From Promethearchaeota archaeon (lineage in GTDB: Archaea; Asgardarchaeota; Lokiarchaeia; Sigyniarchaeales; SOKP01): a stretch of DNA of 64,000 nt. A program made the position numbers and the translations under genes. Positions within the stretch are counted from its first letter, which is position 1; every line of letters begins with the position of its first letter. The notes below the pieces were generated by a model, which saw nothing but the letters and a program-made list of their open reading frames with translations, was not told the origin of the DNA and ran no database searches. Below, piece by piece: positions 1 through 64,000 of the stretch. The DNA lies in the NCBI GenBank assembly GCA_019894975.1, contig JAGXNO010000001.1, forward strand, positions 64,001-128,000. The letters are read 5' to 3'.

Positions 1-873
1 AATCATTTTAGGAATAGCCTTCTGAAGCATTTCGATATCTTTTGGTAATATATGTATTTTTTTATCATTCTCGTCAATCCAGGTATTAGTAATAAAATCC
101 TTTTCCTTTAATTGTTGAATTACTTTTTCATTTGAACTTGTGTCTAAAATAATGATGATGCGATCTTCTTTGATAGAATGCATCTTTTTAATATTCTTAA
201 TAGTGTCTGCTAAAACTATTTTTCCTTTGTTAATCATCGTGACGTTTACGCACATTTGTTCTATTTCAGATAATATGTGACTTGAAACAAAAACACTCAC
301 TTCTTTTGATAATGTTTTAATATCTCCTATAATCTTTTTACGTCCTATAGGATCTAAATTCGATGTTGGTTCATCCAATATTAATATTTCGGGTTCATGT
401 ATAAGAGCTGCTGCAATACCGATTCGTTGTTTCATTCCTTCTGAATATTTTTCAATTCTTCTTTCTCGAGCTCCTAATAATTCTAATTTCTCTAGTAATT
501 CAAGAGTTTTTTTCTTAGCTTCACTTCTTCTCAATCCACTTAGTTCTCCTACATAATTTAAATATTGTTCTCCACTCATATTATCATAAAAAGCGGGATC
601 CTGAGGTAAAAATCCTATTATTCGGCGAGCTCTTAAAGAACCAGCATCTTGGCCTTTAATACTTGCTTTACCATTTGTAATTGAGATTGCTCCTATTAAC
701 ATATTGATTGTTGAAGTTTTCCCTGCACCGTTTGGACCTAAAAAACCATGAACTCCTGGTTCCATTGATATATCAATTTTGTTAACAGCTTTTACACTGG
801 TTTCTCCTTTTCCATAAATTTTAGTTAGTTGTTGGGTCCATATTTCTGGTGTTGAAGAGTTTTCTTTAAGCAT
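1..873 (-). CDS. ABC transporter ATP-binding protein (ABC-2/CcmA type), runs off the window start
   Basis: Manual translation from ATG at 873 (AGGTG RBS upstream): Walker A GPNGAGKT, signature YSEGMKQR, Walker B ILILDEPT, H-loop VSSH. Confidence 0.93.
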   Translation of the reverse strand, partial: MLKENSSTPEIWTQQLTKIYGKGETSVKAVNKIDISMEPGVHGFLGPNGAGKTSTINMLIGAISITNGKASIKGQDAGSLRARRIIGFLPQDPAFYDNMSGEQYLNYVGELSGLRRSEAKKKTLELLEKLELLGARERRIEKYSEGMKQRIGIAAALIHEPEILILDEPTSNLDPIGRKKIIGDIKTLSKEVSVFVSSHILSEIEQMCVNVTMINKGKIVLADTIKNIKKMHSIKEDRIIIILDTSSNEKVIQQLKEKDFITNTWIDENDKKIHILPKDIEMLQKAIPKMI

Positions 874-1044
874 TTTTCTACACCTAAATTTTAGAATCAA
901 ATTTTTTAATTGGATGATTCGTAAGGTTTTTTATCACGCATTATATTAAATGCTTTCTAATTTGTCACTCACTTAAGCTAGATAATATTTTGAATTATAA
1001 GAAGAGCGAATTTTAAATACTCTTAGAGTTATAGTTAAAGAAAC

Positions 1045-1743
1045 CTAGAAGTCAAAAAGGTAGGCATTTCCTCTTTTTCCTACGACATTAAGCATTCCCA
1101 TCTTTCTAAGGCAATAACTTATTTTTCCAGCTAATCTTACAGGTTTTTTGAGTGATTGTGCCAATTCCAAGTTAGTGAAGGGTGTTTCTAAACTCTTAGG
1201 TATAAAACATAAGAAGTCATCAGGATTCTTAAATTGTTTCCTTTCTAATATTCTTACTAATTTCTTATCATTAATACCCCAACCTTTTCTTCTCCAGCTT
1301 ACTTGGCTATTTTTTTCACGGATTTCTTCAATTTGAACTAAAAGTAGTTCTATAGAAAAATTTGGGTGAGTAATCATAGTAGGGATTCTTATTAATTCCT
1401 CGAATATATCTATATAAGAGCAATGTTTCGGTGATAGTCTTCTTCGAATAACCTTATTCAATTGAGAATCCAAACTACCTATCCACTTATCCCTAACAAT
1501 GGGATGAACTAGATGAATTCTGTAGTTTTGAAGGAGATTTTCAAGCTTTTTTCTAATATTTGCAAAATTACTTGTTTGTATTTCAATTAGAAGATCATCT
1601 CTAACAATATCAATTACATAATTTTCAACCTGTTTTTCAAGCTGATCATGAGATTCACTTAAAAACCATTTTAAATCAGCATGAAGAGTTGTTTCGTTTA
1701 GGGTTCCTATAAAGTTGGATTGAATATTTTTAGTGCCAGTCAT
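1045..1743 (-). CDS. Conserved hypothetical protein, probable PD-(D/E)XK nuclease fold with C-terminal wHTH
   Basis: E-x-x-L-H (ETTLH), D...E-I-Q (VIDIVRDDLLIEIQT) pattern; C-terminal FTNLELAQ...YCLRKMG...GKRGNAY wing. Confidence 0.55.
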   Translation of the reverse strand: MTGTKNIQSNFIGTLNETTLHADLKWFLSESHDQLEKQVENYVIDIVRDDLLIEIQTSNFANIRKKLENLLQNYRIHLVHPIVRDKWIGSLDSQLNKVIRRRLSPKHCSYIDIFEELIRIPTMITHPNFSIELLLVQIEEIREKNSQVSWRRKGWGINDKKLVRILERKQFKNPDDFLCFIPKSLETPFTNLELAQSLKKPVRLAGKISYCLRKMGMLNVVGKRGNAYLFDF

Positions 1744-1863
1744 GTACTTATTATTTCATTTGAAAAAATTAAGTAAAAGACTTACAATTTGTATTAAAAA
1801 AGACAATATTATCTAGAGATTATTGATTTATCCTCAAGATGAGAGTGAATTATATTCAGGATA

Positions 1864-2679
1864 TTATAAACCAATCAATTCTTTTAATTTGTTAAACTCA
1901 TCTTCTTGAGCCCTTTCCATATCATTTTGCTCAATATCAAATTCTTGATCCCATTTCATCTTTTTTAATTTTTCATCAACTGATAAACCTAGTTCAGTTA
2001 TATAATAACTTTTAGCAGGTGAAAATTCTCTTAGAAATCCCTTTTTTTTAAACTCGGTAAATAGTTGCCATCCTTTCCCCTGAGTGCATTTATTTAGATA
2101 ATTAAGTATTTTTTTATGAATAATCCCATCATTATCTTCAGTTCTTTTGTTAAAAATCATTTCTTTATCATTCCGAATGAACATTAAAAAATCATGAAGA
2201 GGATCATTTTGTTTTTTCTCTTGTAATTCCCCAACAATATTATTGTAGTCTTCTTTTTCAATTTCCATAGAATCCAGGTGTCCTATAGATTTTTTGGCAA
2301 ATTCAAGGCAAGTATGTAGTTTTTCTTCATAATCTTCGCAGCCTTCTTCAGGGGTTAAATTTTCCGTCAGTTCAATAAGTTCATTTTTCTTTCTTTTCCT
2401 TCTCCAAATCTCAACTTTTAGAAAATCAATCTTCTCTTGATGTTTTTCATAAAAATAATTCTCCAATTTATCAAGATAAAAAATATAAGTTTTTACAGCT
2501 TCTTTATCGATTATTAATCCTTTGTCTAATAAAGGTCGAATTTCAGCATATTTTCTATTAATATCTCCTAAAAATACTGAAATTTTCTCAGAAGATCTCT
2601 TAAAATAACTAATTAAATCAATATTTTTTACATCATCGTTAAAGATCATCTCTATACTTGATTCAAGAGATTCTTCCAT
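1864..2679 (-). CDS. Hypothetical helical protein, possible C-terminal wHTH
   Basis: 271-aa ORF, charged; KKGFL...YYITELG wing motif. Confidence 0.55.
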   Translation of the reverse strand: MEESLESSIEMIFNDDVKNIDLISYFKRSSEKISVFLGDINRKYAEIRPLLDKGLIIDKEAVKTYIFYLDKLENYFYEKHQEKIDFLKVEIWRRKRKKNELIELTENLTPEEGCEDYEEKLHTCLEFAKKSIGHLDSMEIEKEDYNNIVGELQEKKQNDPLHDFLMFIRNDKEMIFNKRTEDNDGIIHKKILNYLNKCTQGKGWQLFTEFKKKGFLREFSPAKSYYITELGLSVDEKLKKMKWDQEFDIEQNDMERAQEDEFNKLKELIGL

Positions 2680-2842
2680 GATCGATCGTATAGTATCACC
2701 GCAATTTAAAAATATTTTTTAGTTTGATAGTTTTTGCGCTAAAAAAGATCCTAAATATACGGGAAATATTTTTTTAACATTTTTAAGCAATAGAGAATAA
2801 GAAAAACTAAATAACAATTAATTAATAGAATTTGGTGATTTA

Positions 2843-3328
2843 TTGAACGAACAATTCATAAAAGATTTATCTAGTGGGATAAATGGATTTTTAACTCACC
2901 TAGAACCAATGAAAGCAGTTGAAGGATTAACCCCAAGTACTGCAAGAAAGAAACCTTCCGATAAATATCATTCTTGTTGGGATTTATTGCATCATACTGT
3001 TTATTGGCAGGATATTTTACTAAAGAATCTTGACGGGAAATTCATTGATTGGATGACACTTGGTAATGAAGACAACTGGCCGTCTAATGAAAAATTAAGT
3101 AAGGATGAGTACTTCCTAGAACTTGTTAAAAAGTTTAAAAAAAATCTTGAAATAACTGCTAATAAGCTTGAGAATATTGATTTGATGGAAAAAATCAAGA
3201 TTGGTCCAGAACATACTCCAGACGTCACAAATTTTAGGTTAATTCTTGTTTTTCTTCAGCACACTTCTTATCATCTAGGACAAATAGTTACTACTAGAAA
3301 ACTGTTAGGAGATTGGAAAGAAGAATAA
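2843..3328 (+). CDS. DinB/YfiT family protein
   Basis: HSCWDLLHH and HTSYHLGQI motifs; GGTGA RBS. Confidence 0.88.
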   Translation: MNEQFIKDLSSGINGFLTHLEPMKAVEGLTPSTARKKPSDKYHSCWDLLHHTVYWQDILLKNLDGKFIDWMTLGNEDNWPSNEKLSKDEYFLELVKKFKKNLEITANKLENIDLMEKIKIGPEHTPDVTNFRLILVFLQHTSYHLGQIVTTRKLLGDWKEE

Positions 3329-3467
3329 TTATTGCGCTATTTAAGTATCTTTATACTTTTTTTTTGTTTCAATAATTAAGTATTTCAGGTTCTAAGTTAT
3401 ATATAGTAAATAAAAAAAAAGAATGAAAAACGAATTTAAAACTTAAAATTTGGAAATGTTATTCACC

Positions 3468-3893
3468 TTAATCGTATCTCTTATACGTGAAAAGTAACCA
3501 GAAAAAGCCTACGACACCAACTATAGTGGCAACAATTATTAAATAATTAGGCCAATATGCACCATCAAAAGATCCACCACCCCAAGAAATCATTGTCATA
3601 ATGCCTGACGCGGCCATTATGCTTAGTACAACTAACCCCATTCCCATGGCGTATTCTTCTTCTTTAAACATTCCAATACCAGAGATTAAACACCAGATTC
3701 CTAATAGTATTGAAATCGTACCTTGTCCGCCGAAAATAGAAAGTACTGCATCATCAACAGCCCATTCTGGGGTATAGATGTCCGCCCAAGCTAAAAATTC
3801 CATGACTGCTTTAAAGATAAAAAGGAGTCCAATGATAATCATTAAGAAATTTAATAACTCATTTGAGTCTTTCTTTTTTTTAGTTTCGCTCAT
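3468..3893 (-). CDS. Hypothetical membrane protein (about 4 TM)
   Basis: Four hydrophobic segments in 141 aa. Confidence 0.75.
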   Translation of the reverse strand: MSETKKKKDSNELLNFLMIIIGLLFIFKAVMEFLAWADIYTPEWAVDDAVLSIFGGQGTISILLGIWCLISGIGMFKEEEYAMGMGLVVLSIMAASGIMTMISWGGGSFDGAYWPNYLIIVATIVGVVGFFWLLFTYKRYD

Positions 3894-4048
3894 ATTAGAA
3901 TCAACCCTTTAAGTTCAAAAATATAATTGAGAGTTATTGATGTAATTATCATCCCATTATTTAAACTTATTCCACTTATTTTCTAAAAGCCTATTCTATA
4001 GGTCTTGCTATAAAATAATCTGATTCATTTTGGAATTTGAGATGTAAC

Positions 4049-5491
4049 CTAACCTAAATCAACTGCTTTATATGTCATCATAGATTCATTGCCACGTTCT
4101 ATATAGAAAAATTCGGCTTTTTCAGGTTTAAATTTTTCTTTTAAATATCGAATGACTTGTATCCCTTTCGAAAATTTATCACATATAAAGATATCTAGGC
4201 TGATATAACCGTGCTCTGGCCAAGTATGAATTGCGGCATGGCTAGTCTGTAATGTTGCAATAGCACTATATCCATATGGTTGATAATTATGATGATAAAT
4301 GTCGAGTACTGTTAAATTTGCTAATTGCAGTGAATTTATAAATATTTTTTGAATTAACTCATTGTCTAAAAGTGATTTCTGCTTTGAAAAGTGTAACTCT
4401 CCAATAAAATGAAACCCAACAGGGAGGAACGGAGGTTTGGATCCTCTTTTTATTTCTGAGGTGTAAATTGGACCAGAAGCGAAGCTAAGTTTATATTTAC
4501 TCTCGGGTTCTGCTACAGTTTGTAAGTAGTAAAGATGAGAAAATTGTCCTATAATGCTGGCTCCTTTATAATGATTGAAATCAGGGATCATTTCGGTTAT
4601 TATAAATCCATGGTCTAATATTGACAATTGCAATTTTTGCATTTCATTCGGGGGTTTGTTTCCAAAACTGAGAACACATCTTTTACCAACTAAGAGATAA
4701 TTTGTATCATTTATAGTAATATTTGATTTCAATACTTGTTTTGCTCTTTTTAGGAATAATCTTAAACCTTCATTTGTATAAGGAGGATCCATTACAGCTA
4801 CATCATATTTATTAACAATACTTTTAGGGATACTTTCTCTTAAATCGTGATGCAGAACATTAAAATTTTTTAAAGAGAGTTTGCTTGCGGAATTTGAGAG
4901 AAAATCTAAAATTCTATCGTCTATATCCACGACTGTAATTTCATTTGCTAACTTTGTCAATCCAACAGATAATGAAATGAAATCATCATCACCTAAGAAG
5001 ATAAGTCGTCTTCCTTCAATATCTCCTTTTTTTAGTAAGTACAATGTCTTTTTTAAAACTGTTGGGAAATCTGCATGAGATTGGTCGAGAGCGAACTCTG
5101 GAGATGGTCGATTTTCAAGATAGCTCTTTATTTCATTTAAATAAGAAAATTCATCAGGTAATTCTCGTAGTATACTGTCAAAGTTTTCAGGAAGAGGATC
5201 ATATTCAAAATTCAAATTAAGGTTTCTCTTTACCCAATTCCTTCCTTTATCTCCAAGAAAATTCCTTTTTTCAATAATACCGGCTTTCACCAACTCACTT
5301 CGCACTGCGGTAAGTGTAGGGATCGCTATACCTGTTTTTTGCGATACTTTCTTGTTTTTAAGAGAAGGAAATCGATACATCGTTAGGAGTATTGATCGAA
5401 CACCCTCAATACCTTCGCTTAATTGTGCTCTCTCAGCGACTAATGTAAGTATTTTCTCTATTTCTTTATTCATTGTATAATAATTATACAT
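4049..5491 (-). CDS. bpsA: Fusion of HTH + branched-chain polyamine synthase (BpsA/DUF43) + pyruvoyl S-adenosylmethionine decarboxylase-like domain
   Basis: DUF43 motifs FLGDDD, VDIDDRI, HDLR, DPPYT; C-terminal SpeD motifs GFHFIGEL and YQPYGYSA...TSHAAIHTWPEHGYISLDIFIC. Confidence 0.85.
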   Translation of the reverse strand: MYNYYTMNKEIEKILTLVAERAQLSEGIEGVRSILLTMYRFPSLKNKKVSQKTGIAIPTLTAVRSELVKAGIIEKRNFLGDKGRNWVKRNLNLNFEYDPLPENFDSILRELPDEFSYLNEIKSYLENRPSPEFALDQSHADFPTVLKKTLYLLKKGDIEGRRLIFLGDDDFISLSVGLTKLANEITVVDIDDRILDFLSNSASKLSLKNFNVLHHDLRESIPKSIVNKYDVAVMDPPYTNEGLRLFLKRAKQVLKSNITINDTNYLLVGKRCVLSFGNKPPNEMQKLQLSILDHGFIITEMIPDFNHYKGASIIGQFSHLYYLQTVAEPESKYKLSFASGPIYTSEIKRGSKPPFLPVGFHFIGELHFSKQKSLLDNELIQKIFINSLQLANLTVLDIYHHNYQPYGYSAIATLQTSHAAIHTWPEHGYISLDIFICDKFSKGIQVIRYLKEKFKPEKAEFFYIERGNESMMTYKAVDLG

Positions 5492-5613
5492 TTTACAATA
5501 ATAATATTATACTATTATCATTATGTTAGATCTTTACTTTAAGTAATCCTTTCTAAGGAAGAAAACTTATTTAGTAAATTGTCAAAAATGAAGATATAAT
5601 TGGTGATTAAGTA

Positions 5614-6042
5614 ATGGATAACAATTTAGCCCCACCTTGTGGTATGTACTGTGGAACGTGTAGAGCATACTTATTATTAAAAAAAGATTTATTTAAGAAG
5701 AAGGGGTACAAAACTGGATGTAAGGGTTGTAGGATTCAAAATAAAAACTGTGCTCACCTTAAAAGAGATTGTCAGGCATTGAAAAAAAATGAATTTGAAT
5801 TTTGTTTCGAATGTCAAAAATTTCCTTGTCAAAGGTTAGAAAGACTTGATAATCGTTATAAAACGAAATATAATGTTAGTTTTATTAGTAATTTGAAAAG
5901 AAATAAAGAAATCGGAACCAATAATTGGCTCGAAGAACAAGTGGAACTTTATACATGCCCTGATTGTAAAGGTGAAATTTGTGTTCATGATGCAGAGTGT
6001 TATGATTGTGGTAAGAATATCAACCAAAATAAATCAAAATAA
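5614..6042 (+). CDS. DUF3795 Cys-rich protein
   Basis: APPCGMYCGTC, CKGCR, FCFECQKFPC, CPDC...CYDC. Confidence 0.88.
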   Translation: MDNNLAPPCGMYCGTCRAYLLLKKDLFKKKGYKTGCKGCRIQNKNCAHLKRDCQALKKNEFEFCFECQKFPCQRLERLDNRYKTKYNVSFISNLKRNKEIGTNNWLEEQVELYTCPDCKGEICVHDAECYDCGKNINQNKSK

Positions 6043-6065
6043 AATAAAAGAAGAATAAAGAAGAA

Positions 6066-6737
6066 ATGTCAGAAGAAATTTTAAACGAATTAAATGCAGA
6101 AGGTCTTCGATCAGTGTTTCTCAAATATACAAGAGAAGCATTTGCAAATATCCCACAGATGAATAAACCTCGTATCCTCGATATTGGATGCGGTACGGGA
6201 ATGCCTACATTAGAGTTAGCGGCATTAAGTAATGGTGAAATAACAGGGATTGACATTGATCAGGGAGTTTTGGATAAATTAAACCTTAAAATTAAGCAAG
6301 AAGGTCTTTCAAGTAGGATCAATGTGTATAATCGTTCAATATACGACACACGATTTGAAGACGAGACTTTTGACATTTTATGGGAAGAAGGAGTCATACA
6401 TTTACTTGATCTCAAGAAGACATTAACAGAGTGTAATAGAGTGCTGAAAATGAATGGTTTCATGGTAACAGGTGAAGCAACTAACTGGGTAGATAGAAAG
6501 CTCAAACATTTTCCTAAATTTGGTTTTAATCTCATCAAGCAAATTTCTTGGGAAAAAGGATGTTGGTGGTCGCAATACTATGCCCCATTGGAGGAAAAAA
6601 TCAATATTTTACGTAAGAAGTATGATAATTTCGATGATGTTGAAGAAGTTAAGCGTCATTTAATGGAAATAGAGATGGTTAAAAAAGATCCCACGGGATT
6701 TGATTGTGTAACTTATATAATGCAAAAAATTAATTAG
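6066..6737 (+). CDS. Class I SAM-dependent methyltransferase
   Basis: ILDIGCGTG motif I, FDILWEEG, RVLKMNG. Confidence 0.92.
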   Translation: MSEEILNELNAEGLRSVFLKYTREAFANIPQMNKPRILDIGCGTGMPTLELAALSNGEITGIDIDQGVLDKLNLKIKQEGLSSRINVYNRSIYDTRFEDETFDILWEEGVIHLLDLKKTLTECNRVLKMNGFMVTGEATNWVDRKLKHFPKFGFNLIKQISWEKGCWWSQYYAPLEEKINILRKKYDNFDDVEEVKRHLMEIEMVKKDPTGFDCVTYIMQKIN

Positions 6738-6788
6738 AAAAAGAAATGAGTTAAAAATCCTAAATAAAATATAAGATTATTAAATTCG

Positions 6789-9700
6789 ATGGAAATAGAG
6801 ATTAAAGGAGCAAGAGAAAACAATTTAAAGAATATCGATGTTAAATTCAAAGACGGTTTAACTGTTGTTACTGGGATTTCTGGATCTGGGAAATCATCTC
6901 TTGTTTTCGATACATTATATCATGAGTCAAATCGTCGATTAATAGAGTTATTCGGTTATAGTCGCAAATGGTCAAGTCAAAGATCTTCTTATAAATTAGC
7001 TCCAGCTAAAGTTGGGTCAATAACCGGATTGGGTCCAGCAGTTGCAGTTGGACAAAACCTACTAAATAGAAATCCAAACTCTACTTTAGCTACAGCATCA
7101 GGATTACATCCTTTATTTAGGTTACTCTATGCAAGGTTTGGGGTAAGAACGTGTCATAAATGCGGTACCAATATAACTGTCCTAACTCAGGATGAAATAA
7201 TTAATTATCTTTTTAGTTTAGCTAGAGAAAAATCTGTTGTTATTTATTCTCAGCTCGTAAACAATTCTATTGGAAGCCACAAAACATTACTAAATTTTCT
7301 TTCAGAGCAATTTTCTACAGAAAATATATATATTGATGACAAAAAATGGGAAGGATTAGCTCTCAATCCAAGTAAACCACATAAAATCTTAATAAAACTC
7401 GCTCAAATCGATAAATCAACTGCAGATGAAAATGTACAAGAAATTGTCCAAAGAAGTCAGATATTAGGTTCAAATATACTTCAAATAGAGGTTGGTAAAA
7501 AAATCGAGAAAATTACAAGAGTAAAATCTTGTGTAGAATGTGGTACATGGTTAAAAGATATTGAACCCAAGCACTTTTATATGTCTTGTCCGTTCTGTAA
7601 AAGAAAGGGATGCAAAGAATGTAATTTTACGGGGTTACATCCTTTAGCTTCGTCTGTATATTTTTCAGGTCAGATTATCACCCAATTGTTAAAATATTCA
7701 GTAAAAGATGCACTAAAGCTTTTTAAAGACACTAGACTATCGATTCCTACAAATCGATTGATAACTGAAATAACAAAAAGGTTAGTCGCATTAAAAGATG
7801 TAGGCCTTGATTACTTAACACTGAACCGTTCATCTCCTACATTATCGCGAGGTGAATCACAACGAGTAAGAATCGCACTCACTTTGATTAACCAATTAGA
7901 AGATGTTTTGCACGTACTTGATGAACCAACAATCGGTCAACATGTTACAGATATTACTAAGTTTTTACCAATTTTCCACAAATTACCTGGACCCGTTATC
8001 TTTGTAGAGCATGATAGAATAGCAGCATCTGCGGCGAATAATGCAATTGATATAGGACCTGGCGCAGGAACGAGTGGGGGATCAATAATATTTAATGGTT
8101 CTCCTTCGGAATTATGGGAGTCAAATACACCTACAGGAGAATTCTTTAGTTTAAGAAAAAAAGTCATTGTACCAAAATTAAGGCCAAAACCAAATCTCTT
8201 TTTAAAAATTGAAGCTGCTGATAAGCATAATCTTAAGGAAATAACTGTGGAAATCCCTTTAAATCGATTAACAGTTATAACGGGTGTTTCAGGTTCAGGT
8301 AAGAGTACCTTAATCGAAGATGTCCTTCATGCTTCACTACATAAGAAAAAACCAATCGGTTGCGGAAAGATTAATGGACCATCTTTAAAGTCAGTAATGG
8401 TTGATCAGAGCCCTATTGGAAAAAATCCCCGCTCAAATCCAGCTACCTATACAAAAATATCAGAAATTATAAGAAAACTATTTTCAAAAGAAACAGGTCT
8501 TAGTGCTTCTCACTATTCATTCAATAGACCAGAAGGTGCTTGTCCTACTTGTAAGGGAATGGGTGCTCTGGAGATAAGGATGCGGTATATACCTTCATCT
8601 TGGATCTCTTGTCCAGACTGTAAACAAGCACGATTTAAGGAAAAAGTTCTAAAGAATAAAGTAGTTTTCGGTGATAAATCATATTCTATTTCTGAATTCT
8701 ATAATTTATCTGTATCTGAGATTGCTGATTTAATAGAAAATGAAAATCGTTTATCTTCTAACGATTTACAAAAGTTGAAAGAAATGTTAAAGACTCTTAA
8801 AGAGATCGGTTTAGGGTATTTATCCCTTGGACAACCAAGTCCATCTTTATCGGGAGGAGAGGCTCAACGTATTAAGTTATCAAAATACTTAGGAAAAACA
8901 TCTCTAATAAATCAGATAATTATATTAGATGAACCAAGCACAGGTCTTCATCCTCAAGATTTGAAGGGATTACTAGTAATCTTAGATCGATTAGTTAGAG
9001 CAAGAGCGACAGTTATCATTGTAGAACATAATTTGGATGTCATTAAAGCAGCAGACTGGGTTATTGATCTTGGTCCTGGAGCTGGTGATGAGGGGGGTAA
9101 TATAATTTACTCTGGTCCTATTGAAGGATTATTAAAATGTAAAGATTCAAAAACGGCCAAAGCTTTGAAACTCGATGAATTAATAACACCAAGTTCAAAA
9201 AGAGGGAAAAAAAAACTACTCGATAAAATCACAATCAAAAATGCCCACATTCACAATTTGAAGGGAATCGATGTTGAATTCCCAAAAAACGCAATTAATG
9301 TAGTTACTGGTGTTTCTGGAAGTGGTAAGTCTAGTTTAGTGAGTGATGTAATCGAAGCTGAAGCCAAACGTCGCTTTTTTGAAACCTTATCCATGTATGA
9401 GCGCCAAGGGATTCGTGGGGGTCCTGAAGTACTGGTAGATGAAATATCTGGTTTAGGAGTTACTTCTCATGTTATATCAACTAGAGCACTGCATTCACGT
9501 TTTTTCATGATAAGGAATACAATAGGAAAGGCTACAGAAATTTCCCTTCATATTGCAAATTTATTAGCGTATGTTGGAGAAATTAATTGTCCAAAATGTG
9601 GAGTTTTAATGATACATAAGACAAAGATGGTATGTGATAAATGTAATACCATCATTAAATTACCCAATCCTATTCATTTTGATCCCGCATCATATCAAGC

Positions 9701-11678
9701 AGCATGTCGAAATTGCCATGGTATAGGAACTGTTAACGTCCCACAACCAGATAAGCTAATTATTAATCCGGAAAAACCATTGTGTAAGGGTGCGATGCAT
9801 TCCCCCGGATTTTTTCCTCAGGGATATTTATGTAAACCATACAATGGAGGATATTATGTTGTCCAAGCCCTTGCAAAACGTTATGATTTTGATCCAGCTA
9901 GTACCCCTTGGAATGAAATGACTAAGGAGGCTCAAGACGCATTCCTATTCGGAAACGATGAACCATTGGAAATACATTATGAGAATCGTAAAGGTGATAA
10001 ACGTACCTATCAAAGTAAATTTAATGGATTTTATCATGGATGGGTAGATGAATGGGATATTGGTGGTACATACACAGATATAAAACCATGTGAAAGTTGT
10101 AAAGGTGCTAAACTTCGACCAGAATATTTAGCTGTTACATTAAATGGTTATAATATGCATCAGTTAAGTGAACTTCCCCTAGTGGTTTTGCTAAAAGTTT
10201 TAAAAAGTATCTCCATAAAGCATGAAATTCCTGATATTGTTCATAGGAGTTATAAAACGGTCCTAGAGCGTTTGAATTTCTTAATCAAGACAGGTCTAGG
10301 ATATGTTCATTTGAATAGAATAGCAGCATCTCTTTCAGCTGGCGAAGCTCAGCGGATTAGATTAGCAGGAGTTTTAGGTAGTGGTCTTACATCTCTTACA
10401 ATTGTTTTGGATGAACCCTCGAGAGGTTTACACCCTTCGGAACTTGAAGCTTTATTGGAAGCACTTGTGGAATTACGTGATATGGGGAACACCATCTTAA
10501 TGGTAGAGCATGATATGCTTTTGATTAATTCAGCAGATTTTATTGTTGATATGGGACCAAAAGCTGGAATTGAGGGTGGTGAAATAGTTGCAACTGGTCC
10601 CCCGATTGAAATAAAAAAAAAGAACACTATCACCGCAAATTGGTTGGATGGGAGAAAAAAGTTCAAGTACAATGAACAAAAAAGAACCCCAAAAAAATGG
10701 TTAAAGATATATGGTGTGAAAGAAAATAATCTTAAAGGTGAAACAATAGAGATACCTCATGGCCTTCTGGTAGGCTTATGTGGAGTATCTGGTTCAGGCA
10801 AATCTACGCTATTGATAGATACTATTGGAAGGGCTTTAGCCCCAAAAAAACATACCACGTCAATGGCACACGAACCCATAGAGCCAGGAAAACATGATAA
10901 AATCGAAGGTGAATTATCTCAAACAATCATCATTGACCAAACCAGAGCAAGCATAACAAGCCCAATGAACTATCTTGGTTTAAAAAAAAACTTTTTCAAA
11001 ATCTTTGCTGAAAGTGAGGATGCAATATCATTAGGTTTAAGCGAAAAAGACCTTAAAAAGAGATGTACTGCATGCAAAGGATATGGGTTAAACAAGACAG
11101 ATATGGGATTCTTACCAGATATTTACGACTTATGTGAAGTATGTAATGGAACTGGATATTCTATGGATGCTTGGAAAGTGAAAGTAAATGGTATATCACT
11201 TCCCGAATTAAATGAATTGACTATTGATGAGATTCATAGATTGTTTAAAGAAGAAGATTCTATTGAAAAAAAATTAAAGTTCGTTAAAGATGTTGGACTA
11301 GGATATTTAGTAATGAATCAACCTGCTTATACTCTTTCGGGTGGAGAAGTCCAGAGACTTAAAATTGCGAAAGAATTAAGTAAGAAGAGTACAAACAAAA
11401 CTATGTACATTTTGGACGAACCTACAGTAGGACAGCATATGGAAGATGTTTCTCGTCTTATTAATGTTTTACAAAGGTTAGTTAAAAAAGGACATACAGT
11501 AGTCGTTATTGAACACCATCCACACCTTCTTGCTGCATGTGATTGGTTAATAGAACTCGGTCCTGGTGCAGGTGATGAGGGTGGAAGGTTAATCGCAGCT
11601 GGGACGCCTGTAATGATAGCTGAGGGGATAACACCTACAGCACCCTACATAAAAGAGGTTTTGGAGGAGATTGCATGA
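6789..11678 (+). CDS. Tandem-duplicated UvrA-like ABC ATPase (four nucleotide-binding domains)
   Basis: Four GxSGSGKS Walker A, four LSxGExQR signatures, four LDEP Walker B, multiple CxxC zinc motifs, GARENNLK start. Confidence 0.9.
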   Translation: MEIEIKGARENNLKNIDVKFKDGLTVVTGISGSGKSSLVFDTLYHESNRRLIELFGYSRKWSSQRSSYKLAPAKVGSITGLGPAVAVGQNLLNRNPNSTLATASGLHPLFRLLYARFGVRTCHKCGTNITVLTQDEIINYLFSLAREKSVVIYSQLVNNSIGSHKTLLNFLSEQFSTENIYIDDKKWEGLALNPSKPHKILIKLAQIDKSTADENVQEIVQRSQILGSNILQIEVGKKIEKITRVKSCVECGTWLKDIEPKHFYMSCPFCKRKGCKECNFTGLHPLASSVYFSGQIITQLLKYSVKDALKLFKDTRLSIPTNRLITEITKRLVALKDVGLDYLTLNRSSPTLSRGESQRVRIALTLINQLEDVLHVLDEPTIGQHVTDITKFLPIFHKLPGPVIFVEHDRIAASAANNAIDIGPGAGTSGGSIIFNGSPSELWESNTPTGEFFSLRKKVIVPKLRPKPNLFLKIEAADKHNLKEITVEIPLNRLTVITGVSGSGKSTLIEDVLHASLHKKKPIGCGKINGPSLKSVMVDQSPIGKNPRSNPATYTKISEIIRKLFSKETGLSASHYSFNRPEGACPTCKGMGALEIRMRYIPSSWISCPDCKQARFKEKVLKNKVVFGDKSYSISEFYNLSVSEIADLIENENRLSSNDLQKLKEMLKTLKEIGLGYLSLGQPSPSLSGGEAQRIKLSKYLGKTSLINQIIILDEPSTGLHPQDLKGLLVILDRLVRARATVIIVEHNLDVIKAADWVIDLGPGAGDEGGNIIYSGPIEGLLKCKDSKTAKALKLDELITPSSKRGKKKLLDKITIKNAHIHNLKGIDVEFPKNAINVVTGVSGSGKSSLVSDVIEAEAKRRFFETLSMYERQGIRGGPEVLVDEISGLGVTSHVISTRALHSRFFMIRNTIGKATEISLHIANLLAYVGEINCPKCGVLMIHKTKMVCDKCNTIIKLPNPIHFDPASYQAACRNCHGIGTVNVPQPDKLIINPEKPLCKGAMHSPGFFPQGYLCKPYNGGYYVVQALAKRYDFDPASTPWNEMTKEAQDAFLFGNDEPLEIHYENRKGDKRTYQSKFNGFYHGWVDEWDIGGTYTDIKPCESCKGAKLRPEYLAVTLNGYNMHQLSELPLVVLLKVLKSISIKHEIPDIVHRSYKTVLERLNFLIKTGLGYVHLNRIAASLSAGEAQRIRLAGVLGSGLTSLTIVLDEPSRGLHPSELEALLEALVELRDMGNTILMVEHDMLLINSADFIVDMGPKAGIEGGEIVATGPPIEIKKKNTITANWLDGRKKFKYNEQKRTPKKWLKIYGVKENNLKGETIEIPHGLLVGLCGVSGSGKSTLLIDTIGRALAPKKHTTSMAHEPIEPGKHDKIEGELSQTIIIDQTRASITSPMNYLGLKKNFFKIFAESEDAISLGLSEKDLKKRCTACKGYGLNKTDMGFLPDIYDLCEVCNGTGYSMDAWKVKVNGISLPELNELTIDEIHRLFKEEDSIEKKLKFVKDVGLGYLVMNQPAYTLSGGEVQRLKIAKELSKKSTNKTMYILDEPTVGQHMEDVSRLINVLQRLVKKGHTVVVIEHHPHLLAACDWLIELGPGAGDEGGRLIAAGTPVMIAEGITPTAPYIKEVLEEIA

Positions 11679-12715
11679 CTTGGGTTCCATTATTATTAAC
11701 TGATCCTTCACCTAACTTAAGATTACTTGTATTAAGTGAGTTATTACACCGTCCAGATGATGATGAGGAAGTGCAAGAATTACTTCAATTGCGTGAAAAG
11801 GACCCAATTGTTGAATCGCTCATCAAGACTCAGCTACCTGATGGTTCTTGGAGTAGTGTAGATCTTACAGGGAAAGCTTCTAGTAAAGGAAATCTACAGT
11901 CAACTTCACAGGCATTAGTGAGATTAGGATATCTTGGATATGATAAAGATCATGAAATTGTCCGAAAAGCTGCGAACTATATTTTTTCGAAACAAAAAAC
12001 CGATAATTCATGGCCAATTCCCACTACTAGAAAAGGACCATTTGAAGAAATTCGTGGATATGACATGATCCCTTTGCAAGTCGCAACACCTCTAGAAGGT
12101 TTAGCCGCTTGTGGATATTCTACTGATAAACGAGCTGAAAAGGCTTATGAGTGGTTGATGGAACAACGACTTGATGATGGAACATGGTCTACTGGAACTG
12201 CTTCAGGTGTTTATGGAGGTGTTGGGGGTTATCGGAAAATTCCACACAGTCGCTGGGGGTGCAGATCTTCAACCATTGCTACATTAAACTGTTTAGCTTA
12301 TCATCCAACAAGAAGTAAGAGTAGTATAGCAAAAAGAGCACTTGATTTAATCTTAGGATGTGAAACTAAGCAAAAAAATTTGTTGGGGTTCGTAATTTCT
12401 CGTCTAATTGGATTGGAAGAATCAAGGGGATGGAGAACTTATTATCCTAAAATGGATGCTGCTCACATTTTAAGTCTCTGTTGGAAGATTGGTGCTTCAT
12501 CAGAAGATGAGAGGATTTCAGAATTAATTGATTTTGTGAAAGATGAACAAGGTAAATATGGAATGTGGGAATGCTCATTACACCCCCAAGCATCTAGATG
12601 GTTAACCTTTGACTTATTGCTGTCACTTTCTAATTTGAGTGAAGAAACAGATTGGTTTTCTACAGAACCTCGTACTCCTTTTCAAGAATACCCCAAAAAA
12701 ATGAAGAGATTCTAA
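11675..12715 (+). CDS. Prenyltransferase/squalene-oxidase repeat (alpha/alpha toroid) protein
   Basis: Repeated Q-x-x-D-G-x-W motifs (QLPDGSW, QKTDNSW, QRLDDGTW, QGKYGMW); ATGA overlap with upstream gene. Confidence 0.75.
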   Translation: MTWVPLLLTDPSPNLRLLVLSELLHRPDDDEEVQELLQLREKDPIVESLIKTQLPDGSWSSVDLTGKASSKGNLQSTSQALVRLGYLGYDKDHEIVRKAANYIFSKQKTDNSWPIPTTRKGPFEEIRGYDMIPLQVATPLEGLAACGYSTDKRAEKAYEWLMEQRLDDGTWSTGTASGVYGGVGGYRKIPHSRWGCRSSTIATLNCLAYHPTRSKSSIAKRALDLILGCETKQKNLLGFVISRLIGLEESRGWRTYYPKMDAAHILSLCWKIGASSEDERISELIDFVKDEQGKYGMWECSLHPQASRWLTFDLLLSLSNLSEETDWFSTEPRTPFQEYPKKMKRF

Positions 12716-12791
12716 AAGCCTTACGTGCTTTTTAATACTTGAATCAACATGGGTTCGTCCCAATGGCAATTGATGGTCTAGCACTTCAAAA

Positions 12792-13922
12792 TTATTTAAA
12801 TTTGTATCGACAGGCATCATAGACTTTTGAGACTATTGCCTCTCTACGCATTAAATTTTGTTCTTGAGATAACATCGTATTGCTGTTGAGATTAAAAATC
12901 AGATCTACCTGAGGATCACAGAAATTTACACAAGAACTTCTACCTCCATGACCAAAAGTATCTCTTGAGCAACCTATAGAACTACTTTTCCCTTTTGTAA
13001 AACCTAAGCCCCAATCTGGGGCAATTTGAAATGAAAGGATACTAAATGTTAAATCAGCAATGCCCATTCTATGTGTTGCAGTGAAATATTTAACAGTTTC
13101 TTCCTTAAGAATCCGTTTTCCATCCCATTCACCCCCATTCCAAAGGGTTCTGTAGAACTTTCCCATATCATTCGCAGTACTATAACCATTGGTACCAGGA
13201 TAAATCCTTCCTTCGAAATTATTAATCCACAAATGCATTTTTTCAGCTTCATCCGGAGTATCTTTTAAGGCTAGACGATCACCAAGATTCTTAGCTCTTT
13301 CTTTTGTCATACCTAAATATGAGGAATCCATCCCTAAAGGAACGAATATTTCTTCGTTCAAATAATCATCAATTCGACGTCCATCAATCCTGCGAATAAT
13401 TTCACCTAGGATTATCCAACTAGCTCGGGGATGATAACCACATTGTGTTCCTGGTTTATACTCGGCAGTTTCATTGCAAATATCTACAATAATTTCTTCC
13501 CAATTGGCAGTAAGCCATTTTGGGTATAGCAACATTGGAAACCCACCAGCATGTATTAAAACATGTCTAATTGTGCAAGTTTCTTTCCCATTTTTGAATT
13601 CAGGAATAATACTCTGGACTGTTTGATTTATGCTAAGTTTCCCACTTTCCCATAGTTGTGCGATTGCCACAGTAGTCCAAGGTTTTCCACTAGACCACAA
13701 TGCCAAGATTGAATCATTTCGCATCTGAATGCCGGGTTTAGCTTCTCCAACAGCAACATCAAGCACTATCTGTCCTTTTCTTGATACGTGAAGTTGAACA
13801 CCTGTATGTAACCCCTCAGATACTTGATTTTCAAGCGTTTTAATTACTTTATCTAAACTTGTTTTGTCCATCCCAACTTCTTCTGGTTTACCTATTATAC
13901 CACCAATCATTATAACGCTCAA
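12792..13922 (-). CDS. Serine hydrolase, beta-lactamase/esterase family
   Basis: SxxK (WSSGK), YHP, FGHGG motifs. Confidence 0.9.
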   Translation of the reverse strand: MSVIMIGGIIGKPEEVGMDKTSLDKVIKTLENQVSEGLHTGVQLHVSRKGQIVLDVAVGEAKPGIQMRNDSILALWSSGKPWTTVAIAQLWESGKLSINQTVQSIIPEFKNGKETCTIRHVLIHAGGFPMLLYPKWLTANWEEIIVDICNETAEYKPGTQCGYHPRASWIILGEIIRRIDGRRIDDYLNEEIFVPLGMDSSYLGMTKERAKNLGDRLALKDTPDEAEKMHLWINNFEGRIYPGTNGYSTANDMGKFYRTLWNGGEWDGKRILKEETVKYFTATHRMGIADLTFSILSFQIAPDWGLGFTKGKSSSIGCSRDTFGHGGRSSCVNFCDPQVDLIFNLNSNTMLSQEQNLMRREAIVSKVYDACRYKFK

Positions 13923-14020
13923 ACTTTTTTTAATTCTTAATACAGTAAAAAATCCTTTAAAAATAAAGTCTTCAAATCTTCTTTTTCAGTTAAGAGAAGT
14001 AATACTCTCTCTCATTCTAT

Positions 14021-14373
14021 TTAATTGTTATAGCTTTCACTAGGTTGGTAATCTGATTGAATTATATCTACACTTTCTAATTCTTGTAAATGATAATAAA
14101 GGCTAGGTTTTTTTAAATTTTTAAAATCCCCCTTACCACACATTCCTTTACATTGATTTTCATCGGAATCTAAATTTTCGTTCATATCTTTAAGAAAATT
14201 AAATATTTCATCAGAAGATTTAGGACCCTCTTTTAAATAATCAAGGATGACCCATCGAATATGACAATGTAATTCTTTTACATATTTTTCTATCTCATTA
14301 AGGGTAAGATTACTTTTCGATATAGCACTTTTACTTGCTTTTGGATTTGGATTTCTCTTTTTAGCTTTTGCAT
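14021..14373 (-). pseudogene. ArsR-like winged-helix regulator, start out of frame and probably 3'-truncated
   Basis: Open frame 14371-14021 reads AKAKKRNPNP...LHCHIRWVILDYLKEGPKSSDEI...PSLYYHLQELESVDII; the nearest ATG (14373) is out of frame. Confidence 0.6.
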
Positions 14374-14446
14374 TACATCAGAAGACTTTAGAAAAGAGAT
14401 TCAAAGGATAATCAGAAAAGACCAATTTATTAAATTTTTTTTTAAC

Positions 14447-15037
14447 TTATTTTTCTTCTTTAATTTTATTATAAAACTCTAATATTATTTCTTGCCTATC
14501 ATTTGCGATTTGTTTTGTTAGATCTAGGTGCATTAAATCTTTTAATTTCATGATTTTGCTCTCAAAGTGCTTCACTACATTATCGAGATCACCACCTCTC
14601 TGAAGTGTAAATCCAATAGTTCTATATAGGCCAATTGCTCCGAGAGCGTCTAATTTATCAGCATCTGACAAAATTTTTGCTTCTAATGTTTTTGGTACAA
14701 CATTATTTGAAAAAGAATGTGCTCTGATCATATGGATTATATTCTCCAAATCTGTTTGAGGAATTATGTATTCATAAGATTTTAAGAGGTTTAGTGCTAT
14801 TTCTGCAGAATATTCGGCATGATTTTTATCATCTTTTGTGTCTTCTACGCGAATCCTGCCCACATCATGTAGATATGCTGCGATCTTTAGTAAAAATAGA
14901 TTTGCTCCTAGTTTTTTTCCTATTTGGAGACAGAGATTATATACACGCTCAACATGTGGAAAACCATGGATATCATTATCTTCAGAGTTTTCAAGGGCGT
15001 AATTCTTAACGTATGAAAGTATTTCTTCTTCTGACAT
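14447..15037 (-). CDS. HD-domain phosphohydrolase
   Basis: H...HVERV, LHDVGR, HS, DADKLDALGAIG. Confidence 0.92.
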   Translation of the reverse strand: MSEEEILSYVKNYALENSEDNDIHGFPHVERVYNLCLQIGKKLGANLFLLKIAAYLHDVGRIRVEDTKDDKNHAEYSAEIALNLLKSYEYIIPQTDLENIIHMIRAHSFSNNVVPKTLEAKILSDADKLDALGAIGLYRTIGFTLQRGGDLDNVVKHFESKIMKLKDLMHLDLTKQIANDRQEIILEFYNKIKEEK

Positions 15038-15079
15038 GCTAGTAACTTCTTTTTTAAAAATGAATATTCCCCAAAGTTA

Positions 15080-16048
15080 TTAAAATCTAGGAAATCCCCA
15101 TCTCTTTAATGGCCCAAACCCTTCTTCTTTGGAAATTACTATATTAGATTTTTTATCAAAAACAACTGAAATATAATAGGCGTTTTTTCTTGATAATGCT
15201 TCGCATAAAATGAGAATAGTATTGATTTTATCTCGATTTTCTTGAAAGAACGGGATAATATAATCCCATTTATGAAAGAACCTAAAATCTTTACTCAATT
15301 CTTTTGCTCTATCAAAAAGTTTCATGTTACTTGAATTCTTTACAATAGTATTTGTCAAGAGTTTTTTTTTTCTTAGTGTAAATAGAGAACTTTTACTTAT
15401 TGTGAAATTTACTTTATCAATGGTAGATTCGTTTTCATAAATAAAATAAAAGAAAGGAATAAAATTAGGAAGATAATGGGAGTTCTTAGGTAATATTAAT
15501 TGTACTATAATTCTTAAAAGGATCCTCACCCCAAAGTAGATTAGATAAGAATATAAATAGAAGTAAGCAAGTGCCATAAAGAATTCATAATACGGTTTCG
15601 TAAAAAAACTTACAATAAGAGTTGCTATGTTGATCCCTGAAAATAAAATTAGTAAAGGGTTGATTGTTCTGTCAATGATAAACCTAAATTCTTTTTTAGT
15701 AATTGGATAAAATATGGGTACTTTTGAGGCCGTTAGGAAATCTAATGTTACGTGAATACTATAGCCTATAAAAGCCGCTAACCATACTTCGAGGAATGAA
15801 AAATTTCCTATTATTGAAACAAGAAAACTAATAATTCCGGTAAATAAAAGACCAATAATATAGGAATGAGAAGCGGCCTTATGGGATAAGAAATAACTTT
15901 TTTTTAATCTCCGCAATGGTTCTAAAAACACATCAAAATCAGGAAGAAAGGTCATTATCCAAAGAAGTATTATTGCTGCCGGACTAAAGATTTTCAGTGT
16001 GAATAATCCAACTAATATACCCATAAATTGATGTGTAAAAATATCCAT
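15080..16048 (-). CDS. Membrane-bound metal-dependent hydrolase (YdjM/YbcI-like)
   Basis: MDIFTH, LPDFD, H-x-x-x-S-H-S, HVTLD motifs plus TM segments. Confidence 0.85.
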   Translation of the reverse strand: MDIFTHQFMGILVGLFTLKIFSPAAIILLWIMTFLPDFDVFLEPLRRLKKSYFLSHKAASHSYIIGLLFTGIISFLVSIIGNFSFLEVWLAAFIGYSIHVTLDFLTASKVPIFYPITKKEFRFIIDRTINPLLILFSGINIATLIVSFFTKPYYEFFMALAYFYLYSYLIYFGVRILLRIIVQLILPKNSHYLPNFIPFFYFIYENESTIDKVNFTISKSSLFTLRKKKLLTNTIVKNSSNMKLFDRAKELSKDFRFFHKWDYIIPFFQENRDKINTILILCEALSRKNAYYISVVFDKKSNIVISKEEGFGPLKRWGFPRF

Positions 16049-16110
16049 ATATAGTTTTAAAATAAAACGATATTTTTATACAATTTGATTCTTTTTAATA
16101 GGAAGCAATC

Positions 16111-16158
16111 CTATTGTCAATCTCTCACTAACGTTTTTTGAAAGATGTCATCCAACTT
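16111..16158 (-). promoter_or_regulatory. Candidate eukaryote-type SECIS element in the 3' UTR
   Basis: Minus strand: GTTGG-ATGAC-ATCTTTCA-AAAAACGTTAG-TGAGAGAT-TGAC-AAT. AUGA/GA quartet, 8-bp upper stem (one G-U), A-run opening the loop, directly after the TAA of a gene with in-frame TGAs. Confidence 0.72.
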
Positions 16159-16644
16159 TTATCTTTTTAGTTTAAAATAATGAGCAAATGTCTCATTTTC
16201 TTTTCCATAGGTTTCCATGATAAATTTTTTGAAAGCACCATAATCTAATCGCTCTTTCATAATATCAGCTCATCAATCAGCGTGTACAACGATAGTTATA
16301 TTACTATTGGGATAGAGATTAGTATTTATATCATCTTGCAAGTTCATAAATTCTCTATTTGGTCCATATGCATTAACTGCACAGTCCTCATAAATTTTAT
16401 TCTCCTCTCCATCCCAAATTAATTGCAAATAACTGTTTATCAACCCTTTATAGATAGGAAAAATTTTATTTTCTGGATTAGAATAAACTTGCTTATCTAT
16501 AACACTTAATGCGTCTATAATAGTTCCTTTGTCTTTTATAGTTATCGTGTATTCTAATCCTTTTGACAACCTTTTTTCAGGGTCAGGTGCAAAAATTGAA
16601 ACCCGTACAGTCTTTTGTTTTTGTTTTTCTACCATGATAATCAC
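16159..16644 (-). CDS. Candidate selenoprotein: beta-grasp (MoaD/ubiquitin-like) domain with tandem Sec-Sec (TGA TGA at 16275-16270) and a 36-aa C-terminal extension
   Basis: The ORF-track protein ends ...LYPNSNITIVVHAD at TGA TGA, but the frame continues ADIMKERLDYGAFKKFIMETYGKENETFAHYFKLKR-TAA(16161-16159). SECIS-like hairpin follows. Likely start ATG 16635 after GGGGTGA. Confidence 0.72.
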
Positions 16645-16678
16645 CCCAAATGAGCTAAAATAATAGATTTACTAAATT

Positions 16679-16960
16679 CTATATAAGACCTTTAGCTCTA
16701 AGGATTTTTGGTAATTCTTTCTTAAGGATAAACGATGAAGAAAACTTTTTCTCACCATCAACGACAACGCACTTACTACTAATGTTTAGATTTTTCGCTT
16801 CTTCTGAATTAAGATTCTTAGTGTCAAAATCGATATGTTTAATATAAGGAGTAAGTTCAACAAATACTCGATTCATAAACTTATCCCATTCACAAGCGCA
16901 TGCATCTAGAGGAACATAGATATCTATCTTTAATTTCCCATTTGACTTTTCATTACTCAT
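16679..16960 (-). CDS. Small thioredoxin-fold CxC protein, ArsD metallochaperone-like
   Basis: KIDIYVPLDACAC...CVVVDGE resembles the ArsD pattern (IxVFDPAMCC...LVDGE); lies in the acr3 operon. Confidence 0.55.
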   Translation of the reverse strand: MSNEKSNGKLKIDIYVPLDACACEWDKFMNRVFVELTPYIKHIDFDTKNLNSEEAKNLNISSKCVVVDGEKKFSSSFILKKELPKILRAKGLI

Positions 16961-16984
16961 CTCTAACGATTCCTCTATACTTGT

Positions 16985-17203
16985 TTAATTTGTTTTATTA
17001 ATAGGTTGATTCTGCTCGCAGTGAAGTTTAACGCCACAATGTATCCCTTTCTTCAAGCGTTTAGGATTTTCAGGATCACAGGGCTCCTCATGTGAACATT
17101 GTGATTCAGCATTAGCACTACAAGAATGACCTGAATAATCAGGTGATTCTCTCATTTCTTTCATAATTATTTCTATTGTTTTATCTATTTCTTCATCAGA
17201 CAT
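16985..17203 (-). CDS. Small Cys/His-rich protein, putative metal(loid) binder
   Basis: 72 aa with 5 Cys and 4 His; GAGGA upstream; co-oriented directly after acr3. Confidence 0.6.
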   Translation of the reverse strand: MSDEEIDKTIEIIMKEMRESPDYSGHSCSANAESQCSHEEPCDPENPKRLKKGIHCGVKLHCEQNQPINKTN

Positions 17204-17274
17204 TTCTACTTATATCCTCTTTTCTATATATATTAATTAGTTTTCTAAGAAATATATTTTTTGGATATTTTTAT

Positions 17275-18294
17275 TTATTGTGATTTCCAAAAACCTCGTT
17301 TACTAAGCAATCGTCCTAAATATACAACTGAAAGCATGACTGGAACTTCCCAAAATAATCCCATGGTTGTACCTAACGCTGCAATAGTATTATTCATAGC
17401 AATAGCAGTAGCTATAGCAATCTCAAAATGGCTAGAGGAACCGATTATTACTGTAATGATTGCCTCCCTGTATTTCATCTTAAATATTTTTGTCATTAGT
17501 ATATTATAGCCCACAACTATGACAAATCCTACTAGAAGTGGAATTGTAACTATTAATAAGTAATCCGGATGATCTAAGAGGGCCGTACCATTCATAGAAA
17601 AAAGGATTATTAATGTTGCTAGAAGCGCGATAATGGAAATCTTCCCAAGAAATGGGCGATAAGTGTCGGTGAACCATTCTTCTCCTTTAGAAGAAATCAG
17701 AACTTTCTTACTAGTTAACCCCACTATTAATGGAAGACCAATGAAGAAAAATAGCGAAATCAATAACAACACCCAATCAAGGGAAATATTTTGTATTCCT
17801 GTCAAAAATGTAACAATAGGAATATATAAAAAGATGATGGTAATCGTATTTAAGCTGGTATTAACTACATTTTGCTCTTGGTTTCCTTTCGCCATCCAAC
17901 CCCACACTAAAACCATTGCTGTGCAAGGAGAACTAGAAAGTAATATAATTGCAAGGATTAAGTCATCATTCCCTTGTAAAAATATTCGTGCCATAAGCAA
18001 TCCGATGAAGGGGGCCACAATCCAATTTGAAATAAGGGTTAGGATTATTGGTTTAGGATTTTTACCCAATTTTTTCAATTCAGATGCCTTAAGGTTTAAC
18101 ATTGCAGGATACATCATTAGAAACAAACAAATTCCAATTGGTACTGAAATTCCCCCAATCTTTAGAGCGTTAAGAGCGTCACTAATACCAGGTATGATTT
18201 GGGAAATGAGAACACCAATAAGTATACATAATAAGACCCAAAGCGGTAAAAACTTTTCAAAAAAGCTGATTGTTCTTCCTTCTTCTTCACTCAT
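17275..18294 (-). CDS. acr3: Arsenite efflux transporter, Acr3 family
   Basis: FFEKFLPLWV, MMYP, SPCTAMVLVW, SSHFEIAIA, EVPVML motifs. Confidence 0.95.
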   Translation of the reverse strand: MSEEEGRTISFFEKFLPLWVLLCILIGVLISQIIPGISDALNALKIGGISVPIGICLFLMMYPAMLNLKASELKKLGKNPKPIILTLISNWIVAPFIGLLMARIFLQGNDDLILAIILLSSSPCTAMVLVWGWMAKGNQEQNVVNTSLNTITIIFLYIPIVTFLTGIQNISLDWVLLLISLFFFIGLPLIVGLTSKKVLISSKGEEWFTDTYRPFLGKISIIALLATLIILFSMNGTALLDHPDYLLIVTIPLLVGFVIVVGYNILMTKIFKMKYREAIITVIIGSSSHFEIAIATAIAMNNTIAALGTTMGLFWEVPVMLSVVYLGRLLSKRGFWKSQ

Positions 18295-18324
18295 ATTATT
18301 TAAATCCTTCTCTTATACCAATAT

Positions 18325-18340
18325 ATGAAATTTAATTGAT
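18325..18340. promoter_or_regulatory. Putative ArsR operator
   Basis: ATGAA-N6-TTGAT, one mismatch to the ATCAA-N6-TTGAT ArsR/SmtB-type box, in the divergent acr3/arsR intergenic region; the region is AT-rich, so a chance match is possible. Confidence 0.4.
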
Positions 18341-18454
18341 TCTTAAATAAGAAAATTTTTATCCAAATAAAAATTTATTGATTTGAATAAGTTTTTATAA
18401 ATCTGCTTATCTTTAATAATTATTAGACATTGAGAATCTGAAGTGGTGTTATAA

Positions 18455-18841
18455 ATGGATCCTGATCATAAAAAAGAAATTTTGGATAAATTGATTAAAT
18501 GTGAAGATATAAATAATCCAGATCTTCATTTCAAACAATTGCGTGAATTAGGTAATCACTTAATTCAAAATCCTAGTTTTGATGACTTAATTAAATTTGT
18601 AAACGCTGTTGCAAATAGAAAACGCCTAATAATTATTAATACATTAAAAGAGAAGGATCGATGTGTCTGTGAATTAGAAGCTGTTTTAGACGAGTCCCAA
18701 CCGGCCATATCACATCATTTAAAAATACTTGAAAATGCTGGATTGATTAGAGGATGGAAAAAAGGTAAGTTTACACATTATGACATTGTTAAAGAACAAA
18801 TTATCTCATATATGGATATTTTAAATCAAAAATTAATATAA
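18455..18841 (+). CDS. arsR: ArsR family metalloregulator
   Basis: RCVCEL As(III)-binding box, SQPAISHHLKILENAGLI; divergent from acr3. Confidence 0.93.
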   Translation: MDPDHKKEILDKLIKCEDINNPDLHFKQLRELGNHLIQNPSFDDLIKFVNAVANRKRLIIINTLKEKDRCVCELEAVLDESQPAISHHLKILENAGLIRGWKKGKFTHYDIVKEQIISYMDILNQKLI

Positions 18842-18972
18842 ATAAGCCTTCCACTAAAATTAATAGTCTATAACTATTAAGTTTAAAAGCTAATCTAAGT
18901 ATTTTAATCGTAATCTAAAATTTAGATTTACTTGACATAATTTAATTTTAGTGAAGAAAATTTTTTGAAAAC

Positions 18973-19230
18973 GTGAAATTTATGGCAAAACCAGTACCAG
19001 ATACCGAAGAGTCAATGAATGAATGCAGAAAATTCTGTGGTCCTTGTCCTTCTTTCAAACCAAACCAACTCAATGAATTTGAACCTCATGCTCTATTCTG
19101 TTCAAGAGGAATATCACAAAAACCAAAAGACCAAATAGAAAACAAAGGATGCAGTTGTTTTGGATGTGGATTGTTCTCAAAGTATGAATTGGAAAAGGGA
19201 TTTTTCTGTGCACCTCATTTTCAACAATAA
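18973..19230 (+). CDS. DUF2769-like Cys-rich small protein
   Basis: C..FCGPCPSF...LFCSRG...GCSCFGC...FFC pattern. Confidence 0.75.
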   Translation: MKFMAKPVPDTEESMNECRKFCGPCPSFKPNQLNEFEPHALFCSRGISQKPKDQIENKGCSCFGCGLFSKYELEKGFFCAPHFQQ

Positions 19231-19332
19231 AAAATTACTACTTCATATAATCTCTTTTTTTTTAATTTTCCTATGAAATTTTTATTAAATATTACAGTGA
19301 ATATTTTAAATGTACAAGTATATCACAATATA

Positions 19333-19401
19333 ATGAGAATTAATTTTTCGAATAAGGTAAGAGTTCTTACCTCTTGTTGCTGTAGTACTTGTTGTTGTTA
19401 A
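19333..19401 (+). CDS. Poly-cysteine leader peptide MRINFSNKVRVLTSCCCSTCCC (22 aa, not in ORF track)
   Basis: ATG 19333 to TAA 19401; 6 of the last 8 codons are Cys; about 110 nt upstream of cysteine synthase; TTTTAAAT box at 19304-19311. Confidence 0.8.
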   Translation: MRINFSNKVRVLTSCCCSTCCC

Positions 19402-19500
19402 ACAACAGTTTCATTAATTCTCAAATAACCATCAGAAATCTTTCTTTTATAAAACTCTCGTTGGTTAAAATTGTAGAATTTTAATTGTGAAATCTAAAAT

Positions 19501-20502
19501 TTGGGTGATAGAATGAAGTCATTATCGTATAGTAGGGAAAAAGGAAAAATTGAATTTAATAATAAATTAAGAGTGTATGAAAGTATTGAAGATTTAATTT
19601 CAAATAGAGAAAATCCTTCACCATTGGTTAAACTAAATGAAAGAATTAATCCAAATAAGAATTTTCCGATTTATATGAAATTAGAGCGCTACAATCCTTT
19701 TGGATCAATAAAAGATAGAGTTGCTTATTCAATGCTTAAAGATGTAGTATTTAAGGAGGGGCAACGGATCATAGAACCGTCATCTGGGAATACTGGAATC
19801 GCTTTAGCATCATTAGCAAATGCGAGGGGTATTCCTATTGAAATAGCTGTACCGAGTAGAATTCCCGAAGAAAAAAAGATACTTTTAAAATTACTCGGTG
19901 TGAAAGAATTATGGGAAGCTGATGATAATCTATGTCCTAAGTTTCCTAATGAAGGGGCGAGAGGTGTTGTAAATGGAATATTGGAGAGTAAGGGTGGAGA
20001 ACGGTATTTTAATCCAGATCAATATGGAAATGACTTGAATGTAGAGGCTCATTATAGAACCACAGGTCCAGAAATTTGGGATCAAACTAATGGGGAAATT
20101 GATTATTTTTTTGCAGCTATGGGTACATGTGGCACTATTACAGGAGTTGGAAAATTCTTAAAAGAAAATAAACCCTCGGTTAAAATAATAGGAGTAGAAC
20201 CTTCAGAAACATTACATAATATACCAGGCTTGAAAAGAATAACTGACCTTGATGAAGATTTGATTCCAAAAATCTTAGATAAAACTGTAATTGATGAAAT
20301 TATTGAAGTAAACGATAAAGAAGCTTATAGAACCGGTATTGACTTAGCAAGAAAAAATGGCATATTAGTTGGGCCTTCTACCGGTGCAATTTTAGCCGCT
20401 GCTTTAAAGTATGCAAAATCACATGAAGGGATAGCAGTTATTATTGCCCCCGATGATGCTACTAAATATATTAGTTCATATGCGCCCTATATTAAAGAAT
20501 AG
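19501..20502 (+). CDS. cysK: PLP-dependent cysteine synthase family protein (CysK/CysM-like)
   Basis: NPFGSIKDR (PLP lysine), EPSSGNTG, TTGPEIW, MGTCGT, GPSTGA; probable start ATG 19513 after GGGTGA. Confidence 0.88.
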   Translation: MGDRMKSLSYSREKGKIEFNNKLRVYESIEDLISNRENPSPLVKLNERINPNKNFPIYMKLERYNPFGSIKDRVAYSMLKDVVFKEGQRIIEPSSGNTGIALASLANARGIPIEIAVPSRIPEEKKILLKLLGVKELWEADDNLCPKFPNEGARGVVNGILESKGGERYFNPDQYGNDLNVEAHYRTTGPEIWDQTNGEIDYFFAAMGTCGTITGVGKFLKENKPSVKIIGVEPSETLHNIPGLKRITDLDEDLIPKILDKTVIDEIIEVNDKEAYRTGIDLARKNGILVGPSTGAILAAALKYAKSHEGIAVIIAPDDATKYISSYAPYIKE

Positions 20503-20766
20503 TTTTCTAATAAAATTTCATTGTAAATTAGAAAATACCTTTTCTCTAAGATTTTTATTTAAAATTGATAGATAATAGCTTAAAAAGGAGATATATAGAG
20601 GAAAGCAAAATAAGTAATATTTTTTAGAGTTTAAGAAATAAAACCCTATTTTATAAATTTTGTGGTCTTTGTCGGATATCTGTTTACCCTCTAATATAAT
20701 CAACGCTAAATATATATGTATAAAAGGTCTTTAAAATAGTGTTCAAAAAATCAATAGTAAGTTAGG

Positions 20767-22038
20767 TTGAAATTTCGCATGAAAGATTTAAACGATATCC
20801 CGGAGTTTTCAAACTATTTCCGAGTGATTTCACCATCAGATGTAGAGGTTAACAAAGGTGATATATTTTATCGAGATAAATATAATGATATAATTAATTA
20901 CATTAAAGCTATGTCCACCTTCAATAGTGATAATCCCTTAAATGAGTATATTTCGCCTAAAGGAACTATTTTAATTAATGTTAATCCCGGAACTGATATA
21001 TCTGAGTTTCTAAAATTAATATCGATGAATTATTCTTTAGATTTAATTGAATTTAATGATACTGAAATTAAAAAAACCCCAGATAAGTTTTTAAAAAGTT
21101 TTCTTCAAATTTTAAAATCAATTAGAGATGCTGTTGCTGTAGAAGCAGAAGAAAAATCTGAAGAAGATACTAATAATAACTTAGATGATTCTGACACTCC
21201 CCTTGAGAAGAAATTGTTAATAATTAATCAACACTCAATTTTTAGGACGATATTAAGTGAGAATAATTTACTTGAAGTTTTTGTTACCTCAGAAAAGGAG
21301 GTTTATTCCAATTTTCTTCACTCTAATATAATTTTAATATGGATTAATTATGATCTCCGAGATGTAATAGAAATCTCTTCGAAAGTCTATGAAGTTTTTG
21401 ATATCTTTATTAAAATCAGCTTATTGAATAAAATTGAAAGAGAGACGATACTTAGAGATTTTTTAGAGAAGAACTCTAAAATAGTATTTGATGTGGATGC
21501 ATTAGTAAATTATACAGATAATTGGGAAGTTAAAGACATAAAACAATTGTTAAAGGTTGGAATTTTTAAGCACTTTCTAAATTCAGAATTAAATGAGACT
21601 AGTAATGAAATAACACACATTTTACTCGATCTAATTGAAACAGGAGAATTTTTACCTTCTATTAATTCTAAGAATTCAAACGATACCCAAAATGGTGAAG
21701 AAGGTGAAGAAAGTAAACATATCCAATATATAACTAAAATTGAAGAGGAGAATTCTAGAAAAGCTAACAATATAGATGACTATATAAATTCTATACGAGA
21801 TTCACGTCCATCAGAATTCATGATAAATCAATTATATGAAAATGCTGCCTTTTCAAATTACAATGAACTATTACTCATAATTGATAAAATTGATAAGAAG
21901 GAACCGTTAGAAGAAAACGACCGGAAAATATTAGCAGAGTATCCTTTTATTTTAACTGAGACGCCTAAAAGGGCTCAAATTAAATTGGAAAAGGCTAAAA
22001 AGAGAGTTGATCGTATAAGGCAAGCTTTTGGTAAATAA
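20767..22038 (+). CDS. Catalytically degenerate AAA+ domain protein
   Basis: SPKGTILINVNPGTD (degenerate PKGxLLxGPPGTGK); FDIFIKI...ERETIL...DVDALVNYTDNWEVKDIKQL AAA lid; no Walker A Lys or Walker B DE. Confidence 0.65.
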   Translation: MKFRMKDLNDIPEFSNYFRVISPSDVEVNKGDIFYRDKYNDIINYIKAMSTFNSDNPLNEYISPKGTILINVNPGTDISEFLKLISMNYSLDLIEFNDTEIKKTPDKFLKSFLQILKSIRDAVAVEAEEKSEEDTNNNLDDSDTPLEKKLLIINQHSIFRTILSENNLLEVFVTSEKEVYSNFLHSNIILIWINYDLRDVIEISSKVYEVFDIFIKISLLNKIERETILRDFLEKNSKIVFDVDALVNYTDNWEVKDIKQLLKVGIFKHFLNSELNETSNEITHILLDLIETGEFLPSINSKNSNDTQNGEEGEESKHIQYITKIEEENSRKANNIDDYINSIRDSRPSEFMINQLYENAAFSNYNELLLIIDKIDKKEPLEENDRKILAEYPFILTETPKRAQIKLEKAKKRVDRIRQAFGK

Positions 22039-22061
22039 ATGATAATAAGATGATATAAAAA

Positions 22062-25000
22062 GTGGCTTCCCAAATCCAACTAAAGAATAAAGAAACTGTA
22101 GGTCAAAAAAATAGGAAAGTATTTGTTAAGAAAGTCATTTTAGAGAATTTCTTATCATTCCAAAAAGATGAAGTTGATTTTGGGGAAGCTAAGTTTGTCA
22201 TTATTGTAGGTCCAAATTGGAGTGGAAAAACATCGATTTTTCAAGCTATTAAATTTGCTTTAGGAAGTAATGAAAGAGACGATCGTTATACTAAATGGTC
22301 TAACTTTATAAGAAATGGTCAAAATCATGCCATGGTTGAAATTCATATTCAAAAAGAGGAGGACTTAATACAGCTTCGGAGATATGTTGTGAGAGGGCAA
22401 TCCCCATATTTTCAAATAAAAGAGAAGAATGAAAAAGAATTTCATAAAGTTCAGGCTCACGATATTCAGAATATAATTAGTGAAATAAATATCAATCCCG
22501 ATAATCAATTTGCTTTTGTAAGTCAAGGAAAGATTGATGCTATTAAAAACTTAAAACCTTCAGATTTATGTTCTTTCCTTGAAGATGGTATTGGCTTAAA
22601 ACCCCTTCGAGATGAGATTTTCCTCCAAAAAAGAAATGTATTTACTTTAGATAATGATCTCAAATCGATGAAGGCTAGAAAAAACACTTTGAACTTTTCA
22701 TTGGAACTTTTAACACCAAAATTGAATCGTTTGGAACAGAAAAACAAGTTGTTGATTGTTAGAGAAAAATATAATGATGAGCTGTTATGGGCAAATAAAG
22801 ATAAACTGGAAAAGGAAATAAAAAAAATTGAAGAAGTTATTGATAACCTCAAATTAGTCATAGATGGGATTAAAAAACGAAAGGAAAAACATGATGCCGA
22901 AATCAAGGAATTAATTAGCAAAATTTCTGTTGAGGAAGAGAATATAATTGAACTAACTAAAACAATCGGTGAACTCTCTTTTGAGAAAACTGATTTAATA
23001 GGGAAAATTCAAAACTGGCAAAAAGAAAAGATAAAGGCGAAGCAAGAATTAGATCATCTTTCCAATAAAGTAAGAGAAATTGAAAAAATTATTACTAATT
23101 ATACAAAACAAGCAGAAAGTCTAGAAAATGAATTAAAAATTGTTAAAATTGAGAAAAAAAAAATAGATACAAAAATTGAGGGTTTAATAAAAGAACAGGA
23201 GCAGTTAGTTAAGAAAATCAAGCAAAATAAAATGGTATTAGCAGAATATAATAAAATTAATGAGGATAAAAAAATAAAGAAATCAAAAATTCAAGACAAT
23301 CAAAAGTTAATATTTTCTATTAACGATGAAATCAACCAATTATTTCAAAGTTTTAAGGATATAGAACATAAGTTAGAAAGCAATAAATGGTTTCTAGATA
23401 ATCCCTCAAAAAGCTTACTACAGGAACTTGAAAAAGATCTAAGAAGCGTTTCTTTAAAAATTTATGATATTGAGGCTGAAATAAAAAAATTAGAATTTGA
23501 AAAGTCAAAAAGAATAAAGAAATTACAAATGTTACAGACTTCCTTAAGAGAACGGCGAGTTATCCTTCCTTCAAATATATCTATTCTTAAGGAAGAAATT
23601 GATAGAAGAGATTTGAAAGTTAAAGGACCCTTGATTGAATATTTGAAATACGATGATGAGTTAAGCTACGCGATTGAGTCTGTATTAGGTGAGAAATTGT
23701 TATATAGTTTTGTAGCAGAGGATTGGGATACACTAACTCTATTAAAAAGATTAAAACAGAAATATAATGCCTACTGTAATATATATCTTCCAAAAAAAAG
23801 AGATATTGAACGATTACTGCCAATTTCTGCAGATGGCATTCTAGGTTATCTAGCTCAACTAGTTAAGGTTGTTGGCGACGATAAAGATATTAAAAAAGTA
23901 ATTTACTCCAAGGTAAAAAACTGCTTAGTGGTAAAAGATTACCATTCAGGAAGAGAAATTTATAATAAAATTGGTTTCAAGGGCAAATGTGTTACCTTAG
24001 CAGGAGAACAAATTATATCATATAAATATGTGTATGAAACACCTTATGTGAAAAAACTAAAGGGATTGCTAAGCGCAGCAACACAAAAGGAGCAGTCTAG
24101 TTTATTAGAATCAGAAATCAAGTCAATAAATGAATCGATTTCTCAATTAAGGATTGAACAGTCTAAATTGGATAACATTCAAAAAGAAAATTTCAAAAAG
24201 AAAGAAACTTTCAATGATCTTTTATATAATTTCAACCAAAAACAGCGGATCACGACTAAAAAGAATCAATTATATGAACAAATGCACGGTTTGGAGAAAC
24301 TAAATTCAGAATTTGAAGGAGATCTAAAAGAATTAGATTTGAAAATCAATGAGTTGAAATCTCAAACTGATCCTGATTTTTTTAAATGGTCTGACAGAAT
24401 TAACGAGATTCCAAGTGAATTAACTTCTTTTAATGAGGAAAAGAAAAAATGGGATCTAAAATTAGATGAAAATTCAGGGATACTAAAGGAAGTAAAAGAG
24501 GAATTAACTAATCAAAAAATTGAAATAAAGGTTCAAAAATTAGAATATGAAAAAAAGAAAGAAAATTTTCAAAAAGCAGATAAAACTGCTTTTGAAATTT
24601 ATCGACGATTAGAAAATGTTGAAGATAAACTTGAGAAAATTGAGAAAGAAATTACTGACTTGAAAGAATCTAAACTACAATATCAAAATAGGAAGAATGA
24701 AATTGATAAAAAAAGTATAGAAATAACTCTGAATTTGGAACATGAAAATGTCAAATTAAACACATTTAATCAAGAATTTGAACTGAAAAAAAGCGATTTT
24801 GAACGGATTAATTCTGAAATAAGTCCCTTAGTTTCTGAACAGCTTATGGTAATTCGTCCAATAGAAGATATAAATGAGGACTTGTCAAAAATCAACAAAC
24901 AATTACTCCAATATCTCGATGTTGATGATTCGCTTTTAGTTGAAAAAGATCAAATAATAGCCTCCCTAAAGGAAATTAATAGAAGGCAAAAAGATTTAGA

Positions 25001-25523
25001 ATACGATATAAAAGCAGCAATTAAAACTGAGGGTAAGCTAGAAAAAACGTATTATGACAAATTTAGTGTAGTACTTGATGAGATTCAATCCAAAGTAAAC
25101 AAAAAGTTTGAAGATTCTCAAATCAAGTCATTTTGCTCTCTTGCTCTAAAAGGAAAATTTGAAGATCTAGGGATTGATATAAGAGCAGCAACTTCTAAGG
25201 AACAGTTAAAATCATTCACTGCACTTAGTGGAGGACAAGTATCTCTTATCTCAATATGTCTGATTTTGTCCTTACAAGAGATTAAACCTTCTCCATTGTG
25301 TATGCTTGATGAAGCAGGTATGTTTCTCGATGAGAAAAATTCAGAAATAGCTTATCAATTGATAAAATCAACATTGGAACAGAATCCAATCCAGTTGTTA
25401 ATGTTCCTACCAAAAACTTCATCTTCATTATTTTTGCTTGCTGAGAAAATAATTGGAATTGCTCGAGTTGGCAAAAATGAAATCTCTTCGGTATTTAAAC
25501 CTAAAATAATAAAGAAAAAATAA
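22062..25523 (+). CDS. smc: SMC5/6-like SMC ATPase
   Basis: Walker A GPNWSGKT, Q-loop INPDNQFAFVSQ, coiled coils, hinge GPLIEYL...AIESVLG..LYSFV, LSGGQ, LDEAGMFLD. Confidence 0.9.
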   Translation: MASQIQLKNKETVGQKNRKVFVKKVILENFLSFQKDEVDFGEAKFVIIVGPNWSGKTSIFQAIKFALGSNERDDRYTKWSNFIRNGQNHAMVEIHIQKEEDLIQLRRYVVRGQSPYFQIKEKNEKEFHKVQAHDIQNIISEININPDNQFAFVSQGKIDAIKNLKPSDLCSFLEDGIGLKPLRDEIFLQKRNVFTLDNDLKSMKARKNTLNFSLELLTPKLNRLEQKNKLLIVREKYNDELLWANKDKLEKEIKKIEEVIDNLKLVIDGIKKRKEKHDAEIKELISKISVEEENIIELTKTIGELSFEKTDLIGKIQNWQKEKIKAKQELDHLSNKVREIEKIITNYTKQAESLENELKIVKIEKKKIDTKIEGLIKEQEQLVKKIKQNKMVLAEYNKINEDKKIKKSKIQDNQKLIFSINDEINQLFQSFKDIEHKLESNKWFLDNPSKSLLQELEKDLRSVSLKIYDIEAEIKKLEFEKSKRIKKLQMLQTSLRERRVILPSNISILKEEIDRRDLKVKGPLIEYLKYDDELSYAIESVLGEKLLYSFVAEDWDTLTLLKRLKQKYNAYCNIYLPKKRDIERLLPISADGILGYLAQLVKVVGDDKDIKKVIYSKVKNCLVVKDYHSGREIYNKIGFKGKCVTLAGEQIISYKYVYETPYVKKLKGLLSAATQKEQSSLLESEIKSINESISQLRIEQSKLDNIQKENFKKKETFNDLLYNFNQKQRITTKKNQLYEQMHGLEKLNSEFEGDLKELDLKINELKSQTDPDFFKWSDRINEIPSELTSFNEEKKKWDLKLDENSGILKEVKEELTNQKIEIKVQKLEYEKKKENFQKADKTAFEIYRRLENVEDKLEKIEKEITDLKESKLQYQNRKNEIDKKSIEITLNLEHENVKLNTFNQEFELKKSDFERINSEISPLVSEQLMVIRPIEDINEDLSKINKQLLQYLDVDDSLLVEKDQIIASLKEINRRQKDLEYDIKAAIKTEGKLEKTYYDKFSVVLDEIQSKVNKKFEDSQIKSFCSLALKGKFEDLGIDIRAATSKEQLKSFTALSGGQVSLISICLILSLQEIKPSPLCMLDEAGMFLDEKNSEIAYQLIKSTLEQNPIQLLMFLPKTSSSLFLLAEKIIGIARVGKNEISSVFKPKIIKKK

Positions 25524-25527
25524 AATA

Positions 25528-26178
25528 ATGGAAGAATTTAAGGATTATTCTGAAGAAATTAACAGAAGGATAGAAGAAATTCAGACTAAAGTTCTTTCAG
25601 GGGAAATTATTCTATTAGATACCGAGCTAGTTCCTATTTTTGAAAATTTAAAAAACACGCTCAATACAGGTAATCTCAATAAATATTCCTCAGTATATAA
25701 GAATGCTTTCCAACTTCTAATTCAGAAATTTGAAGATCTAAAAGCTTTAATTAACAATATTGATAGAAAAGAAGGATTTTTAAAATTTCTAAGATCCAAT
25801 CCCGATGATTCAGAAATTAATGAATTATTAAGTGGATGTTGGTTAAAACCTTTCAATATTGAATCTCTTTCATTCAGTTTTCTTAATACAGCTAAAGAGA
25901 GATTAGATATTAAAAGAGGTTATCCGATAGCTATAGAACAAATTGAAAAAATAGAAGTGAAAGACACTTTTTTATTGGAAATTTCTGAACAAAAATTTTC
26001 TGAAAAAATGTCAGAGTTCTATAACCGTATTAAAAATCAACTTCCCTGTGGATTTGAAGATATTTTTGAATCCGAACAGGATCAAATAAAAATTTATGAA
26101 AATTTTGTATACTTACTCCATTTACTCCAATTAGGCAAAATAAAATATCAAAAAGAGACGGATTTTTTGTATATATAA
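25528..26178 (+). CDS. ScpA/kleisin-like protein
   Basis: C-terminal FEDIF...FVYLLHLLQLGKIKYQ resembles the kleisin C-terminal WH; starts 4 nt after smc. Confidence 0.65.
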   Translation: MEEFKDYSEEINRRIEEIQTKVLSGEIILLDTELVPIFENLKNTLNTGNLNKYSSVYKNAFQLLIQKFEDLKALINNIDRKEGFLKFLRSNPDDSEINELLSGCWLKPFNIESLSFSFLNTAKERLDIKRGYPIAIEQIEKIEVKDTFLLEISEQKFSEKMSEFYNRIKNQLPCGFEDIFESEQDQIKIYENFVYLLHLLQLGKIKYQKETDFLYI

Positions 26179-26194
26179 TGAGTTGGTATAAATC

Positions 26195-26722
26195 ATGAAT
26201 GAATTCACTATTTTAATGCATTTATTAAGTGATAAGACAAACAAATTTCAAATGGGTGCTTCTAAGGAAGAAATTCTAAATAAATTAAACCTAAGTGGTA
26301 AAAATGAATCAATCTTTTTTGAGAATTTGATTACTCAATTATCAAATTATATCGAACCTTTGGGACTTCAAATTCGATTTAACCCTATATCCTTGTGTTG
26401 GTATCTTGCATTTGAAATAGAAGCTTCTGATTTTATTTCTGCTAATCCATTTGCTAATAAACCAAAACTGGCTGCAACATTATTCTATACTCTAATTTGT
26501 TGCCTTGAAAGATCAGGTATCGCAAAAATTCAAAGAATAAAAGAATTAAGAAAGAAGAAACATATTGTTGAAGATTTAAAGGAATTAGAGAAGATGGGAT
26601 ATTTAGAACTTGATGAAAATTTGGGAATAGTAACACTTACACCCTTGATCGGATATAACTTAGATGTAAATAAACTTATCATAAAATTAGCTTTAAAATT
26701 AAAAAAAAGGGTAGAACAATAG
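26195..26722 (+). CDS. KITE-like tandem winged-helix protein (Nse1/ScpB-like)
   Basis: FENLITQLSNYIEPLGLQIR...WYL (WH-A) and LKELEKMGYL...VTLTP (WH-B); follows the kleisin-like gene. Confidence 0.62.
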   Translation: MNEFTILMHLLSDKTNKFQMGASKEEILNKLNLSGKNESIFFENLITQLSNYIEPLGLQIRFNPISLCWYLAFEIEASDFISANPFANKPKLAATLFYTLICCLERSGIAKIQRIKELRKKKHIVEDLKELEKMGYLELDENLGIVTLTPLIGYNLDVNKLIIKLALKLKKRVEQ

Positions 26723-26769
26723 TCAGCAGTTATGTTGTTATGAAAGAAAGAGGTTTTCAATGAAATCAA

Positions 26770-27660
26770 TTAAGAAATATGATGTTCTAAAAAGTTTCTT
26801 GTTATAAATTTAACTTGTTTGAGATTTTCTTCCGCTCCTGTGTAAAAAGCGTGTTGTGTGTTGGATAACAATTTTGTTTCAACTAAATTCGGAACTATCT
26901 GTTTTGCACGCTTGATGACGAATTTTCCTGGAAAAAGTATATCATTATCGGCAGCTATTAGCAACGTTGGAGCTTTAAAGTTCTTTAATTCTTCTTTTTT
27001 CATTGGTCGAGGCATGTGAGATGCAATTTTTAAATGACTAAACAGTAATATCGTCATTTTAAGCATTTCTTCATCAACATTGTGAACTAATGGTAAAAGC
27101 GTTTTTATGGCATTTTTTTTATTAGGAAATAATCGATAGCGAAGCAATGGAATTACTAATTTACGTATTATTTTTAAACCTGAACCGTTTACAAATCCAG
27201 AAGGAACAATGAATACTGCTGCCGAAATGCGCTCTGGAGCTAGCGTAACTAATTGTAGGAGAAAGCCTCCTCCAAACGATGGACCAATGATAATTGGTTG
27301 GTCGAGTCTAAGGCAATCTAAAATATCTATTGCCCATTCTCCATAATTATAATTCTTGGGAGAAAAGCGAACTTCAGCGCTTTTCCCAGGATGACCTATT
27401 GTATCAGGCGCGTAAATTCTATATTTGTCCGCCAGCGATATAAAATTTTTTAAATCAAAAGGATTAAGAGAATTTCCTCCGTGAAAAAGGATCATGGGAT
27501 AACCATCCTTCGGTCCAGCGGTTATAACATGAGTTGAGCCAAATCTCGTCTCAATAGTTGCATCTTCGTAATCAAAGCCCAATTGACTTAAGAGATCATC
27601 GTAAAAAGCCAAGATTTTTGTTTTTCCTTCTGGACTTCTGTAAATGGTTTCTTCTTTCAT
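26770..27660 (-). CDS. Alpha/beta hydrolase
   Basis: FHGG, DTIGHPGKS, GPSFGG nucleophile elbow, Asp and His near the C-terminus. Confidence 0.92.
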   Translation of the reverse strand: MKEETIYRSPEGKTKILAFYDDLLSQLGFDYEDATIETRFGSTHVITAGPKDGYPMILFHGGNSLNPFDLKNFISLADKYRIYAPDTIGHPGKSAEVRFSPKNYNYGEWAIDILDCLRLDQPIIIGPSFGGGFLLQLVTLAPERISAAVFIVPSGFVNGSGLKIIRKLVIPLLRYRLFPNKKNAIKTLLPLVHNVDEEMLKMTILLFSHLKIASHMPRPMKKEELKNFKAPTLLIAADNDILFPGKFVIKRAKQIVPNLVETKLLSNTQHAFYTGAEENLKQVKFITRNFLEHHIS

Positions 27661-27762
27661 TTTTTTATTATAACAGCTATTTTTTAATTATTGTGATAAG
27701 TTATAAATTATTTAGATAGATTTCAAAATAAATTCGAAAATATAAAAGAATTAGATAAAAAA

Positions 27763-28398
27763 TTACTTTATAGTAGTAATTTCTAGTATCATTTCAGCAA
27801 CTCTATTGTTGAATTGTTCAACATCTGCAAAATCTTCGACCGTTTCACCACAAGTTGTAAAAAATTCATTTATTTCTATTTTTCGGGTGTTAAAGAATTC
27901 CTGAATCTGGTTTTTTGTTACGTCAATTTTTTTATCTCTATCCCCTTTTAGTAAATCAACCTTATTAATACATACATATATCTTATCAGGGAAAAACCTT
28001 ACATCGTTAAAGAATTCAAACTGAGGATCTAAGTCTCTATCAAGGGAAAAGACAGCAACTATTTGTGTAGCAATCCGTGAAATTGTAATAATACCCATTT
28101 TGACAACAGCCCTTTTCCTATCTCCCCCAGGTGCAAAGATTGTGTGAGCCCTATTGCTTGCATCTTCTCGAAACACAATTCGGTTAGGATGAATAGTCTT
28201 AGTCTCTTTTTGATTAAGAGCGTCTTCTTTATCTCCTCCCGGTACTGTTGCTTCACCTGAAAAATCAGCTTTCACTACAGAGCATTTCGTACCACCCTCA
28301 ACTTTTTCAATATCCCCTTTTTTCAAATATCTTACAAATAGACGAAGGATACTGGTTTTCCCAACACTTACGTCACCTAACAATCCAATGTTTACCAT
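27763..28398 (-). CDS. Divergent small GTPase (Ras-like superfamily, MglA-like G3)
   Basis: G1 GDVSVGKT, G3 replaced by FAPGG, G4 NKVD, G5-like TCG. Confidence 0.8.
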   Translation of the reverse strand: MVNIGLLGDVSVGKTSILRLFVRYLKKGDIEKVEGGTKCSVVKADFSGEATVPGGDKEDALNQKETKTIHPNRIVFREDASNRAHTIFAPGGDRKRAVVKMGIITISRIATQIVAVFSLDRDLDPQFEFFNDVRFFPDKIYVCINKVDLLKGDRDKKIDVTKNQIQEFFNTRKIEINEFFTTCGETVEDFADVEQFNNRVAEMILEITTIK

Positions 28399-29210
28399 TA
28401 CACTTCACCTTCTAAGAGCTTATTTAATAATAATTCATAATCGGGGATTAGAAATTGTTCAAGTAATGCATTATTATGAGCATGAATGAGTGCAATTAAC
28501 ACTTCTTTCATATTTTTCGCATTTTTCGCATATTTTGATAAATTATCTGAGGTTGGTTCTTCATTAAAATCTCTTGCATGTTCTTCAAATCCGAATTTGG
28601 ATAGATCCGGCAATGCATTGAAAAACCCAAAAGCAGAATAACCTTGATATTGGTAAAACACGAAGAATCTAGTTTTAATATTTTCAATTACTTGAGACAA
28701 ATAGGTTGATGGATATATTTCTCCTAATGTTAATTCTCCATCTTGTTTTATCACAAAATAAGGAGAAATTGGAGAAACTTGAGCACCATACATCTCTTTT
28801 GGAGGGATTGATATGAATGGGAGTTTTTCTGAAACTATTGTCCATAAATCTTCTCTTCTTTTCTCTAATAAAATATCTTTAATTTCATCGTAAGCGAAGA
28901 AGAAGTCCGATTGTAACGCTAAGAGAGAGCTAAGATATACTGATATTGAAGCAAATGTAGCTTCTAACACAGGTCTTCTCCCTCCATTTGAATCTGATGG
29001 TTTAACAGCACCTTTCCATGCTCTCAATCCAGAATAAGCAAATGACTTTACATCAAAAAAAGCTCCAGAAAGAAATAAGAAAGATGGAGCATCTCCTTTA
29101 TCACCCGTTAATAAATCCATAGATTTCTCAATCAGAATGCTTTCTAACTTAGCATCATGAAATTTAGAGTGAACCTTAGGCATTTGCAACCATGTTTTTT
29201 TCTTTGCCAA
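28398..29210 (-). CDS. Hypothetical protein translationally coupled to the GTPase
   Basis: 270-aa ORF, TAATG stop/start overlap at 28398. Confidence 0.75.
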   Translation of the reverse strand: MAKKKTWLQMPKVHSKFHDAKLESILIEKSMDLLTGDKGDAPSFLFLSGAFFDVKSFAYSGLRAWKGAVKPSDSNGGRRPVLEATFASISVYLSSLLALQSDFFFAYDEIKDILLEKRREDLWTIVSEKLPFISIPPKEMYGAQVSPISPYFVIKQDGELTLGEIYPSTYLSQVIENIKTRFFVFYQYQGYSAFGFFNALPDLSKFGFEEHARDFNEEPTSDNLSKYAKNAKNMKEVLIALIHAHNNALLEQFLIPDYELLLNKLLEGEV

Positions 29211-29364
29211 AATATTTACTCTCTTTTTATTAATTTTGATAAATTTTTAAAAAACTGCTGTATAATTAATTTTTCGTATTTTAATTAAACAATATATTAT
29301 CTCAATATAATTTTTTGCACTTAATAAGAACAGATCGGGATATAATCTTAAAAACTAAACATAT

Positions 29365-29988
29365 TCAGGTATTTACCTGGTTGGCTAATAACTCTCTCAT
29401 TTTTGAAGTAATCAAATCAAATTCTTGCATTGACTTCAAATTTGATAATTTAATGCATTCTATAAATTTAGAATCCTTAAAATAATCATAGCCTAATTCT
29501 AAATCAGGATTATCATCTTTAATTTTTAAAAGAGCACCTCTTAAAAAAATCGTTATAAATTCTTCTGAACTTTCTCTTATTGATCTATCCTTCGGGTCAA
29601 TAAGTTTTATTTCAACTTGGTTGAAATCTACAAAATTAAGGACACATAATAATTTTGAATCTTTTTCTTCTCCTTTAGAAAATATTTTTCTTTTAATATT
29701 TGTACCTTTTACGCTTTCCTTGGGTACTTCCTCAATAAAATATTGTTCCTCAATTGACTTTGTATCTGTTTCCTGTAAATGATTTGTATAAATCTTGTCA
29801 GCACTCTGAAACGATTTATTCGATATTAAAGAATTGAGGAAATTTAAGACTTCTTTTAATTCGGTAATCTCTATTTGTAGTTCTTCAAGTTGTTCTTTTT
29901 TTTTATAATAGAGATTCTGAATTTTACTTAACATCAATGATAATTTTTCTATTTCTGTTTGATTATCTCTAATACCCATTGAATTCAT
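29365..29988 (-). CDS. Hypothetical protein with N-terminal coiled coil
   Basis: 207-aa ORF, heptad pattern in the first 55 aa. Confidence 0.7.
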   Translation of the reverse strand: MNSMGIRDNQTEIEKLSLMLSKIQNLYYKKKEQLEELQIEITELKEVLNFLNSLISNKSFQSADKIYTNHLQETDTKSIEEQYFIEEVPKESVKGTNIKRKIFSKGEEKDSKLLCVLNFVDFNQVEIKLIDPKDRSIRESSEEFITIFLRGALLKIKDDNPDLELGYDYFKDSKFIECIKLSNLKSMQEFDLITSKMRELLANQVNT

Positions 29989-30060
29989 ATATGTTTTATA
30001 AGAAATTAAATGTATTTAAAAATTAATGCTATTGATAAATTAAGTAATTTTTATTAAGGC

Positions 30061-30942
30061 GTGAATAAGATGCAATCAATGATAATAACCCCCAATCCCT
30101 CGGATCCTGAAGTTCAAATACTCAGTAAAGAATTTGAAAAAAAAGGATATAATGTTGAATATTTTATCCCCTCTACAATGAAAGTATTGATTTCATTTAG
30201 AGATAAGTTTAAGGAAATGTTTAAGGATCTTGAGCCTAGAGCAGCCTTAGTAAGAGGATTTGGGGCGGCAGCAACTCAAAAAATCTTTTTTCGACTTGAT
30301 ATATTAAGAGCCATAGAAGAATATGATGTTAAATTGATAAATTCAAGAGAATCTTTAGAAATTGCTAGCGATAAATTTTTAACTTCAATCTTTTTAGAAA
30401 AACATAAAATCCCTACACCTAAAACTATTGTTTGTGAAGATCCAAATAAGGCATTAGAAGGTTTTGAAGAATTAGGTGGAGATTGTGTTTTCAAACCCCT
30501 ATTCGGATCTAAAGGGATTGGAATTACCCGTTTAAATGATAAAGCTTTTGCTGAAAATGTAATATATTCTCTCAGTAGACTAAATGAAGTGTTCTATTTA
30601 CAAGAATTTATCGAGCATAATAAAAGAGACATCAGAATATTAGTATTAGGTGATAGAGTTATCGCCGGTATGTACAGAGTAGGTGATAGTTGGAAAACTA
30701 ATATCTATGCTGGAGCAAAAGCAGAACCACTAAAAATTTCTGAAGAATTAGAAAACCTTGCAATCAAGGCTGCTCAAGTGACTAAGACTGAAATTGCGGG
30801 AGTAGACTTGATAGAAGGAAAAAGTGGTTTTCAAGTTTTGGAAGTAAATTCAATACCGGGATTTACCGCTTTACAAAAGGTTACATCGGTTAATATTGCC
30901 GAGGAAATTGTAAAGTTTTTCTTTAAAGCTGCAACTGGTTAG
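30061..30942 (+). CDS. RimK-family ATP-grasp ligase (MptN/CofF/LysX-like)
   Basis: DKFLT, KPLFGSKGIG, QEFI, RDIR, WKTN, EVNSIPG. Confidence 0.92.
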   Translation: MNKMQSMIITPNPSDPEVQILSKEFEKKGYNVEYFIPSTMKVLISFRDKFKEMFKDLEPRAALVRGFGAAATQKIFFRLDILRAIEEYDVKLINSRESLEIASDKFLTSIFLEKHKIPTPKTIVCEDPNKALEGFEELGGDCVFKPLFGSKGIGITRLNDKAFAENVIYSLSRLNEVFYLQEFIEHNKRDIRILVLGDRVIAGMYRVGDSWKTNIYAGAKAEPLKISEELENLAIKAAQVTKTEIAGVDLIEGKSGFQVLEVNSIPGFTALQKVTSVNIAEEIVKFFFKAATG

Positions 30943-31008
30943 ATCCTTTAAAATAAAAAAAGAGAAAAAAAAAGTTAGATTCTATTAAGCCAATTTATCA
31001 ATCATTTT

Positions 31009-31344
31009 TTAGAGATCCTCAATCAATCCTATTAAGAAAGCAATTAATACTAAAACTCCTGCGATTATATCTACAAAAATAATTAGTAATATTGCAAAAA
31101 TCAAAAGTACAATCCAATGAAATGGGATCGGATTATTTGGTTTCAAAGCAACCCAGAATGTTAAAATTACCACTACTAAGCCAATAATAAAGTTAACAAC
31201 AATATCTATCCCAACATCAATAGGTAAAACTTGATATTGGTTACCTACATTTGTAAGTCTAAGTATTAAATATACTAATCCTACCACGGCTCCAATAATT
31301 GTTAAAAATTTCATTAATTGTCCATTTTTGTAATTTTTAGTCAA
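31009..31344 (-). CDS. Hypothetical small membrane protein
   Basis: Almost entirely hydrophobic, 3-4 TM. Confidence 0.7.
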   Translation of the reverse strand: MTKNYKNGQLMKFLTIIGAVVGLVYLILRLTNVGNQYQVLPIDVGIDIVVNFIIGLVVVILTFWVALKPNNPIPFHWIVLLIFAILLIIFVDIIAGVLVLIAFLIGLIEDL

Positions 31345-31545
31345 TTTGTATCATCTCATTTGAAATAATATTTCTTATTAAGTCATTAAGTTATAAAAGC
31401 ATTTATATTTCAATTTAGAAGTACTGAATAAGTTAACGAGGGTTATTTTAGCAATGTGTTAGAAAAGCTAAGGATTTTACTTTTTCTATAATGTATTATC
31501 ACGATATTTTTTGATTTTATATAAGATTTTTTTGGTAAAATTCAT

Positions 31546-31719
31546 GTGATTGATGAAAAAATAAACCGTTATAAACAGGAAATTGATCTCGCAAAAAGTT
31601 TATCTAGTCTGAAACATGCCGATCGAGATTATTATGAGAATTTAATTATCAGGTTTGAAAAAATCCTAAGGTTTTATGAAGATTTAAAAATCTGGAGAGA
31701 ATATGGTAAAAGTGAATAA
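31546..31719 (+). CDS. Small helical-hairpin protein (57 aa, not in ORF track)
   Basis: GTG start, MIDEKINRYKQEIDLAKSLSSLKHADRDYYENLIIRFEKILRFYEDLKIWREYGKSE; fills an intergenic gap. Confidence 0.55.
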   Translation: MIDEKINRYKQEIDLAKSLSSLKHADRDYYENLIIRFEKILRFYEDLKIWREYGKSE

Positions 31720-31759
31720 TAAATACAATGCTGTATTCCTTTCACTTCTAAAATCTGAA

Positions 31760-32365
31760 TTATTTAATCCCTAAAATATTAAAATCAAAATCATTTTTTA
31801 GTATCAAAAAAATTTTATGCATTGGTAATCCTATAACATTCGAAGGGGAACCTTTTATATACTCAATAAATAAACTTGCTTTTTCAGTTATTGTATATGC
31901 TCCTGCTCTTCCTTTCCAATCTCCTGATCTAATATAGTTCCAAATTTCATTGTCGGAGAGTTGAAGGAATTTGACAGTAGTACTATCATAATCCGTAATA
32001 ACTTTGGATTTATGTGTATTGGTTATTGCTATCCCCGTTAATAAATTATGGGTTTTTCCTATTAATTTTTTAAGAATTCTAAAAGCATCTTGTTCATCTA
32101 GTGCTTTACCAATGATTTCACCATTTAGCTCTACAACCGTATCAGCAGCTATTATAATCCCCTCTTTTTTACTTCTTTGCATTACTTCTTTTGCGTTCAA
32201 TCCTTTTGTCCGAGCTAATTCCATTACCAGTTGTATTGGGTCTTTAATTTCTTTTTTAAACTGTTCTTCATCAACATCAGTTTTTAGAACTTCAATTGGT
32301 ATTCTGGCCTGCTTAAATAATTCCCTTCTATCAGGAGATTTTGATGCTAGTATAATACGCTCCAA
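31760..32365 (-). CDS. maf: Maf family nucleoside-triphosphate pyrophosphatase
   Basis: IILASKSPDRRELF, AADTVV, GRAGAY, NVIGLP. Confidence 0.93.
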   Translation of the reverse strand: MERIILASKSPDRRELFKQARIPIEVLKTDVDEEQFKKEIKDPIQLVMELARTKGLNAKEVMQRSKKEGIIIAADTVVELNGEIIGKALDEQDAFRILKKLIGKTHNLLTGIAITNTHKSKVITDYDSTTVKFLQLSDNEIWNYIRSGDWKGRAGAYTITEKASLFIEYIKGSPSNVIGLPMHKIFLILKNDFDFNILGIK

Positions 32366-32510
32366 ATTATATCACCTTTTTCGCTTAAAATTAACCTAAT
32401 TAAAGTAAGAATATATTTCTTGTTAACGTTATTAGTAAATTTATTTACATATATTTTATTAGCCTTTAAGATCAATTATTGTTTAAAGAATAAACCCCGT
32501 TTAAGTCATC

Positions 32511-33614
32511 ATGGATTACTATTACATCTGGTTTAGTGTAATCGTTTTTTTTTATATCCTTATCATTTATGGTTTTGCAATTTTTTCTAACAAAAATGAT
32601 AATTTAAATAACTTAACTGCGTTTGTAACCTTATTCTTCGTATTTGTACATATTTTTATCTTTCTTGTTTTAATGAATCAAGAAGATAGGTTAAGATCTT
32701 TTATGGTACCATTATGGTTATTAATTTTAAGCATACCACCCTTGATTATATGTATTTTAATTTTCTTCTCCTCTATTTTTGTTTACACATATGAAAAAAT
32801 GGCCAAGAAAGATTTATCAAGTTTAGGAAAAGAATTAGAAAGAAAAAAAGAAACTTGGAGTAAAGCTAAGAAGGATACCCACAGAAAATTAAATCATGTA
32901 CTAATTTTTCTAGGACTTGTTTTAGTTTGGTACGTAGGATTGTTTATTGCACACGATTATACAGGATCTTCCGTAGGAATGATTCCTGAAGAGAATAACA
33001 TGCTTCTACTATATTTTAGACTAATTACAGAACTGAATTCAATATTTGAAGTTCTTTTTTCATTAGGATGGTTTTACTATATTTTATTTTTCTTTTTTTA
33101 CATTTTTAATCTATTTATCTTAGCAAACGAATTTGCACGTAAGTCAAACTCCCTTTCGTTTCCTTTTACTTTTTTTACCAAGATATATCTTTCTGAGAAA
33201 GAGAGACAAAATTATGGTTCTTATTTATTCTTTGCGATTGGACAGATGTTTGCTGCTTTTGTCTGTCCACCTATGGTGTTCTTTACTATTTTAGGAATTG
33301 GTTCAATTAGTGATTTGATGACAAGCCAAGTGGGTATAAGGTTTGGAAAAACACACATTTCATGGAATAAAAATAAGACTTGGGAAGGCACAATAGCTGG
33401 CACTTTAGTCACTTTAGCAATCTGTTTCTTGTTTGTTGGTATTTATTGGTCATTAATTTTCACACTAGCGTTTTTAGTTTTCGATATATTCACTGAAAAA
33501 CCAATTAATCTCTCAGACAACTTATTAATACCCATTGGATGTAGTCTTATATATTTGCTTGTTAGATTCTTCTTTAATTTGGATTATTATACACTCATAA
33601 TATATTGGATTTAA
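32511..33614 (+). CDS. CTP-dependent polyprenol/dolichol/diacylglycerol kinase family membrane protein
   Basis: RKLNH, SDLMTSQVGIRFG, KTWEGTIAG, SDNLLIP. Confidence 0.8.
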   Translation: MDYYYIWFSVIVFFYILIIYGFAIFSNKNDNLNNLTAFVTLFFVFVHIFIFLVLMNQEDRLRSFMVPLWLLILSIPPLIICILIFFSSIFVYTYEKMAKKDLSSLGKELERKKETWSKAKKDTHRKLNHVLIFLGLVLVWYVGLFIAHDYTGSSVGMIPEENNMLLLYFRLITELNSIFEVLFSLGWFYYILFFFFYIFNLFILANEFARKSNSLSFPFTFFTKIYLSEKERQNYGSYLFFAIGQMFAAFVCPPMVFFTILGIGSISDLMTSQVGIRFGKTHISWNKNKTWEGTIAGTLVTLAICFLFVGIYWSLIFTLAFLVFDIFTEKPINLSDNLLIPIGCSLIYLLVRFFFNLDYYTLIIYWI

Positions 33615-33687
33615 AAAAACAAATAGTATAGAGATTTTAGAGAAGATCATAACATTTTAAGAATATTTAATATTACTAAACAAGAAA

Positions 33688-34719
33688 ATGTATTATCTGC
33701 CAACAACAATCATTTTTATTACCTATTCAATTTTAACGCTAATTTATTCTCTTAAGAATAGGCAGATCAAGAAGAAAAATCATATATTTATAAATGAGAT
33801 TTTACTTGCTGCATTATTTTTAGTAGCGGGGGTTTTATTTCCTTTTTTGTATCAGTCTCAATCTCCTGATTTAAGTCGAAACTCGCTAAATTATATGTGG
33901 TTATTTACATCAACCATTCTTATATTAGAATTGGGAATATGGGTCGTTATGCTAGGTTACAATGGAAGAATTTCAAAAAAAAATCCTGAAATTATGGCAG
34001 AAAGAGACTATAAAAAATTTTGTGAAGAATTTGATAAAAACTGGGTTGATGATTTGAGAAGTGAAGCTGGGAGAAAACTTTTACATCTATTTGCATGTTT
34101 CGTGATCTTCTTCTTCTGGACTCTAGGGCTTATCCTAGAAGATATTGGAATTCTACCCCAATGGGGTTTAGATAACTATAGTTTCTCATATTGGCTAACA
34201 ATTACTGTTGGTTTTGGATTTGTAATCATGGTTCAAATAGGAGATCTGGCACGACTGAATAAATTCTACTTACTTCCTAAATGGAGTAAACGATGGTATA
34301 AATCTATGCGCCAAGAAGAGCAATTTACATTTGTTGCTTCCACACCTTTGGTATTATCGTTTATACCATTTCTATTTGCGCCTTTTCCGATTTTTGGGGC
34401 TGTAGTCTTAATAACAACAGGAGCAGATGCAGTCGCTTGCATAATTGGGAAAAAATATGGAAAGTATAGTCTTAGAAAAAACTCAAATAAGACAATTGAA
34501 GGTTTTATTGCAGGTGGCGTTTCAACATTTCTAATTGTTATTATTATTTTGACTCTATATCATCCATGGATGCCAGTGAGCATATCAAAAATATTCATAA
34601 TGGCATCCGTTGCCACAATTTTATTCTTAATGGTTGATAGATTTGTCAGGAATATATCAGATAATATTTTGAATCCTTTAATGACAGGATTTGGTATCTG
34701 GATTATTCTATTTCTTTAA
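33688..34719 (+). CDS. CTP-dependent polyprenol/dolichol/diacylglycerol kinase family membrane protein (paralog)
   Basis: RKLLH, ADAVACIIGKKYG, KTIEGFIAG, SDNILNP. Confidence 0.82.
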   Translation: MYYLPTTIIFITYSILTLIYSLKNRQIKKKNHIFINEILLAALFLVAGVLFPFLYQSQSPDLSRNSLNYMWLFTSTILILELGIWVVMLGYNGRISKKNPEIMAERDYKKFCEEFDKNWVDDLRSEAGRKLLHLFACFVIFFFWTLGLILEDIGILPQWGLDNYSFSYWLTITVGFGFVIMVQIGDLARLNKFYLLPKWSKRWYKSMRQEEQFTFVASTPLVLSFIPFLFAPFPIFGAVVLITTGADAVACIIGKKYGKYSLRKNSNKTIEGFIAGGVSTFLIVIIILTLYHPWMPVSISKIFIMASVATILFLMVDRFVRNISDNILNPLMTGFGIWIILFL

Positions 34720-34729
34720 AATAAAGGCT

Positions 34730-35020
34730 TTATCCACCAAAATAAATATAGATAAAAACAATTTGATCTCCATCTTTTAATCTTGTTTCTAAGAACTTAT
34801 CATGCTGGTAACTCCTTCCATTAATAATAATAGATAAAAACTTACTAAAGACTCCTTTATTTCCTTTTTCCCAGACTAATTCAGTAAATCTCTCACCATA
34901 CTTCTGCCCAAAAAACTCAATTAGCTCAGCTAAAGTAAGTTCTTTTTCAAAATCAAATATTTCGTTTATGGTTTTAGTTACTTCATTAAACGGTGGAGAA
35001 AATTCCAAGTGTAATTTCAT
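34730..35020 (-). CDS. MoaD/ThiS/SAMP ubiquitin-like protein
   Basis: TLAELI, IIING, LKDGDQIVFIYIYFGG with C-terminal diglycine. Confidence 0.92.
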   Translation of the reverse strand: MKLHLEFSPPFNEVTKTINEIFDFEKELTLAELIEFFGQKYGERFTELVWEKGNKGVFSKFLSIIINGRSYQHDKFLETRLKDGDQIVFIYIYFGG

Positions 35021-35136
35021 AGTCTAATTAAACCTAAGAGTTTAATTATGTTAATAATTTAAAATAAAGTTATTAATAAAAATTTGACGTTAATACAAAA
35101 TAAAAAAAAGAAAACTAAGTTAATTGTTGTATTTAA

Positions 35137-35307
35137 TCAATCATCGTCGCCGGCTTCTTTAACTGCCTTTTCGAACCCTTTCTTAACACTACCTTTCTTG
35201 ATTCCTTTTTTTACGCCTTTTCCTAAAGCTTCAGAACCTGTAACATTTTCCACAATTCCCCCAGCAGCTTTAGCGACGCCCTTCTTTAATTTCTTTAATG
35301 CACCCAT
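35137..35307 (-). CDS. Small Lys/Gly-rich protein (56 aa, not in ORF track)
   Basis: MGALKKLKKGVAKAAGGIVENVTGSEALGKGVKKGIKKGSVKKGFEKAVKEAGDDD; GAGTGA RBS upstream, T-tract downstream. Confidence 0.75.
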   Translation of the reverse strand: MGALKKLKKGVAKAAGGIVENVTGSEALGKGVKKGIKKGSVKKGFEKAVKEAGDDD

Positions 35308-35565
35308 AAATATCACTCTCTTTCATTAAATGTATTGTTTTAAATCTGTAGTATATTCTTACATTATCATAATGTAAATATGGGTTTAATAAATGTTGTG
35401 GGAGACTTGAAGTATATTTGAACTGAGATATTCTAGACTTTTAGAATTAAAAATTTATTTTACCCCATGGAATTTTATTAATTTTTTAACAATTATATTC
35501 TAATATTGTTATTACATATCAATATCAGTTTAACTAGTTAAAAAAATTGAGTAGATTTAATTAAA

Positions 35566-36567
35566 ATGGCTAAAGTTATTTTTATTTCCAAAAAAGATGT
35601 CAGAGATGCTTGGTTATCTGCCGTTGGTCAAGTTTTGTATCATGGAGATGATATAAAGACTGAATATGACAAAAAAGAGGATCCTCCTTCTAAGGACGCT
35701 ACGGTATTAATTGAAATTAAAGAACCGTTTAGCAATCCTATTAAGCGTAAAGATAAAATCATGAAGATTAGATCTAAATTCGGAATTTCCTATGAAGTAT
35801 ATGGTTGCATGGCTGATACCTACTTAATTGGTTCTATTCAGAGCGGTTATATTGAAGAAATTATGGAGGGTGTAAATGATCATTTATTACATGACTCCGG
35901 GGTAAGTTTTCCATATTCTTATCATGACAGAATATTTAATTATGCTCCGTATTCTCTTGAGGATTCTATACATATAAATTATGATTTAGAACCTGTTAAT
36001 ACTGATTTTGTAAAATCTCATGAAAAATTATTGAAAGCAGAGAAAATCAGCAGTACAACTGATTCTACTATTTGGAAGCTAAGTAATGGGATTGAATTTG
36101 ATTTAGACAAAACAATCTCAGAGCAAATTGCTGTTGATAAAGTTCCAATTGCTGCATTATTGTTCCCAAGAATCAACCAAATGGAGTATATAATCCAAAA
36201 ATTAAAAGAAACACCATATTCACGCAGAGCACAAGCAATAACTTGGCGTCCATTAGTTGATCCTTATCATGAGGATCCTCCATGTCTTCAGAGGATTTTC
36301 ATGCGAATTAAGGAAGGAAAATTGTTGATGCAAACAACATGGAGGAGTCGTGATCTCTTTCGAGCATGGGAGGCAAACGTAAACGGTATGATACGAATTC
36401 AAAAGAGCATTGCAGATAAATTAAATGTTGAAGTGGGACACTATTTAGATTTCAGCAATTCTCTTCATATCTATGGCAGTACTATTGCAGAAGTTAAGGA
36501 TATGTTCCAGCGCATGAAAGTCAGAGGGGAAGAATTTCCTGAAGAAATTGCTAATTTAATAGAATAA
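35566..36567 (+). CDS. thyA: Thymidylate synthase, archaeal type
   Basis: YSYHDR, SRRA, PPCLQ, RSRD, SLHIY. Confidence 0.9.
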   Translation: MAKVIFISKKDVRDAWLSAVGQVLYHGDDIKTEYDKKEDPPSKDATVLIEIKEPFSNPIKRKDKIMKIRSKFGISYEVYGCMADTYLIGSIQSGYIEEIMEGVNDHLLHDSGVSFPYSYHDRIFNYAPYSLEDSIHINYDLEPVNTDFVKSHEKLLKAEKISSTTDSTIWKLSNGIEFDLDKTISEQIAVDKVPIAALLFPRINQMEYIIQKLKETPYSRRAQAITWRPLVDPYHEDPPCLQRIFMRIKEGKLLMQTTWRSRDLFRAWEANVNGMIRIQKSIADKLNVEVGHYLDFSNSLHIYGSTIAEVKDMFQRMKVRGEEFPEEIANLIE

Positions 36568-36577
36568 ATCCAATTCA

Positions 36578-37333
36578 TTAGAAGATACGTGGAAAGATTT
36601 CTTTTGTATTCTCATAAAGTTGATTTTCTAATTTATCAATAGGAATATTTTTTAAATTAGATATAGTATCTAAGACATCCTTAATCATTGCAGGAGTTCC
36701 GTCTTTTCCTGAATATTTCACTGGTCCATCACTTTCAAGTAGGAGATGTTCTATATCAACTGTTAATACCGTTTTTTTTACTGCTGGTGAATAGCTAATT
36801 GCTGGGGTAATTGAGAAAAAATAACCTCTATCAATTCCTAAATTTAAAAATTCTTCTGGTCCTGAATACCAATGAACATTAACATTAGGTAAGTTAAAAG
36901 AGGGAAGCATATCAAATATTATTTTTTCGCCCCCTTTTGTATGTAGATTCACAGGTAACTCTAACTCCTGAGCAAGTGTTAACATTTGTTCAAAAATATT
37001 TGTTTGAAGTGGGTATAACTCTTTTTCCTTTACAAAATGATGATCTAAACCAATTTCACCAATTGCACAGATATTATTTCTATTAGCTCTTATTAATTTG
37101 ATAACAGATTCTAATTGATTTTCAATATCTTTATTCATCTTTACTTCTTCAGGATGAATTCCTAAGGCAGGATATATTTCATCGTATCGCTCTGATATTT
37201 CCAATATTCTTCCAATGCTTACAGCACTCATTCCAACTGCAATTATCTTTTCAACCCCTACGTTCTTAGCCTCTATAATGACTTGATCTAGAGCTAAGTA
37301 AAGATTTGCGTGGCAGTGAATATCAATTAGAAT
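36578..37333 (-). CDS. tatD: TatD family DNase (N-terminus extended to a non-canonical ATT start)
   Basis: In-frame upstream LIDIHCH motif, GIHP, IGEIGLD, LESDGP. Confidence 0.9.
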   Translation of the reverse strand: MLIDIHCHANLYLALDQVIIEAKNVGVEKIIAVGMSAVSIGRILEISERYDEIYPALGIHPEEVKMNKDIENQLESVIKLIRANRNNICAIGEIGLDHHFVKEKELYPLQTNIFEQMLTLAQELELPVNLHTKGGEKIIFDMLPSFNLPNVNVHWYSGPEEFLNLGIDRGYFFSITPAISYSPAVKKTVLTVDIEHLLLESDGPVKYSGKDGTPAMIKDVLDTISNLKNIPIDKLENQLYENTKEIFPRIF

Positions 37334-37381
37334 TTTTTACACCTCTAATAAAATAATATAGGAATAAAGAAATATTATAGT

Positions 37382-37720
37382 TTACATGGAATTAATTTGT
37401 TCACGAATGAGAGCGATCTTCTTAACTAATTCAAACTTCTTTCTCCTATTATAATCAGATGAATCTAAATGATCTTGAAGAGTTATTAACTCCTTTAATA
37501 AGTATTTTTTTAAATCTTCTTTAGTGAAATGTCCAATATGCTCTGGGAGAGGTTCAATTTTGGCTGCTCTCTTTATTCTTAAGTCAGAAATTGCTTTCGC
37601 TAGTTGGGCTTGAAAGCCGCTAGCCTTACTTGGATCAATATCTCCCAATGTATCTAAAGAAGTTGTTAATCCATCAATGAAGGCTTCTAAATCTTCTACT
37701 TCAATTGTATCATCAGGCAT
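37382..37720 (-). CDS. Hypothetical helical protein
   Basis: 112-aa ORF with typical composition. Confidence 0.7.
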   Translation of the reverse strand: MPDDTIEVEDLEAFIDGLTTSLDTLGDIDPSKASGFQAQLAKAISDLRIKRAAKIEPLPEHIGHFTKEDLKKYLLKELITLQDHLDSSDYNRRKKFELVKKIALIREQINSM

Positions 37721-37837
37721 TGGAAAACTTGGAAAAATTAAATGTCTCTTTTTTTAAATTCTAGAAACAACTTAGATATTTATTATTGATTATTCTACTT
37801 TAACCTAAATGTAAATTACTAATCCTCAAGCTACGTT

Positions 37838-38458
37838 TTATCTTCTTTTTCTTAATTTTGGAATTAACATCGGAACAGAATTTTTATAATTTTCAAATTT
37901 TTTACCGAATTCTTTTAATAATTCCTTTTCCTCTTTCCACGATAAAAGATAAACTATTAACATTATTATAGGAGTTGCTAAGATAGAATATAAGGAGGAA
38001 AGTAGAATAGAGATTCCTATATGCGATAAAATTGCTCCGAAATATTGTGGATGTCTAATCCGAGAATAGATTCCATTACTAATAACTTCTTCAGGTCTGT
38101 GTGTTTCCGCTACCTTTAAGGTTGTTTCCTTTACCCCTACAATTCCAAACCAAGCACCAATAAATATAATTGGTATTGATATTATTAGATGCAATACTGA
38201 AATTGAAAAACTGAAAAACAATATGAAATCTAAGCTAGCAGAGATTTTGGGGATGGTAAACTTAGGTTGAGGTGAAATCCATATACCAAAAAGAAATAAA
38301 AAAAACCCCCATCCTGAAATTAATCCAAAAATAGTGGTTAATTTCTTTCCCTTCTGTTGTCCATATCGATCCTGGAGTTTTATGTGTTCTAATGACCAGA
38401 AATAGAAAGGTATAATTGAAATTAATCCAATAACACTTGTCAGGAACATGAAGTACAT
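37838..38458 (-). CDS. Isoprenylcysteine carboxyl methyltransferase (ICMT/PEMT) family protein
   Basis: GIYSRIRHPQY, EEKELLKEFG...Y...VP. Confidence 0.9.
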   Translation of the reverse strand: MYFMFLTSVIGLISIIPFYFWSLEHIKLQDRYGQQKGKKLTTIFGLISGWGFFLFLFGIWISPQPKFTIPKISASLDFILFFSFSISVLHLIISIPIIFIGAWFGIVGVKETTLKVAETHRPEEVISNGIYSRIRHPQYFGAILSHIGISILLSSLYSILATPIIMLIVYLLSWKEEKELLKEFGKKFENYKNSVPMLIPKLRKRR

Positions 38459-38588
38459 GTAAGATTTCCTCTTTGGAAAAAAAAGTTTTGTATATATAAG
38501 GATATTAACTTACGAATACCTATAATTATATTTAAAATCCCTTCATAACTAAATTTAGTGTAATTAAAACTAATAATAGGAGAAAATA

Positions 38589-40499
38589 ATGCATACTATT
38601 TCAGATACAGAACTCTCTCAATTATTGAGAAAATACCAAAAGAAGCAAGTAACTATCGATGACGCTATAAAAAAATTCATACAACCCGGAAATAGAATTT
38701 TTATTGATTCAGGCTGCTCGGAACCTATAGATCTAACTAAAAAGTTGATTGAGCTTGGACTAAAGCTTCCAGATGTAGAAATCTTACATTTTCTTAGCTT
38801 GAGTGATCTTGATTATTATAAAACTGTTGGGGGGATAGAAGATTTATTTAGACATAATGCTTTATTCATTGGAAAATCACTTCGTAAGTATATAAGAGAA
38901 GGTCAGGCAGACTACACACCAATACTACTTTCGGAAATCCCAAGGTTATTTAAATCGGGCAAGATGCATTTGGATACGGCTTTAATTCAAGTGAGTCCCC
39001 CTGATAAATATGGATACTGTAGTTTTGGTATAAATGTAGATATTGTAAAACCAATAGCCGAAGTAGCTAATTGTGTAATTGCTGAGATAAATCCAAAAAT
39101 GCCGCGGACCTGGGGAGATTCTTTTATTCACATGGATGAAATTGATGCCTTTGTTATTTCAAATCACGACTTAATTGAATACAGTTACGGAAAACCTGAT
39201 AAAACAGCAAATGATATTGCGAAATATGTAGCGTCTTTAATAGAAAACGAATCAACAATTCAAATGGGGATAGGAATAATCCCTAACGCTGTTACTGATG
39301 CACTCCATGAAAAAAAGGATTTGGGTGTTCATAGTGAAGTATTTTCGGATGGGATCGTCGATCTTGTTGAACAAGGTGTCATTACATGTAAGAAGAAAAC
39401 AATACATAAAGATAAGATTATATGTTCGTTTGTTATGGGCTCAAAGAGACTATATGATTTTGTAAACGATAATCCTATGGTGGAATTTCACCCAAGCGAT
39501 TATACCAATGATCCCTTTATTATCAGCCAGAACAAAAGGCAGGTTGCAATAAATGCTGCACTTTCAGTAGATCTAACAGGACAAGTGAATTCAGATTCTA
39601 TTGGATATAAATTTTATAGCGGAATTGGGGGACAGGTTGACTTTGTCCGAGGTGCTGCTCGTGCAAAGTATGGTAAACCAATAATGGTAATACCATCAAC
39701 AGCAACATTAAAAGATGGAACAGTTGTTTCTCGGATAGTACCATATCTTCAACCAGGATCGGGAGTAGTAATTACAAGAGGGGATGTACATTATGTTGTT
39801 TCCGAATGGGGTATCGCATATTTATATGGGAAATCTATACGTGAAAGAGTTCTTCAAATGATAAATATTGCGCATCCTGATTTCAGAGAAGAACTTCTAG
39901 AACAGGCAAAAAAATGGAATTATGTGTACTCAGATCAAAAATTACCTGTCTCTATTGATGGTAGAATTTCCATATATCCTCAAAAATATGAGATTATGAT
40001 AACTTTGAAAAATGAGAAAGTAATAAAAATCCGACCAGTGAAACCCACTGATGAGAGAATGATCCAAGAGTTACATTATTCTCTTGACGATAGGGATAGG
40101 TACCGGCGTTTTTTTACTCCTATGAAGGACTTTCGTCATAAGAAAATTGCCCCAATGGTGAATATTGATTATTCTACTGATATGATATTAGTTGCTGTCG
40201 ATAGTGAGAATGGAGAAGAAAAGATTATTGCGATGGGTGGTTTTTTTAAGACAGGTCAACCTTCTTTAGCAGAATTATTATTTGTAGTTCATAAAGATTG
40301 GCGAGGATTAGGATTAACAAGATTCTTATTACCGTTTCTTGTTCAAATTGGACGAGAACTTAATTATAAGAGTTTAGGGGGTTCAATGTTACTTGAAAAC
40401 AAGGCGATGATTCATGTTATTAACACTTCTGGATATGAAATAAAACTCAGAAGAATTGAGAGTGGTGTAACTGAATTTATTTTTGACATTTCAAAATGA
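38589..40499 (+). CDS. Acetyl-CoA hydrolase/CoA-transferase fused to a C-terminal GNAT domain
   Basis: QMGIG, GVHSE, SGIGGQVDF, SEWG; GNAT part IRPVKPTD...VHKDWRGLGL. Confidence 0.9.
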   Translation: MHTISDTELSQLLRKYQKKQVTIDDAIKKFIQPGNRIFIDSGCSEPIDLTKKLIELGLKLPDVEILHFLSLSDLDYYKTVGGIEDLFRHNALFIGKSLRKYIREGQADYTPILLSEIPRLFKSGKMHLDTALIQVSPPDKYGYCSFGINVDIVKPIAEVANCVIAEINPKMPRTWGDSFIHMDEIDAFVISNHDLIEYSYGKPDKTANDIAKYVASLIENESTIQMGIGIIPNAVTDALHEKKDLGVHSEVFSDGIVDLVEQGVITCKKKTIHKDKIICSFVMGSKRLYDFVNDNPMVEFHPSDYTNDPFIISQNKRQVAINAALSVDLTGQVNSDSIGYKFYSGIGGQVDFVRGAARAKYGKPIMVIPSTATLKDGTVVSRIVPYLQPGSGVVITRGDVHYVVSEWGIAYLYGKSIRERVLQMINIAHPDFREELLEQAKKWNYVYSDQKLPVSIDGRISIYPQKYEIMITLKNEKVIKIRPVKPTDERMIQELHYSLDDRDRYRRFFTPMKDFRHKKIAPMVNIDYSTDMILVAVDSENGEEKIIAMGGFFKTGQPSLAELLFVVHKDWRGLGLTRFLLPFLVQIGRELNYKSLGGSMLLENKAMIHVINTSGYEIKLRRIESGVTEFIFDISK

Positions 40500-40550
40500 T
40501 TCCTGTTATATTTTTACTATGAACAATTTATCTCGATAACATTGCGGTGA

Positions 40551-41417
40551 ATTATAATTCTTATCTCAGAATTCCATAACCTATATAATTCTCGCGGTCT
40601 TTCACCAGAGGTAGTTTCACAATTCCGAAGTATAATTTATGGCTATTATAAACAGCAAGGTAGAAATTTTCCCTTTAGAGAAAATATAACTCCTTATAAT
40701 GTTTTAGTGTCAGAAATCATGTTGCAACAAACTCAGACAGGAAGAGTTTCAGAAAAATTTCTTGCCTTCATTGATAAATTCCCAGATTTTCATGCCTTAT
40801 CAAAAGCTTCACTGGAAGAAGTTCTTAAAACATGGCAAGGTTTAGGTTATAATCGAAGAGCAGTAGCATTAAAAAAAATAGCTGAAAATGTAATTACTGA
40901 TTATAATGGTGTTCTACCAGATTCGATCGAAACATTAAAATCTTTTCCACAGATAGGCCATAATACAGCTTCTTCAATCGTTACATTCGCTTTTAATAGA
41001 CCTACTGTTTTTATTGAAACCAATATAAGAAGAGTATATATCTACTTCTTTTTTCCTGGTAAAATTAGTATAGTCGATAAAACGATCGTTCCAATTTTAG
41101 AGAAAACTATGGATAGCGAAAACCCTCGAAACTGGTATTATGCTTTAATGGATTATGGTGTGATGTTAAAAAAAACCTTTCCTGATTTAAACAAACGAAG
41201 TGCTCACTATCGGAAACAAGCACCCTTTAAAGGTTCTAATCGAGAAATAAGAGGTAAAATATTGAAAATTCTTATAAATAATAAGAATATGAAAAAAAGT
41301 GATCTTCTGAAAGAATTAAAAGATATTAGCCCTGAAAAGCTAACACAGATCCTTAATCGATTAGAGAAAGAGAGTTTCATTAAAAACGAGAGAGGTAACA
41401 TTCAGATTGTTAAGTAA
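40551..41417 (+). CDS. HhH-GPD DNA glycosylase, MutY-like, without the Fe-S motif (start extended upstream)
   Basis: In-frame upstream GRNFPFRE...PYNVLVSEIMLQQTQ, WQGLGYNRRA, HhH FPQIG, ETNIRRV. Confidence 0.88.
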   Translation: MIILISEFHNLYNSRGLSPEVVSQFRSIIYGYYKQQGRNFPFRENITPYNVLVSEIMLQQTQTGRVSEKFLAFIDKFPDFHALSKASLEEVLKTWQGLGYNRRAVALKKIAENVITDYNGVLPDSIETLKSFPQIGHNTASSIVTFAFNRPTVFIETNIRRVYIYFFFPGKISIVDKTIVPILEKTMDSENPRNWYYALMDYGVMLKKTFPDLNKRSAHYRKQAPFKGSNREIRGKILKILINNKNMKKSDLLKELKDISPEKLTQILNRLEKESFIKNERGNIQIVK

Positions 41418-41428
41418 AATACGAATTA

Positions 41429-42706
41429 TTATAAATTTCTAAGATATTTTGAAATCTTACTTGCCAATTTCTCTTGATTATCCCAGTTCCCAAATGCTTG
41501 ACCTTTAGCAATTAAATTCTGTATTTCTTTTTTATACATTTTATTCACTCTCATTCCGGGTTCTTTGGAAAACGGTGTTTGAGGTAAGGGTATAAAAGAA
41601 TGAGCATGAATTCTAGCACCTTTTTTCGACAAATTTTTCATCAATTCAATCGTAGATTTAATATCTTTAATATTTTCTCCTGGTAGTCCAAATATAAAAT
41701 CAACATTAATTTTGAGGTTATTTTTTAATGTTAAATCCACAGCCCTATAGATCTCATCCACGCTATGTCCTCTGTGACATAAGTCTAAGACTTTTTGACT
41801 CCCCGATTGCGCTCCCACTGTAATATTATCATTATCACCATATTTTAGTACTAAATTTAATGTATCTTGAGTAATGTGTTCAGGTCTTACTTCCGATGGA
41901 AAAGTCCCTACAAACATCCTTCCTTTTTCCCCAATTATTTCTCTAACATTAAACAGCATATCTTCAAATTTCTCTAAGTTTAATGATTTTCCATCTTCGG
42001 ATCCATAACTGAACGCATTAGGGGATATAAATCTTATGTCAGTAAGATCTCCATAATGATCTGTTAATATCTGTACATATTTACATATAGATTCAATACT
42101 TCTATGTCTCGGGGTCGTTCCTGAAATATAGGGTGTTTGACAAAAATAGCACACGTAAGGGCATCCCCTTGTTATTTCTATTGCCCCAAAACGAGTGTTT
42201 CTTATAGGAAAGGGTGGAAAGTCACTTAAATCGATTGGAGCTCGTCTTCCAGTATAAATATATTTACCATCTTCATTGTAATAAGCAATTCCTTTTACGT
42301 CACCAATTTCTTTATCAGCTACGACCTTATTCATTAGTTCTATTATGGTCTGCTCTCCTTCACCAACTACAACTATATCAATTCCCATTTTTAAAGTTCC
42401 TGACGGGTCTCCTGTCGGATGAGATCCTCCCGCAATAATCAGAGATCTTTCATGAAATTTCCGGTGTAGTGATTCAACTAATTCTGAAATCTCAAAGAGT
42501 TGAATAGTTGTAAAAGAAATAGCAATAATCACTTTGCTATAAGAATTAACCAACTCTTTGAGAGAATCAATAAGGTTATCCCTCGAAGTTAAGAAAAAAA
42601 TGTCTAAACTTTCAAAAACCTCTTCTACCTCAAGTGCTCCTGCGATTGAGTTCAAGCTATAAAAATTATCTCTATGATAATATACTACAAATGCGACTTT
42701 TTTCAA
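41429..42706 (-). CDS. B12-binding domain radical SAM protein
   Basis: GGSHPT, GEGE, RGCPYVCYFC (CxxxCxxC). Confidence 0.93.
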   Translation of the reverse strand: MKKVAFVVYYHRDNFYSLNSIAGALEVEEVFESLDIFFLTSRDNLIDSLKELVNSYSKVIIAISFTTIQLFEISELVESLHRKFHERSLIIAGGSHPTGDPSGTLKMGIDIVVVGEGEQTIIELMNKVVADKEIGDVKGIAYYNEDGKYIYTGRRAPIDLSDFPPFPIRNTRFGAIEITRGCPYVCYFCQTPYISGTTPRHRSIESICKYVQILTDHYGDLTDIRFISPNAFSYGSEDGKSLNLEKFEDMLFNVREIIGEKGRMFVGTFPSEVRPEHITQDTLNLVLKYGDNDNITVGAQSGSQKVLDLCHRGHSVDEIYRAVDLTLKNNLKINVDFIFGLPGENIKDIKSTIELMKNLSKKGARIHAHSFIPLPQTPFSKEPGMRVNKMYKKEIQNLIAKGQAFGNWDNQEKLASKISKYLRNL

Positions 42707-42794
42707 GAAAAAACTACCTAAAATAATATACAGTCAATTTATTATTATCTTAAAATTATTGTTAAAATTAAAATACTGAGAAAGAGGGATAATA

Positions 42795-43262
42795 TTGTTA
42801 TTGAATGAATTTTTTGCCACAGACATATCTGAAGTTGGTATTGCATGGTTTGATTTTTATTCTATTGGTCATATCTGCTTTGGAATTAGTCTTTTTCTCT
42901 TCTTTTCTTTGTTTTATACTCTTCCAAAACGAAAATACAGTACGACGCCAATTTTCTCATTACTCTTTGTGTTTATCCTTACGATTGTAAGTTCGATATT
43001 ATGGGAAATCGTTGAAAACCTTGTATTTCTAGATTTAGGGTGGAAGTTTGAGGATCGTCTTGATAGTTGGCAAAATATGACTACGGATGTTTTATTATGC
43101 GGAATTGGGGGTTTAGGTACTTGGTTGTTTGCCTATATAACATTTGAAAAAGATAAAAACTCTTTTGCGTATTACACTTTTGGACTAATAAGTCTGGGGG
43201 TTTGGCTAGGCGTTTTCATAATACTTAGATACCTAACGTTTCAAAATTCTCCTATGATTTAA
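42795..43262 (+). CDS. Membrane protein with D-x-x-S-x-x-H / WE-x-x-EN motifs (putative metal-dependent)
   Basis: DFYSIGH, WEIVEN, DSWQNMTTD; 4 TM. Confidence 0.7.
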   Translation: MLLNEFFATDISEVGIAWFDFYSIGHICFGISLFLFFSLFYTLPKRKYSTTPIFSLLFVFILTIVSSILWEIVENLVFLDLGWKFEDRLDSWQNMTTDVLLCGIGGLGTWLFAYITFEKDKNSFAYYTFGLISLGVWLGVFIILRYLTFQNSPMI

Positions 43263-43323
43263 TTATAGCTTTTTATTCATTTTTTTTAAAGAGAGATTAA
43301 GGATTTTTAAGAAAGGGAATAAC

Positions 43324-43941
43324 TTAATTATTTAAAACTAAAAGTGTGTCTACAATTCGGTTTATATATTTGCTTTTCTGAATTTTGCAAATACGCGCTA
43401 CTTTCCTATAATTGAAAGATTCCGCCAATGTATCAAGATAAGAAAGATTATATAGAATTGAGACGTTGCCATCATTTCTCATGAAAAGCATATCTAATTT
43501 TTGTTGTATTTTATTGTTGTTACCTTTCTTCTTTTTCTTTACTCTCCTATTAATCTCAGTGAGAGCATTGTTGAAGTTAATATCCCTAATACTTGAGATA
43601 AGAGAATTTAACACTAAGGCATATAACACAACAGTATCGATATTTTTTGTATCTTTTAAATTATGGAATTTTAATTGTAAATCTTGGTAAATTTCATTAA
43701 TATTATTCTCATCTACTCCCTTAATTCTTTTGAAAAGGTTAAGGAATTGTAAGTATTCACCCTCGAGAAACAATTGAATATTAGAATTAAATAGATCTTT
43801 GAACTTTCTTATAATCTGCCCTGAATTGCTAATTTTTACTGAAACTTCAGGTGTTCTGCCGATAATTATATCAAAACCGTCTTTATAGAACTGTTGGTTT
43901 ATTAAATTGTTAGTTGCATCGTATAATTGTTCTAAAATCAT
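43324..43941 (-). CDS. Hypothetical protein
   Basis: 205-aa ORF. Confidence 0.7.
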   Translation of the reverse strand: MILEQLYDATNNLINQQFYKDGFDIIIGRTPEVSVKISNSGQIIRKFKDLFNSNIQLFLEGEYLQFLNLFKRIKGVDENNINEIYQDLQLKFHNLKDTKNIDTVVLYALVLNSLISSIRDINFNNALTEINRRVKKKKKGNNNKIQQKLDMLFMRNDGNVSILYNLSYLDTLAESFNYRKVARICKIQKSKYINRIVDTLLVLNN

Positions 43942-44362
43942 TCCAATCCTATAAGACCGATAATTAAAATTTTATGTCTGCTTTTAATACATCTAATAAA
44001 AATTTGATGATTTAACTTCTTGTATTTTTATTAAATTCTTTTCTCCTAATATTATTAAGGCGGAATAATATAGGTATAATATATTAATTGCTCTCGATTT
44101 AACTATTCTTCCTAAATACTACTCATAACTACAAATTCTAATGGATAGAAGAGATTTCGAAGGAATATTTCAAGATAATGCTTAATTTACTCATTTGAAT
44201 GTTTATCGATATTTTTTTTTAAGATATCGTCTAACTTGTTCTATTAAACCTAAAAAAAGAAATAAAACCTTTTTATTACTTACTTACTTATTATAACTTG
44301 CAATTTTAATTAATTGAACTCTAATTAATGTTCTAAATAACTAATAAAGTTAAAAAAGAAGG

Positions 44363-44809
44363 TTGAAAATTAAAATGGTTGACGAATCATTATTAAAGGA
44401 TTTAAAAGCAGCCCAGGATGCTGGGGCTTCTGGCGCTTCAGTTGACGATATGATGAAGGTTTTTGCTTTTATTAAGCAGGTCTCCACCGAAAATGAAGAT
44501 TTGAAGGAGGAGCTCGAGGATATGGACATTGCTATTCAGATGGTTATTACAGACGCAGATAAGAAGTTCTGGCTCTCAGTAAAGGAGGGAGACTTAGATT
44601 TCGGAGATGGAGAAGTAGAGAATCCTTCATTCACAATGTCCTCAAATCTGGAAGTTGGTGCCGGTATCTTAATGGGCGAAGTAGATGCTACTTCTGCTTA
44701 CATGGCAGGCGACATTACAGTAGAGGGTAATCTTCAGGATGCTATGGCATTTCAAGAGATTATCGAGCTTGCTCTCGAAGCTTACGAAGACCTTATTGAA
44801 GATCTGTAG
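44363..44809 (+). CDS. SCP2 sterol-carrier domain protein
   Basis: ILMGEVDATSAYMAGDITVEGN motif; very acidic; visibly GC3-rich codons. Confidence 0.92.
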   Translation: MKIKMVDESLLKDLKAAQDAGASGASVDDMMKVFAFIKQVSTENEDLKEELEDMDIAIQMVITDADKKFWLSVKEGDLDFGDGEVENPSFTMSSNLEVGAGILMGEVDATSAYMAGDITVEGNLQDAMAFQEIIELALEAYEDLIEDL

Positions 44810-45012
44810 ATTTCAAGCAAAGAGAAAAAGCAACGTAGTAATTTTTTTCTTTTTTTTAAATATTCTTAAACTCTATTTTTTTAGTATAAAATCAAGCGAA
44901 TCTTAATTATTTGTGCTCAATATTACAAATGTTCTTAATTAATTTAAAGAGAAGATTCTTATTTTCTCATTAATTTTGCAAAACAAATTTAAGTAAAAAG
45001 TGAAAAAATTTC

Positions 45013-46308
45013 ATGAGTAATGATATATATATTATCGGCGTAGGAATGATTAGATTTGCTAAACTTCCAGGCAGGACTATGAAAAGTATGACTGGTGAAT
45101 CTGTTGAAAACGCTCTAAAGGATTGTGGATTAAGTAAAGGAGATTTAGATGCGGCTTGGTTTAGTAATTCTGGATGGGGTCAATCTGAATATCAACATTG
45201 TATTCGAGGTCAAGTAGCACTAAGTACACACGGTATTGATAAAATACCCATTACTAATGTAGAAAATGCTTGTGCCGGAGGGAGTTCTGCTTTCCATAAT
45301 GCTTGGATGTCAGTTAAATCTGGAGTATATGATGTTGCATTGGCAGTCGGAGCAGAAAAAATGTATTTCGATAAACCCCCGGTGGTAACTTCTGGAGGGA
45401 TAAAAGGAATGGGAGCAATGTCTGGATTTATCTCTGGAACTGATGTTGAGGATACACTTAAAATGATGGGCCAATTAAAAAAACAGATCGAAGAAGGAAA
45501 CAAACAAGCCCTTAAAGAAAAGGAAACGAATGAGAAAGAAGGCGGAGAGAAGCCTAAAAAGAAAGATCATTCAATCTTTATGGATTTTTATGCTATGGGG
45601 GCTCGTGCTCATATGAAGCAATATGGAACTACCCAGCGCCAAATTGCGGCGATTGCGGCAAAAAATCACAACAACTCAACAATGAATCCTTTAGCGCAGT
45701 ATACATTTCCTCAGACAATAGAACAGGTCATGAATGATTATGTGGTAGCTTATCCTTTAACCAGAGCTATGTGTGCTCCAACAGGAGATGGTTCAGCAGC
45801 TGCGATAGTTTGTTCTGAAAAATATTTAAATGATAATCCAAGCCTTAAAGATAGAGCAATATTAGTACGCGCTTCAGTTTTAAGGTCTGGCTCCCGACAA
45901 CCATTTAATGAAATCAAAGTAGCTTCTGATATAGCGTATAAACAAGCTGGTGTTGGTCCAGAAGATATTGATGTCTCAGAAGTTCATGACGCTACAGCAT
46001 ATGCAGAGCTTCATGTAACGGAAGGCTTAGGTTTCTGTCCCGTTGGTCAAGGTGGTCCGTTTGCAGAAAGTGGGGCTACACAAATCGATGGAAAAGTAGC
46101 TGTTAATCCTAGTGGGGGTTTATTAGCTCGTGGGCATCCTATAGGTGCTTCTGGTATAGCACAAATGTATGAGCTTATAACACAATTACGTGGAGAAGCT
46201 GGTGAAAGACAAGTTAAAGACGCTAAAATAGCTCTAGCTCATAATGGTGGAGGAAACTTAGGTCCTGGATCAGCAGCATTATGTATCCATATTTTTGGGA
46301 ATGCCTAA
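45013..46308 (+). CDS. SCP2-type thiolase family protein
   Basis: VENACAGGS, EVHDA, NPSGGLLARGHPIGASG, HNGGG. Confidence 0.92.
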   Translation: MSNDIYIIGVGMIRFAKLPGRTMKSMTGESVENALKDCGLSKGDLDAAWFSNSGWGQSEYQHCIRGQVALSTHGIDKIPITNVENACAGGSSAFHNAWMSVKSGVYDVALAVGAEKMYFDKPPVVTSGGIKGMGAMSGFISGTDVEDTLKMMGQLKKQIEEGNKQALKEKETNEKEGGEKPKKKDHSIFMDFYAMGARAHMKQYGTTQRQIAAIAAKNHNNSTMNPLAQYTFPQTIEQVMNDYVVAYPLTRAMCAPTGDGSAAAIVCSEKYLNDNPSLKDRAILVRASVLRSGSRQPFNEIKVASDIAYKQAGVGPEDIDVSEVHDATAYAELHVTEGLGFCPVGQGGPFAESGATQIDGKVAVNPSGGLLARGHPIGASGIAQMYELITQLRGEAGERQVKDAKIALAHNGGGNLGPGSAALCIHIFGNA

Positions 46309-46408
46309 AATTTTTTTTAATTTCCTTATTTATTCTCAAATATTAAAACTATTCTCAAAATCAATAAGGATTTGAGTTAAATTAATTAAATAGAAATAGA
46401 GAGTAAAT

Positions 46409-46549
46409 TTACATAAAAGCCTTAGCTTGTTTCTTCAATTTAATCATTTCTAAATCTTTAAAGTATTGTGGATTCAATTGAAGAGTTTGTTTAAGTTCTT
46501 CTACCTTTCGCTTACTTCTTTCTGGTCTAAATATATTGAATAATGACAT
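46409..46549 (-). CDS. Small basic protein (46 aa, not in ORF track)
   Basis: MSLFNIFRPERSKRKVEELKQTLQLNPQYFKDLEMIKLKKQAKAFM; GTGA upstream. Confidence 0.5.
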   Translation of the reverse strand: MSLFNIFRPERSKRKVEELKQTLQLNPQYFKDLEMIKLKKQAKAFM

Positions 46550-46767
46550 TTTACTTATCACATTTTTATGTTTCTTTGTTACTATTCATAAACAATAACA
46601 CCTATTTCAATGCACTCTATAATAAATTTAAGGTATCCTCTAGATCTTCTAGATTTCTTGTCTTAGAATTCTAAGACTTCCAAGCTTTTCCGTGATGTTT
46701 AAATATATACATTTTTTTCATTAAACTTTTAGATAAAAAATTTAAGGAAATAAGATAATTATTAATT

Positions 46768-47658
46768 ATGGAGCTTTTATACAGAAAACTACAGAACTTA
46801 GGTGGATCTTTATATGTTAACTTACCTAAAGTATGGATCAATAAGTATGAATTGAAAGAAAAATCAACGGTAGCACTTGAAATTCGAAACGACGGTACAA
46901 TATTAATAAAACCCAAAATGGAGCAACAAGAGAAACTAATACAAGATGAAGTCATATTAGAAGCAGACGAATATGTTATTTGGGATCTGCTAAAGAAAAG
47001 TTTGGCAGGAGAAAGAAATATAACAATTATTTCAGAAAGAGAAATAAATAAAGGTTTAAGAAAACTCATAAGGAGATATGTTAACCGTCTACCGAATACA
47101 GAGATCATTGAAGAAACTGACCAAAAAATTGTTGTTCAAAATTTCGGATTTCAAGAAATCCCCACTAAAAAGTTAATCCAACGGTTGTTATATTTAGTAG
47201 CGAACATGTTTGAAGATCTAAAAAACAAATCATTCGAAGATTTAAATGAAAATTTTGAGCAATTAAGAAAATTTTACTTTATCTTAGTCATTCATATTAG
47301 AACTTATCTTCGAACAGGAATATATATTTCATCCAGTAGCGAGTTTACTCCTCTAGAGGCAATGGATTTTCGCATGTTCTGTGAAAAAATTGAAGAAATA
47401 GGCGAGATCTTGAAGGGACTTCGATTAAATGAGAATGTATTAGATTTTTATAATGAAATACAGCAATACTTTAATGAAATGATGGATGCTTTTTTGAAAA
47501 AAAAAGATAAGTTAGCGTTTATCGTGTGGGTAAAAAAGGATCTTCTCTTCAACAAAGCAAATGAAATTTTAAGCGATTTAAATTATGAAGACAAGGAAAT
47601 AATTAAAAAAATCATGCGTATCGCACAAGATATAAAAGATATGGCAGCCTTGATCTGA
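46768..47658 (+). CDS. phoU: AbrB-domain PhoU-like phosphate uptake regulator
   Basis: RKLQNLGGSLYVNLPKVW AbrB domain followed by PhoU-like helical repeats. Confidence 0.82.
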   Translation: MELLYRKLQNLGGSLYVNLPKVWINKYELKEKSTVALEIRNDGTILIKPKMEQQEKLIQDEVILEADEYVIWDLLKKSLAGERNITIISEREINKGLRKLIRRYVNRLPNTEIIEETDQKIVVQNFGFQEIPTKKLIQRLLYLVANMFEDLKNKSFEDLNENFEQLRKFYFILVIHIRTYLRTGIYISSSSEFTPLEAMDFRMFCEKIEEIGEILKGLRLNENVLDFYNEIQQYFNEMMDAFLKKKDKLAFIVWVKKDLLFNKANEILSDLNYEDKEIIKKIMRIAQDIKDMAALI

Positions 47659-47669
47659 ATCCATTAATT

Positions 47670-48448
47670 CTAATTTAGATTTAGAGGATATTTTCGATAT
47701 TTCTCAATAGCCGCTCGTAATGCCAAAATATTTTCCCATGGTGCACTAAGAACGTTATGACTTGGACCGAGGAAATATCCCCCTCCCCGCGCTGCAGCCC
47801 TAATACATCTTTTTACTTCTTCCTCAACATCCTTAGCAGTTCCAAAGTTGAGTATATTTGATCAAACAACGCTTCATGTAAACCAATAGGTATTGTAGCC
47901 ATTGGATATAAATACTTAGATAGCTTTCCCACAAAATTTTCCCAAACCTGAGGAGAATAATTAAGTTTATTATTAATATGGTCAAAAGGTTTACCGAATT
48001 TATCCCAATATTCATGAACAATTTCTGGTGTCCTGAAATATCCATCTTGATACCACAAATACATCAATCCCGTTCCAACTTGAGGGGTAGGTCTGAATAT
48101 TCTTCCATCGCTAGTTAAAATAATGCTCTCAGGGTATTCAAGAGGAGCTTTTGTATAATTTAATTTAAATGCCTTAATACCCCAGGGATCTATGTTATGA
48201 ATGTCTGAATTCCAGAAAGATAATTCGGTTATACTTTTTGTAATTCCCAAACTTACATTGAACTTCATTTTTAGGACATCAGTTTCTATCCCTGCTCTAA
48301 TTTTCTTATATTCCTCTGAATTCTTAAAATATTGATTTGAGATCCCCGTAACTTCAAATCCTAGATAATGAATAGGGATCTTATCAGGTTCTTCAAGTTC
48401 TAAGGTTCTAATAACCCTTTCTCGTTTTGATAGTACCATACTAAACAT
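47670..48448 (-). pseudogene. Uroporphyrinogen decarboxylase/MtaA-family gene with internal deletion and frameshift
   Basis: N-terminus SKRERV...EPDKIP; the C-terminus FGTAKDVEEEVKRCIRAAARGGGYFLGPSHNV...WENI lies in another frame after about 47860; the central barrel is missing. Confidence 0.8.
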
Positions 48449-48568
48449 TTGTTTTAAGCATTTAAATAAATTTTTAATATGTGGATGCTCTCTCTTAAGC
48501 TAAGAATGGATGATATATATTGAATATAGCAAATTTATATATATGCAGATTTGTTAGTTTAACTTATT

Positions 48569-49354
48569 ATGATCACATGGATTCTACTACTAATTTTAAG
48601 CATCTGGATTTTAGCTAATCGATTCTCACAAAATGGGAAGGTTGCTGGTTATCCTCTTGGAATGCCACGAGGAACTGTTAGAGCGTTAATTACTATCATG
48701 ATCGTTGCTTTTCCTTTTGGTTAGTTAATGCGTGGGAAAGAAATACCTGGATTAATAATAAATGCAATTTTTATTGTAGTAGCTTTTTATTTTGAAGCAA
48801 GAAGAAGTGAAAAAGAAAAACTCAAGCAAATAATTGACGAGCTAAAAGGTTCCGAACTAAATATTGAAGGAAAAATAAAAGAGAAAAAACCTTTATACTT
48901 GCCACAGTATACAGTAAGAGTCTCGTTAGTGTTTATACTGGTAGCTATAATAGTAATAAATTGGTTAGGTCCTGATGTTCCTTTTCAACAATCTAATACA
49001 TTAGCAGATTTACTTTTAATTATCAGCTTCTTTATAATTGGTGCTTTTTTTCGAGCTATAGCAAAAACTAGAGAGAAGAAAAAAATCAGAGAACAAATCT
49101 CAGATATTGATGCGTCACTTTCTGATGCTCAAATTATAGAAAAATTAATGTTGAGAGAGCAAAGTTGGTTCAAACGCAAAGGAAAGAACATTCTCTCAAT
49201 TTTAGTGCTAATAGCAGTTGTTGTAGCGCTTTATTGTTATACTTTTGAGATTGATTATACTCTATTTACCCTTACAACTCTTGATAATTATCGTTTAACC
49301 CTAGTTGGATTATTACTGATCTTTACTAATACCTATTATGGCTTTCGAGATTAA
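48569..49354 (+). pseudogene. Membrane protein interrupted by an in-frame TAG at 48722-48724
   Basis: ATG 48569 MITWILL...YPLGMPRGTVRALITIMIVAFPFG*LMRG; the PLGMPRGTVR motif recurs downstream as PLYLPQYTVR. Confidence 0.72.
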
Positions 49355-49406
49355 AAAATAATAAAAAAATTTATCATTTTTTTTTAGTTTTCTTTTTACT
49401 TTACAG

Positions 49407-50405
49407 TTATAAATGAAATTCTGTTCCAGTAACTCCAATCGTATGAGATGGATGACGAGCCATTATTTTATTAAAGTTAAAGCCAGTACAATGCATTCCA
49501 CTGACAATGGTTGGATTTAATTTTTCGATATAGCTTACTTTTTCCTCAATGACTTTCTCTGAATTCCATTCTTCATGAAATCCACCAATCACAGCATATA
49601 TTTTGTCTATCCCCGTAATTTTCTGAGCATGTTTTATAGTATTTACCACACCACAATGACCACATCCAGTAATAATTACTAAACCTTCATCTTTTACATT
49701 TATATATACTGAAGTTTCATCTCTAAAGGTATGCTCTATAAAATCCTTTCTACTTTTCATTATGTAGACTCCTGGTGTTGATTCTTTCTTGTCAGTTAAT
49801 TCAATTTCCCCACTTGTGATGATTCCGTCATACAACTTAACAGGTTCATTAGTTTCAATAAGCCTAACTCCATATTCATTAGTTAGATTAGTAACCATAG
49901 GTTTACTTAGTAAAGGTAATTTTGTGCTCATTGCAAATTGATCTTTTTCTTCTTTCAATGCCGTTGCCAATTTAGCAGCAGGGACTTTTTCTCCTGATTT
50001 CTTTACGGCTATAAAAAACTGTTCATAACAGAGGGGATTTAAATAAAACTCGCAACCTTCTTTCAACAATGGAACTACTTTTAATAAACTTCCCCAATGA
50101 TCAAAATGTCCATGTGACAAGATCATATTTTCAACATCATTCAAATTAATATCAAACTGTTTACAATTCTCTGTAATGGTTTCAGCCAACCCTCCCATAT
50201 CAAATAATATATTTTGGGTCTTCTCTCCATCATTGACTTTAATTAAAACAGATAATCCATGCTCTCCTTTAGCTCTTTTTGCTTTTGCTCCAGGATATTT
50301 TACCTTCCCTATTAAATTCATTTTGGGTAAAATAGTAAGACTTACTTCATTTGTAGTCAAAACCTTAACCATGATTTTTCCAGATTCAATACTTCCAATA
50401 TCCAT
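49407..50405 (-). CDS. MBL-fold metallohydrolase (dihydropterin-RFA-P synthase-like family)
   Basis: EHGLS, LSHGHFDHWG, GCGHCG, GGFH, HCTG. Confidence 0.9.
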   Translation of the reverse strand: MDIGSIESGKIMVKVLTTNEVSLTILPKMNLIGKVKYPGAKAKRAKGEHGLSVLIKVNDGEKTQNILFDMGGLAETITENCKQFDINLNDVENMILSHGHFDHWGSLLKVVPLLKEGCEFYLNPLCYEQFFIAVKKSGEKVPAAKLATALKEEKDQFAMSTKLPLLSKPMVTNLTNEYGVRLIETNEPVKLYDGIITSGEIELTDKKESTPGVYIMKSRKDFIEHTFRDETSVYINVKDEGLVIITGCGHCGVVNTIKHAQKITGIDKIYAVIGGFHEEWNSEKVIEEKVSYIEKLNPTIVSGMHCTGFNFNKIMARHPSHTIGVTGTEFHL

Positions 50406-50561
50406 TAAATTTTCCCTCTTTAAAATAAAGATTTGATATATTCCTTATATTAATTATTCATAATAGTACATAGGTTAAAATTATTAATAGATTTATTAAT
50501 AATGATAACAAATTTCATAGTAAATAAATATATGATATTACACTTAATTTAGGGATATATT

Positions 50562-51200
50562 ATGGAAGATGAATTAGAAGAATTAAAGGAACTTTCAATA
50601 GTAAAGATAAAAGTAGCCTATAACCGATCTATAGATGCAGAAGCGACCCACATGGTACTTTGGGAAAAATTCGAAAAGAATAGAAGGAATAAACTAATAT
50701 TTACTTTAATTTTAGGCATAATTGCTGCAAGCTCGTTAATTTTTACAGTATCAACCGCTACTACTACAGAATTTAGAATCTATATTGTTTTTGCAGACAT
50801 TTTTGCTTTGTTATTATTGTTAATAGTAATTTGGGATACTATTCAAGGATTCACGGGAAACTATGGGAACCATGGACGCATAGTAAATGAAGCGCTACAA
50901 TTACGTGAGCAAAGTATAAGTTTTTTACAATATAAGTTAGATAACTTGGATAAACAAGGATATATAGATGAGTTAAAATCCCTTGAAATCAATGACACCA
51001 TTCTGAAAGAAAAAAGTGGTAAATATACAGGAAAACTTTCAAGTGCTGTAAAAAGTGCTATTAATCAAAACCTCGAGAATCTCAAAATTCAGGGAATTAA
51101 AAATTATTTTATAACTCAAGAAGAGATTGATTCCGCAACAGAAAAACTACAAAAATATACTGCTCTTCGCACCTGTGAAGCATGGATTAAATTTGAGTAA
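50562..51200 (+). CDS. Two-TM protein, SLATT-like
   Basis: Helix with H, two TM helices, then NHGRIVNEALQLRE helix. Confidence 0.5.
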   Translation: MEDELEELKELSIVKIKVAYNRSIDAEATHMVLWEKFEKNRRNKLIFTLILGIIAASSLIFTVSTATTTEFRIYIVFADIFALLLLLIVIWDTIQGFTGNYGNHGRIVNEALQLREQSISFLQYKLDNLDKQGYIDELKSLEINDTILKEKSGKYTGKLSSAVKSAINQNLENLKIQGIKNYFITQEEIDSATEKLQKYTALRTCEAWIKFE

Positions 51201-51230
51201 ACTATCCTTTATTTTCAAGAATGATGAATT

Positions 51231-51365
51231 ATGTTGAGAAAATGTAATACTTGTGGAATGCTTAGAGCTCAGAAGGATTTGGTTTTGTTTAATGACGGGA
51301 ATTACATGTGTTTTTCATGTTGGAATAAATACCTTAGAGAAAAAAGAAAAAAATCTAATAAGTAA
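51231..51365 (+). CDS. Zinc-finger microprotein (44 aa, not in ORF track)
   Basis: MLRKCNTCG...YMCFSCWNKY..., two CxxC motifs. Confidence 0.7.
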   Translation: MLRKCNTCGMLRAQKDLVLFNDGNYMCFSCWNKYLREKRKKSNK

Positions 51366-51366
51366 A

Positions 51367-51579
51367 TCAGTATGAACAAAGGTATGTGTATTTCCCAAGA
51401 TCAAACCTTCGAATTTTAAGTTCGTCTTCTGAACCATCTCTAGGAATAAGGGGCATCTTTATTACAATTTTAGAGTTTTCTAAATAAATATTATTGTAAA
51501 ACATATTCTTACATTTGTCCCAATCAATAAATAGCTTGGTTATTATCTCTTCTTTTTCTTCTGGTGGGATTAATGACAT
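51367..51579 (-). CDS. Hypothetical small protein
   Basis: 70-aa ORF. Confidence 0.5.
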   Translation of the reverse strand: MSLIPPEEKEEIITKLFIDWDKCKNMFYNNIYLENSKIVIKMPLIPRDGSEDELKIRRFDLGKYTYLCSY

Positions 51580-51869
51580 ATTTTTACATCAATACTATAT
51601 CTAATTCTATTGAAACCTAAAATGAATGAAACCCTTAATTATAAAAATTGATTACTCGCCTTAAATTACTCGGAATTCTCCAATAGAGAATTGTTATTTA
51701 TTGTCGTAAACCTTGATATCAGTTATTGCATAAGAAAAGAACTATAAAAATCTTCGTGTTAAAATGAAAATTATATGACCTTGGTTTAGATTTCAATGTA
51801 AAAGATATATACTAAACAAATATATTCACAATTAACTCGAATAATATAACCATAATAACTAAAATAATA

Positions 51870-52340
51870 ATGTCAATCTCAAGAGATAATAATATTAAAT
51901 CTTTTATAGAGAAGGAAGTAAAGAATAGTACTAAAAAAGTCAAAGGAAAGAAAATAGCAATAGCTGAAATCATTGATAATGCTCTAATCTCTTTACCAGT
52001 AAAATCTATATATGATATGAACGAAAAAATTAAGGGATGTTACTTTTTTATAGTAAAAAATCATGCAAAGCAGCCAAAGCTTCGATATTTTCTGACTATC
52101 TCACTGGCAAATAATAGTTCTGATTTATTGGTTCAGCTTGCAAAAGAATTTGCTCGTAAAAATGAATTACAGTTGATTCAATACTCGATTTATCCAAAAA
52201 CAGTAAGAACTCAATTATTATCAATGAAAGAAATTAAAATTATCGAAGATTATAATGATTCTATTGAAGTTCTCAAAAGGTTCCGGAAGGAATTTCGAGA
52301 AAAACTAATGGTTTTAAAGAACCTAGTAGAAAATAAATAA
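51870..52340 (+). CDS. Hypothetical protein
   Basis: 156-aa ORF. Confidence 0.7.
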   Translation: MSISRDNNIKSFIEKEVKNSTKKVKGKKIAIAEIIDNALISLPVKSIYDMNEKIKGCYFFIVKNHAKQPKLRYFLTISLANNSSDLLVQLAKEFARKNELQLIQYSIYPKTVRTQLLSMKEIKIIEDYNDSIEVLKRFRKEFREKLMVLKNLVENK

Positions 52341-52413
52341 TTTTAAGTAAAACCACAATAATAATTTTATAATCTAAAGTGTTTTAAATTAATTTTATAT
52401 CATAAAATAGTAA

Positions 52414-53904
52414 TTGAACGATTTATTAAAATCAAGGAAATATACCAATATGACGCTTCGAGAAAATACAGTTAAAATTGTTAGTACAATTGGACCAGCT
52501 TCCAGCTCTAAACAAGTGCTTAAAAATTTAATTGATGCGGGAGTAGATATCTTCCGATTAAATTTCTCACATGGAAAACATGAGGAAAAGAGAGAATTAG
52601 TTAAAAAAATTAGAGGGATAAGCAAATATACTGGAATTTTAGCGGATATTCAGGGCCCAAAAATAAGAGTTGGGGAGTTTAAAGATGATAATACCTATAA
52701 TTTAAACATTGGACAAGAAGTAAAAGTCTTTGAGAAGGAGATTAAAGGAGACCAAGAGCAATTTTCAGTTCCACTAGAAGGTTTTCTGAAATCTATGAGA
52801 GTAGGAGATGTCTTTTTTGTTAATGATGGAATTATCAAAATTGAAGTAAAAAATAAAGCAGTAGATCACATTATTGGCGAAGTGTTAGCAGGGGGGATGA
52901 TAAGCAACCGAAAAGGAGTAAATATACCTAGAGGTGAATTACAGCAAAGAGTTCCTACAGAAAAAGATGTGAAAGATTTAGAACTTATTGCTGAATTAGA
53001 TCCTGAGTATGTGGCAATATCCTTTGTATCAGATGGTAGTGATGTTCTCCATGTGAAAAAAATTCTTGAAAATTATGGTAATAACAACATAAAACTTATT
53101 TCAAAAATTGAAAGGCCTATAGCCCTAGATAATTTCGATGCGATATTGGAAGTAAGTGATGGAATAATGGTAGCTCGAGGGGATTTAGGAGTAGAAATAG
53201 CCCCTGATAGGGTTCCCTTAGTACAAAAAGATATGATTTACAAATGTAATAAGGAAGGAAAACCAGTTATCGTAGCAACTCAAATGCTCGAATCTATGAT
53301 TAATGCACCTATCCCCACTCGTGCAGAAGCAAATGATGTATTCAATGCAGTTTTTGATGGGAGTGATGCAGTGATGCTCTCTGGAGAAACTGCTGTAGGT
53401 AAATACCCCATTAATGCTGTACAATACATGAACCAAATCGCTAAAACAGCCACAGAGAATATGCCACTAAGAGTTCCAGATGAGTTTGACTCTGATAGAT
53501 TGACACATACACAAACATTGGGACATGCAATTTATGCTTTAGCCGCAGAAATGCAGGAATTAAACTTTAGAGGAAAAATCTTGGTAATCACTCGAAAAGG
53601 GTATGGAGCAAGGATGATCGCAAAATATCGCCCTCCATTACCAATTGTAGCCATTACACCGTTAGCTAGAACCGCGCGTGAGTTAAGTCTTGTATGGGGA
53701 GTGCAACCGGTGCATATCGAAAACATCGGTTTTTTTGATATGGATGCCGAAGAAATTATTGAGCAATCCGTGAAACATGTTGTCGAAATTAAATTACTGG
53801 ATGAGAATGAACATGTAATTATTCTACTAGTATCGAGAAAATTTGAAAGAAGAGGTAATTTAGTTGGCCTGTACTATGTAGGCGAAATTTTAGAACAGGC
53901 GTAG
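52414..53904 (+). CDS. pyk: Pyruvate kinase
   Basis: RLNFSHG, DIQGPKIR, KIE, MVARGDLGVE, TQMLESM, PTRAE, MLSGET. Confidence 0.97.
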   Translation: MNDLLKSRKYTNMTLRENTVKIVSTIGPASSSKQVLKNLIDAGVDIFRLNFSHGKHEEKRELVKKIRGISKYTGILADIQGPKIRVGEFKDDNTYNLNIGQEVKVFEKEIKGDQEQFSVPLEGFLKSMRVGDVFFVNDGIIKIEVKNKAVDHIIGEVLAGGMISNRKGVNIPRGELQQRVPTEKDVKDLELIAELDPEYVAISFVSDGSDVLHVKKILENYGNNNIKLISKIERPIALDNFDAILEVSDGIMVARGDLGVEIAPDRVPLVQKDMIYKCNKEGKPVIVATQMLESMINAPIPTRAEANDVFNAVFDGSDAVMLSGETAVGKYPINAVQYMNQIAKTATENMPLRVPDEFDSDRLTHTQTLGHAIYALAAEMQELNFRGKILVITRKGYGARMIAKYRPPLPIVAITPLARTARELSLVWGVQPVHIENIGFFDMDAEEIIEQSVKHVVEIKLLDENEHVIILLVSRKFERRGNLVGLYYVGEILEQA

Positions 53905-54576
53905 AGCATTTACGATTTTTTGAATGTCGAGTTTGCGTGGATCGCCATAAAGCTCCATATAAAAAGGTTTTTTGAGACTCACACCCATAAGAGTGTTTCC
54001 AGTATCATGCTTAAAAACGCCATAATAATCCGATAAAGGAACCTTTCTTAGGGAGTTCTCAAGCGCTTGAACTAAAATTCCTAATTCTTTCTTAGTAAAC
54101 TGAAAAGGGTTAAAATTTATAAGTGCTTCAAACTCTTTGGGAAAAATATCCTTTCCAGAATCGTCTTTATAACTCTGCCAACCCCCAAGGGCAGCTCCCG
54201 ATTGTCCGTAGTAGAAAGTTGCTGGAAACTGCCTTCCGTCAGGCGTTCTCACAAACATCCATACATCAAATAGGCTTTCAATTCCCCCATATTGAATGGT
54301 AGGAATAAGCTTTTTGAGTGTACTTCCTAATAGAATCTCATACTTCTGCTCGTCAAAGTCAAAGTAGGGGTATACCTCCTTTATCTTCTCAAGATCACGA
54401 TTGAAACTTAGCGTGCAAAACCTACTACTGTCAATACTCTTCACGTAGGAAAGATTTGAGTCCAGACCTTTAAAAATAAACCCGAATCCGTTATACCCAA
54501 CTGCTCCTTTAGCAAGGTTATCGACACCTTTGGTAGCTTTTGACACTAGTTCTAAGAGCATATTACATTTAATCAT
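53890..54576 (-). CDS. Hypothetical protein
   Basis: 228-aa ORF, convergent 15-nt overlap with pyk. Confidence 0.7.
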   Translation of the reverse strand: MIKCNMLLELVSKATKGVDNLAKGAVGYNGFGFIFKGLDSNLSYVKSIDSSRFCTLSFNRDLEKIKEVYPYFDFDEQKYEILLGSTLKKLIPTIQYGGIESLFDVWMFVRTPDGRQFPATFYYGQSGAALGGWQSYKDDSGKDIFPKEFEALINFNPFQFTKKELGILVQALENSLRKVPLSDYYGVFKHDTGNTLMGVSLKKPFYMELYGDPRKLDIQKIVNALRLF

Positions 54577-54765
54577 TATTAAAATTAATAGTACTTACAT
54601 TTTTAAAACCCAGTGAAAAATAAAAGGAAGTGATAATATAACCAATTATTATCCAACTAATAAGATTTTTGCCTAAAATATTTTATAGACAATTCTATGT
54701 AAAATAAATATAAAATAAATTTATTTATAATATTTAAATCCAAATTAATGGAATGTTGAAAAAAA

Positions 54766-55170
54766 ATGAGTGAAGAATGGAAACATGCATCATGGGTATC
54801 ATTTCTAGGGATGATAGCTTGGATGGTAGGAATTTTAAGTGGTGTTATCTCTATAATAGTGGGAATTGTAAGAGCAGCTTTATTTTTCTTTACGTGGGGA
54901 AGTCCTATCTGGTTAATTATAAGCGGAGTTATGGCAATTGTGATATCTTTCTTTGTTATCCTACCCATGTTCTCGATTAAATGTCAAAAAAAAGATTGGG
55001 ATTCTCTACTTGATTGGGTATTACCTATTGGAAATATACGATTCCCATGGATGCTTTTATGGGGAATAATCCTTGAAATTTTCACGTGGTGGGGAGGAAT
55101 ATGTGTAATAATTCCTGCACTAGTTTTACTCTTTGCCGGTCCGAAAGAGTATGAGTGGAAAATAGAATAG
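54766..55170 (+). CDS. Hypothetical membrane protein
   Basis: Trp/Gly-rich hydrophobic segments. Confidence 0.75.
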   Translation: MSEEWKHASWVSFLGMIAWMVGILSGVISIIVGIVRAALFFFTWGSPIWLIISGVMAIVISFFVILPMFSIKCQKKDWDSLLDWVLPIGNIRFPWMLLWGIILEIFTWWGGICVIIPALVLLFAGPKEYEWKIE

Positions 55171-55334
55171 GTTTAAATTTAAAATTCATTTTTTTATTTT
55201 TTATTTCGGTTTTAGTTCAGTTATACATCATTTTATATGTAAATAAAAAACCTTGAGTCTTTAGGTGTATTTAAACAATGCTATTTTTTTGTTCTAGGAT
55301 ATTTTACTAAAAGCAATTTATATTAGACATAAAA

Positions 55335-55739
55335 ATGTATGATACTCTTAAGATTCACAATAAGGAAATTTACACAGGAATGAAAGTTGGTGGCTCTCAT
55401 TCTTGGAATTATAATAATGGAAAATGGTTTGAAACCAAAATAACTCCTGATAAATGGACCCTTTCATTTGATAGCTTAAAAACAAGAACTACACCTGCAC
55501 CTAGAAAAACAGGAGCTACAAGAAAGACAAAATTTCATTGGTATATCATTGCTGATCAAATAGCTACAAAAATTAATGAAAACTCTTATATGACCTCAAT
55601 GAAAGGAATTAAGTATAAAATTGGGCATAAGCGTCCAGATTGGCGTACCTTTAGTTATAACTACCCAAATCAAATTACATATAGAGAGCATATAATTCAA
55701 ATTTTGGAGGATACACTGAAAGAACTCAAGAAAGATTAG
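55335..55739 (+). CDS. Conserved hypothetical beta-rich protein
   Basis: YTGMKVGGSHSWNY..GKW.E.K, FHWYIIADQ, aromatic-rich pattern. Confidence 0.75.
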   Translation: MYDTLKIHNKEIYTGMKVGGSHSWNYNNGKWFETKITPDKWTLSFDSLKTRTTPAPRKTGATRKTKFHWYIIADQIATKINENSYMTSMKGIKYKIGHKRPDWRTFSYNYPNQITYREHIIQILEDTLKELKKD

Positions 55740-55757
55740 GTTTCACAGATAAATAAT

Positions 55758-55955
55758 CTAATAATAAGAAAAATCCTCTATCTCATCATATGGTTGGTAT
55801 TTTATTTTGAAGATGTAGCATTTACAACAATAGAATTCGATATAATCACTTTCCCAAATACTTGTTAAATCTTCCTTTTCATTTGGGTTAATATTTTTAA
55901 TGAAACTTTCAAAATCCAATATTTTACCGCACTTAAAACACTCTCTTTCTCTCAA
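55758..55955 (-). CDS. Small zinc-finger protein
   Basis: CFKC...YCCKC. Confidence 0.72.
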   Translation of the reverse strand: MRERECFKCGKILDFESFIKNINPNEKEDLTSIWESDYIEFYCCKCYIFKIKYQPYDEIEDFSYY

Positions 55956-55994
55956 ATTAATCAGCCTTTACCATTAAAAAAAAAAAGATTAATT

Positions 55995-56510
55995 TTAAAA
56001 TTTTTCATAATGAACTATTTTTTCTAGGGGTTTCCGTTCCGTTACTTCGTCTTTAGATTTTACAGGATAGCCCAATGGCGTTATTCCCATAACCTTATAC
56101 TCATCTGGGATATTTAATACTTCCTTTACTTTTGGTTCATTAAACCATCCAATCCAACAAGTTGCTAAACCTTCAGCTGTAGCGGCTAGTATCAAATGTT
56201 CAAAGCATATTCCAAAATCTACACCATAATATTTTTCACCATTTGAGTTCATTCCAGATCCTTTTTCAAGGATAATCCCAATGATAAACATCGGTGCTTC
56301 AGCAAACTTTTGTTGCTGTCCTACTGCTTTCCAAACTGCTTTAACATTTTCTGGTTCTTGAACTACAACATAGTGTACACCCTGCATATTAGCCCAAGTT
56401 GGTGCTAAACGTGCTGCATTTAAAATCCTGTCAATATTTTCTTTCTCGGGCATATCTGACTTATAAACCCGAAAACTTCTTCTCGTTTTTACTACTTCAT
56501 AAAAATCCAT
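55995..56510 (-). CDS. Nitroreductase family protein
   Basis: RRSFR, APTWANMQ, GLATCWIG, LGYP. Confidence 0.93.
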   Translation of the reverse strand: MDFYEVVKTRRSFRVYKSDMPEKENIDRILNAARLAPTWANMQGVHYVVVQEPENVKAVWKAVGQQQKFAEAPMFIIGIILEKGSGMNSNGEKYYGVDFGICFEHLILAATAEGLATCWIGWFNEPKVKEVLNIPDEYKVMGITPLGYPVKSKDEVTERKPLEKIVHYEKF

Positions 56511-56593
56511 GATAAAACCACTAAATATTGTTTAAAATACTTGGTAAATGTAATTGATTAAAAAATTTTAACTTTATTATTCTATTCCATTAA

Positions 56594-57379
56594 TTAATCG
56601 TCAATCATCCTTTTATGGCCTTTTGGGCATTCACCATAAGTACAATCATAAAAACCGTCATCATACTCCTCCTTTGCATTATAATGCTCCCAACAATAGA
56701 GTTTATCACATTCAGGACAGTATGCATCCACCCCTTCAGGTGAATGGTATTTTTTCATAAAATTATGAACACCTATAAGGTCATCATCCTCTAAAATCTT
56801 GTACAACACATTTGACAGTTCAACTCTTAAGGAAGTTTCAAGGGTAATACCTCTGAACACTAATGATTCTTTTTCATCTAATCTTCCAAATCCAATTTTA
56901 AATTTAACAGCGATTTTGCTACACACAGAACAAGGAAGATGATATTCTAAATCAGAGACTTTAAGGATTATTTCAGTAGGTTTTACAAAATCTTCTTTTG
57001 GTAATAACTCATTTAAATTAATCCAAAAGGCATCCCAACATTCTTTGAAAGCTATCTCAATTTTTTCAATAAGCATTGATGATTTTCGACTCTGAAAAAT
57101 GTTAAGTTGACTTATTATTAGAGATAAACGATTCCTAGCCGCATATAAGAAGCTTTTGGAATCATCAATATTTTTCAAATTAGATTCTTCTTCTGTGATT
57201 GTTGTTAGCACTTCCCAAGCAGAAACAGTATTAGAGAAAAATTCTTTGACATCTGAGGTCCAAATGTTTCTGGTTGATTCATCCAAATCTTTGAGGAATT
57301 TTAAGTAATTTACTATATCCTCTGTAATATCTTCGAGTTCTTGGACATAATCACGAAGATCCCATATTTTTTCTAACAT
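56594..57379 (-). CDS. Hypothetical protein with C-terminal Cys/His zinc-binding domain
   Basis: CSVC, YCPECDKLYCWEH, CPKGHKRMIDD. Confidence 0.75.
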   Translation of the reverse strand: MLEKIWDLRDYVQELEDITEDIVNYLKFLKDLDESTRNIWTSDVKEFFSNTVSAWEVLTTITEEESNLKNIDDSKSFLYAARNRLSLIISQLNIFQSRKSSMLIEKIEIAFKECWDAFWINLNELLPKEDFVKPTEIILKVSDLEYHLPCSVCSKIAVKFKIGFGRLDEKESLVFRGITLETSLRVELSNVLYKILEDDDLIGVHNFMKKYHSPEGVDAYCPECDKLYCWEHYNAKEEYDDGFYDCTYGECPKGHKRMIDD

Positions 57380-57512
57380 ATTGTTATTTTCACTCCTCAG
57401 TTCGCAAATTTTTTTAACCCAACTTATAAATTTCGTTAGGATCTAATAAATTTGATTCTTTTTTCAGGGTGGAATCATTATTATTAAATCCAATCTTAAA
57501 TATTATGATTTT

Positions 57513-58505
57513 ATGTCTGAAGTAATAATTCTGTCTCAAGATGATGTTAAATTATGTTTGCCTATGAATAAGGCAATTCAGGCAGTTCAAGAGGCATACA
57601 TCGCTTTTGCTAAAGGACGGGTTAAAATGCCTCCTGTAATGCACTTAGATGTATCTCAATATAATGGGGAAATAGATATTAAATCTGGATATATTGAAGA
57701 TTTCGGACTCATTGGTACCAAAATCGCAAGCGGTTTCTACGATAACCACAAACTTGGGCTACCCCCAGGAATTGCCATTATCATCCTAATGGATCTCAAG
57801 ACAAGTATGCCTCTTGCCATTATGGATGGAACTTATGTTACAGCATACAGAACAGGAGCTGCTGGAGCTGTTGCTGCGAATGTACTAGCTAAAAAAGATT
57901 CTGAAATAATTGGAGTTATTGGCGCTGGGACACAAGCAAGAATGCAAATAATAGCGTTAAATGAGATTTTTACATTAAAAGAAGTTAAAGTATGGGACAT
58001 TAATGACACAGCAAAAAGGTTATACTCAAAAGAAATGTCAGAACAATTGAATATTACAGTTGAATCTGTAGATAGTGTAAAAGATGCTGTTGTTGAATCA
58101 GATATAGTTGTAACGGTTACTCCCTCTAAAAAAGCACTGGTTATGAAAGATTGGATTAAAAATGGAACACACATAAATGCAATAGGTGCTGATGGTCCAG
58201 GTAAACAAGAGTTAGATCCAATGATAATCAAAGTGGCAGACAAAGTCGTTGTTGATAGCCTTGAACAATGTAAGATAATTGGGGAAATTCAACATGCCCT
58301 TAAAAATGGTTTAATAAAAGAAAAAGATATCCATGCGGAAATTGGGCAAATTCTGATTGGGGATAAGAAGGGAAGGGAATCTGACCATGAAATAACACTT
58401 TTTGATTCTACAGGTCTAGCAGCTCAAGATATTGCTGCTGCTAATATAGTGTACAAACAAGCAAAAGAAAAGGGAATGGGAAAACTTATTTCCCTATTAG
58501 ATTAA
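57513..58505 (+). CDS. Ornithine cyclodeaminase/mu-crystallin family (archaeal alanine dehydrogenase-like)
   Basis: TAYRTGAAG, GAGTQA, HINAIGAD, FDSTGLAAQD. Confidence 0.92.
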   Translation: MSEVIILSQDDVKLCLPMNKAIQAVQEAYIAFAKGRVKMPPVMHLDVSQYNGEIDIKSGYIEDFGLIGTKIASGFYDNHKLGLPPGIAIIILMDLKTSMPLAIMDGTYVTAYRTGAAGAVAANVLAKKDSEIIGVIGAGTQARMQIIALNEIFTLKEVKVWDINDTAKRLYSKEMSEQLNITVESVDSVKDAVVESDIVVTVTPSKKALVMKDWIKNGTHINAIGADGPGKQELDPMIIKVADKVVVDSLEQCKIIGEIQHALKNGLIKEKDIHAEIGQILIGDKKGRESDHEITLFDSTGLAAQDIAAANIVYKQAKEKGMGKLISLLD

Positions 58506-58512
58506 AATTTAA

Positions 58513-59496
58513 ATGAGTTTCACAAGAATAAAAATGAGTGACTTACATTTAGATGCAATAAGAGAAGCATATCAAAAGATTAAGGAATTTGTGAGAAAGA
58601 CCCCTCTCATTCATTCAGCTTATCTTAGTGAATTATGTGGAAATAATGTTTATTTGAAATTGGAAAATTTACAACTCACTAATGCGTTTAAAATCCGTGG
58701 AGCTTTAAACCGAATGCTAAAACTAAGTACAGAAGAAAAAACTTACGGAATTATTACAGCTTCCTCGGGTAATCATGCACAAGGAATTGCGTTAGCAGCA
58801 AAACATTTGAAGATACCTGCTAAAATTGTAATCCCTAAGAATATTTCAGAAGCCAAATTAAATAAAATTAAACAATACAATGTTGAAATTATTCAAGAGG
58901 GAGATTTTGATGAAATAGAGTCAAAAGCTAGAGCATTATCTACACAAGAGGGATTAACATATATCAGCCCTTATAATGACCTTAACATTATTGAAGGACA
59001 AGGAACAATTGCCCTTGAAATCTATGAGGAACTTGAAAATGTAGATGTAATTATTGTTCCTATTGGGGGTGGTGGTTTAATCTCGGGGATCGCATTTACT
59101 GCCAAAGCATTAAATCCGGATATTAAAATTATTGGAGTTCAAACTAAAGGAGCTTCTACAATGTATAATTCTTGGAAAGCTGGTAAAATCATAGAAGTCG
59201 AAGAATTTAATACTATCGCAGAAGGATTATTAGGGGGACTTGAAGCTGGTGCTATCACTTTTGAAATAATTCAAACCAACGTGGATGAAATTGTATTGAT
59301 TGATGAGGAAAGTGTTGAAAAAGCTATTCGACTCTTGTGGGAACTAGAAGGTCAAATCGTTGAAGGCGCAGGAGCTACAGTTGTCGCCTTTCTGCTTGAG
59401 AACACACAAGAATTTAAGAATAAAAATGTAGTAGCTGTGATTAGTGGTGGAAATATCAAAGAATCGTTATTTAAAGAAATTTTAGCTAAAGGCTGA
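58513..59496 (+). CDS. Threonine/serine dehydratase (PLP)
   Basis: KLENLQLTNAFKIRGA, SSGNHAQG, PIGGGGLISG, SGGN. Confidence 0.92.
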   Translation: MSFTRIKMSDLHLDAIREAYQKIKEFVRKTPLIHSAYLSELCGNNVYLKLENLQLTNAFKIRGALNRMLKLSTEEKTYGIITASSGNHAQGIALAAKHLKIPAKIVIPKNISEAKLNKIKQYNVEIIQEGDFDEIESKARALSTQEGLTYISPYNDLNIIEGQGTIALEIYEELENVDVIIVPIGGGGLISGIAFTAKALNPDIKIIGVQTKGASTMYNSWKAGKIIEVEEFNTIAEGLLGGLEAGAITFEIIQTNVDEIVLIDEESVEKAIRLLWELEGQIVEGAGATVVAFLLENTQEFKNKNVVAVISGGNIKESLFKEILAKG

Positions 59497-59534
59497 CTTT
59501 TAGAAGAATTAAAAAAAAAGTGGAGAGTTTAATC

Positions 59535-60038
59535 CTATTCAATATATTTTACTATTTCCTCTAAGGATTTTCGAGGTCTTGGCTCAGGTATCTCTCCCTT
59601 AGGGTATCCTAATGGAAGAACGGTTAACAAATCATCACTTTCCTTAAGATTTAATAATTTTTTTACATTTTCTCTATTTATTCTCCCAATCCAACATGTT
59701 CCAATACCATATGACCACGCAGCTAAAGCTAATTGTAAGGATACAAAACAAGTATCATGAAGATACCAGTTTGGTGATAGGTCCTTATCCCCAACAATTG
59801 CTATTAATAGAGGTGCTCCCGAAGCAAAGGGACCAGTAGTGCATTCTTTTGCTATCTTTTTAATTAGCTCCTTATTTTTAATTACATAAAAGGTCCAAGG
59901 TTGTCTATTTCTAGCACTCATACACATCCTTGTTGTTTCAAGAATTTTAGTTAATATTTCATCCTCAATTGGTTTGGATTCATAACTTCTTATGCTTCTT
60001 CTTTCTTTTAATAATTTAGTTTGGTCACTTTCAGCCAT
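59535..60038 (-). CDS. Nitroreductase family protein
   Basis: RRSIRSY, SARNRQPW, GIGTCWIG, LGYP. Confidence 0.92.
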   Translation of the reverse strand: MAESDQTKLLKERRSIRSYESKPIEDEILTKILETTRMCMSARNRQPWTFYVIKNKELIKKIAKECTTGPFASGAPLLIAIVGDKDLSPNWYLHDTCFVSLQLALAAWSYGIGTCWIGRINRENVKKLLNLKESDDLLTVLPLGYPKGEIPEPRPRKSLEEIVKYIE

Positions 60039-60098
60039 ATTAAAAAATTCCGTTGATTTTAATTGAAATTAATTATCTTAAATAATATAAGATTTATT

Positions 60099-60671
60099 TT
60101 AATCATTATCAACTTCTTTCGATATAATTCTCTCTCCCAATTGGTAATAATTGAAATCTCCCCCTGTCACCCAGATGAGGGGATGAATCCTTCTCCAATC
60201 GAGTTTATCATTTGCTAAGTATTGAGGATCTACATATGACTTTATAACCTTACCAATGATCCCTTCATTGGGATCATAATCAAGAATTTCAGTTACTTTA
60301 CATTCTATATTTACAGGACATTCACTAATCATAGGTGCTGTTTGCAATTCACCATAAAAAGTGTTAAAAAGTGATGATTTATCAAAATCTCGACCAGATT
60401 TACTTCCACAAATATCGGTTTTGGACAGGAGGTCTTCAGTTGGTATGTTAACACTAAATGTCATATTTTCATGAATTCCAAGATTCGAATAACGCTTTTT
60501 ATACATGCTCAAGAAAATATATTTTCCGAAATCAAAAGGACATATATAACCAATCACAAGAAAATTTGGTTTATTCTTTACTTGCACACCTACTAAAACT
60601 ACGGGTAAAGGACTCAGTAGATTTCCTTCAACCTTTGTTTTTTTTAAACTATTATCATTCATCCCTATCAA
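60099..60671 (-). CDS. Flavin reductase/flavoredoxin family protein
   Basis: PLPVVLVG, FSVNIP, SGRDFDK, APMISECPVNIEC. Confidence 0.9.
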   Translation of the reverse strand: MIGMNDNSLKKTKVEGNLLSPLPVVLVGVQVKNKPNFLVIGYICPFDFGKYIFLSMYKKRYSNLGIHENMTFSVNIPTEDLLSKTDICGSKSGRDFDKSSLFNTFYGELQTAPMISECPVNIECKVTEILDYDPNEGIIGKVIKSYVDPQYLANDKLDWRRIHPLIWVTGGDFNYYQLGERIISKEVDND

Positions 60672-60734
60672 TTTAAACTGAGAAGTAATTAATAAATAAC
60701 GAAGTAAGTAAAAATAAAAAGGTAATGGAAAGTT

Positions 60735-60887
60735 TTAGGATGTGTTTTGCTTAATTGATTCCTCAGATAAAATCTTTACCTGATCTGAATATTCTTCTTC
60801 AGTTTCATCTAGAGGGATTTTATGAAGATGGCCATGATAGATTATGATCCTAAACTTTTTTTCTTTGATGAGCGCCTTTTTTGGCAT
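60735..60887 (-). CDS. Possible small protein (50 aa, not in ORF track)
   Basis: MPKKALIKEKKFRIIIYHGHLHKIPLDETEEEYSDQVKILSEESIKQNTS; co-oriented with neighbours. Confidence 0.45.
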   Translation of the reverse strand: MPKKALIKEKKFRIIIYHGHLHKIPLDETEEEYSDQVKILSEESIKQNTS

Positions 60888-60937
60888 ATGACATTAAATT
60901 ATTCGGAATTTTAAAAATAGGAATAGTCACGCAATTT

Positions 60938-62101
60938 TCAAATTAGTTTTGTTTTTATTCGTTTTATTGCTTCCTTTAATGTTTCTAATTTCTGCGAAAT
61001 TGAGAATCTTACATAGTTAGATCCTGGATTTTTGTCATTATTTTCACTATAAAAACTAGATCCCGGAACAACAGCAACACCCTCATCCTTCACTAGGAAT
61101 TCAGAAAATTTTAAATCATCCATGCCAAATTGAGAAATATTGGCAAACATATAATATGCCCCCTCTGGTTTAAAAACCTTCATCCCTAAATCAGAAAGTT
61201 CTTTGTGAAAATAATCTCTATTTATTTGGTATCTATTCTTGAGATCATCAAAATATGAAGTATCTAACTTAAACGCATTTAAAGCTGCTAGCTGTAATAA
61301 AGAAGGGGCACAAACGGTAAGATAATCATGTACTTTTCTGACTCCATCCATTAACTTTTTACATGCTGCTACATAACCAATTCTCCATCCTGTAACAGAA
61401 AAAGTTTTACTAAAACCGCTTATAGTAATGGTTAAATCCTGCATCGAATCAAAACTACCAATGCTCTGATGGTTAAGACCATTAAAAATGATATATTCAT
61501 AGATTTCATCAGTTATAGCAATAATCCTATGATCGACACATAAATCAGAGATAAGATTTAAATCGTCTTTTGTGAAAACTTTACCTGTAGGATTATGAGG
61601 TGTATTTATTAGAATCGCCTTAGTCTTCTCATTTATACTATCTTTTAATTGTTCCTCATCAATGTCATATGTATTTTCGGTTAAAGATACAAACTTAGGT
61701 TTACCTTGAGCTAGATATGTTATGGGTACATAATTTTCATACCAAGGTTCGAAAATTAAGATTTCATCTCCAGGATTCGTTAATGCAAGAATCGTTGAGG
61801 CGATTGCTTCACTTGCACCACAAGTAATTGTTATTTCGTCATAAGGATTAACTCTTATCTTGTTATATTGCTCTAATTTTAGTGCGATTTGTTTCCTTAA
61901 ATCTACTCGACCATGCGTTACTGAATATTGATGTTCTTCTTCCTCTATTCCTTTTTTTATCCCCTCTATCAGCTTCAAGGGGGGAGAAAAATCGGGCATT
62001 CCCTGAGATAGATTAATCGCATTATTTTCAATGGCTTTTCTTGTCATTTCTCTTATTACAGATTCTTGAAAAAACTCTAATCTATTTGATAAAAAATTCA
62101 T
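60938..62101 (-). CDS. Class I/II aminotransferase
   Basis: INLSQGMPD, NTPHNPTG, DEIY, SKTFSVTGWRIG. Confidence 0.94.
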   Translation of the reverse strand: MNFLSNRLEFFQESVIREMTRKAIENNAINLSQGMPDFSPPLKLIEGIKKGIEEEEHQYSVTHGRVDLRKQIALKLEQYNKIRVNPYDEITITCGASEAIASTILALTNPGDEILIFEPWYENYVPITYLAQGKPKFVSLTENTYDIDEEQLKDSINEKTKAILINTPHNPTGKVFTKDDLNLISDLCVDHRIIAITDEIYEYIIFNGLNHQSIGSFDSMQDLTITISGFSKTFSVTGWRIGYVAACKKLMDGVRKVHDYLTVCAPSLLQLAALNAFKLDTSYFDDLKNRYQINRDYFHKELSDLGMKVFKPEGAYYMFANISQFGMDDLKFSEFLVKDEGVAVVPGSSFYSENNDKNPGSNYVRFSISQKLETLKEAIKRIKTKLI

Positions 62102-62273
62102 TAGTATTAGTTCACCTAATTATGAAAATTGAAATTCAAACTATTAACTCATATCAATTTATAAGTTAAGAATTATGAGATACTTAATATATATTATAAC
62201 TTGTAGATAATTTTTCCTTCATACTTCTCATCTTTAAAATTAAGAAAGAAAAAAAATGATTACTATATTTTCA

Positions 62274-63554
62274 TTAACGAGTTGGTGGTTTTATAACATA
62301 AGCTAAAGCGGCAGCTCCAACTGACATCAATCCCATTACAATAAAAAGGATTAGGTAACTCCCAAATACAGAAACAAAAGCACTAACCATTGTTGCCCCC
62401 ATAAATCCTGCAATACCGTAGGCAGTAAATATCACTCCATAGTTAGGTCCTAAATTTTTTGAACCGAATAGGTCAGCAGTAGCCGTGGGAAATAGACTAA
62501 AATTACCACCAAAGCAGAAATATATTGCACATGTCATTATTAAGAAATAAATCTCATTAATATTTGTTGTAAAGTAGACAAATAAGAGAATTGCTTGTGT
62601 GATAAACATCAATAACATCGCTCTTTTGTATGTTATGACATCGGCCATCTTCCCCCATACTATTCTTCCTAAACCGTTAAAAAGCGCTGCTAGACTCCCA
62701 ATTAATACAAAATCGGCAGTTCCTATGTTATAGATGAAACTGCCACCATCAACTGTCTTTGCAAACGCAGCATATGAACCAATTACCATTAAACCTGAAA
62801 TTGCACTTAAAATAAAAGTTGCCCATAGCATCCAAAACTGAGGTAATTTTATCGCTTGATTACGTTCAAATTCTAATCCTGATATCCCGCTTTTTTCAGA
62901 AGGAGCGGGGGGAATCCAACCCTCAGGTTTCCACCCTTCAGGTGGATTACTTAGTGCAAATGCTCCACCAATGATAAGAACTAAATAAATAATCCCTAGT
63001 ACGATAAACATTAGTGGTATATTTTCAGAAACAGTTGATACAAAATTAATATCATCCGTTTCAAGATTAGTTGGGTTAGCTAAAGCTTTTATTAAGTAGT
63101 TAAAAACAAATGAACCTGCCCCAAATCCAGCTACTGCAATTCCATTTATGAATCCTTTTTTGTCTGGAAACCATTTACTTGCTGAAGCTATAGGGCATAC
63201 ATAACCAAATCCAATTCCTGCCCCAAAAATGATACCGTAGGTAATCAATAGACCTATAAAACTAGTCATGAATGCTGAGAGAATGACACCCCCTCCCATT
63301 AATACTCCACCAAGAATTGCTATATTCCTAGGACCATATTTTTGTTGTAATTTACCCGCAAATATCATTGTTATTGCAAAACTCAAGAGCCCTATACCAA
63401 AAATAAAGACAGTTGCCTCTTTAATTTCACTTAAGTAGGGGCTTATAAACACGGTAAGAGTTCCCCAAGAATATATCGTCCCTAAGGCTAATTGAATCAA
63501 TATTGCTCCTATAACAACTATCCACCGATTTCTAATATTTTGTTGATTAGACAT
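62274..63554 (-). CDS. MFS transporter, oxalate/formate antiporter (OFA) family
   Basis: LGTIYSW, KWFPDKKG, GFGAG, NGLGRIVWG, NYG. Confidence 0.92.
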   Translation of the reverse strand: MSNQQNIRNRWIVVIGAILIQLALGTIYSWGTLTVFISPYLSEIKEATVFIFGIGLLSFAITMIFAGKLQQKYGPRNIAILGGVLMGGGVILSAFMTSFIGLLITYGIIFGAGIGFGYVCPIASASKWFPDKKGFINGIAVAGFGAGSFVFNYLIKALANPTNLETDDINFVSTVSENIPLMFIVLGIIYLVLIIGGAFALSNPPEGWKPEGWIPPAPSEKSGISGLEFERNQAIKLPQFWMLWATFILSAISGLMVIGSYAAFAKTVDGGSFIYNIGTADFVLIGSLAALFNGLGRIVWGKMADVITYKRAMLLMFITQAILLFVYFTTNINEIYFLIMTCAIYFCFGGNFSLFPTATADLFGSKNLGPNYGVIFTAYGIAGFMGATMVSAFVSVFGSYLILFIVMGLMSVGAAALAYVIKPPTR

Positions 63555-63698
63555 TATAAAAATCCTTATAGAAATGTTTTATGGTTGAGAATAATTTGAG
63601 AGATAAAAATTTTGTATTAATAGTTTAAAAATAATCATATACTAAATAATTATAATTAAATCCAATTTTTAATTTAAAATAATTTAAAAAAAGGGGTT

Positions 63699-64000
63699 AT
63701 GGAACTACTCATGACAATTACCCTTAATTTCTTTGAATATGATCTCGTTTATGTAATAATGATAATCTTGGGGATCATCCAGGGAAGTTCATTAGTTATT
63801 GGATGTCGAATCTTCCATGAAGATTTAAATGGGCTAAGATTTGTAAAAGGTTTAATTATTGCGGGGGGTATACTAACTGGGTTGTACATTACAATCTTCT
63901 TCATACCTACTAGTATAGATGTTTCATCACCGACAAAATCAGAAGAATTAGCATTTTTTTTCATTCTTCTATTAAACTATGATATTTTACCTGACTCTGT
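63699..64000 (+). CDS. Membrane protein, 5' part (runs off the window end)
   Basis: ATG 63699 after AGGGG; open hydrophobic frame MELLMTITLNFFEYDLVYVIMIILGII... Confidence 0.6.
   Translation, partial: MELLMTITLNFFEYDLVYVIMIILGIIQGSSLVIGCRIFHEDLNGLRFVKGLIIAGGILTGLYITIFFIPTSIDVSSPTKSEELAFFFILLLNYDILPDS

Follow-up and report, generated by a model that had tools for sequence, protein, structure and literature searches.

The window (the whole 64,000-nucleotide stretch of DNA that was analysed, from a Promethearchaeota archaeon) carries a reverse-strand gene in which two consecutive UGA codons are very likely both decoded as selenocysteine, giving an adjacent Sec-Sec pair directed by a lokiSECIS element in the 3' UTR. 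The product would be a 158-aa protein with a predicted beta-grasp core, and it belongs to a family that in the genomes searched is confined to the Lokiarchaeia (Promethearchaeia). We note that there is no physical evidence for selenium incorporation or read-through.

A reading frame that continues past two adjacent TGA codons

The conceptual open reading frame runs on the reverse strand from GTG 16644 or ATG 16635 to 16273 and closes at TGA TGA (16275-16270), past which the same frame remains open for 36 codons as far as a TAA at 16161-16159. The in-frame GTG falls within a Shine-Dalgarno-like sequence, GGGGUGAU (16647-16640), which precedes ATG 16635, and the ATG is the likely start in preference to the GTG. 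Residue numbering (Sec124, Sec125, Cys87 and Cys123) counts from GTG 16644. The parts of the gene, read with Sec at both TGA codons, are as follows.

16159-16635, reverse strand: full selenoprotein gene, with ATG at 16635, 120 codons, Sec-Sec, the 36-codon tail and TAA at 16161-16159; 158 aa
16270-16275, reverse strand: two adjacent in-frame TGA codons, taken as Sec124-Sec125
16162-16269, reverse strand: C-terminal tail of 36 codons, predicted to be helical

The chance of a 36-codon open frame arising in a single sequence of this base composition (GC 0.314) is about 0.055. An open frame in one sequence alone is weak proof, and the comparative data are decisive; the open frame recurs in every homologue, and the tail is therefore not a product of chance.

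TGA is an ordinary stop codon elsewhere in the window, where it ends 6 of 40 long open reading frames, and 12 genes of the family itself use TGA as their own terminal stop. Genome-wide reassignment of TGA is ruled out by this ordinary use as a stop in both the window and the family genes.

The TGA pair and the tail are conserved across one class

A six-frame search of 61 related genomes located the protein in 50 of them; all matches covering the site contain two in-frame TGA codons, and the alignments extend to about residue 160. A profile search across 301 phylum genomes recovered the family in 68, full-length matches always having at least two in-frame TGA codons, and barring one weak partial match these genomes are confined to four taxonomic families of one class. 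Overall, both TGA codons are in frame in each full-length homologue found (about 110 genomes, one class), and TGATGA is invariant in all 49 aligned loci that were extracted.

Sequence variation on the two sides of the TGA pair has the same character. The entropies at codon positions 1, 2 and 3 are 0.32, 0.18 and 0.94 for the coding part before TGATGA, and 0.44, 0.34 and 0.80 for the 33 codons after it; the tail thus varies mainly at third codon positions, which is coding periodicity. In the family alignment D50, U124, U125 and Y156 are invariant columns, the last of these lying in the tail, where R132, F138 and G147 are nearly invariant. Distant members (21-30% identity) retain the tail motif R-L..F...L...G......Y and have no start codon after the TGA codons, and these two properties together exclude a two-gene reading.

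A lokiSECIS element and a second conserved hairpin follow the gene

Two structured elements were identified in the 3' UTR.

16117-16151, reverse strand: lokiSECIS, eukaryote-like type I, with AUGA, a 9-position stem, an 11-nt loop and GA
16099-16113, reverse strand: conserved 5-bp hairpin UAGGA-UUGCU-UCCUA, 3 nt 3' of the SECIS GA

The AUGA (16151-16148) lies seven nt past the TAA, and the element begins 124 nt 3' of the first UGA. Its arms, CAUCUUUCA (16147-16139) and UGAGAGAUU (16127-16119), form 8 pairs plus a C.U apposition and enclose the 11-nt loop AAAAACGUUAG (16138-16128), of the form AAAAA..AG, after which comes GA at 16118-16117. The lokiSECIS was defined by Mariotti et al. 2016 (PMC4989117) as AUGA, a 9-bp stem, an 11-nt loop with adenines first and (A)G last, and then GA or AA, and the element in the window matches this published geometry position by position.

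In a pattern scan, 43 of 48 homologue loci had a lokiSECIS-like element 107-141 nt downstream of the first UGA, often overlapping a TGA stop; at two further loci the element overlaps the end of a longer tail, which brings the total to 45 of 48. Among 32 aligned elements 95% of the stem cells are paired and 8 of the 9 pairs show compensatory changes, a degree of pairing that no shuffle or slid register matched. The second hairpin is 94% paired, with compensatory changes in 3 of its 5 pairs, and RNAalifold predicts the same SECIS and second-hairpin helices from a diverse set of sequences.

We built a covariance model (R1) from this family only. Family members left out of model building score 33-76 bits, and in the genome of the window the model matches the 3' end of a VhuD gene (35 bits), which has two internal Sec residues, and two HdrA genes (26 bits). 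The family hairpin and the SECIS of VhuD and HdrA in this genome are very likely one and the same element. R1 also matches one unknown open reading frame in the same genome. A hairpin similar to the second one is also present 3' of the VhuD, HdrA and C98 SECIS elements. The second hairpin may assist the SECIS as an accessory part, or it may signal the 3' end.

Selenocysteine machinery and alternatives to Sec insertion

Components of the Sec pathway are present in the genome. The tRNA-Sec (62.6 bits), SepSecS (387 bits) and SelB/EFSec (248 bits) genes are all on contig C44; a PSTK-like gene gives a full-length match of 125 bits, under the cut-off; and there are two SelD genes, each with an in-frame TGA. 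EFSec was found with TIGR00475; PF21208 was silent even in control genomes and is hence uninformative. Very likely, the lokiSECIS kink-turn hairpin in the 3' UTR directs the decoding of both UGA codons as Sec, by way of the tRNA-Sec, PSTK-like protein, SepSecS and EFSec.

An alternative explanation is that no Sec is inserted: translation would stop at the double TGA to give a 120-aa protein, the downstream frame would be separate or non-coding, and the hairpin would be a terminator or some other 3' element. In its favor, public gene calls all end at the first TGA (118-120 aa; the database call P0002 has 120 aa), there is a Met codon three codons past the TGA pair in this gene's clade, and Cys homologues are missing at both positions. 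Against it, the frame, the spacing and both TGA codons stay invariant class-wide even where flanking identity falls to 21%, start codons after the TGA pair are absent from distant members, the tail has coding periodicity, the hairpin is the covarying element found after VhuD and HdrA, and one clade has a third in-frame TGA exactly where other members have Cys. We consider this alternative very unlikely.

A second possibility is that near-cognate or suppressor decoding places another amino acid, such as Trp or Cys, at the UGA pair. W-W does appear at both codons in some automated annotations of short contigs and in the few database entries described as full-length. This W-W is an artefact, however, of using a translation table that assigns Trp to TGA, and TGA functions as a stop in this genome, which has both the lokiSECIS and the full Sec machinery. 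This possibility is all but excluded.

We conclude that Sec-Sec insertion is much the best supported interpretation. A Sec-Sec selenoprotein with a 3'-UTR SECIS had been proposed in a sequence-only reading of this stretch, and its statements on the sequence itself (the frame ending at TGA TGA, the 36-codon continuation and the AUGA/GA hairpin) all held. The proposal is supported by conservation of the TGA codons and of the sequence downstream in all full-length homologues, by conservation and covariation of a hairpin equivalent to the VhuD and HdrA SECIS, and by the presence of tRNA-Sec, SepSecS, EFSec, PSTK-like and SelD genes. Cys homologues, which it had also raised, do not exist at the two Sec positions among the sequences found, and solely the third ligand described below alternates between Cys and Sec. 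Two of its caveats failed: the upper helix is not unusually short, a 9-bp stem with an 11-nt loop being the published lokiSECIS norm (PMC4989117), and the following hairpin, which it had described as a 7-bp competitor at 16097-16115, stands apart as a conserved element and shows compensatory changes of its own.

A third cysteine or selenocysteine accompanies the Sec pair

Each of 70 distinct sequences has a third Cys or Sec in addition to the Sec pair, in one of several arrangements.

C-U-U form: 31 of 70 sequences
D-U-U form with Cys87 (the clade of this gene): 31 of 70 sequences
Both Cys87 and Cys123: 4 of 70 sequences
U-G-U-U form with three Sec: 4 of 70 sequences
No third Cys or Sec: 0 of 70 sequences

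Most members use Cys123 as this putative third ligand, whereas one clade has Sec122 in that role and the clade of this gene has Cys87. Cys87 is present in all 31 D-U-U forms, and a Cys or Sec lies beside the pair in all 35 forms without Cys87. In the U-G-U-U clade, a third in-frame TGA is located two codons upstream, exactly at the position of the Cys in other members. The structural model described below has Cys87 at the start of a strand whose pairing partner stops immediately short of the Sec loop. Cys87 may plausibly lie near the Sec pair, an inference from this strand pairing and not from a distance.

In a tree rooted on relatives without Sec, the C-U-U form is basal in all taxonomic families, D-U-U with Cys87 forms one derived clade (SH-aLRT 96) and U-G-U-U another (SH-aLRT 100). 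The tree came from a quick search and has long outgroup branches, and the order of ligand changes is merely a possibility that it suggests.

A search of 1.84 billion representative proteins gave 92 matches. These include a distant group of 124-142 aa in which the Cys is kept (G-G-C) and Ile and Ser or Thr stand in place of the Sec pair; the named members of this group are Bathyarchaeota, and distant proteins from Bathyarchaeia are the only relatives without Sec. No Cys was found at the position of Sec124 or Sec125, either among these 92 matches or in the 301 genomes of the phylum, and Cys/Sec interchange is seen solely at the third ligand (C-U-U versus U-G-U-U). A Cys-for-Sec orthologue is the usual hallmark of a selenoprotein, and its absence at both Sec positions counts against the assignment.

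The protein has a predicted beta-grasp fold

An AlphaFold2 model was made from the 49-sequence alignment with Cys substituted for Sec (pLDDT 89, pTM 0.86). The order of elements is beta-beta-alpha...beta...beta, followed by three short helices (126-129, 135-146 and 154-157). The predicted fold is a beta-grasp core whose last strand enters a flexible Sec-Sec loop, with a small helical tail after it; within the core, confidence is lowest at the Sec loop (block 121-130, pLDDT 73).

The top Foldseek matches to the model are Urm1 and SAMP1 (E 1.5e-3). Exhaustive structural alignment gives the transcobalamin beta-domain (Z 7.6), CysO (7.5), SAMP1 (6.8) and a MoaD-related protein (6.5), with matches to CysO, SAMP1, MoaD and Urm1 spanning Z 4.3-7.5. 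Residues 1-81 of MoaD align with residues 12-125 of the model, and the MoaD, CysO and SAMP alignments run to the last or near-last residues of those chains at about model residue 125, the second Sec. The model thus predicts, with middling Z scores, that Sec-Sec is at about the place where sulfur carriers end in Gly-Gly.

Sequence comparisons do not detect this similarity. The read-through protein has no Pfam match at E <= 1 and no NCBIfam family, and a profile search of PDB sequences gave nothing under E 0.7. The window contains a genuine MoaD/ThiS-like gene at 34730-35020 (PF02597, E 3e-9), and homology of its product to the selenoprotein is undetectable at the sequence level (hhalign probability 0.9%). 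In a protein atlas, the native 123-aa open reading frame matches its own cluster, one Bathyarchaeota cluster and, weakly, ThiS/Urm1 clusters.

The sequence-only reading had suggested a beta-grasp protein, which holds as a predicted fold, in a 16-residue register with the MoaD-like protein at 34730, which holds structurally with no detectable sequence homology. Its further link between the Sec pair and ubiquitin-like activation finds no support, since the chain runs on past the pair and leaves no free C-terminus there. The same comparison separates the protein from MoaD, ThiS, CysO, Urm1 and SAMP (PF02597, PF09138). It resembles them in the predicted beta-grasp and in having Sec-Sec at about their Gly-Gly position, but it has no sequence homology to them and matches neither profile, it continues for 36 residues with no free C-terminal Gly-Gly, and no E1-like or synthase partner is encoded nearby. 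Thiocarboxylate chemistry is impossible given the lack of both the free Gly-Gly and such a partner.

The gene lies in an arsenite-efflux neighborhood

The selenoprotein gene is the last of a co-oriented run of four genes, with gaps of 71, 24 and 43 nt between them. The neighboring genes are as follows.

17275-18294, reverse strand: arsenite efflux permease of the ACR3 family, which opens the co-oriented run
16985-17203, reverse strand: 72-aa Cys/His-rich protein, second gene of the run
16679-16960, reverse strand: 93-aa thioredoxin-fold protein, the gene before the selenoprotein gene in the run
18455-18841, forward strand: ArsR/SmtB metalloregulator with a C-V-C motif, divergent (PF01022 E 4.7e-16, NF033788 E 8e-21)
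15080-16048, reverse strand: YdjM-family membrane protein, downstream (PF04307 E 9e-18)

The ACR3 gene matches TIGR00832 at E 1.4e-77 (261 bits, under the 282.8-bit cut-off) and PF01758 at E 2.9e-37. The 93-aa protein has no Pfam or NCBIfam match; it has an invariant C21-x-C23 at the beta1/alpha1 junction, and Foldseek places thioredoxins and glutaredoxins on top for its model (pLDDT 84.5), with probability about 1 and TM about 0.6. In some genomes (L015 and L021) the Cys/His-rich peptide and the thioredoxin-fold protein are fused as a protein of 135-137 aa. The YdjM-family gene is downstream in 16 of 49 loci, and it is possible that it is part of the operon, although its membership is uncertain.

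Related neighbors recur in the family. Within 1.5 kb, the CxC thioredoxin-fold gene is present at 30 of 49 loci, ACR3 at 26 and a CDF exporter at 8; the ACR3 loci include two other taxonomic families, and CDF neighbors also recur in other families. Among 20 loci for which a wide region was available, 8 have an ArsR-like neighbor and 7 have no metal-related neighbor at all. Two loci adjoin a tungsten-type AFOR and ferredoxins. As for the relatives without Sec, one adjoins NifU and another ribosomal genes, and the contigs of two (P0154 and P0156) are too short to reveal context; one Bathyarchaeial relative is near an HMA-thioredoxin fusion and a 425-aa gene with a Hydrolase domain (PF00702), which may belong to a P-type ATPase. 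We found no recurring reductase, E1-like or MoaE/ThiG-type partner in these neighborhoods.

Replacement of ArsC is an unlikely role for the selenoprotein. PF03960 ArsC was not found in the genome, which has three LMW-phosphatase-family genes elsewhere.

Possible roles of the Sec pair

From the neighborhood and from ligand logic, we propose that the Sec pair and the obligatory third thiol or selenol bind soft metal(loid)s in a three-coordinate site of Se2S or Se3 type. Binding is inferred, and the proposal could as readily prove wrong as right. As(III) or Sb(III) would be the likely ligand in this operon, although there are no binding data and our confidence is evenly divided here too. The selenoprotein would capture the metalloid in the cytoplasm and pass it to the ACR3 exporter, and paralogues would serve CDF exporters likewise; the neighboring CxC protein would either maintain the selenols in reduced form or serve as a partner in a relay. 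A bolder reading, which we are a little more inclined to doubt than to accept, is that this is the first selenoprotein dedicated to metal(loid) detoxification, a Sec-only beta-grasp carrier with a Se-Se-S or Se-Se-Se claw in place of the Gly-Gly arm of sulfur carriers. As(III)/Sb(III) or soft metals would be bound by this claw for delivery to ACR3 and CDF exporters, and making the protein would need two or three back-to-back UGA recodings driven by one 3' SECIS.

It is also possible that this is a genuine Sec-Sec protein that acts as a redox or chalcogen relay and not as a metal binder, and we rank this after the metal(loid) site. In one variant, a vicinal diselenide or selenenylsulfide would cycle with the thioredoxin-fold CxC protein, much as the Gly-Cys-Sec-Gly arm does in thioredoxin reductase; in another, sulfur or selenium would be carried as a mixed polychalcogenide, echoing MoaD, ThiS, CysO and Urm1. 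Several observations favor a relay. The G-C-U-U of most members resembles the G-C-U-G arm of thioredoxin reductase, the thioredoxin-fold CxC gene is the commonest neighbor, the closest folds are sulfur carriers with the Sec pair at their C-terminal position, and NifU or AFOR with ferredoxins lie beside a few family loci or relatives, as noted above. Against it, exporters and an ArsR-type sensor are what recurs nearby, with no reductase, E1-like or MoaE/ThiG-type protein among them, arsenate reduction is perhaps covered by the LMW-phosphatase-family genes, and the strict need for three chalcogens is more in keeping with As(III)-type coordination than with a two-electron couple.

The metal(loid)-site proposal can be compared with two known systems. 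ArsD (PF06953) is an arsenic metallochaperone with an As(III) site formed by Cys12, Cys13 and Cys18. Like ArsD, the selenoprotein is a small cytoplasmic ars-operon protein with a vicinal chalcogen pair and a third ligand, for which As(III) hand-over is proposed. Unlike ArsD, it has a predicted beta-grasp and not a thioredoxin fold, it has no PF06953 match, it uses selenols and not thiols, and its partner would be ACR3 or a CDF exporter instead of the ArsA ATPase; its binding is, again, inferred. The thioredoxin-fold CxC neighbor is the more ArsD-like of the two proteins. The second comparison is with the Gly-Cys-Sec-Gly arm of thioredoxin reductase and the C-terminal Cys-Cys of MerA, which shuttle electrons or Hg(II). 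Here too adjacent Cys or Sec residues are on a flexible segment, and G-C-U-U is one residue from G-C-U-G, but the segment in the selenoprotein is neither chain-terminal nor part of a flavoenzyme, and it has two or three Sec in place of one.

Discussion

The family shares its recoding apparatus and 3'-UTR element with the PrxL, VhuU, VhuD and HdrA lokiSECIS genes (PMC4989117, PMC11227280). As in those genes, the stop codon overlaps the AUGA in some members, and as in VhuD and PrxL.1, several UGA codons are served by one SECIS. It differs in that the UGA codons are directly adjacent (with U-G-U-U in one clade), in that the protein is unrelated to the 11 archaeal selenoprotein families listed in a 2026 review, and in its metal(loid) operon context, the known genes being with hydrogenase and heterodisulfide-reductase genes.

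That no such family was known had been stated in the sequence-only reading, and this held for the published surveys consulted. The family is not among the five Loki selenoprotein families of Mariotti 2016 (PMC4989117), the seven Asgard families of Huang 2024 (PMC11227280), which were found by homology to known selenoproteins, or the eleven archaeal families of the 2026 review. Our literature search, which did not extend to subscription-only papers, found nothing relevant on adjacent or tandem Sec codons or on selenoproteins of ars operons. The lack of Cys orthologues may be the reason that the family was missed by screens based on homology or on Sec/Cys pairs.

This would be the twelfth archaeal selenoprotein family. 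Most of the five widespread Asgard families are hydrogenase or heterodisulfide-reductase subunits or SelD, and not one of them has a link to metals. The finding indicates that Sec-only families can escape screens for known families or for Sec/Cys pairs, even in the best-studied Asgard class, and the adjacent UGA-UGA and U-G-U-U arrangements with one SECIS offer a compact natural test case for consecutive recoding by the eukaryote-like Sec apparatus in Asgard archaea. Should the metal(loid) role be confirmed, selenium use in these organisms would be tied to arsenic and heavy-metal tolerance in anoxic sediments, and the protein would be a natural As(III) ligand of very high affinity.

A hairpin shared among SECIS elements

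The SECIS of the Sec-Sec gene is followed by a short hairpin, which is also present in the extracted loci L064, L065 and L066.

Window 16099-16113, (-) strand: GC-rich hairpin of 5 bp, loop of about 5 nt

It lies 3–6 nt after the SECIS 'GA', is common to the Sec-Sec family and to the VhuD, HdrA and C98 SECIS elements of the window's own genome, and shows compensatory changes. We found no mention of a 5-bp hairpin after the SECIS in the text of Mariotti 2016 (PMC4989117).

Other possible selenoprotein genes in the same genome

The C98 element overlaps a small ORF on contig C98 of this genome, and contig C108 carries two genes with in-frame TGA codons.

G000:C98:164648-164995 (L064:1223-1570): 101-codon ORF with one in-frame TGA, lokiSECIS overlapping its 3' end
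G000:C108:10686-12773: two SelD genes in tandem, each with one in-frame TGA

In the C98 ORF the N-terminus forms a membrane helix, and the sequence also holds a poly-Asp stretch and the motif C-D-I-F-U; the overlapping element is a textbook lokiSECIS, matched at 35 bits in a scan of this genome with R1, the covariance model built from the Sec-Sec family alone. Homologues, each with one in-frame TGA, are present in 3 of 24 genus genomes, and it is possible that this ORF is a second small selenoprotein not yet described. The tandem SelD pair is consistent with the report of multiple selD genes in Loki- and Thorarchaeia (PMC11227280).

Start codon, relatives and operon partners

In most Sec-Sec orthologues the sole standard start (in the region matching window 16635-16647, (-) strand) is a GTG within a Shine-Dalgarno-like GGUGAU, and some have no ATG, GTG or TTG whatsoever ahead of the first strand; the actual start codon may be non-canonical.

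The sequence-only reading had placed the Sec-Sec segment in register with the C-terminus of a MoaD-like protein in the window.

Window 34730-35020, (-) strand: ThiS/MoaD-family protein with C-terminal Gly-Gly (PF02597, E 3e-9)

The family assignment is genuine, but the sequences of this protein and the Sec-Sec protein are unrelated. At L140:1274-2216 the gene for P0128, a relative without Sec (motif C-V-S), immediately precedes a NifU_N (IscU-like) gene, and the contig encodes an Arf-family GTPase as well; the NifU_N adjacency is a single isolated hint of a possible involvement in Fe-S or sulfur trafficking. Separately, one Lokiarchaeial Sec-Sec gene (L129, DATKTW010000027.1) is on a contig deposited as 'Candidatus Nanopelagicaceae bacterium', a tag that is likely a binning or labelling error.

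Window 16679-17203, (-) strand, encodes a 72-aa Cys/His-rich protein and a 93-aa thioredoxin-fold CxC protein. Because these are a single fused gene of 135–137 aa in some genomes (L015, L021), they probably function as a unit.

Follow-up and report, generated by a model that had tools for sequence, protein, structure and literature searches.

A candidate thiol/selenol metalloid relay encoded beside arsR and acr3 in a Lokiarchaeial genome

The window (the whole 64,000-nt stretch of Promethearchaeota archaeon DNA that was analysed) contains an ars locus in which arsR and acr3 are accompanied by genes for three small proteins, p72, p93 and UU. Our preferred reading, to which we would give an even chance, is that this is an ArsR-controlled acr3 operon in which p72, p93 and UU act as accessory Cys/Sec proteins of metalloid capture and hand-over. 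Judged by its sequence, the locus is a real ars operon whose core is made up of ArsR and a probable Acr3. The initial annotation had described an arsR with a CVC box divergent from a run of acr3, p72, p93 and UU, and all of these genes were found where it had placed them. The gene for the ArsR/SmtB metalloregulator (arsR, plus strand, 18455..18841; Pfam HTH_5 E 4.7e-16; NF033788 73.6 bits, cut-off 55) is separated by 160 nt between opposed starts (18295..18454, the presumed promoter/operator) from that for the probable arsenite efflux permease (acr3, minus strand, 17275..18294; SBF E 2.9e-37). On the minus strand acr3 is followed by the genes for p72 (16985..17203), a small Cys/His protein of 72 aa, p93 (16679..16960), a CxC thioredoxin-fold protein of 93 aa, and UU (16159..16635), a selenoprotein of 158 aa when TGA is translated as U. 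Intergenic gaps within the run are 71, 24 and 43 nt, UU lies 640 nt from acr3, and we infer that acr3-p72-p93-UU would be transcribed as a single unit. No family in Pfam or NCBIfam matched p72, p93 or UU.

ArsR carries C70-V-C72, the CVCELE motif being kept in orthologues, together with a conserved N-terminal Cys16 that is an uncertain candidate for the third As(III) ligand. Incoming As(III) would release this protein from the divergent promoter and so induce the run. AT-rich inverted repeats are present in the arsR/acr3 spacer at a level indistinguishable from chance or AT-rich background, and a scan for sigma-70 promoters and terminators, using a model inapplicable to archaea, gave no enrichment. 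Acr3 aligns with TIGR00832 over positions 1-325 of 327 (E 1.4e-77) at 261.3 bits, just below the equivalog cut-off of 282.8, and its orthologue in a related genome (L065) clears that cut-off with 291.7 bits; the protein contains SSPCTAMV, with the conserved P-C-x-A-M-V motif. Both acr3 and p93 are single copy in the 3.9-Mb genome. The divergence of a CVC-type ArsR/SmtB repressor from an arsenite permease, here a probable one of the ACR3 family, is shared with canonical arsR-acr3 operons, as is the presence of arsM within the operon, found here in sister genera of the window's genome. The window operon differs in lacking arsC, arsA and arsD and in having instead the lineage-restricted p72, p93 and UU, the last of which needs a 3' SECIS. 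The absence of arsC, arsA and arsM from the locus, as initially claimed, is borne out by Pfam and NCBIfam for the genes between 14.4 and 22 kb. The accompanying proposal that the Sec-Sec protein stands in for ArsC and ArsA is unsupported, as the same genome encodes ArsM (at C125, 331 bits), three LMWPc/ArsC-type proteins and ArsA/Get3-like ATPases, all outside the locus. A PF03960-type ArsC had no match across the genome.

The UU gene has two adjacent in-frame UGA codons (Sec121 and Sec122; minus strand, 16270..16275, read from the sequence and kept in 94 family genes), the TGA TGA at 16275-16270 being followed by 36 codons up to a TAA, so that the predicted protein reads H-A-D-Sec121-Sec122 and then continues into a helical tail. 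Gene callers cut UU proteins short at the TGAs, which is what a plain double stop would give, but we consider this explanation, like that of synteny without common function, to be very improbable. Homologues of UU were found in 50 of 61 relatives and in 138 of 400 genomes of the phylum, all in one class, and both TGAs are kept in every one. The TGAs and the tail are conserved at the protein level down to 21–30% identity. Because a UU paralogue in the same genome and all the homologues in those 50 relatives keep both the TGAs and the tail, the arrangement is recoding and not a chance double stop, and we take the reading of UGA-UGA as Sec-Sec, predicted though it is, to be real. A tRNA-Sec (62.6 bits) and SepSecS (482 bits) are encoded in the genome. 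A wide protein search of 1.84 billion representatives with UU gave 20 matches, most of which stop at the UGAs; among those representatives no Cys-Cys homologue from another phylum was found whose annotated neighbours might have hinted at a role. The UU family, very widespread but so far overlooked, is to be added to the selenoproteins of Asgard archaea, and since gene callers truncate its members at the UGAs, Lokiarchaeial genome annotations need correcting.

The element expected to direct this recoding lies at the 3' end of the run. In the published description of Lokiarchaeial SECIS elements an AUGA precedes a stem of 9 bp, the apical loop has 11 nt, begins with several A residues and ends with AG, and a GA follows the stem (Mariotti et al., 2016; PMC4989117). 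The element in the window (lokiSECIS, minus strand, 16117..16151), which starts 119 nt past the second UGA, matches this description, with AUGA, a 9-bp stem containing one C.U mismatch at its base, the 11-nt loop AAAAACGUUAG and then GA. In an alignment of 47 elements all seven stem pairs that were counted show covariation, with pairing in 98% of cells. Of 13 pairs, 12 show compensatory changes; the share of paired cells is 94.8% and drops to about 52% if the 3' partner is shifted by sliding. A second hairpin directly 3' of the SECIS (minus strand, 16097..16115) shows compensatory changes in five of six pairs and is also present in distant UU homologues. The SECIS was recognized solely through comparison: an Rfam scan of 14–21 kb at E ≤ 10 returned no SECIS family and only chance snoRNA-like matches, and the folding energy of the single sequence was not significant (z −0.9). 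The initial claim of a UU protein with a SECIS is upheld by this covariation and by the tRNA-Sec and SepSecS noted above; the element does close the run as claimed, but at 16151-16117 it lies just outside the start coordinate (16159) that had been given for the region. The SECIS of UU is eukaryote-like, the host being archaeal, and it would recode UGA-UGA to Sec-Sec. Five (PMC4989117) and seven (PMC11227280) selenoprotein families, all redox enzymes, have been listed for Asgard archaea; UU is not among either set, nor does it figure in the portion of a 2026 review considered here (PMC13188914). The UU gene resembles the Lokiarchaeial selenoprotein genes HdrA-VhuD, VhuU, PrxL and SPS (Mariotti et al., 2016; Huang et al., 2024) in having the same 3'-UTR element, in encoding more than one Sec per protein and, as a further listed likeness, in the occurrence of tandem genes with one common SECIS, but it is unlike the hydrogenase, Hdr and Prx enzymes in fold and in genomic surroundings.

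The AF2 model of UU (mean pLDDT 88.5) has a beta-grasp fold that matches Urm1 with a Foldseek probability of 1.0 (E 1.7e-3) and gives modest Z scores of 7.2 with CysO, 6.9 with SAMP1 and 6.4 with a MoaD-related protein; residues 2-90 of CysO align with residues 9-122 of the model. UU therefore has the beta-grasp in common with the carriers MoaD, ThiS, CysO, SAMP and Urm1, to the modest degree that Z scores of 6–7 indicate, and has Sec-Sec in the place after the last strand where these proteins have Gly-Gly-(thiocarboxylate). It differs from them in having no terminal diglycine, the Sec-Sec being internal and followed by the conserved 36-aa helical tail, and no E1-like activating enzyme was seen near UU. 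The motif in most family members is G-C-U-U; C-U-U is found in 54 of 94, while in 34 of 94 the motif is x-U-U and the Cys occupies the ‘EDC’ position instead, and as far as can be told from these sequences a third chalcogen is always kept in the family by relocation of the Cys. In the window's protein Cys85 is the likely candidate for the third ligand. The flexible loop of UU would present two vicinal selenols and one cysteine (Cys85 here; Cys-Sec-Sec in most relatives), which together make a predicted soft site of three ligands that would fit As(III) or methyl-As(III).

The second of the small proteins, p93, had been described as thioredoxin-like and resembling ArsD. The first part of this stands, as the AF2 model (mean pLDDT 83.7; topology beta-alpha-beta-alpha-beta-beta-alpha) matches thioredoxins with Z up to 10.2 and a Foldseek probability of about 1, and in the structure comparison its invariant C21-x-C23, with which helix 1 begins, occupies the exact place of the thioredoxin CxxC. 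The second part falls as far as homology is concerned: the ArsD model PF06953 did not match p93 (E ≤ 1) or anything else in the genome, the top structural matches listed are thioredoxins and glutaredoxins with no ArsD among them, and the likeness is one of shared thioredoxin fold only. What p93 and ArsD have in common is that both are small thioredoxin-fold proteins of ars operons whose cysteines stand close together behind the first strand, and the capture and hand-over role of ArsD is the one proposed for p93; the ArsD site is however Cys12-Cys13-Cys18 (CC...C) as against C21-x-C23 alone, and the ATPase that receives As(III) from ArsD, ArsA, has no gene in the window locus. Searching PDB sequences with a p93 profile produced no meaningful match, and every one of its 214 homologues is an Asgard hypothetical protein. 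Among 14 longer p93-bearing proteins 11 are fusions to ArsM, the sole recurrent fusion partner (NF008823 357–361 bits, cut-off 263), and p93 proteins of other genera have N-terminal SCC..SCCG motifs resembling the N-terminus of ArsM. As ArsM is an As(III)-binding enzyme, these fusions suggest that p93 handles As(III).

The possibility that p72 is not a gene was rejected because it has conserved orthologues (61–78% identical), is fused to p93 in two genomes (L033 and L039), and has p72-like 60-aa ORFs as counterparts in the acr3-p93 gap of eight further loci; within the genus, most genomes have such an ORF filling the gap. Judged by these fusions and positions, p72 is a split-off N-terminal extension of p93. 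The p93 CxC at the thioredoxin active-site position, with p72 as its detached Cys/His arm, would capture As(III); p93 and UU would then sequester the metalloid and hand it to Acr3 for export or, in sister genera, to ArsM and the HgcA-like methylation enzymes of the same operon. The CxC thioredoxin-fold domain repeatedly fused to ArsM and the Cys/Sec-Sec beta-grasp protein are put forward as candidate accessory proteins for ACR3-type operons.

ArsD and MerA have vicinal Cys sites that take up As(III) or Hg(II) and pass it on, and the Cys-Sec of thioredoxin reductase, whose redox tail is G-C-U-G, is a target of arsenite. Acr3 is a secondary carrier, and we know of no chaperone for it. A more specific version of the preferred reading, which we put forward only tentatively, makes UU the first selenium-based metallochaperone, a ubiquitin-fold protein whose Cys/Sec-Sec loop would have an affinity for As(III) or methyl-As(III) far above that of thiols and would deliver the metalloid directly to Acr3 or to methylating enzymes, with p93 and p72 as a relay. 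If the selenols are metal ligands and not redox centres, this would be an unusual use of selenocysteine and a concrete molecular case of arsenic-selenium antagonism. The likeness of G-C-U-U in the UU family to the G-C-U-G tail of thioredoxin reductase, and the position of the p93 CxC at that of the thioredoxin CxxC, would also suit a redox couple, in which the Sec-Sec/Cys loop of UU alternates between a selenol state and a diselenide or selenenylsulfide state and p93 regenerates it, UU serving as an arsenate or methylarsenate reductase in place of ArsC or keeping the catalytic cysteines of Acr3 or ArsM reduced. We think this rather unlikely. The lack of ArsC at the locus and of the PF03960 type in the genome would leave room for such a reductase, but the three LMWPc/ArsC-type genes elsewhere weaken that point, and these organisms inhabit anoxic sediment, where As(III) dominates. 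A CxC and a relocated Cys suit metal ligation no less than redox cycling, and the p93-ArsM fusion points to As(III) handling; on the other side, known selenoproteins are mostly redox enzymes in the part of the 2026 review considered here (PMC13188914).

Of the 25 genera sampled, 10 have UU and acr3 within 5 kb of each other and 11 have UU near arsR, although it should be noted that most of the loci sampled belong to one family and that such kin are not independent. Two architectures occur, arsR<>acr3-(arsM)-(HgcA-like)-(Fdx)-p93-UU and arsR-p93-DGC convergent on UU-acr3, and sister genera have ArsM either encoded within the operon or joined to p93. The linkage of p93 and UU to acr3 and arsR is thus conserved in many other genomes and in rearranged orders, and the p72-like ORFs show that the smallest gene too has counterparts at related loci. 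YdjM, HD and a 423-aa AAA-like gene, with no obvious link to arsenic, are likewise syntenic within the genus, as synteny without common function would have it, but that explanation is strongly disfavoured by a linkage that outlasts rearrangements and spans genera, and by the p93 domain fusions with ArsM. Because the linkage survives rearrangement, and because of the ArsM-p93 and p72-p93 fusions, p72, p93 and UU are best regarded as arsenic-associated thiol/selenol proteins.

The link between selenium recoding and arsenic proposed in the initial annotation is partly supported by these associations and needs widening. About 10 of 40 additional UU loci have no ars gene nearby. In the genomes L066, L067 and L068 UU lies directly downstream of CDF genes on the same strand, in L060 and L064 it has this position behind Na_H_Exchanger+CBS genes, a CDF gene is 2.2 kb from UU in L058, and a CDF-like gene adjoins the UU paralogue in L049. 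In other Lokiarchaeial families, outside family f1, UU follows CDF (g2, g17), Na/H-exchanger+CBS (g14, g15) or unrelated genes, so that it is better described as an efflux-linked than as a strictly arsenic selenoprotein, and its ancestral role may have been broader than arsenic. These neighbours could be taken further, to make UU a general partner or sensor of efflux transporters (CDF, Na/H-exchanger-CBS and Acr3) that would cooperate with them or gate them under soft-metal or electrophile stress, with arsenic as one lineage-specific use. This seems to us improbable, since in family f1 it is ars genes in particular that accompany it, among them ArsM, ArsR and p93, a metal chaperone would be of no obvious use to a Na/H exchanger, and the non-ars contexts come from few genera only. 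The UU family has a defined physiological setting, that of metalloid and metal efflux.

A coupling of selenocysteine to arsenic metabolism is already known, bacterial Sec-containing ArsM and ArsC being catalogued in the part of the 2026 review considered here (PMC13188914). As in these proteins and in the ArsM/AhpD and ArsM/DUF2284 double selenoproteins (NF041536/NF041537), selenocysteine is associated with arsenic in the window, but in the bacterial cases Sec lies inside a known enzyme, whereas UU is a small protein in its own right, archaeal, belonging to a new family and with a eukaryote-like SECIS. The Cys-rich DUF2769-like gene that the initial annotation placed after arsR (plus strand, 18973..19230) matches PF10967 well above the gathering score (E 1.5e-10; 41.9 bits against 22.8), and such a gene adjoins arsR in a minority of related loci only.

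The locus is an ars operon of a known kind with a new accessory set, the novelty being a selenoprotein family (UU), a thioredoxin-fold CxC domain (p93) and the latter's apparently split-off Cys/His arm (p72). On the minus strand acr3 (17275-18294) is succeeded by three small genes in a run, with p72 (16985-17203) 71 nt away, p93 (16679-16960) a further 24 nt on and, after 43 nt, the UU reading frame, which extends for 123 codons from 16635 to TGA TGA at 16275-16270. arsR (18455-18841, +) is divergent from acr3 with 160 nt between them, and a DUF2769 gene (18973-19230, +) lies downstream of arsR. The product of arsR, a regulator of the ArsR/SmtB type, carries C70-V-C72 as well as a Cys16 that is conserved. 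The permease, encoded by the one acr3 copy of the genome (3.9 Mb, 95% complete), aligns over its full length with the ACR3 model (E 1.4e-77, 261 bits, the equivalog cut-off being slightly higher at 282.8). As the initial annotation had it, no ArsC, ArsA or ArsM is encoded among the genes at 14.4-22 kb, the neighbours of the run being HD, YdjM, cysteine synthase and AAA-like genes. Elsewhere the genome carries ArsM (contig C125, 331 bits), three LMWPc/ArsC-type genes (C96 and C66) and ArsA/Get3-like ATPases (C104 and C87), which leaves unproven the initial proposal that the Sec-Sec protein substitutes for ArsC/ArsA. Just before the cysteine synthase gene (19501-20502) there is a short ORF (19273-19401, +) that finishes with consecutive cysteine codons, and weak C/D-box snoRNA-like matches at 14158-14220 (-) (SNORD5/SNORD24, E 3-9, far under gathering scores) are possibly an archaeal C/D sRNA, or chance.

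Translated with TGA as selenocysteine (Sec), UU has 158 aa, H-A-D-U121-U122 being followed by 36 codons and a TAA at 16159. Both TGAs are kept in a paralogue in the same genome (43% identical) and in every UU homologue of 50 of the 61 relatives, at identities down to 21-30%, and the tail is also conserved. A profile search of the phylum detected UU in 138 of 400 genomes, which all belong to families f1-f7 within a single class, and the matches listed by the search all have at least two TGAs; 1.84 billion representative proteins include 20 UU relatives in total, most of which end at the UGAs. A rare homologue without selenocysteine (database protein P0138, 131 aa) has G-C-I-T in place of G-C-U-U. 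Genes for tRNA-Sec and SepSecS are neighbours on contig C44. The SECIS element (16151-16117, -; 119 nt past the second UGA) comprises AUGA, a 9-bp stem, an 11-nt loop (AAAAACGUUAG) and GA, exactly the features published for lokiSECIS, the Lokiarchaeial 3'-UTR element (PMC4989117). When 47 elements were aligned, compensatory changes were seen in 12 of 13 counted pairs and 94.8% of cells paired, as against about 52% with the 3' partner slid; none of 500 shuffles reached the observed values. Judged on its sequence UU is a genuine selenoprotein, and that the UGAs are a true double stop, or the synteny a matter of chance, is highly improbable. The family is in neither the Lokiarchaeal set of five in Mariotti 2016 (PMC4989117) nor the set of seven in Huang 2024 (PMC11227280), and was not found in the available text of a 2026 selenoprotein review (PMC13188914).

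The UU model consists of a beta-grasp domain and a helical tail (mean pLDDT 88.5). Structure searches matched it best to Urm1 (Foldseek probability 1.0, E 1.7e-3), to the transcobalamin beta domain (Z 7.6) and to CysO (Z 7.2), SAMP1 (Z 6.9) and MoaD-related proteins (Z about 6), the Z values being modest and evidence of fold class only. As the end of CysO aligns at model residue 122, Sec-Sec lies at the diglycine position. Most members read P-D-A-G-C-U-U, and the orthologue group of the window has H-A-D-U-U with a gained cysteine in Y-E-D-C-A-V (Cys85). Since C-U-U occurs in 54 of 94 family genes and x-U-U with the alternative cysteine at the Y-E-D-C-A-V position in 34, UU seems to need a third chalcogen beside its two selenols; such a Cys + Sec + Sec triad would fit three-coordinate As(III).

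Within the genus the acr3-(p72)-p93-UU run is conserved, as are flanking genes without obvious arsenic link, and this synteny is therefore weak evidence of function. In 21 of 40 further loci from other genera of the family, acr3 and UU are no more than about 6 kb apart, in two architectures: arsR<>acr3-(arsM)-(CpaM/HgcA-like fusion)-(HgcB-like ferredoxin)-p93-UU, and arsR-p93-DGC convergent on UU-acr3 and adjoining further arsR genes. By genus, UU is at most 5 kb from acr3 in 10 of 25 and near arsR in 11 of 25; one acr3-linked genus belongs to another family (L065: arsR 10 nt upstream of UU, acr3 divergent). Stronger evidence of function than the synteny comes from these rearranged loci, from p93-ArsM and p72-p93 fusions and from ArsM-like Cys motifs in p93; contrary to the outcome that would have refuted the initial idea, linkage to acr3/arsR does occur in other genomes. 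In one locus the 550-aa fusion between acr3 and p93 (L088:3527-5176) combines a methyltransferase of CpaM type with a corrinoid domain resembling that of HgcA (NF040863 and NF043039, 166 bits each, both under cut-off) and is followed by the two-cluster ferredoxin with an N-terminal CC (L088:5214-5525). This pair, found in sister genera and some same-genus genomes (also L044, L047, L086, L092, L094, L096, L098 and L105), might constitute a module for the corrinoid-dependent methylation of metalloids. A second small operon recurrent near UU-acr3 (L055:5725-6563, L057:4207-5329, L090:3638-4745, L099, L109, L072, L082) combines a p93 paralogue with an arsR-like gene that has the CVC motif and a gene for a DGC-domain protein (PF08859), and gives the impression of a further thiol-based module in this island.

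The resemblance of p93 to ArsD noted initially holds for the thioredoxin-like fold of its model (mean pLDDT 83.7), with the invariant C21-x-C23 at the start of helix 1, the place of thioredoxin CxxC, but no protein of the genome, p93 included, was matched by the ArsD model. Its 214 homologues are all Asgard hypotheticals without a Pfam domain. In L084 and L087 bona fide arsenite methyltransferases (NF008823, 357-361 bits, cut-off 263) have p93 as their C-terminal domain, and 11 of 14 longer database proteins with the domain are ArsM fusions, which point to As(III) as the probable common ligand. The p93 of other genera is N-terminally extended, with SCC...SCCG motifs that resemble the ArsM N-terminus, p72 and p93 are fused in L033 and L039, and in eight genomes the 284-nt acr3-p93 gap is occupied by p72-like 60-aa ORFs that tblastn missed; these comparisons favour p72 as a form of the p93 N-terminal arm that has split off and diverged. 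Vicinal Cys sites bind and transfer metalloids in ArsD and the MerA tail, and arsenite binds avidly to the Cys-Sec of thioredoxin reductase. Guided by these precedents, we put at about even chances a mechanism in which the operon would be induced and co-transcribed and the Cys and Sec sites of p93 and UU would capture As(III) or methyl-As(III) and then hand it over. UU and p93 might instead form a selenol/thiol reductase couple, which we regard as unlikely.

In other Lokiarchaeial families UU lies directly behind CDF cation-efflux genes (L066, L067, L068; in L058 a CDF gene is 2.2 kb away) or Na/H-exchanger+CBS genes (L060, L064), and in the remaining loci beside unrelated genes. The adjoining CDF transporters (L066:364-1953, L067:5306-6919, L068:7653-9107) have an unusually long cytoplasmic tail, with three ZT_dimer stretches in the C-terminal region. 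The UU family seems to be a general partner of efflux systems that has become specialised for ars operons within family f1; as a rival to arsenic capture and hand-over, a general efflux-linked metal or electrophile selenoprotein is rather improbable. Because bacterial Sec-ArsM and Sec-ArsC are described in the available text of PMC13188914, a link between selenium and arsenic is not as such new; there Sec resides in the enzyme, whereas the new point here is a stand-alone beta-grasp protein with Sec-Sec that archaeal ars operons encode.

Directly 3' of the SECIS a second hairpin (16097-16115, -; stem AAUAGGA/UCCUAUU, loop UUGCU), conserved with compensatory changes into distant homologues, might serve as a terminator, as a substitute for helix I or as a site for protein binding. 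Where UU genes stand in tandem downstream of acr3 (L090:5967-6951, L102:6027-6981, L076:5476-6426), a lokiSECIS follows the second gene only; the four UGA codons of the two genes seem to share this single SECIS, as is reported for hdrA-vhuD. Distant homologues (L058:6975-7058, L059:2208-2291, L061:7448-7531) end at a third in-frame UGA about 35 codons past Sec-Sec, which is that of the SECIS AUGA core itself and illustrates the minimal-distance rule for Sec decoding. Directly downstream of UU in L059 (2282-3418) is an Fe-S protein gene, whose product ends ...C-N-H-UGA-C when the UGA is read through; this UGA may be a further Sec codon.

Follow-up and report, generated by a model that had tools for sequence, protein, structure and literature searches.

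A conserved poly-cysteine leader ORF upstream of a cysteine synthase-like gene in Asgard archaea as a candidate Cys-tRNA-sensing element

The window, a stretch of 64,000 nucleotides from the 3.9-Mb genome of an Asgard archaeon, contains a cysK-like gene at positions 19513–20502, with its ATG at 19513; this gene and all other features described here are located on the plus (+) strand. Its product is a PLP enzyme of fold type II (329 amino acids) that belongs to the cysteine synthase family, matches Pfam PALP at 1.1e-61 and has cysteine synthases as its best solved relatives (~1e-50). Its score against the NCBIfam cysKM model was 267 bits, under the cut-off of 344 bits, and a second paralog with 40% identity is present elsewhere in the same genome. 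We classify the gene at 19513 as an accessory paralog, cysteine synthase-like by family membership. The Shine-Dalgarno (SD)-like motif GGGTGAT at 19503–19509 precedes its ATG, as expected of a downstream cistron, and the orthologs have kept GGGTG, GGGAT or AGGAT at 4–8 nt 5' of the cysK ATG. No CysE equivalog was found. The host genome encodes a normal CysRS and no SepRS, which suggests that the charging of Cys-tRNA is able to report free cysteine.

Upstream of the gene we find a short ORF (sORF) of 22 codons at 19333–19401, which starts with ATG at 19333, ends with TAA at 19399–19401 and encodes the peptide MRINFSNKVRVLTSCCCSTCCC. The Cys codons are codons 15–17 (19375–19383) and 20–22 (19390–19398). 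No SD motif precedes the sORF, and a TATA-like box, TTTTAAAT (19304–19311), is located 29 nt 5' of the A in its ATG. The same offset is kept in all aligned leaders and coincides with the genome-wide pattern, in that the TATA-like hexamers of SD-less genes in the host genome peak at -29 from the ATG. This distance implies a leaderless transcript, with a start position predicted from the TATA box. An earlier note on this DNA had described the sORF, the TATA-like box and three helices in the leader, all of which were read in the sequence as claimed, and had interpreted the leader as a Cys-sensing attenuator of cysK.

Two other candidate features in the region were rejected. A 42-codon frame from the ATG at 19273 is open in the host genome, yet not conserved in relatives. 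Similarly, the sequence TTTTATAAAA at 19445–19454 is TATA-like in the host genome but not conserved in the orthologs, which does not support a separate cysK promoter, although a second start may still be used. Two assembled contigs from RNA data map to the locus: a 151-nt contig from an RNA library spans 19389–19498 plus the cysK start of a relative and is the one hint of a joint transcript, and a second contig, from a metatranscriptome, matches cysK-like coding sequence in a relative of 96% identity. Neither contig allows the start, strand or level of a transcript to be read, both may stem from DNA carry-over, and uncovered stretches carry no information.

The earlier note had named loss of the Cys run in relatives as an observation that would speak against its reading. 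The run is conserved: we identified the sORF in all 24 orthologous cysK-like loci whose identity is 76% or higher and whose upstream DNA is readable, which together represent 22 distinct leaders, and the promoter offset, the helices and the spacing to cysK are kept along with it. At these loci, the sORF runs from ATG to TAA over 20–26 codons with 4–8 Cys codons at its end, and the distance from its stop codon to the cysK ATG is 106–115 nt. A poly-Cys sORF is also present in the branch formed by loci L036, L150 and L151 (70% identity), located 102 nt from the cysK ATG. Altogether, poly-Cys sORFs of different wording occur on three more distant branches, among them L147 and L187, two separate branches with unrelated sORFs, each behind its own TATA box. 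In all of the leaders, close and distant, the last Cys codons pair with a complement just past the stop codon. In the protein tree, the carriers form a single clade (24 of 25 rows), the exception being L121, which has no upstream DNA. Locus L138 was omitted as doubtful, since its Cys-rich frame lacks an ATG and a different frame is opened by an ATG behind an SD.

The ATG, the frame and the stop codon are kept in all 22 distinct leaders, and all indels within the sORF are multiples of three, including indels of codons other than TGT, whereas the indels downstream of it are mostly of 1–2 nt. The Cys codons vary only at the third position (TGT or TGC), and this is also true of the first Cys cluster, which is located outside any helix, yet conserved with synonymous T/C changes only. 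The number of Cys codons (4–8) and their spacing vary, and the residues R, RK or Y may trail the run. The non-Cys codons display no amino-acid constraint beyond the requirements of the helices described below. Outside the Cys codons, third positions vary no more than the other two, and there is thus no classical coding signature. Within 190 nt, blocks of invariant sequence are interspersed with stretches that vary freely.

Folding of the 101-nt stretch at 19330–19430 yielded -24.2 kcal/mol, as compared to a mean of -13.1 for shuffled sequences (z = -4.05; none of 200 shuffles was as good), whereas the stability of the whole 196-nt leader was not unusual (z = -1.06). The structure is organized around four helices. 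P1 is formed by the 5' arm TGAGAATTAAT (19334–19344), which overlaps the start codon and codons 2–4 of the sORF, and its perfect complement ATTAATTCTCA (19413–19423), the latter being part of the nearly invariant block TTCATTAATTCTCA (19410–19423). The 5' arm is invariant in 21 of the 22 leaders and 97% of the P1 cells are paired. P1 buries the same AUG that translation of the sORF needs, an observation that counts against the attenuator reading. The P2 hairpin (19355–19372) is located inside the sORF at codons 8–14 and joins AGGTAAG (19355–19361) to CTTACCT (19366–19372); one of its pairs has changed from G-C to A-U in four leaders. In the P3 hairpin (19389–19408), the last Cys codons (19389–19396) pair with the segment just past the stop codon (19401–19408, ACAACAG), which places the stop codon in or beside the loop. 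A U-A pair in P3 has become C-G in two leaders, with U-G intermediates present, and the P3 design is rebuilt from other letters in L129-132, L147, L187 and L036. This co-variation and rebuilding of the complement past the stop codon tie the Cys codons to the RNA structure.

P4 (19426–19467) pairs TAACCA (19426–19431) with TGGTTA (19462–19467) around a pyrimidine- and T-rich loop. In three leaders CC is replaced by UU with pairing kept by wobble, and L034 has an extra C-G pair. The loop contains the oligo-T run TTTCTTTT (19441–19448). The T-rich tract is present where the earlier note had placed it, but it does not adjoin the cysK ribosome-binding site, from which it is separated by about 55 nt on the upstream side. 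Runs of at least five T were observed in the P4 loop of 11 of the 22 leaders, as compared to 4.4 expected. Further downstream, the sequence TAGAATTTTAAT (19474–19485), called the look-alike below, resembles the P1 5' arm and may offer the P1 3' arm an alternative partner. Its GAATT is kept in all leaders except L036, and the 6-bp pairing of the 3' arm with AGAATT (19476–19481) is kept in 94% of the cells.

Over all helices, 92% of the cells are paired, as compared to 30–57% for slid partners. The covariation is thin since the leaders are close relatives, and the effective sequence number of the covariance model of the leader is only 1.89. Most P1 columns are invariant and would as such fit any sequence-level constraint. 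A scan of 18800–19700 against Rfam returned sub-threshold noise only and no family match, and no tRNA or tmRNA was detected in the window. A repeat or mobile element was rejected as a source of the sequence, given that the genome contains one copy of the leader and that the motifs of the P1 arms turn up across it about as often as expected.

The combination of sORF and cysK-like gene is specific. Of 135 family genomes, nine contain a match to the covariance model, exactly one each and always in front of this gene. A comparable sORF was found at none of the 103 other cysK homolog loci, and in the 3.9-Mb genome the sORF is the sole intergenic ATG-started sORF with at least five Cys in nine residues beside the stop codon. 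A broader Cys regulon was considered and rejected, as the genome contains no other intergenic poly-Cys sORF and the covariance model matches once per genome. The presence of one leader-carrying gene per genome, without a regulon, is a further observation that counts against the attenuator reading.

We searched the leaders for the switch itself. A ribosome footprint was placed on the first Cys codon, the last Cys run or the stop codon in folds of 20 leaders (of 22), and produced no consistent change in the accessibility of the cysK SD or AUG. These folds, a check proposed in the earlier note, thus revealed no consistent unmasking of the cysK start, and SD sequestration of the mycobacterial type was not seen in them. 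In the window's own leader, the pairing of the 3' arm with AGAATT appeared in the fold constrained by a ribosome on the last Cys run. The Cys tract contains no complement of the cysK SD variants (GGGTG, GGGAT and AGGAT). Pairing of the 3' arm with the cysK start region was no better than with 400 random SD-led starts of the same genome (mean percentile 0.51), and the 3' arm was therefore rejected as a specific anti-start element. The conserved sORF and its coherent link to cysteine metabolism support the earlier attenuator claim in part. Its specific switch is not supported, as the T-tract is not universal and the analysis demonstrated neither a terminator/antiterminator pair nor an SD-sequestering helix.

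In bacteria, the sensing of amino acids through ribosomes that stall on leader peptides is a textbook mechanism, which needs coupled transcription and translation. As in the classical trp, his and leu transcription attenuators, the Asgard leader contains a short ORF enriched in cognate codons. It also has three segments, namely the 5' arm, the 3' arm and the look-alike, whose similarity or complementarity would allow mutually exclusive helices, again as in those attenuators. Unlike in these systems, no hairpin-plus-U-tract terminator follows immediately; the oligo-T is located in a loop at least 17 nt past P1 and is missing in half of the leaders, and the regulatory codons are positioned at the extreme end of the ORF.

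A closer parallel is provided by the leaderless poly-Cys sORFs of mycobacteria (Ms5788A and five further loci), which were experimentally shown to be Cys-responsive attenuators (Canestrari et al., 10.1101/834739). Both systems have a short ORF as the first cistron, predicted to be leaderless in our case, with a Cys run at its 3' end, a distance of about 100 nt to an SD-led cysteine-metabolism gene, and a strongly structured leader in which Cys codons are base-paired. However, the mycobacterial Cys tract pairs with the downstream SD, whereas the Asgard tract pairs with a complement right after the stop codon and no SD sequestration was found. The Asgard leader also differs in being archaeal, in having a TATA-box promoter and in a helix that encloses the whole sORF including the start codon. 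The mycobacterial sORFs make up a multi-locus 'ribulon', as compared to one locus per genome in the Asgard archaea, and there is no sequence homology between the two types of leader. Candidate Cys leader peptides have also been predicted for actinobacterial cys/cbs operons (Seliverstov et al. 2005, PMC1262725), and the mechanism proposed for them is Rho-dependent. These bacterial candidates resemble the Asgard leader in having Cys-codon runs near the stop of short ORFs 5' of cysteine synthase or CBS-type genes and in the absence of a recognisable terminator hairpin, and differ from the archaeal leader with its conserved helices. Factor-dependent termination in archaea would use other proteins than in bacteria.

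We consider it somewhat better than an even bet that the element is a ribosome-dependent, Cys-tRNA-sensing leader of the accessory cysteine synthase-like gene, analogous to the mycobacterial leaderless poly-Cys sORFs. The data show a conserved sORF with its reading frame and Cys run, a constant distance to the promoter box, four helices and a strict one-to-one link to this gene clade. In the proposed mechanism, transcription would start at or beside the A of the sORF ATG, as set by the TATA box at -29, and a ribosome would load on the 5'-terminal AUG and read 20–26 codons, of which the terminal run of 4–8 Cys would be the sole conserved meaning. With ample Cys-tRNA, the ribosome would pass the Cys run and terminate at the stop codon in the P3 loop, after which the leader would collapse into a three-way junction of P1, P2 and P3, with the sORF start buried and the invariant 3' arm tied up. 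With scarce Cys-tRNA, the ribosome would stall on the Cys codons, thereby blocking P3 and hindering the closure of P1. The freed 3' arm could then pair with AGAAUU of the look-alike, whose function in this role is putative, and the stretch of approximately 110 nt that leads from the sORF to the SD-led cysK would refold. This may alter read-through of cysK, its translation, or both. Co-transcription, the start of the transcript, stalling, increased cysK output at low cysteine and the downstream step under control are parts of the proposal that we infer.

Could the sORF instead encode a functional Cys-rich micropeptide that buffers thiols, binds metals or metalloids, or works together with the CysK-like enzyme, and that is simply co-expressed with a cysteine synthase, with helices that tune its own translation or mRNA stability? 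The peptide is 27–35% Cys, and conservation of Cys only would also suit a chelator. The genomic setting can be read in the same way: the unit is located beside ArsR and ACR3 genes in the window and at six other loci, and follows a Cys-rich DUF2769 gene at about 14 loci. However, these 7 of approximately 25 loci are the only ones with ars genes within 1.5 kb, and the unit is also present where there are none (e.g. L129-132, L147, L187 and L036). Together with the freedom of Cys number, spacing and trailing residues, this weakens the metallothionein-like arsenic chelator that the earlier note had offered as its alternative. Mere co-expression requires neither a fixed spacing between sORF and cysK nor conserved helices, and the covariance-model scan never recovered the sORF apart from a cysK-like gene. 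The RNA helices account for every conserved non-Cys residue, and the peptide has no Pfam match. We regard a micropeptide as an unlikely explanation.

A second alternative view, that the leader is a structured cis-regulatory RNA (e.g. a protein- or ligand-binding leader) or a small RNA that acts independently of translation, would make the open frame a by-product of a TGT-rich helix arm. This is consistent with a stable three-way junction in which the two ends pair with each other, with P1 arms that are invariant at the nucleotide level, synonymous positions included, and with the missing third-position signature outside the Cys codons; moreover, TGT repeats slip by threes, which would preserve a frame without selection on translation. 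Such slippage does not explain the frame-keeping indels of non-TGT codons, nor the synonymous-only changes in the unpaired first Cys cluster. The ATG, stop and frame are also found in the independent L147, L187 and L036, of differing RNA sequence, and there is no Rfam family to which the leader belongs; we regard this view as improbable. Least probable is neutral similarity among close relatives with a functionless Cys run. Most carriers are indeed 76–94% identical in the neighbouring protein, and the low effective sequence number of the RNA model points the same way. Against it stand the alternation of invariant and free stretches, the compensatory changes, the recurrence of the stop-in-hairpin design in unrelated poly-Cys sORFs on other branches, and the lack of anything comparable in the 103 control loci or the rest of the genome.

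No leader-peptide attenuator in any archaeon was described in the full-text literature searched, where such switches were found for bacteria only, in agreement with the earlier note, which was aware of none in Asgard archaea. If the Cys-tRNA-sensing reading holds, the element would be the first leader-peptide amino-acid attenuator recognised in Archaea, arisen or re-invented on at least two to three branches of one cysteine synthase-like family and distinct in architecture, with a leaderless sORF whose start codon forms part of the helix around it and whose stop codon is located in the loop of the sensing-codon hairpin. We give this wider claim about an even chance. The leader offers a concrete test case for whether archaeal ribosomes serve as metabolite sensors, and a small, naturally occurring sORF, predicted to be leaderless, on which leaderless initiation could be studied in competition with a helix. 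The element is self-contained at about 190 nt, which makes it portable to a tractable archaeal host or to in vitro work. It would also serve as a regulatory marker of the accessory cysteine synthase paralog, which is often located in thiol or arsenic loci.

The 282-nt spacer between the gene for a Cys-rich, 85-aa DUF2769 protein (18973-19230) and the PLP-enzyme gene, here called cysK-like (plus strand, ATG at 19513, stop at 20502), contains an unannotated sORF on the plus strand (19333-19401), with its ATG at 19333, 22 codons (MRINFSNKVRVLTSCCCSTCCC) and a TAA at 19399-19401. A TATA-like box, TTTTAAAT, was read on the same strand at 19304-19311, which confirms the earlier note's description of such a box and ORF ahead of cysK. 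No Shine-Dalgarno (SD) sequence was seen at the locus upstream of the sORF; GGGTGAT (19503-19509, plus strand) precedes the PLP-enzyme gene. The box lies at a constant offset in all leaders compared, and this offset matches the -29 position from the ATG at which TATA-like hexamers of SD-less genes peak in this genome. Thus, a leaderless sORF transcript is a plausible prediction. The leader stretch is single-copy in its genome, its arm motifs are not dispersed there, and Rfam and tRNA scans of the leader and window returned no match. Two AATATT hexamers with 6-nt spacing (19288-19311) overlap the TATA-like box (AATATTACAGTGAATATT, 19288-19305); palindromic in the outer hexamers only, the pair could be a putative operator for the neighbouring ArsR-type regulator.

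Orthologs were gathered blind to the leader, by a protein search of 135 family genomes and a metagenome scan with the ortholog alignment. All orthologs with at least 76% identity and readable upstream DNA carry the sORF (24 loci, 22 distinct leaders), so that the poly-Cys sORF, whose conservation upstream of cysK in relatives the earlier note had proposed to check, is both real and conserved. In this set it is 20-26 codons long, opens with ATG, closes with TAA and has 4-8 Cys at the end (for example MRINNQTKLGFLTFRCCIFGCC, MRINYQNTVKFFTACCCCCR and MRINHQNKVIKLTFDCCFFSCCCRK), and its stop lies 106-115 nt from the cysK ATG. A branch of three loci at 70% identity has MRFRQQNQPNSYFCNCCRDCCC, with the stop 102 nt ahead of the ATG. 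On two further branches, L147 (MKYGEDSRKDSCFLCSCSCMCCC) and L187 (MATNKLSNSCTCCCTYCC), the peptides are of unrelated wording, and a separate TATA box stands about 30 nt ahead of each sORF. No sORF of this kind is present in most orthologs at 60-73% identity, and these are often preceded by a second cysK or by a gene resembling TusA. The carriers group as a single clade in the protein tree (24 of 25 rows, the sole exception having no upstream DNA), with L147 and L187 apart. No ATG-started sORF with a terminal Cys run was found at this distance in 103 loci of other cysK homologs; a loose Cys filter flags 10 of these loci. A covariance model of the leader gave one match in each of nine of the 135 family genomes, all ahead of the cysK-like gene, and recovered one locus that the protein search had overlooked because the contig ends there.

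The sORF appears to be read as codons. Length differences within it are all multiples of three (0, 6, 9, 12 or 15 nt), and gaps of 1-2 nt are common in the next 110 nt. The first Cys cluster (19375-19383) is kept though it lies outside every predicted helix, and its middle codon ends in C in 14 and in T in 7 of 21, never in a letter giving Trp or stop. Overall, Cys is encoded by 95 TGT and 17 TGC codons. No amino-acid-level constraint was detected beyond the Cys codons, positions 1 and 2 varying at least as much as position 3, and the few conserved non-Cys residues (R2 I3 N4, V9 and T13) all coincide with helices P1 and P2. Taken together, these findings suggest selection on translation and the Cys codons rather than on a peptide fold.

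The three complementarities named in the earlier note all proved exact: P1 (19334-19344 with 19413-19423) encloses the sORF, P2 (19355-19361 with 19366-19372) lies inside it, and P3 joins the last Cys codons to the stretch directly after the stop. RNAfold combined P1-P3 in a three-way junction of -24.2 kcal/mol, as compared to a mean of -13.1 for shuffles (z = -4.05, none of 200 as good); the whole 196-nt leader is unexceptional in stability (z = -1.06). RNAalifold on the 22 leaders yielded four helices, P1-P3 and P4 (AACCA with UGGUU around a pyrimidine-rich loop), with 92% of the cells paired, against 30-57% when the partners were slid. As expected for closely related leaders, covariation is thin: in P2 one G-C pair becomes A-U (four leaders), in P3 one U-A pair becomes C-G (two leaders, with intermediate U-G pairs), and CC-to-UU replacements in P4 preserve wobble pairing. 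The stronger argument is the re-invention of the hairpin between Cys codons and post-stop sequence. In L129-132 the stop is shifted by two codons and GUUGUU still pairs with AACAAC; the equivalents are AUGUGUU with AACACAU in L147 and CUGCUGU with AUAGCAG in L187, and in each of these loci the hairpin loop holds or adjoins the stop codon. At another locus, L138 (approximately 1150-1444), a canonical cysK is separated from the cysK-like gene by an insertion of about 300 nt, within which a Cys-rich frame ends in CCYGCC and its last codons pair with a post-stop complement (GGCUGU with ACAGCC); this frame lacks an ATG, and the SD-led ATG present there opens a different one.

Beyond P1-P4, the search for conserved complementarity turned up a single alternative partner for the nearly invariant 3' arm of P1: AAUUCU with AGAAUU (19476-19481), a 6-bp pairing present in 94% of cells; AGAAUU sits within a look-alike of the P1 5' arm. 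With a ribosome footprint on the last Cys run of the window's own leader, constrained folding let this pairing displace P1. Across 20 leaders, footprints at the first Cys, the last run or the stop did not consistently alter how accessible the cysK SD or AUG is predicted to be. The 3' arm showed no stronger binding to the cysK start region than to 400 SD-led start regions drawn at random. Runs of at least five T occur in the P4 loop of 11 of the 22 leaders (4.4 expected) and are absent in seven. The leader's output could be termination, translation or stability.

We consider a leader peptide that senses Cys-tRNA the most likely reading, and a reasonably probable one. In mycobacteria, poly-Cys leaderless sORFs have been shown to act as translational attenuators that respond to Cys, with the Cys tract base-pairing with the downstream SD (10.1101/834739), and similar Cys leaders without terminators have been predicted for cys and cbs operons of actinobacteria (PMC1262725). 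The logic is alike but the RNA architecture differs; the Cys tract of the Asgard leader, when tested, did not show this defining pairing with the SD, and the leader is thus not a member of the mycobacterial family. A full-text literature search found nothing comparable for archaea. The codon evidence fits a leader peptide and also a pure chelator; a functional Cys-rich micropeptide is unlikely in our view. An RNA acting independently of translation would share the conserved helices, and we hold it to be improbable beside the frame-keeping indels. Neutral similarity, to be weighed with the close kinship of the leaders and with the re-invented hairpin, seems very improbable.

The ars neighbourhood had suggested an arsenic chelator as an alternative. 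An ACR3 arsenite carrier gene (17275-18294, minus strand) lies upstream of the leader and divergent from it; ArsR (18455-18841) and, directly upstream of the leader, the DUF2769 gene run in its direction. However, ArsR and ACR3 lie within 1.5 kb in only 7 carrier loci; the DUF2769 gene is syntenic in about 14 and missing from others, and other carriers have DsrE-like, MvhD-like or unrelated neighbours. The co-travelling unit is the sORF with the cysK-like gene, and its lack of fixed ars partners counts against a dedicated arsenic chelator. The pattern would fit an accessory source of cysteine recruited to loci with a high demand for thiols. After ACR3, three small ORFs on the minus strand (72, 93 and 123 aa; 16273-17203) have no match in Pfam or NCBIfam.

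By homology, the downstream gene encodes a fold-type II PLP enzyme of the cysteine synthase family (Pfam PALP, 1e-61; best solved relatives CysM/OASS, about 1e-50); its NCBIfam cysKM score of 267 bits is under the 344-bit cut-off. It is an accessory paralog: a second one, 40% identical, lies on another contig, and its type is commoner among the 41 genomes searched. The host is an Asgard archaeon, with congeneric records labelled Hodarchaeota or Promethearchaeota. Its genome encodes a canonical CysRS (344 bits) and has no SepRS above cut-off, so that Cys-tRNA charging depends on free cysteine. No CysE equivalog (serine acetyltransferase, TIGR01172) was found above cut-off in this 95% complete genome, which still carries two cysteine-synthase-like genes; the carbon substrate of the cysK-like enzyme is therefore uncertain, and an O-phosphoserine route is possible. 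In GC-richer metagenome contigs (L139-L145), orthologs of 68-69% identity lack the leader and stand immediately after the gene for a TusA/SirA-like sulfur carrier with a CPxx motif, a hint that a protein persulfide may be the sulfur source of this enzyme clade.

Expression was looked at in assembled contigs of public runs. One metatranscriptome contig spans the coding region of the cysK-like gene in a 96%-identical relative, and a 151-nt contig from another RNA library connects the sORF end with the cysK start, at most a weak hint of co-transcription. Finally, a Cys-run scan of the window's own genome found at least a dozen paralogous ORFs of approximately 370-390 aa with the common motif I-C-x-C-C-x-C-C-C (for example C87:224102-225337, C86:3490-4635, C93:45246-46319 and C175:17938-19074).
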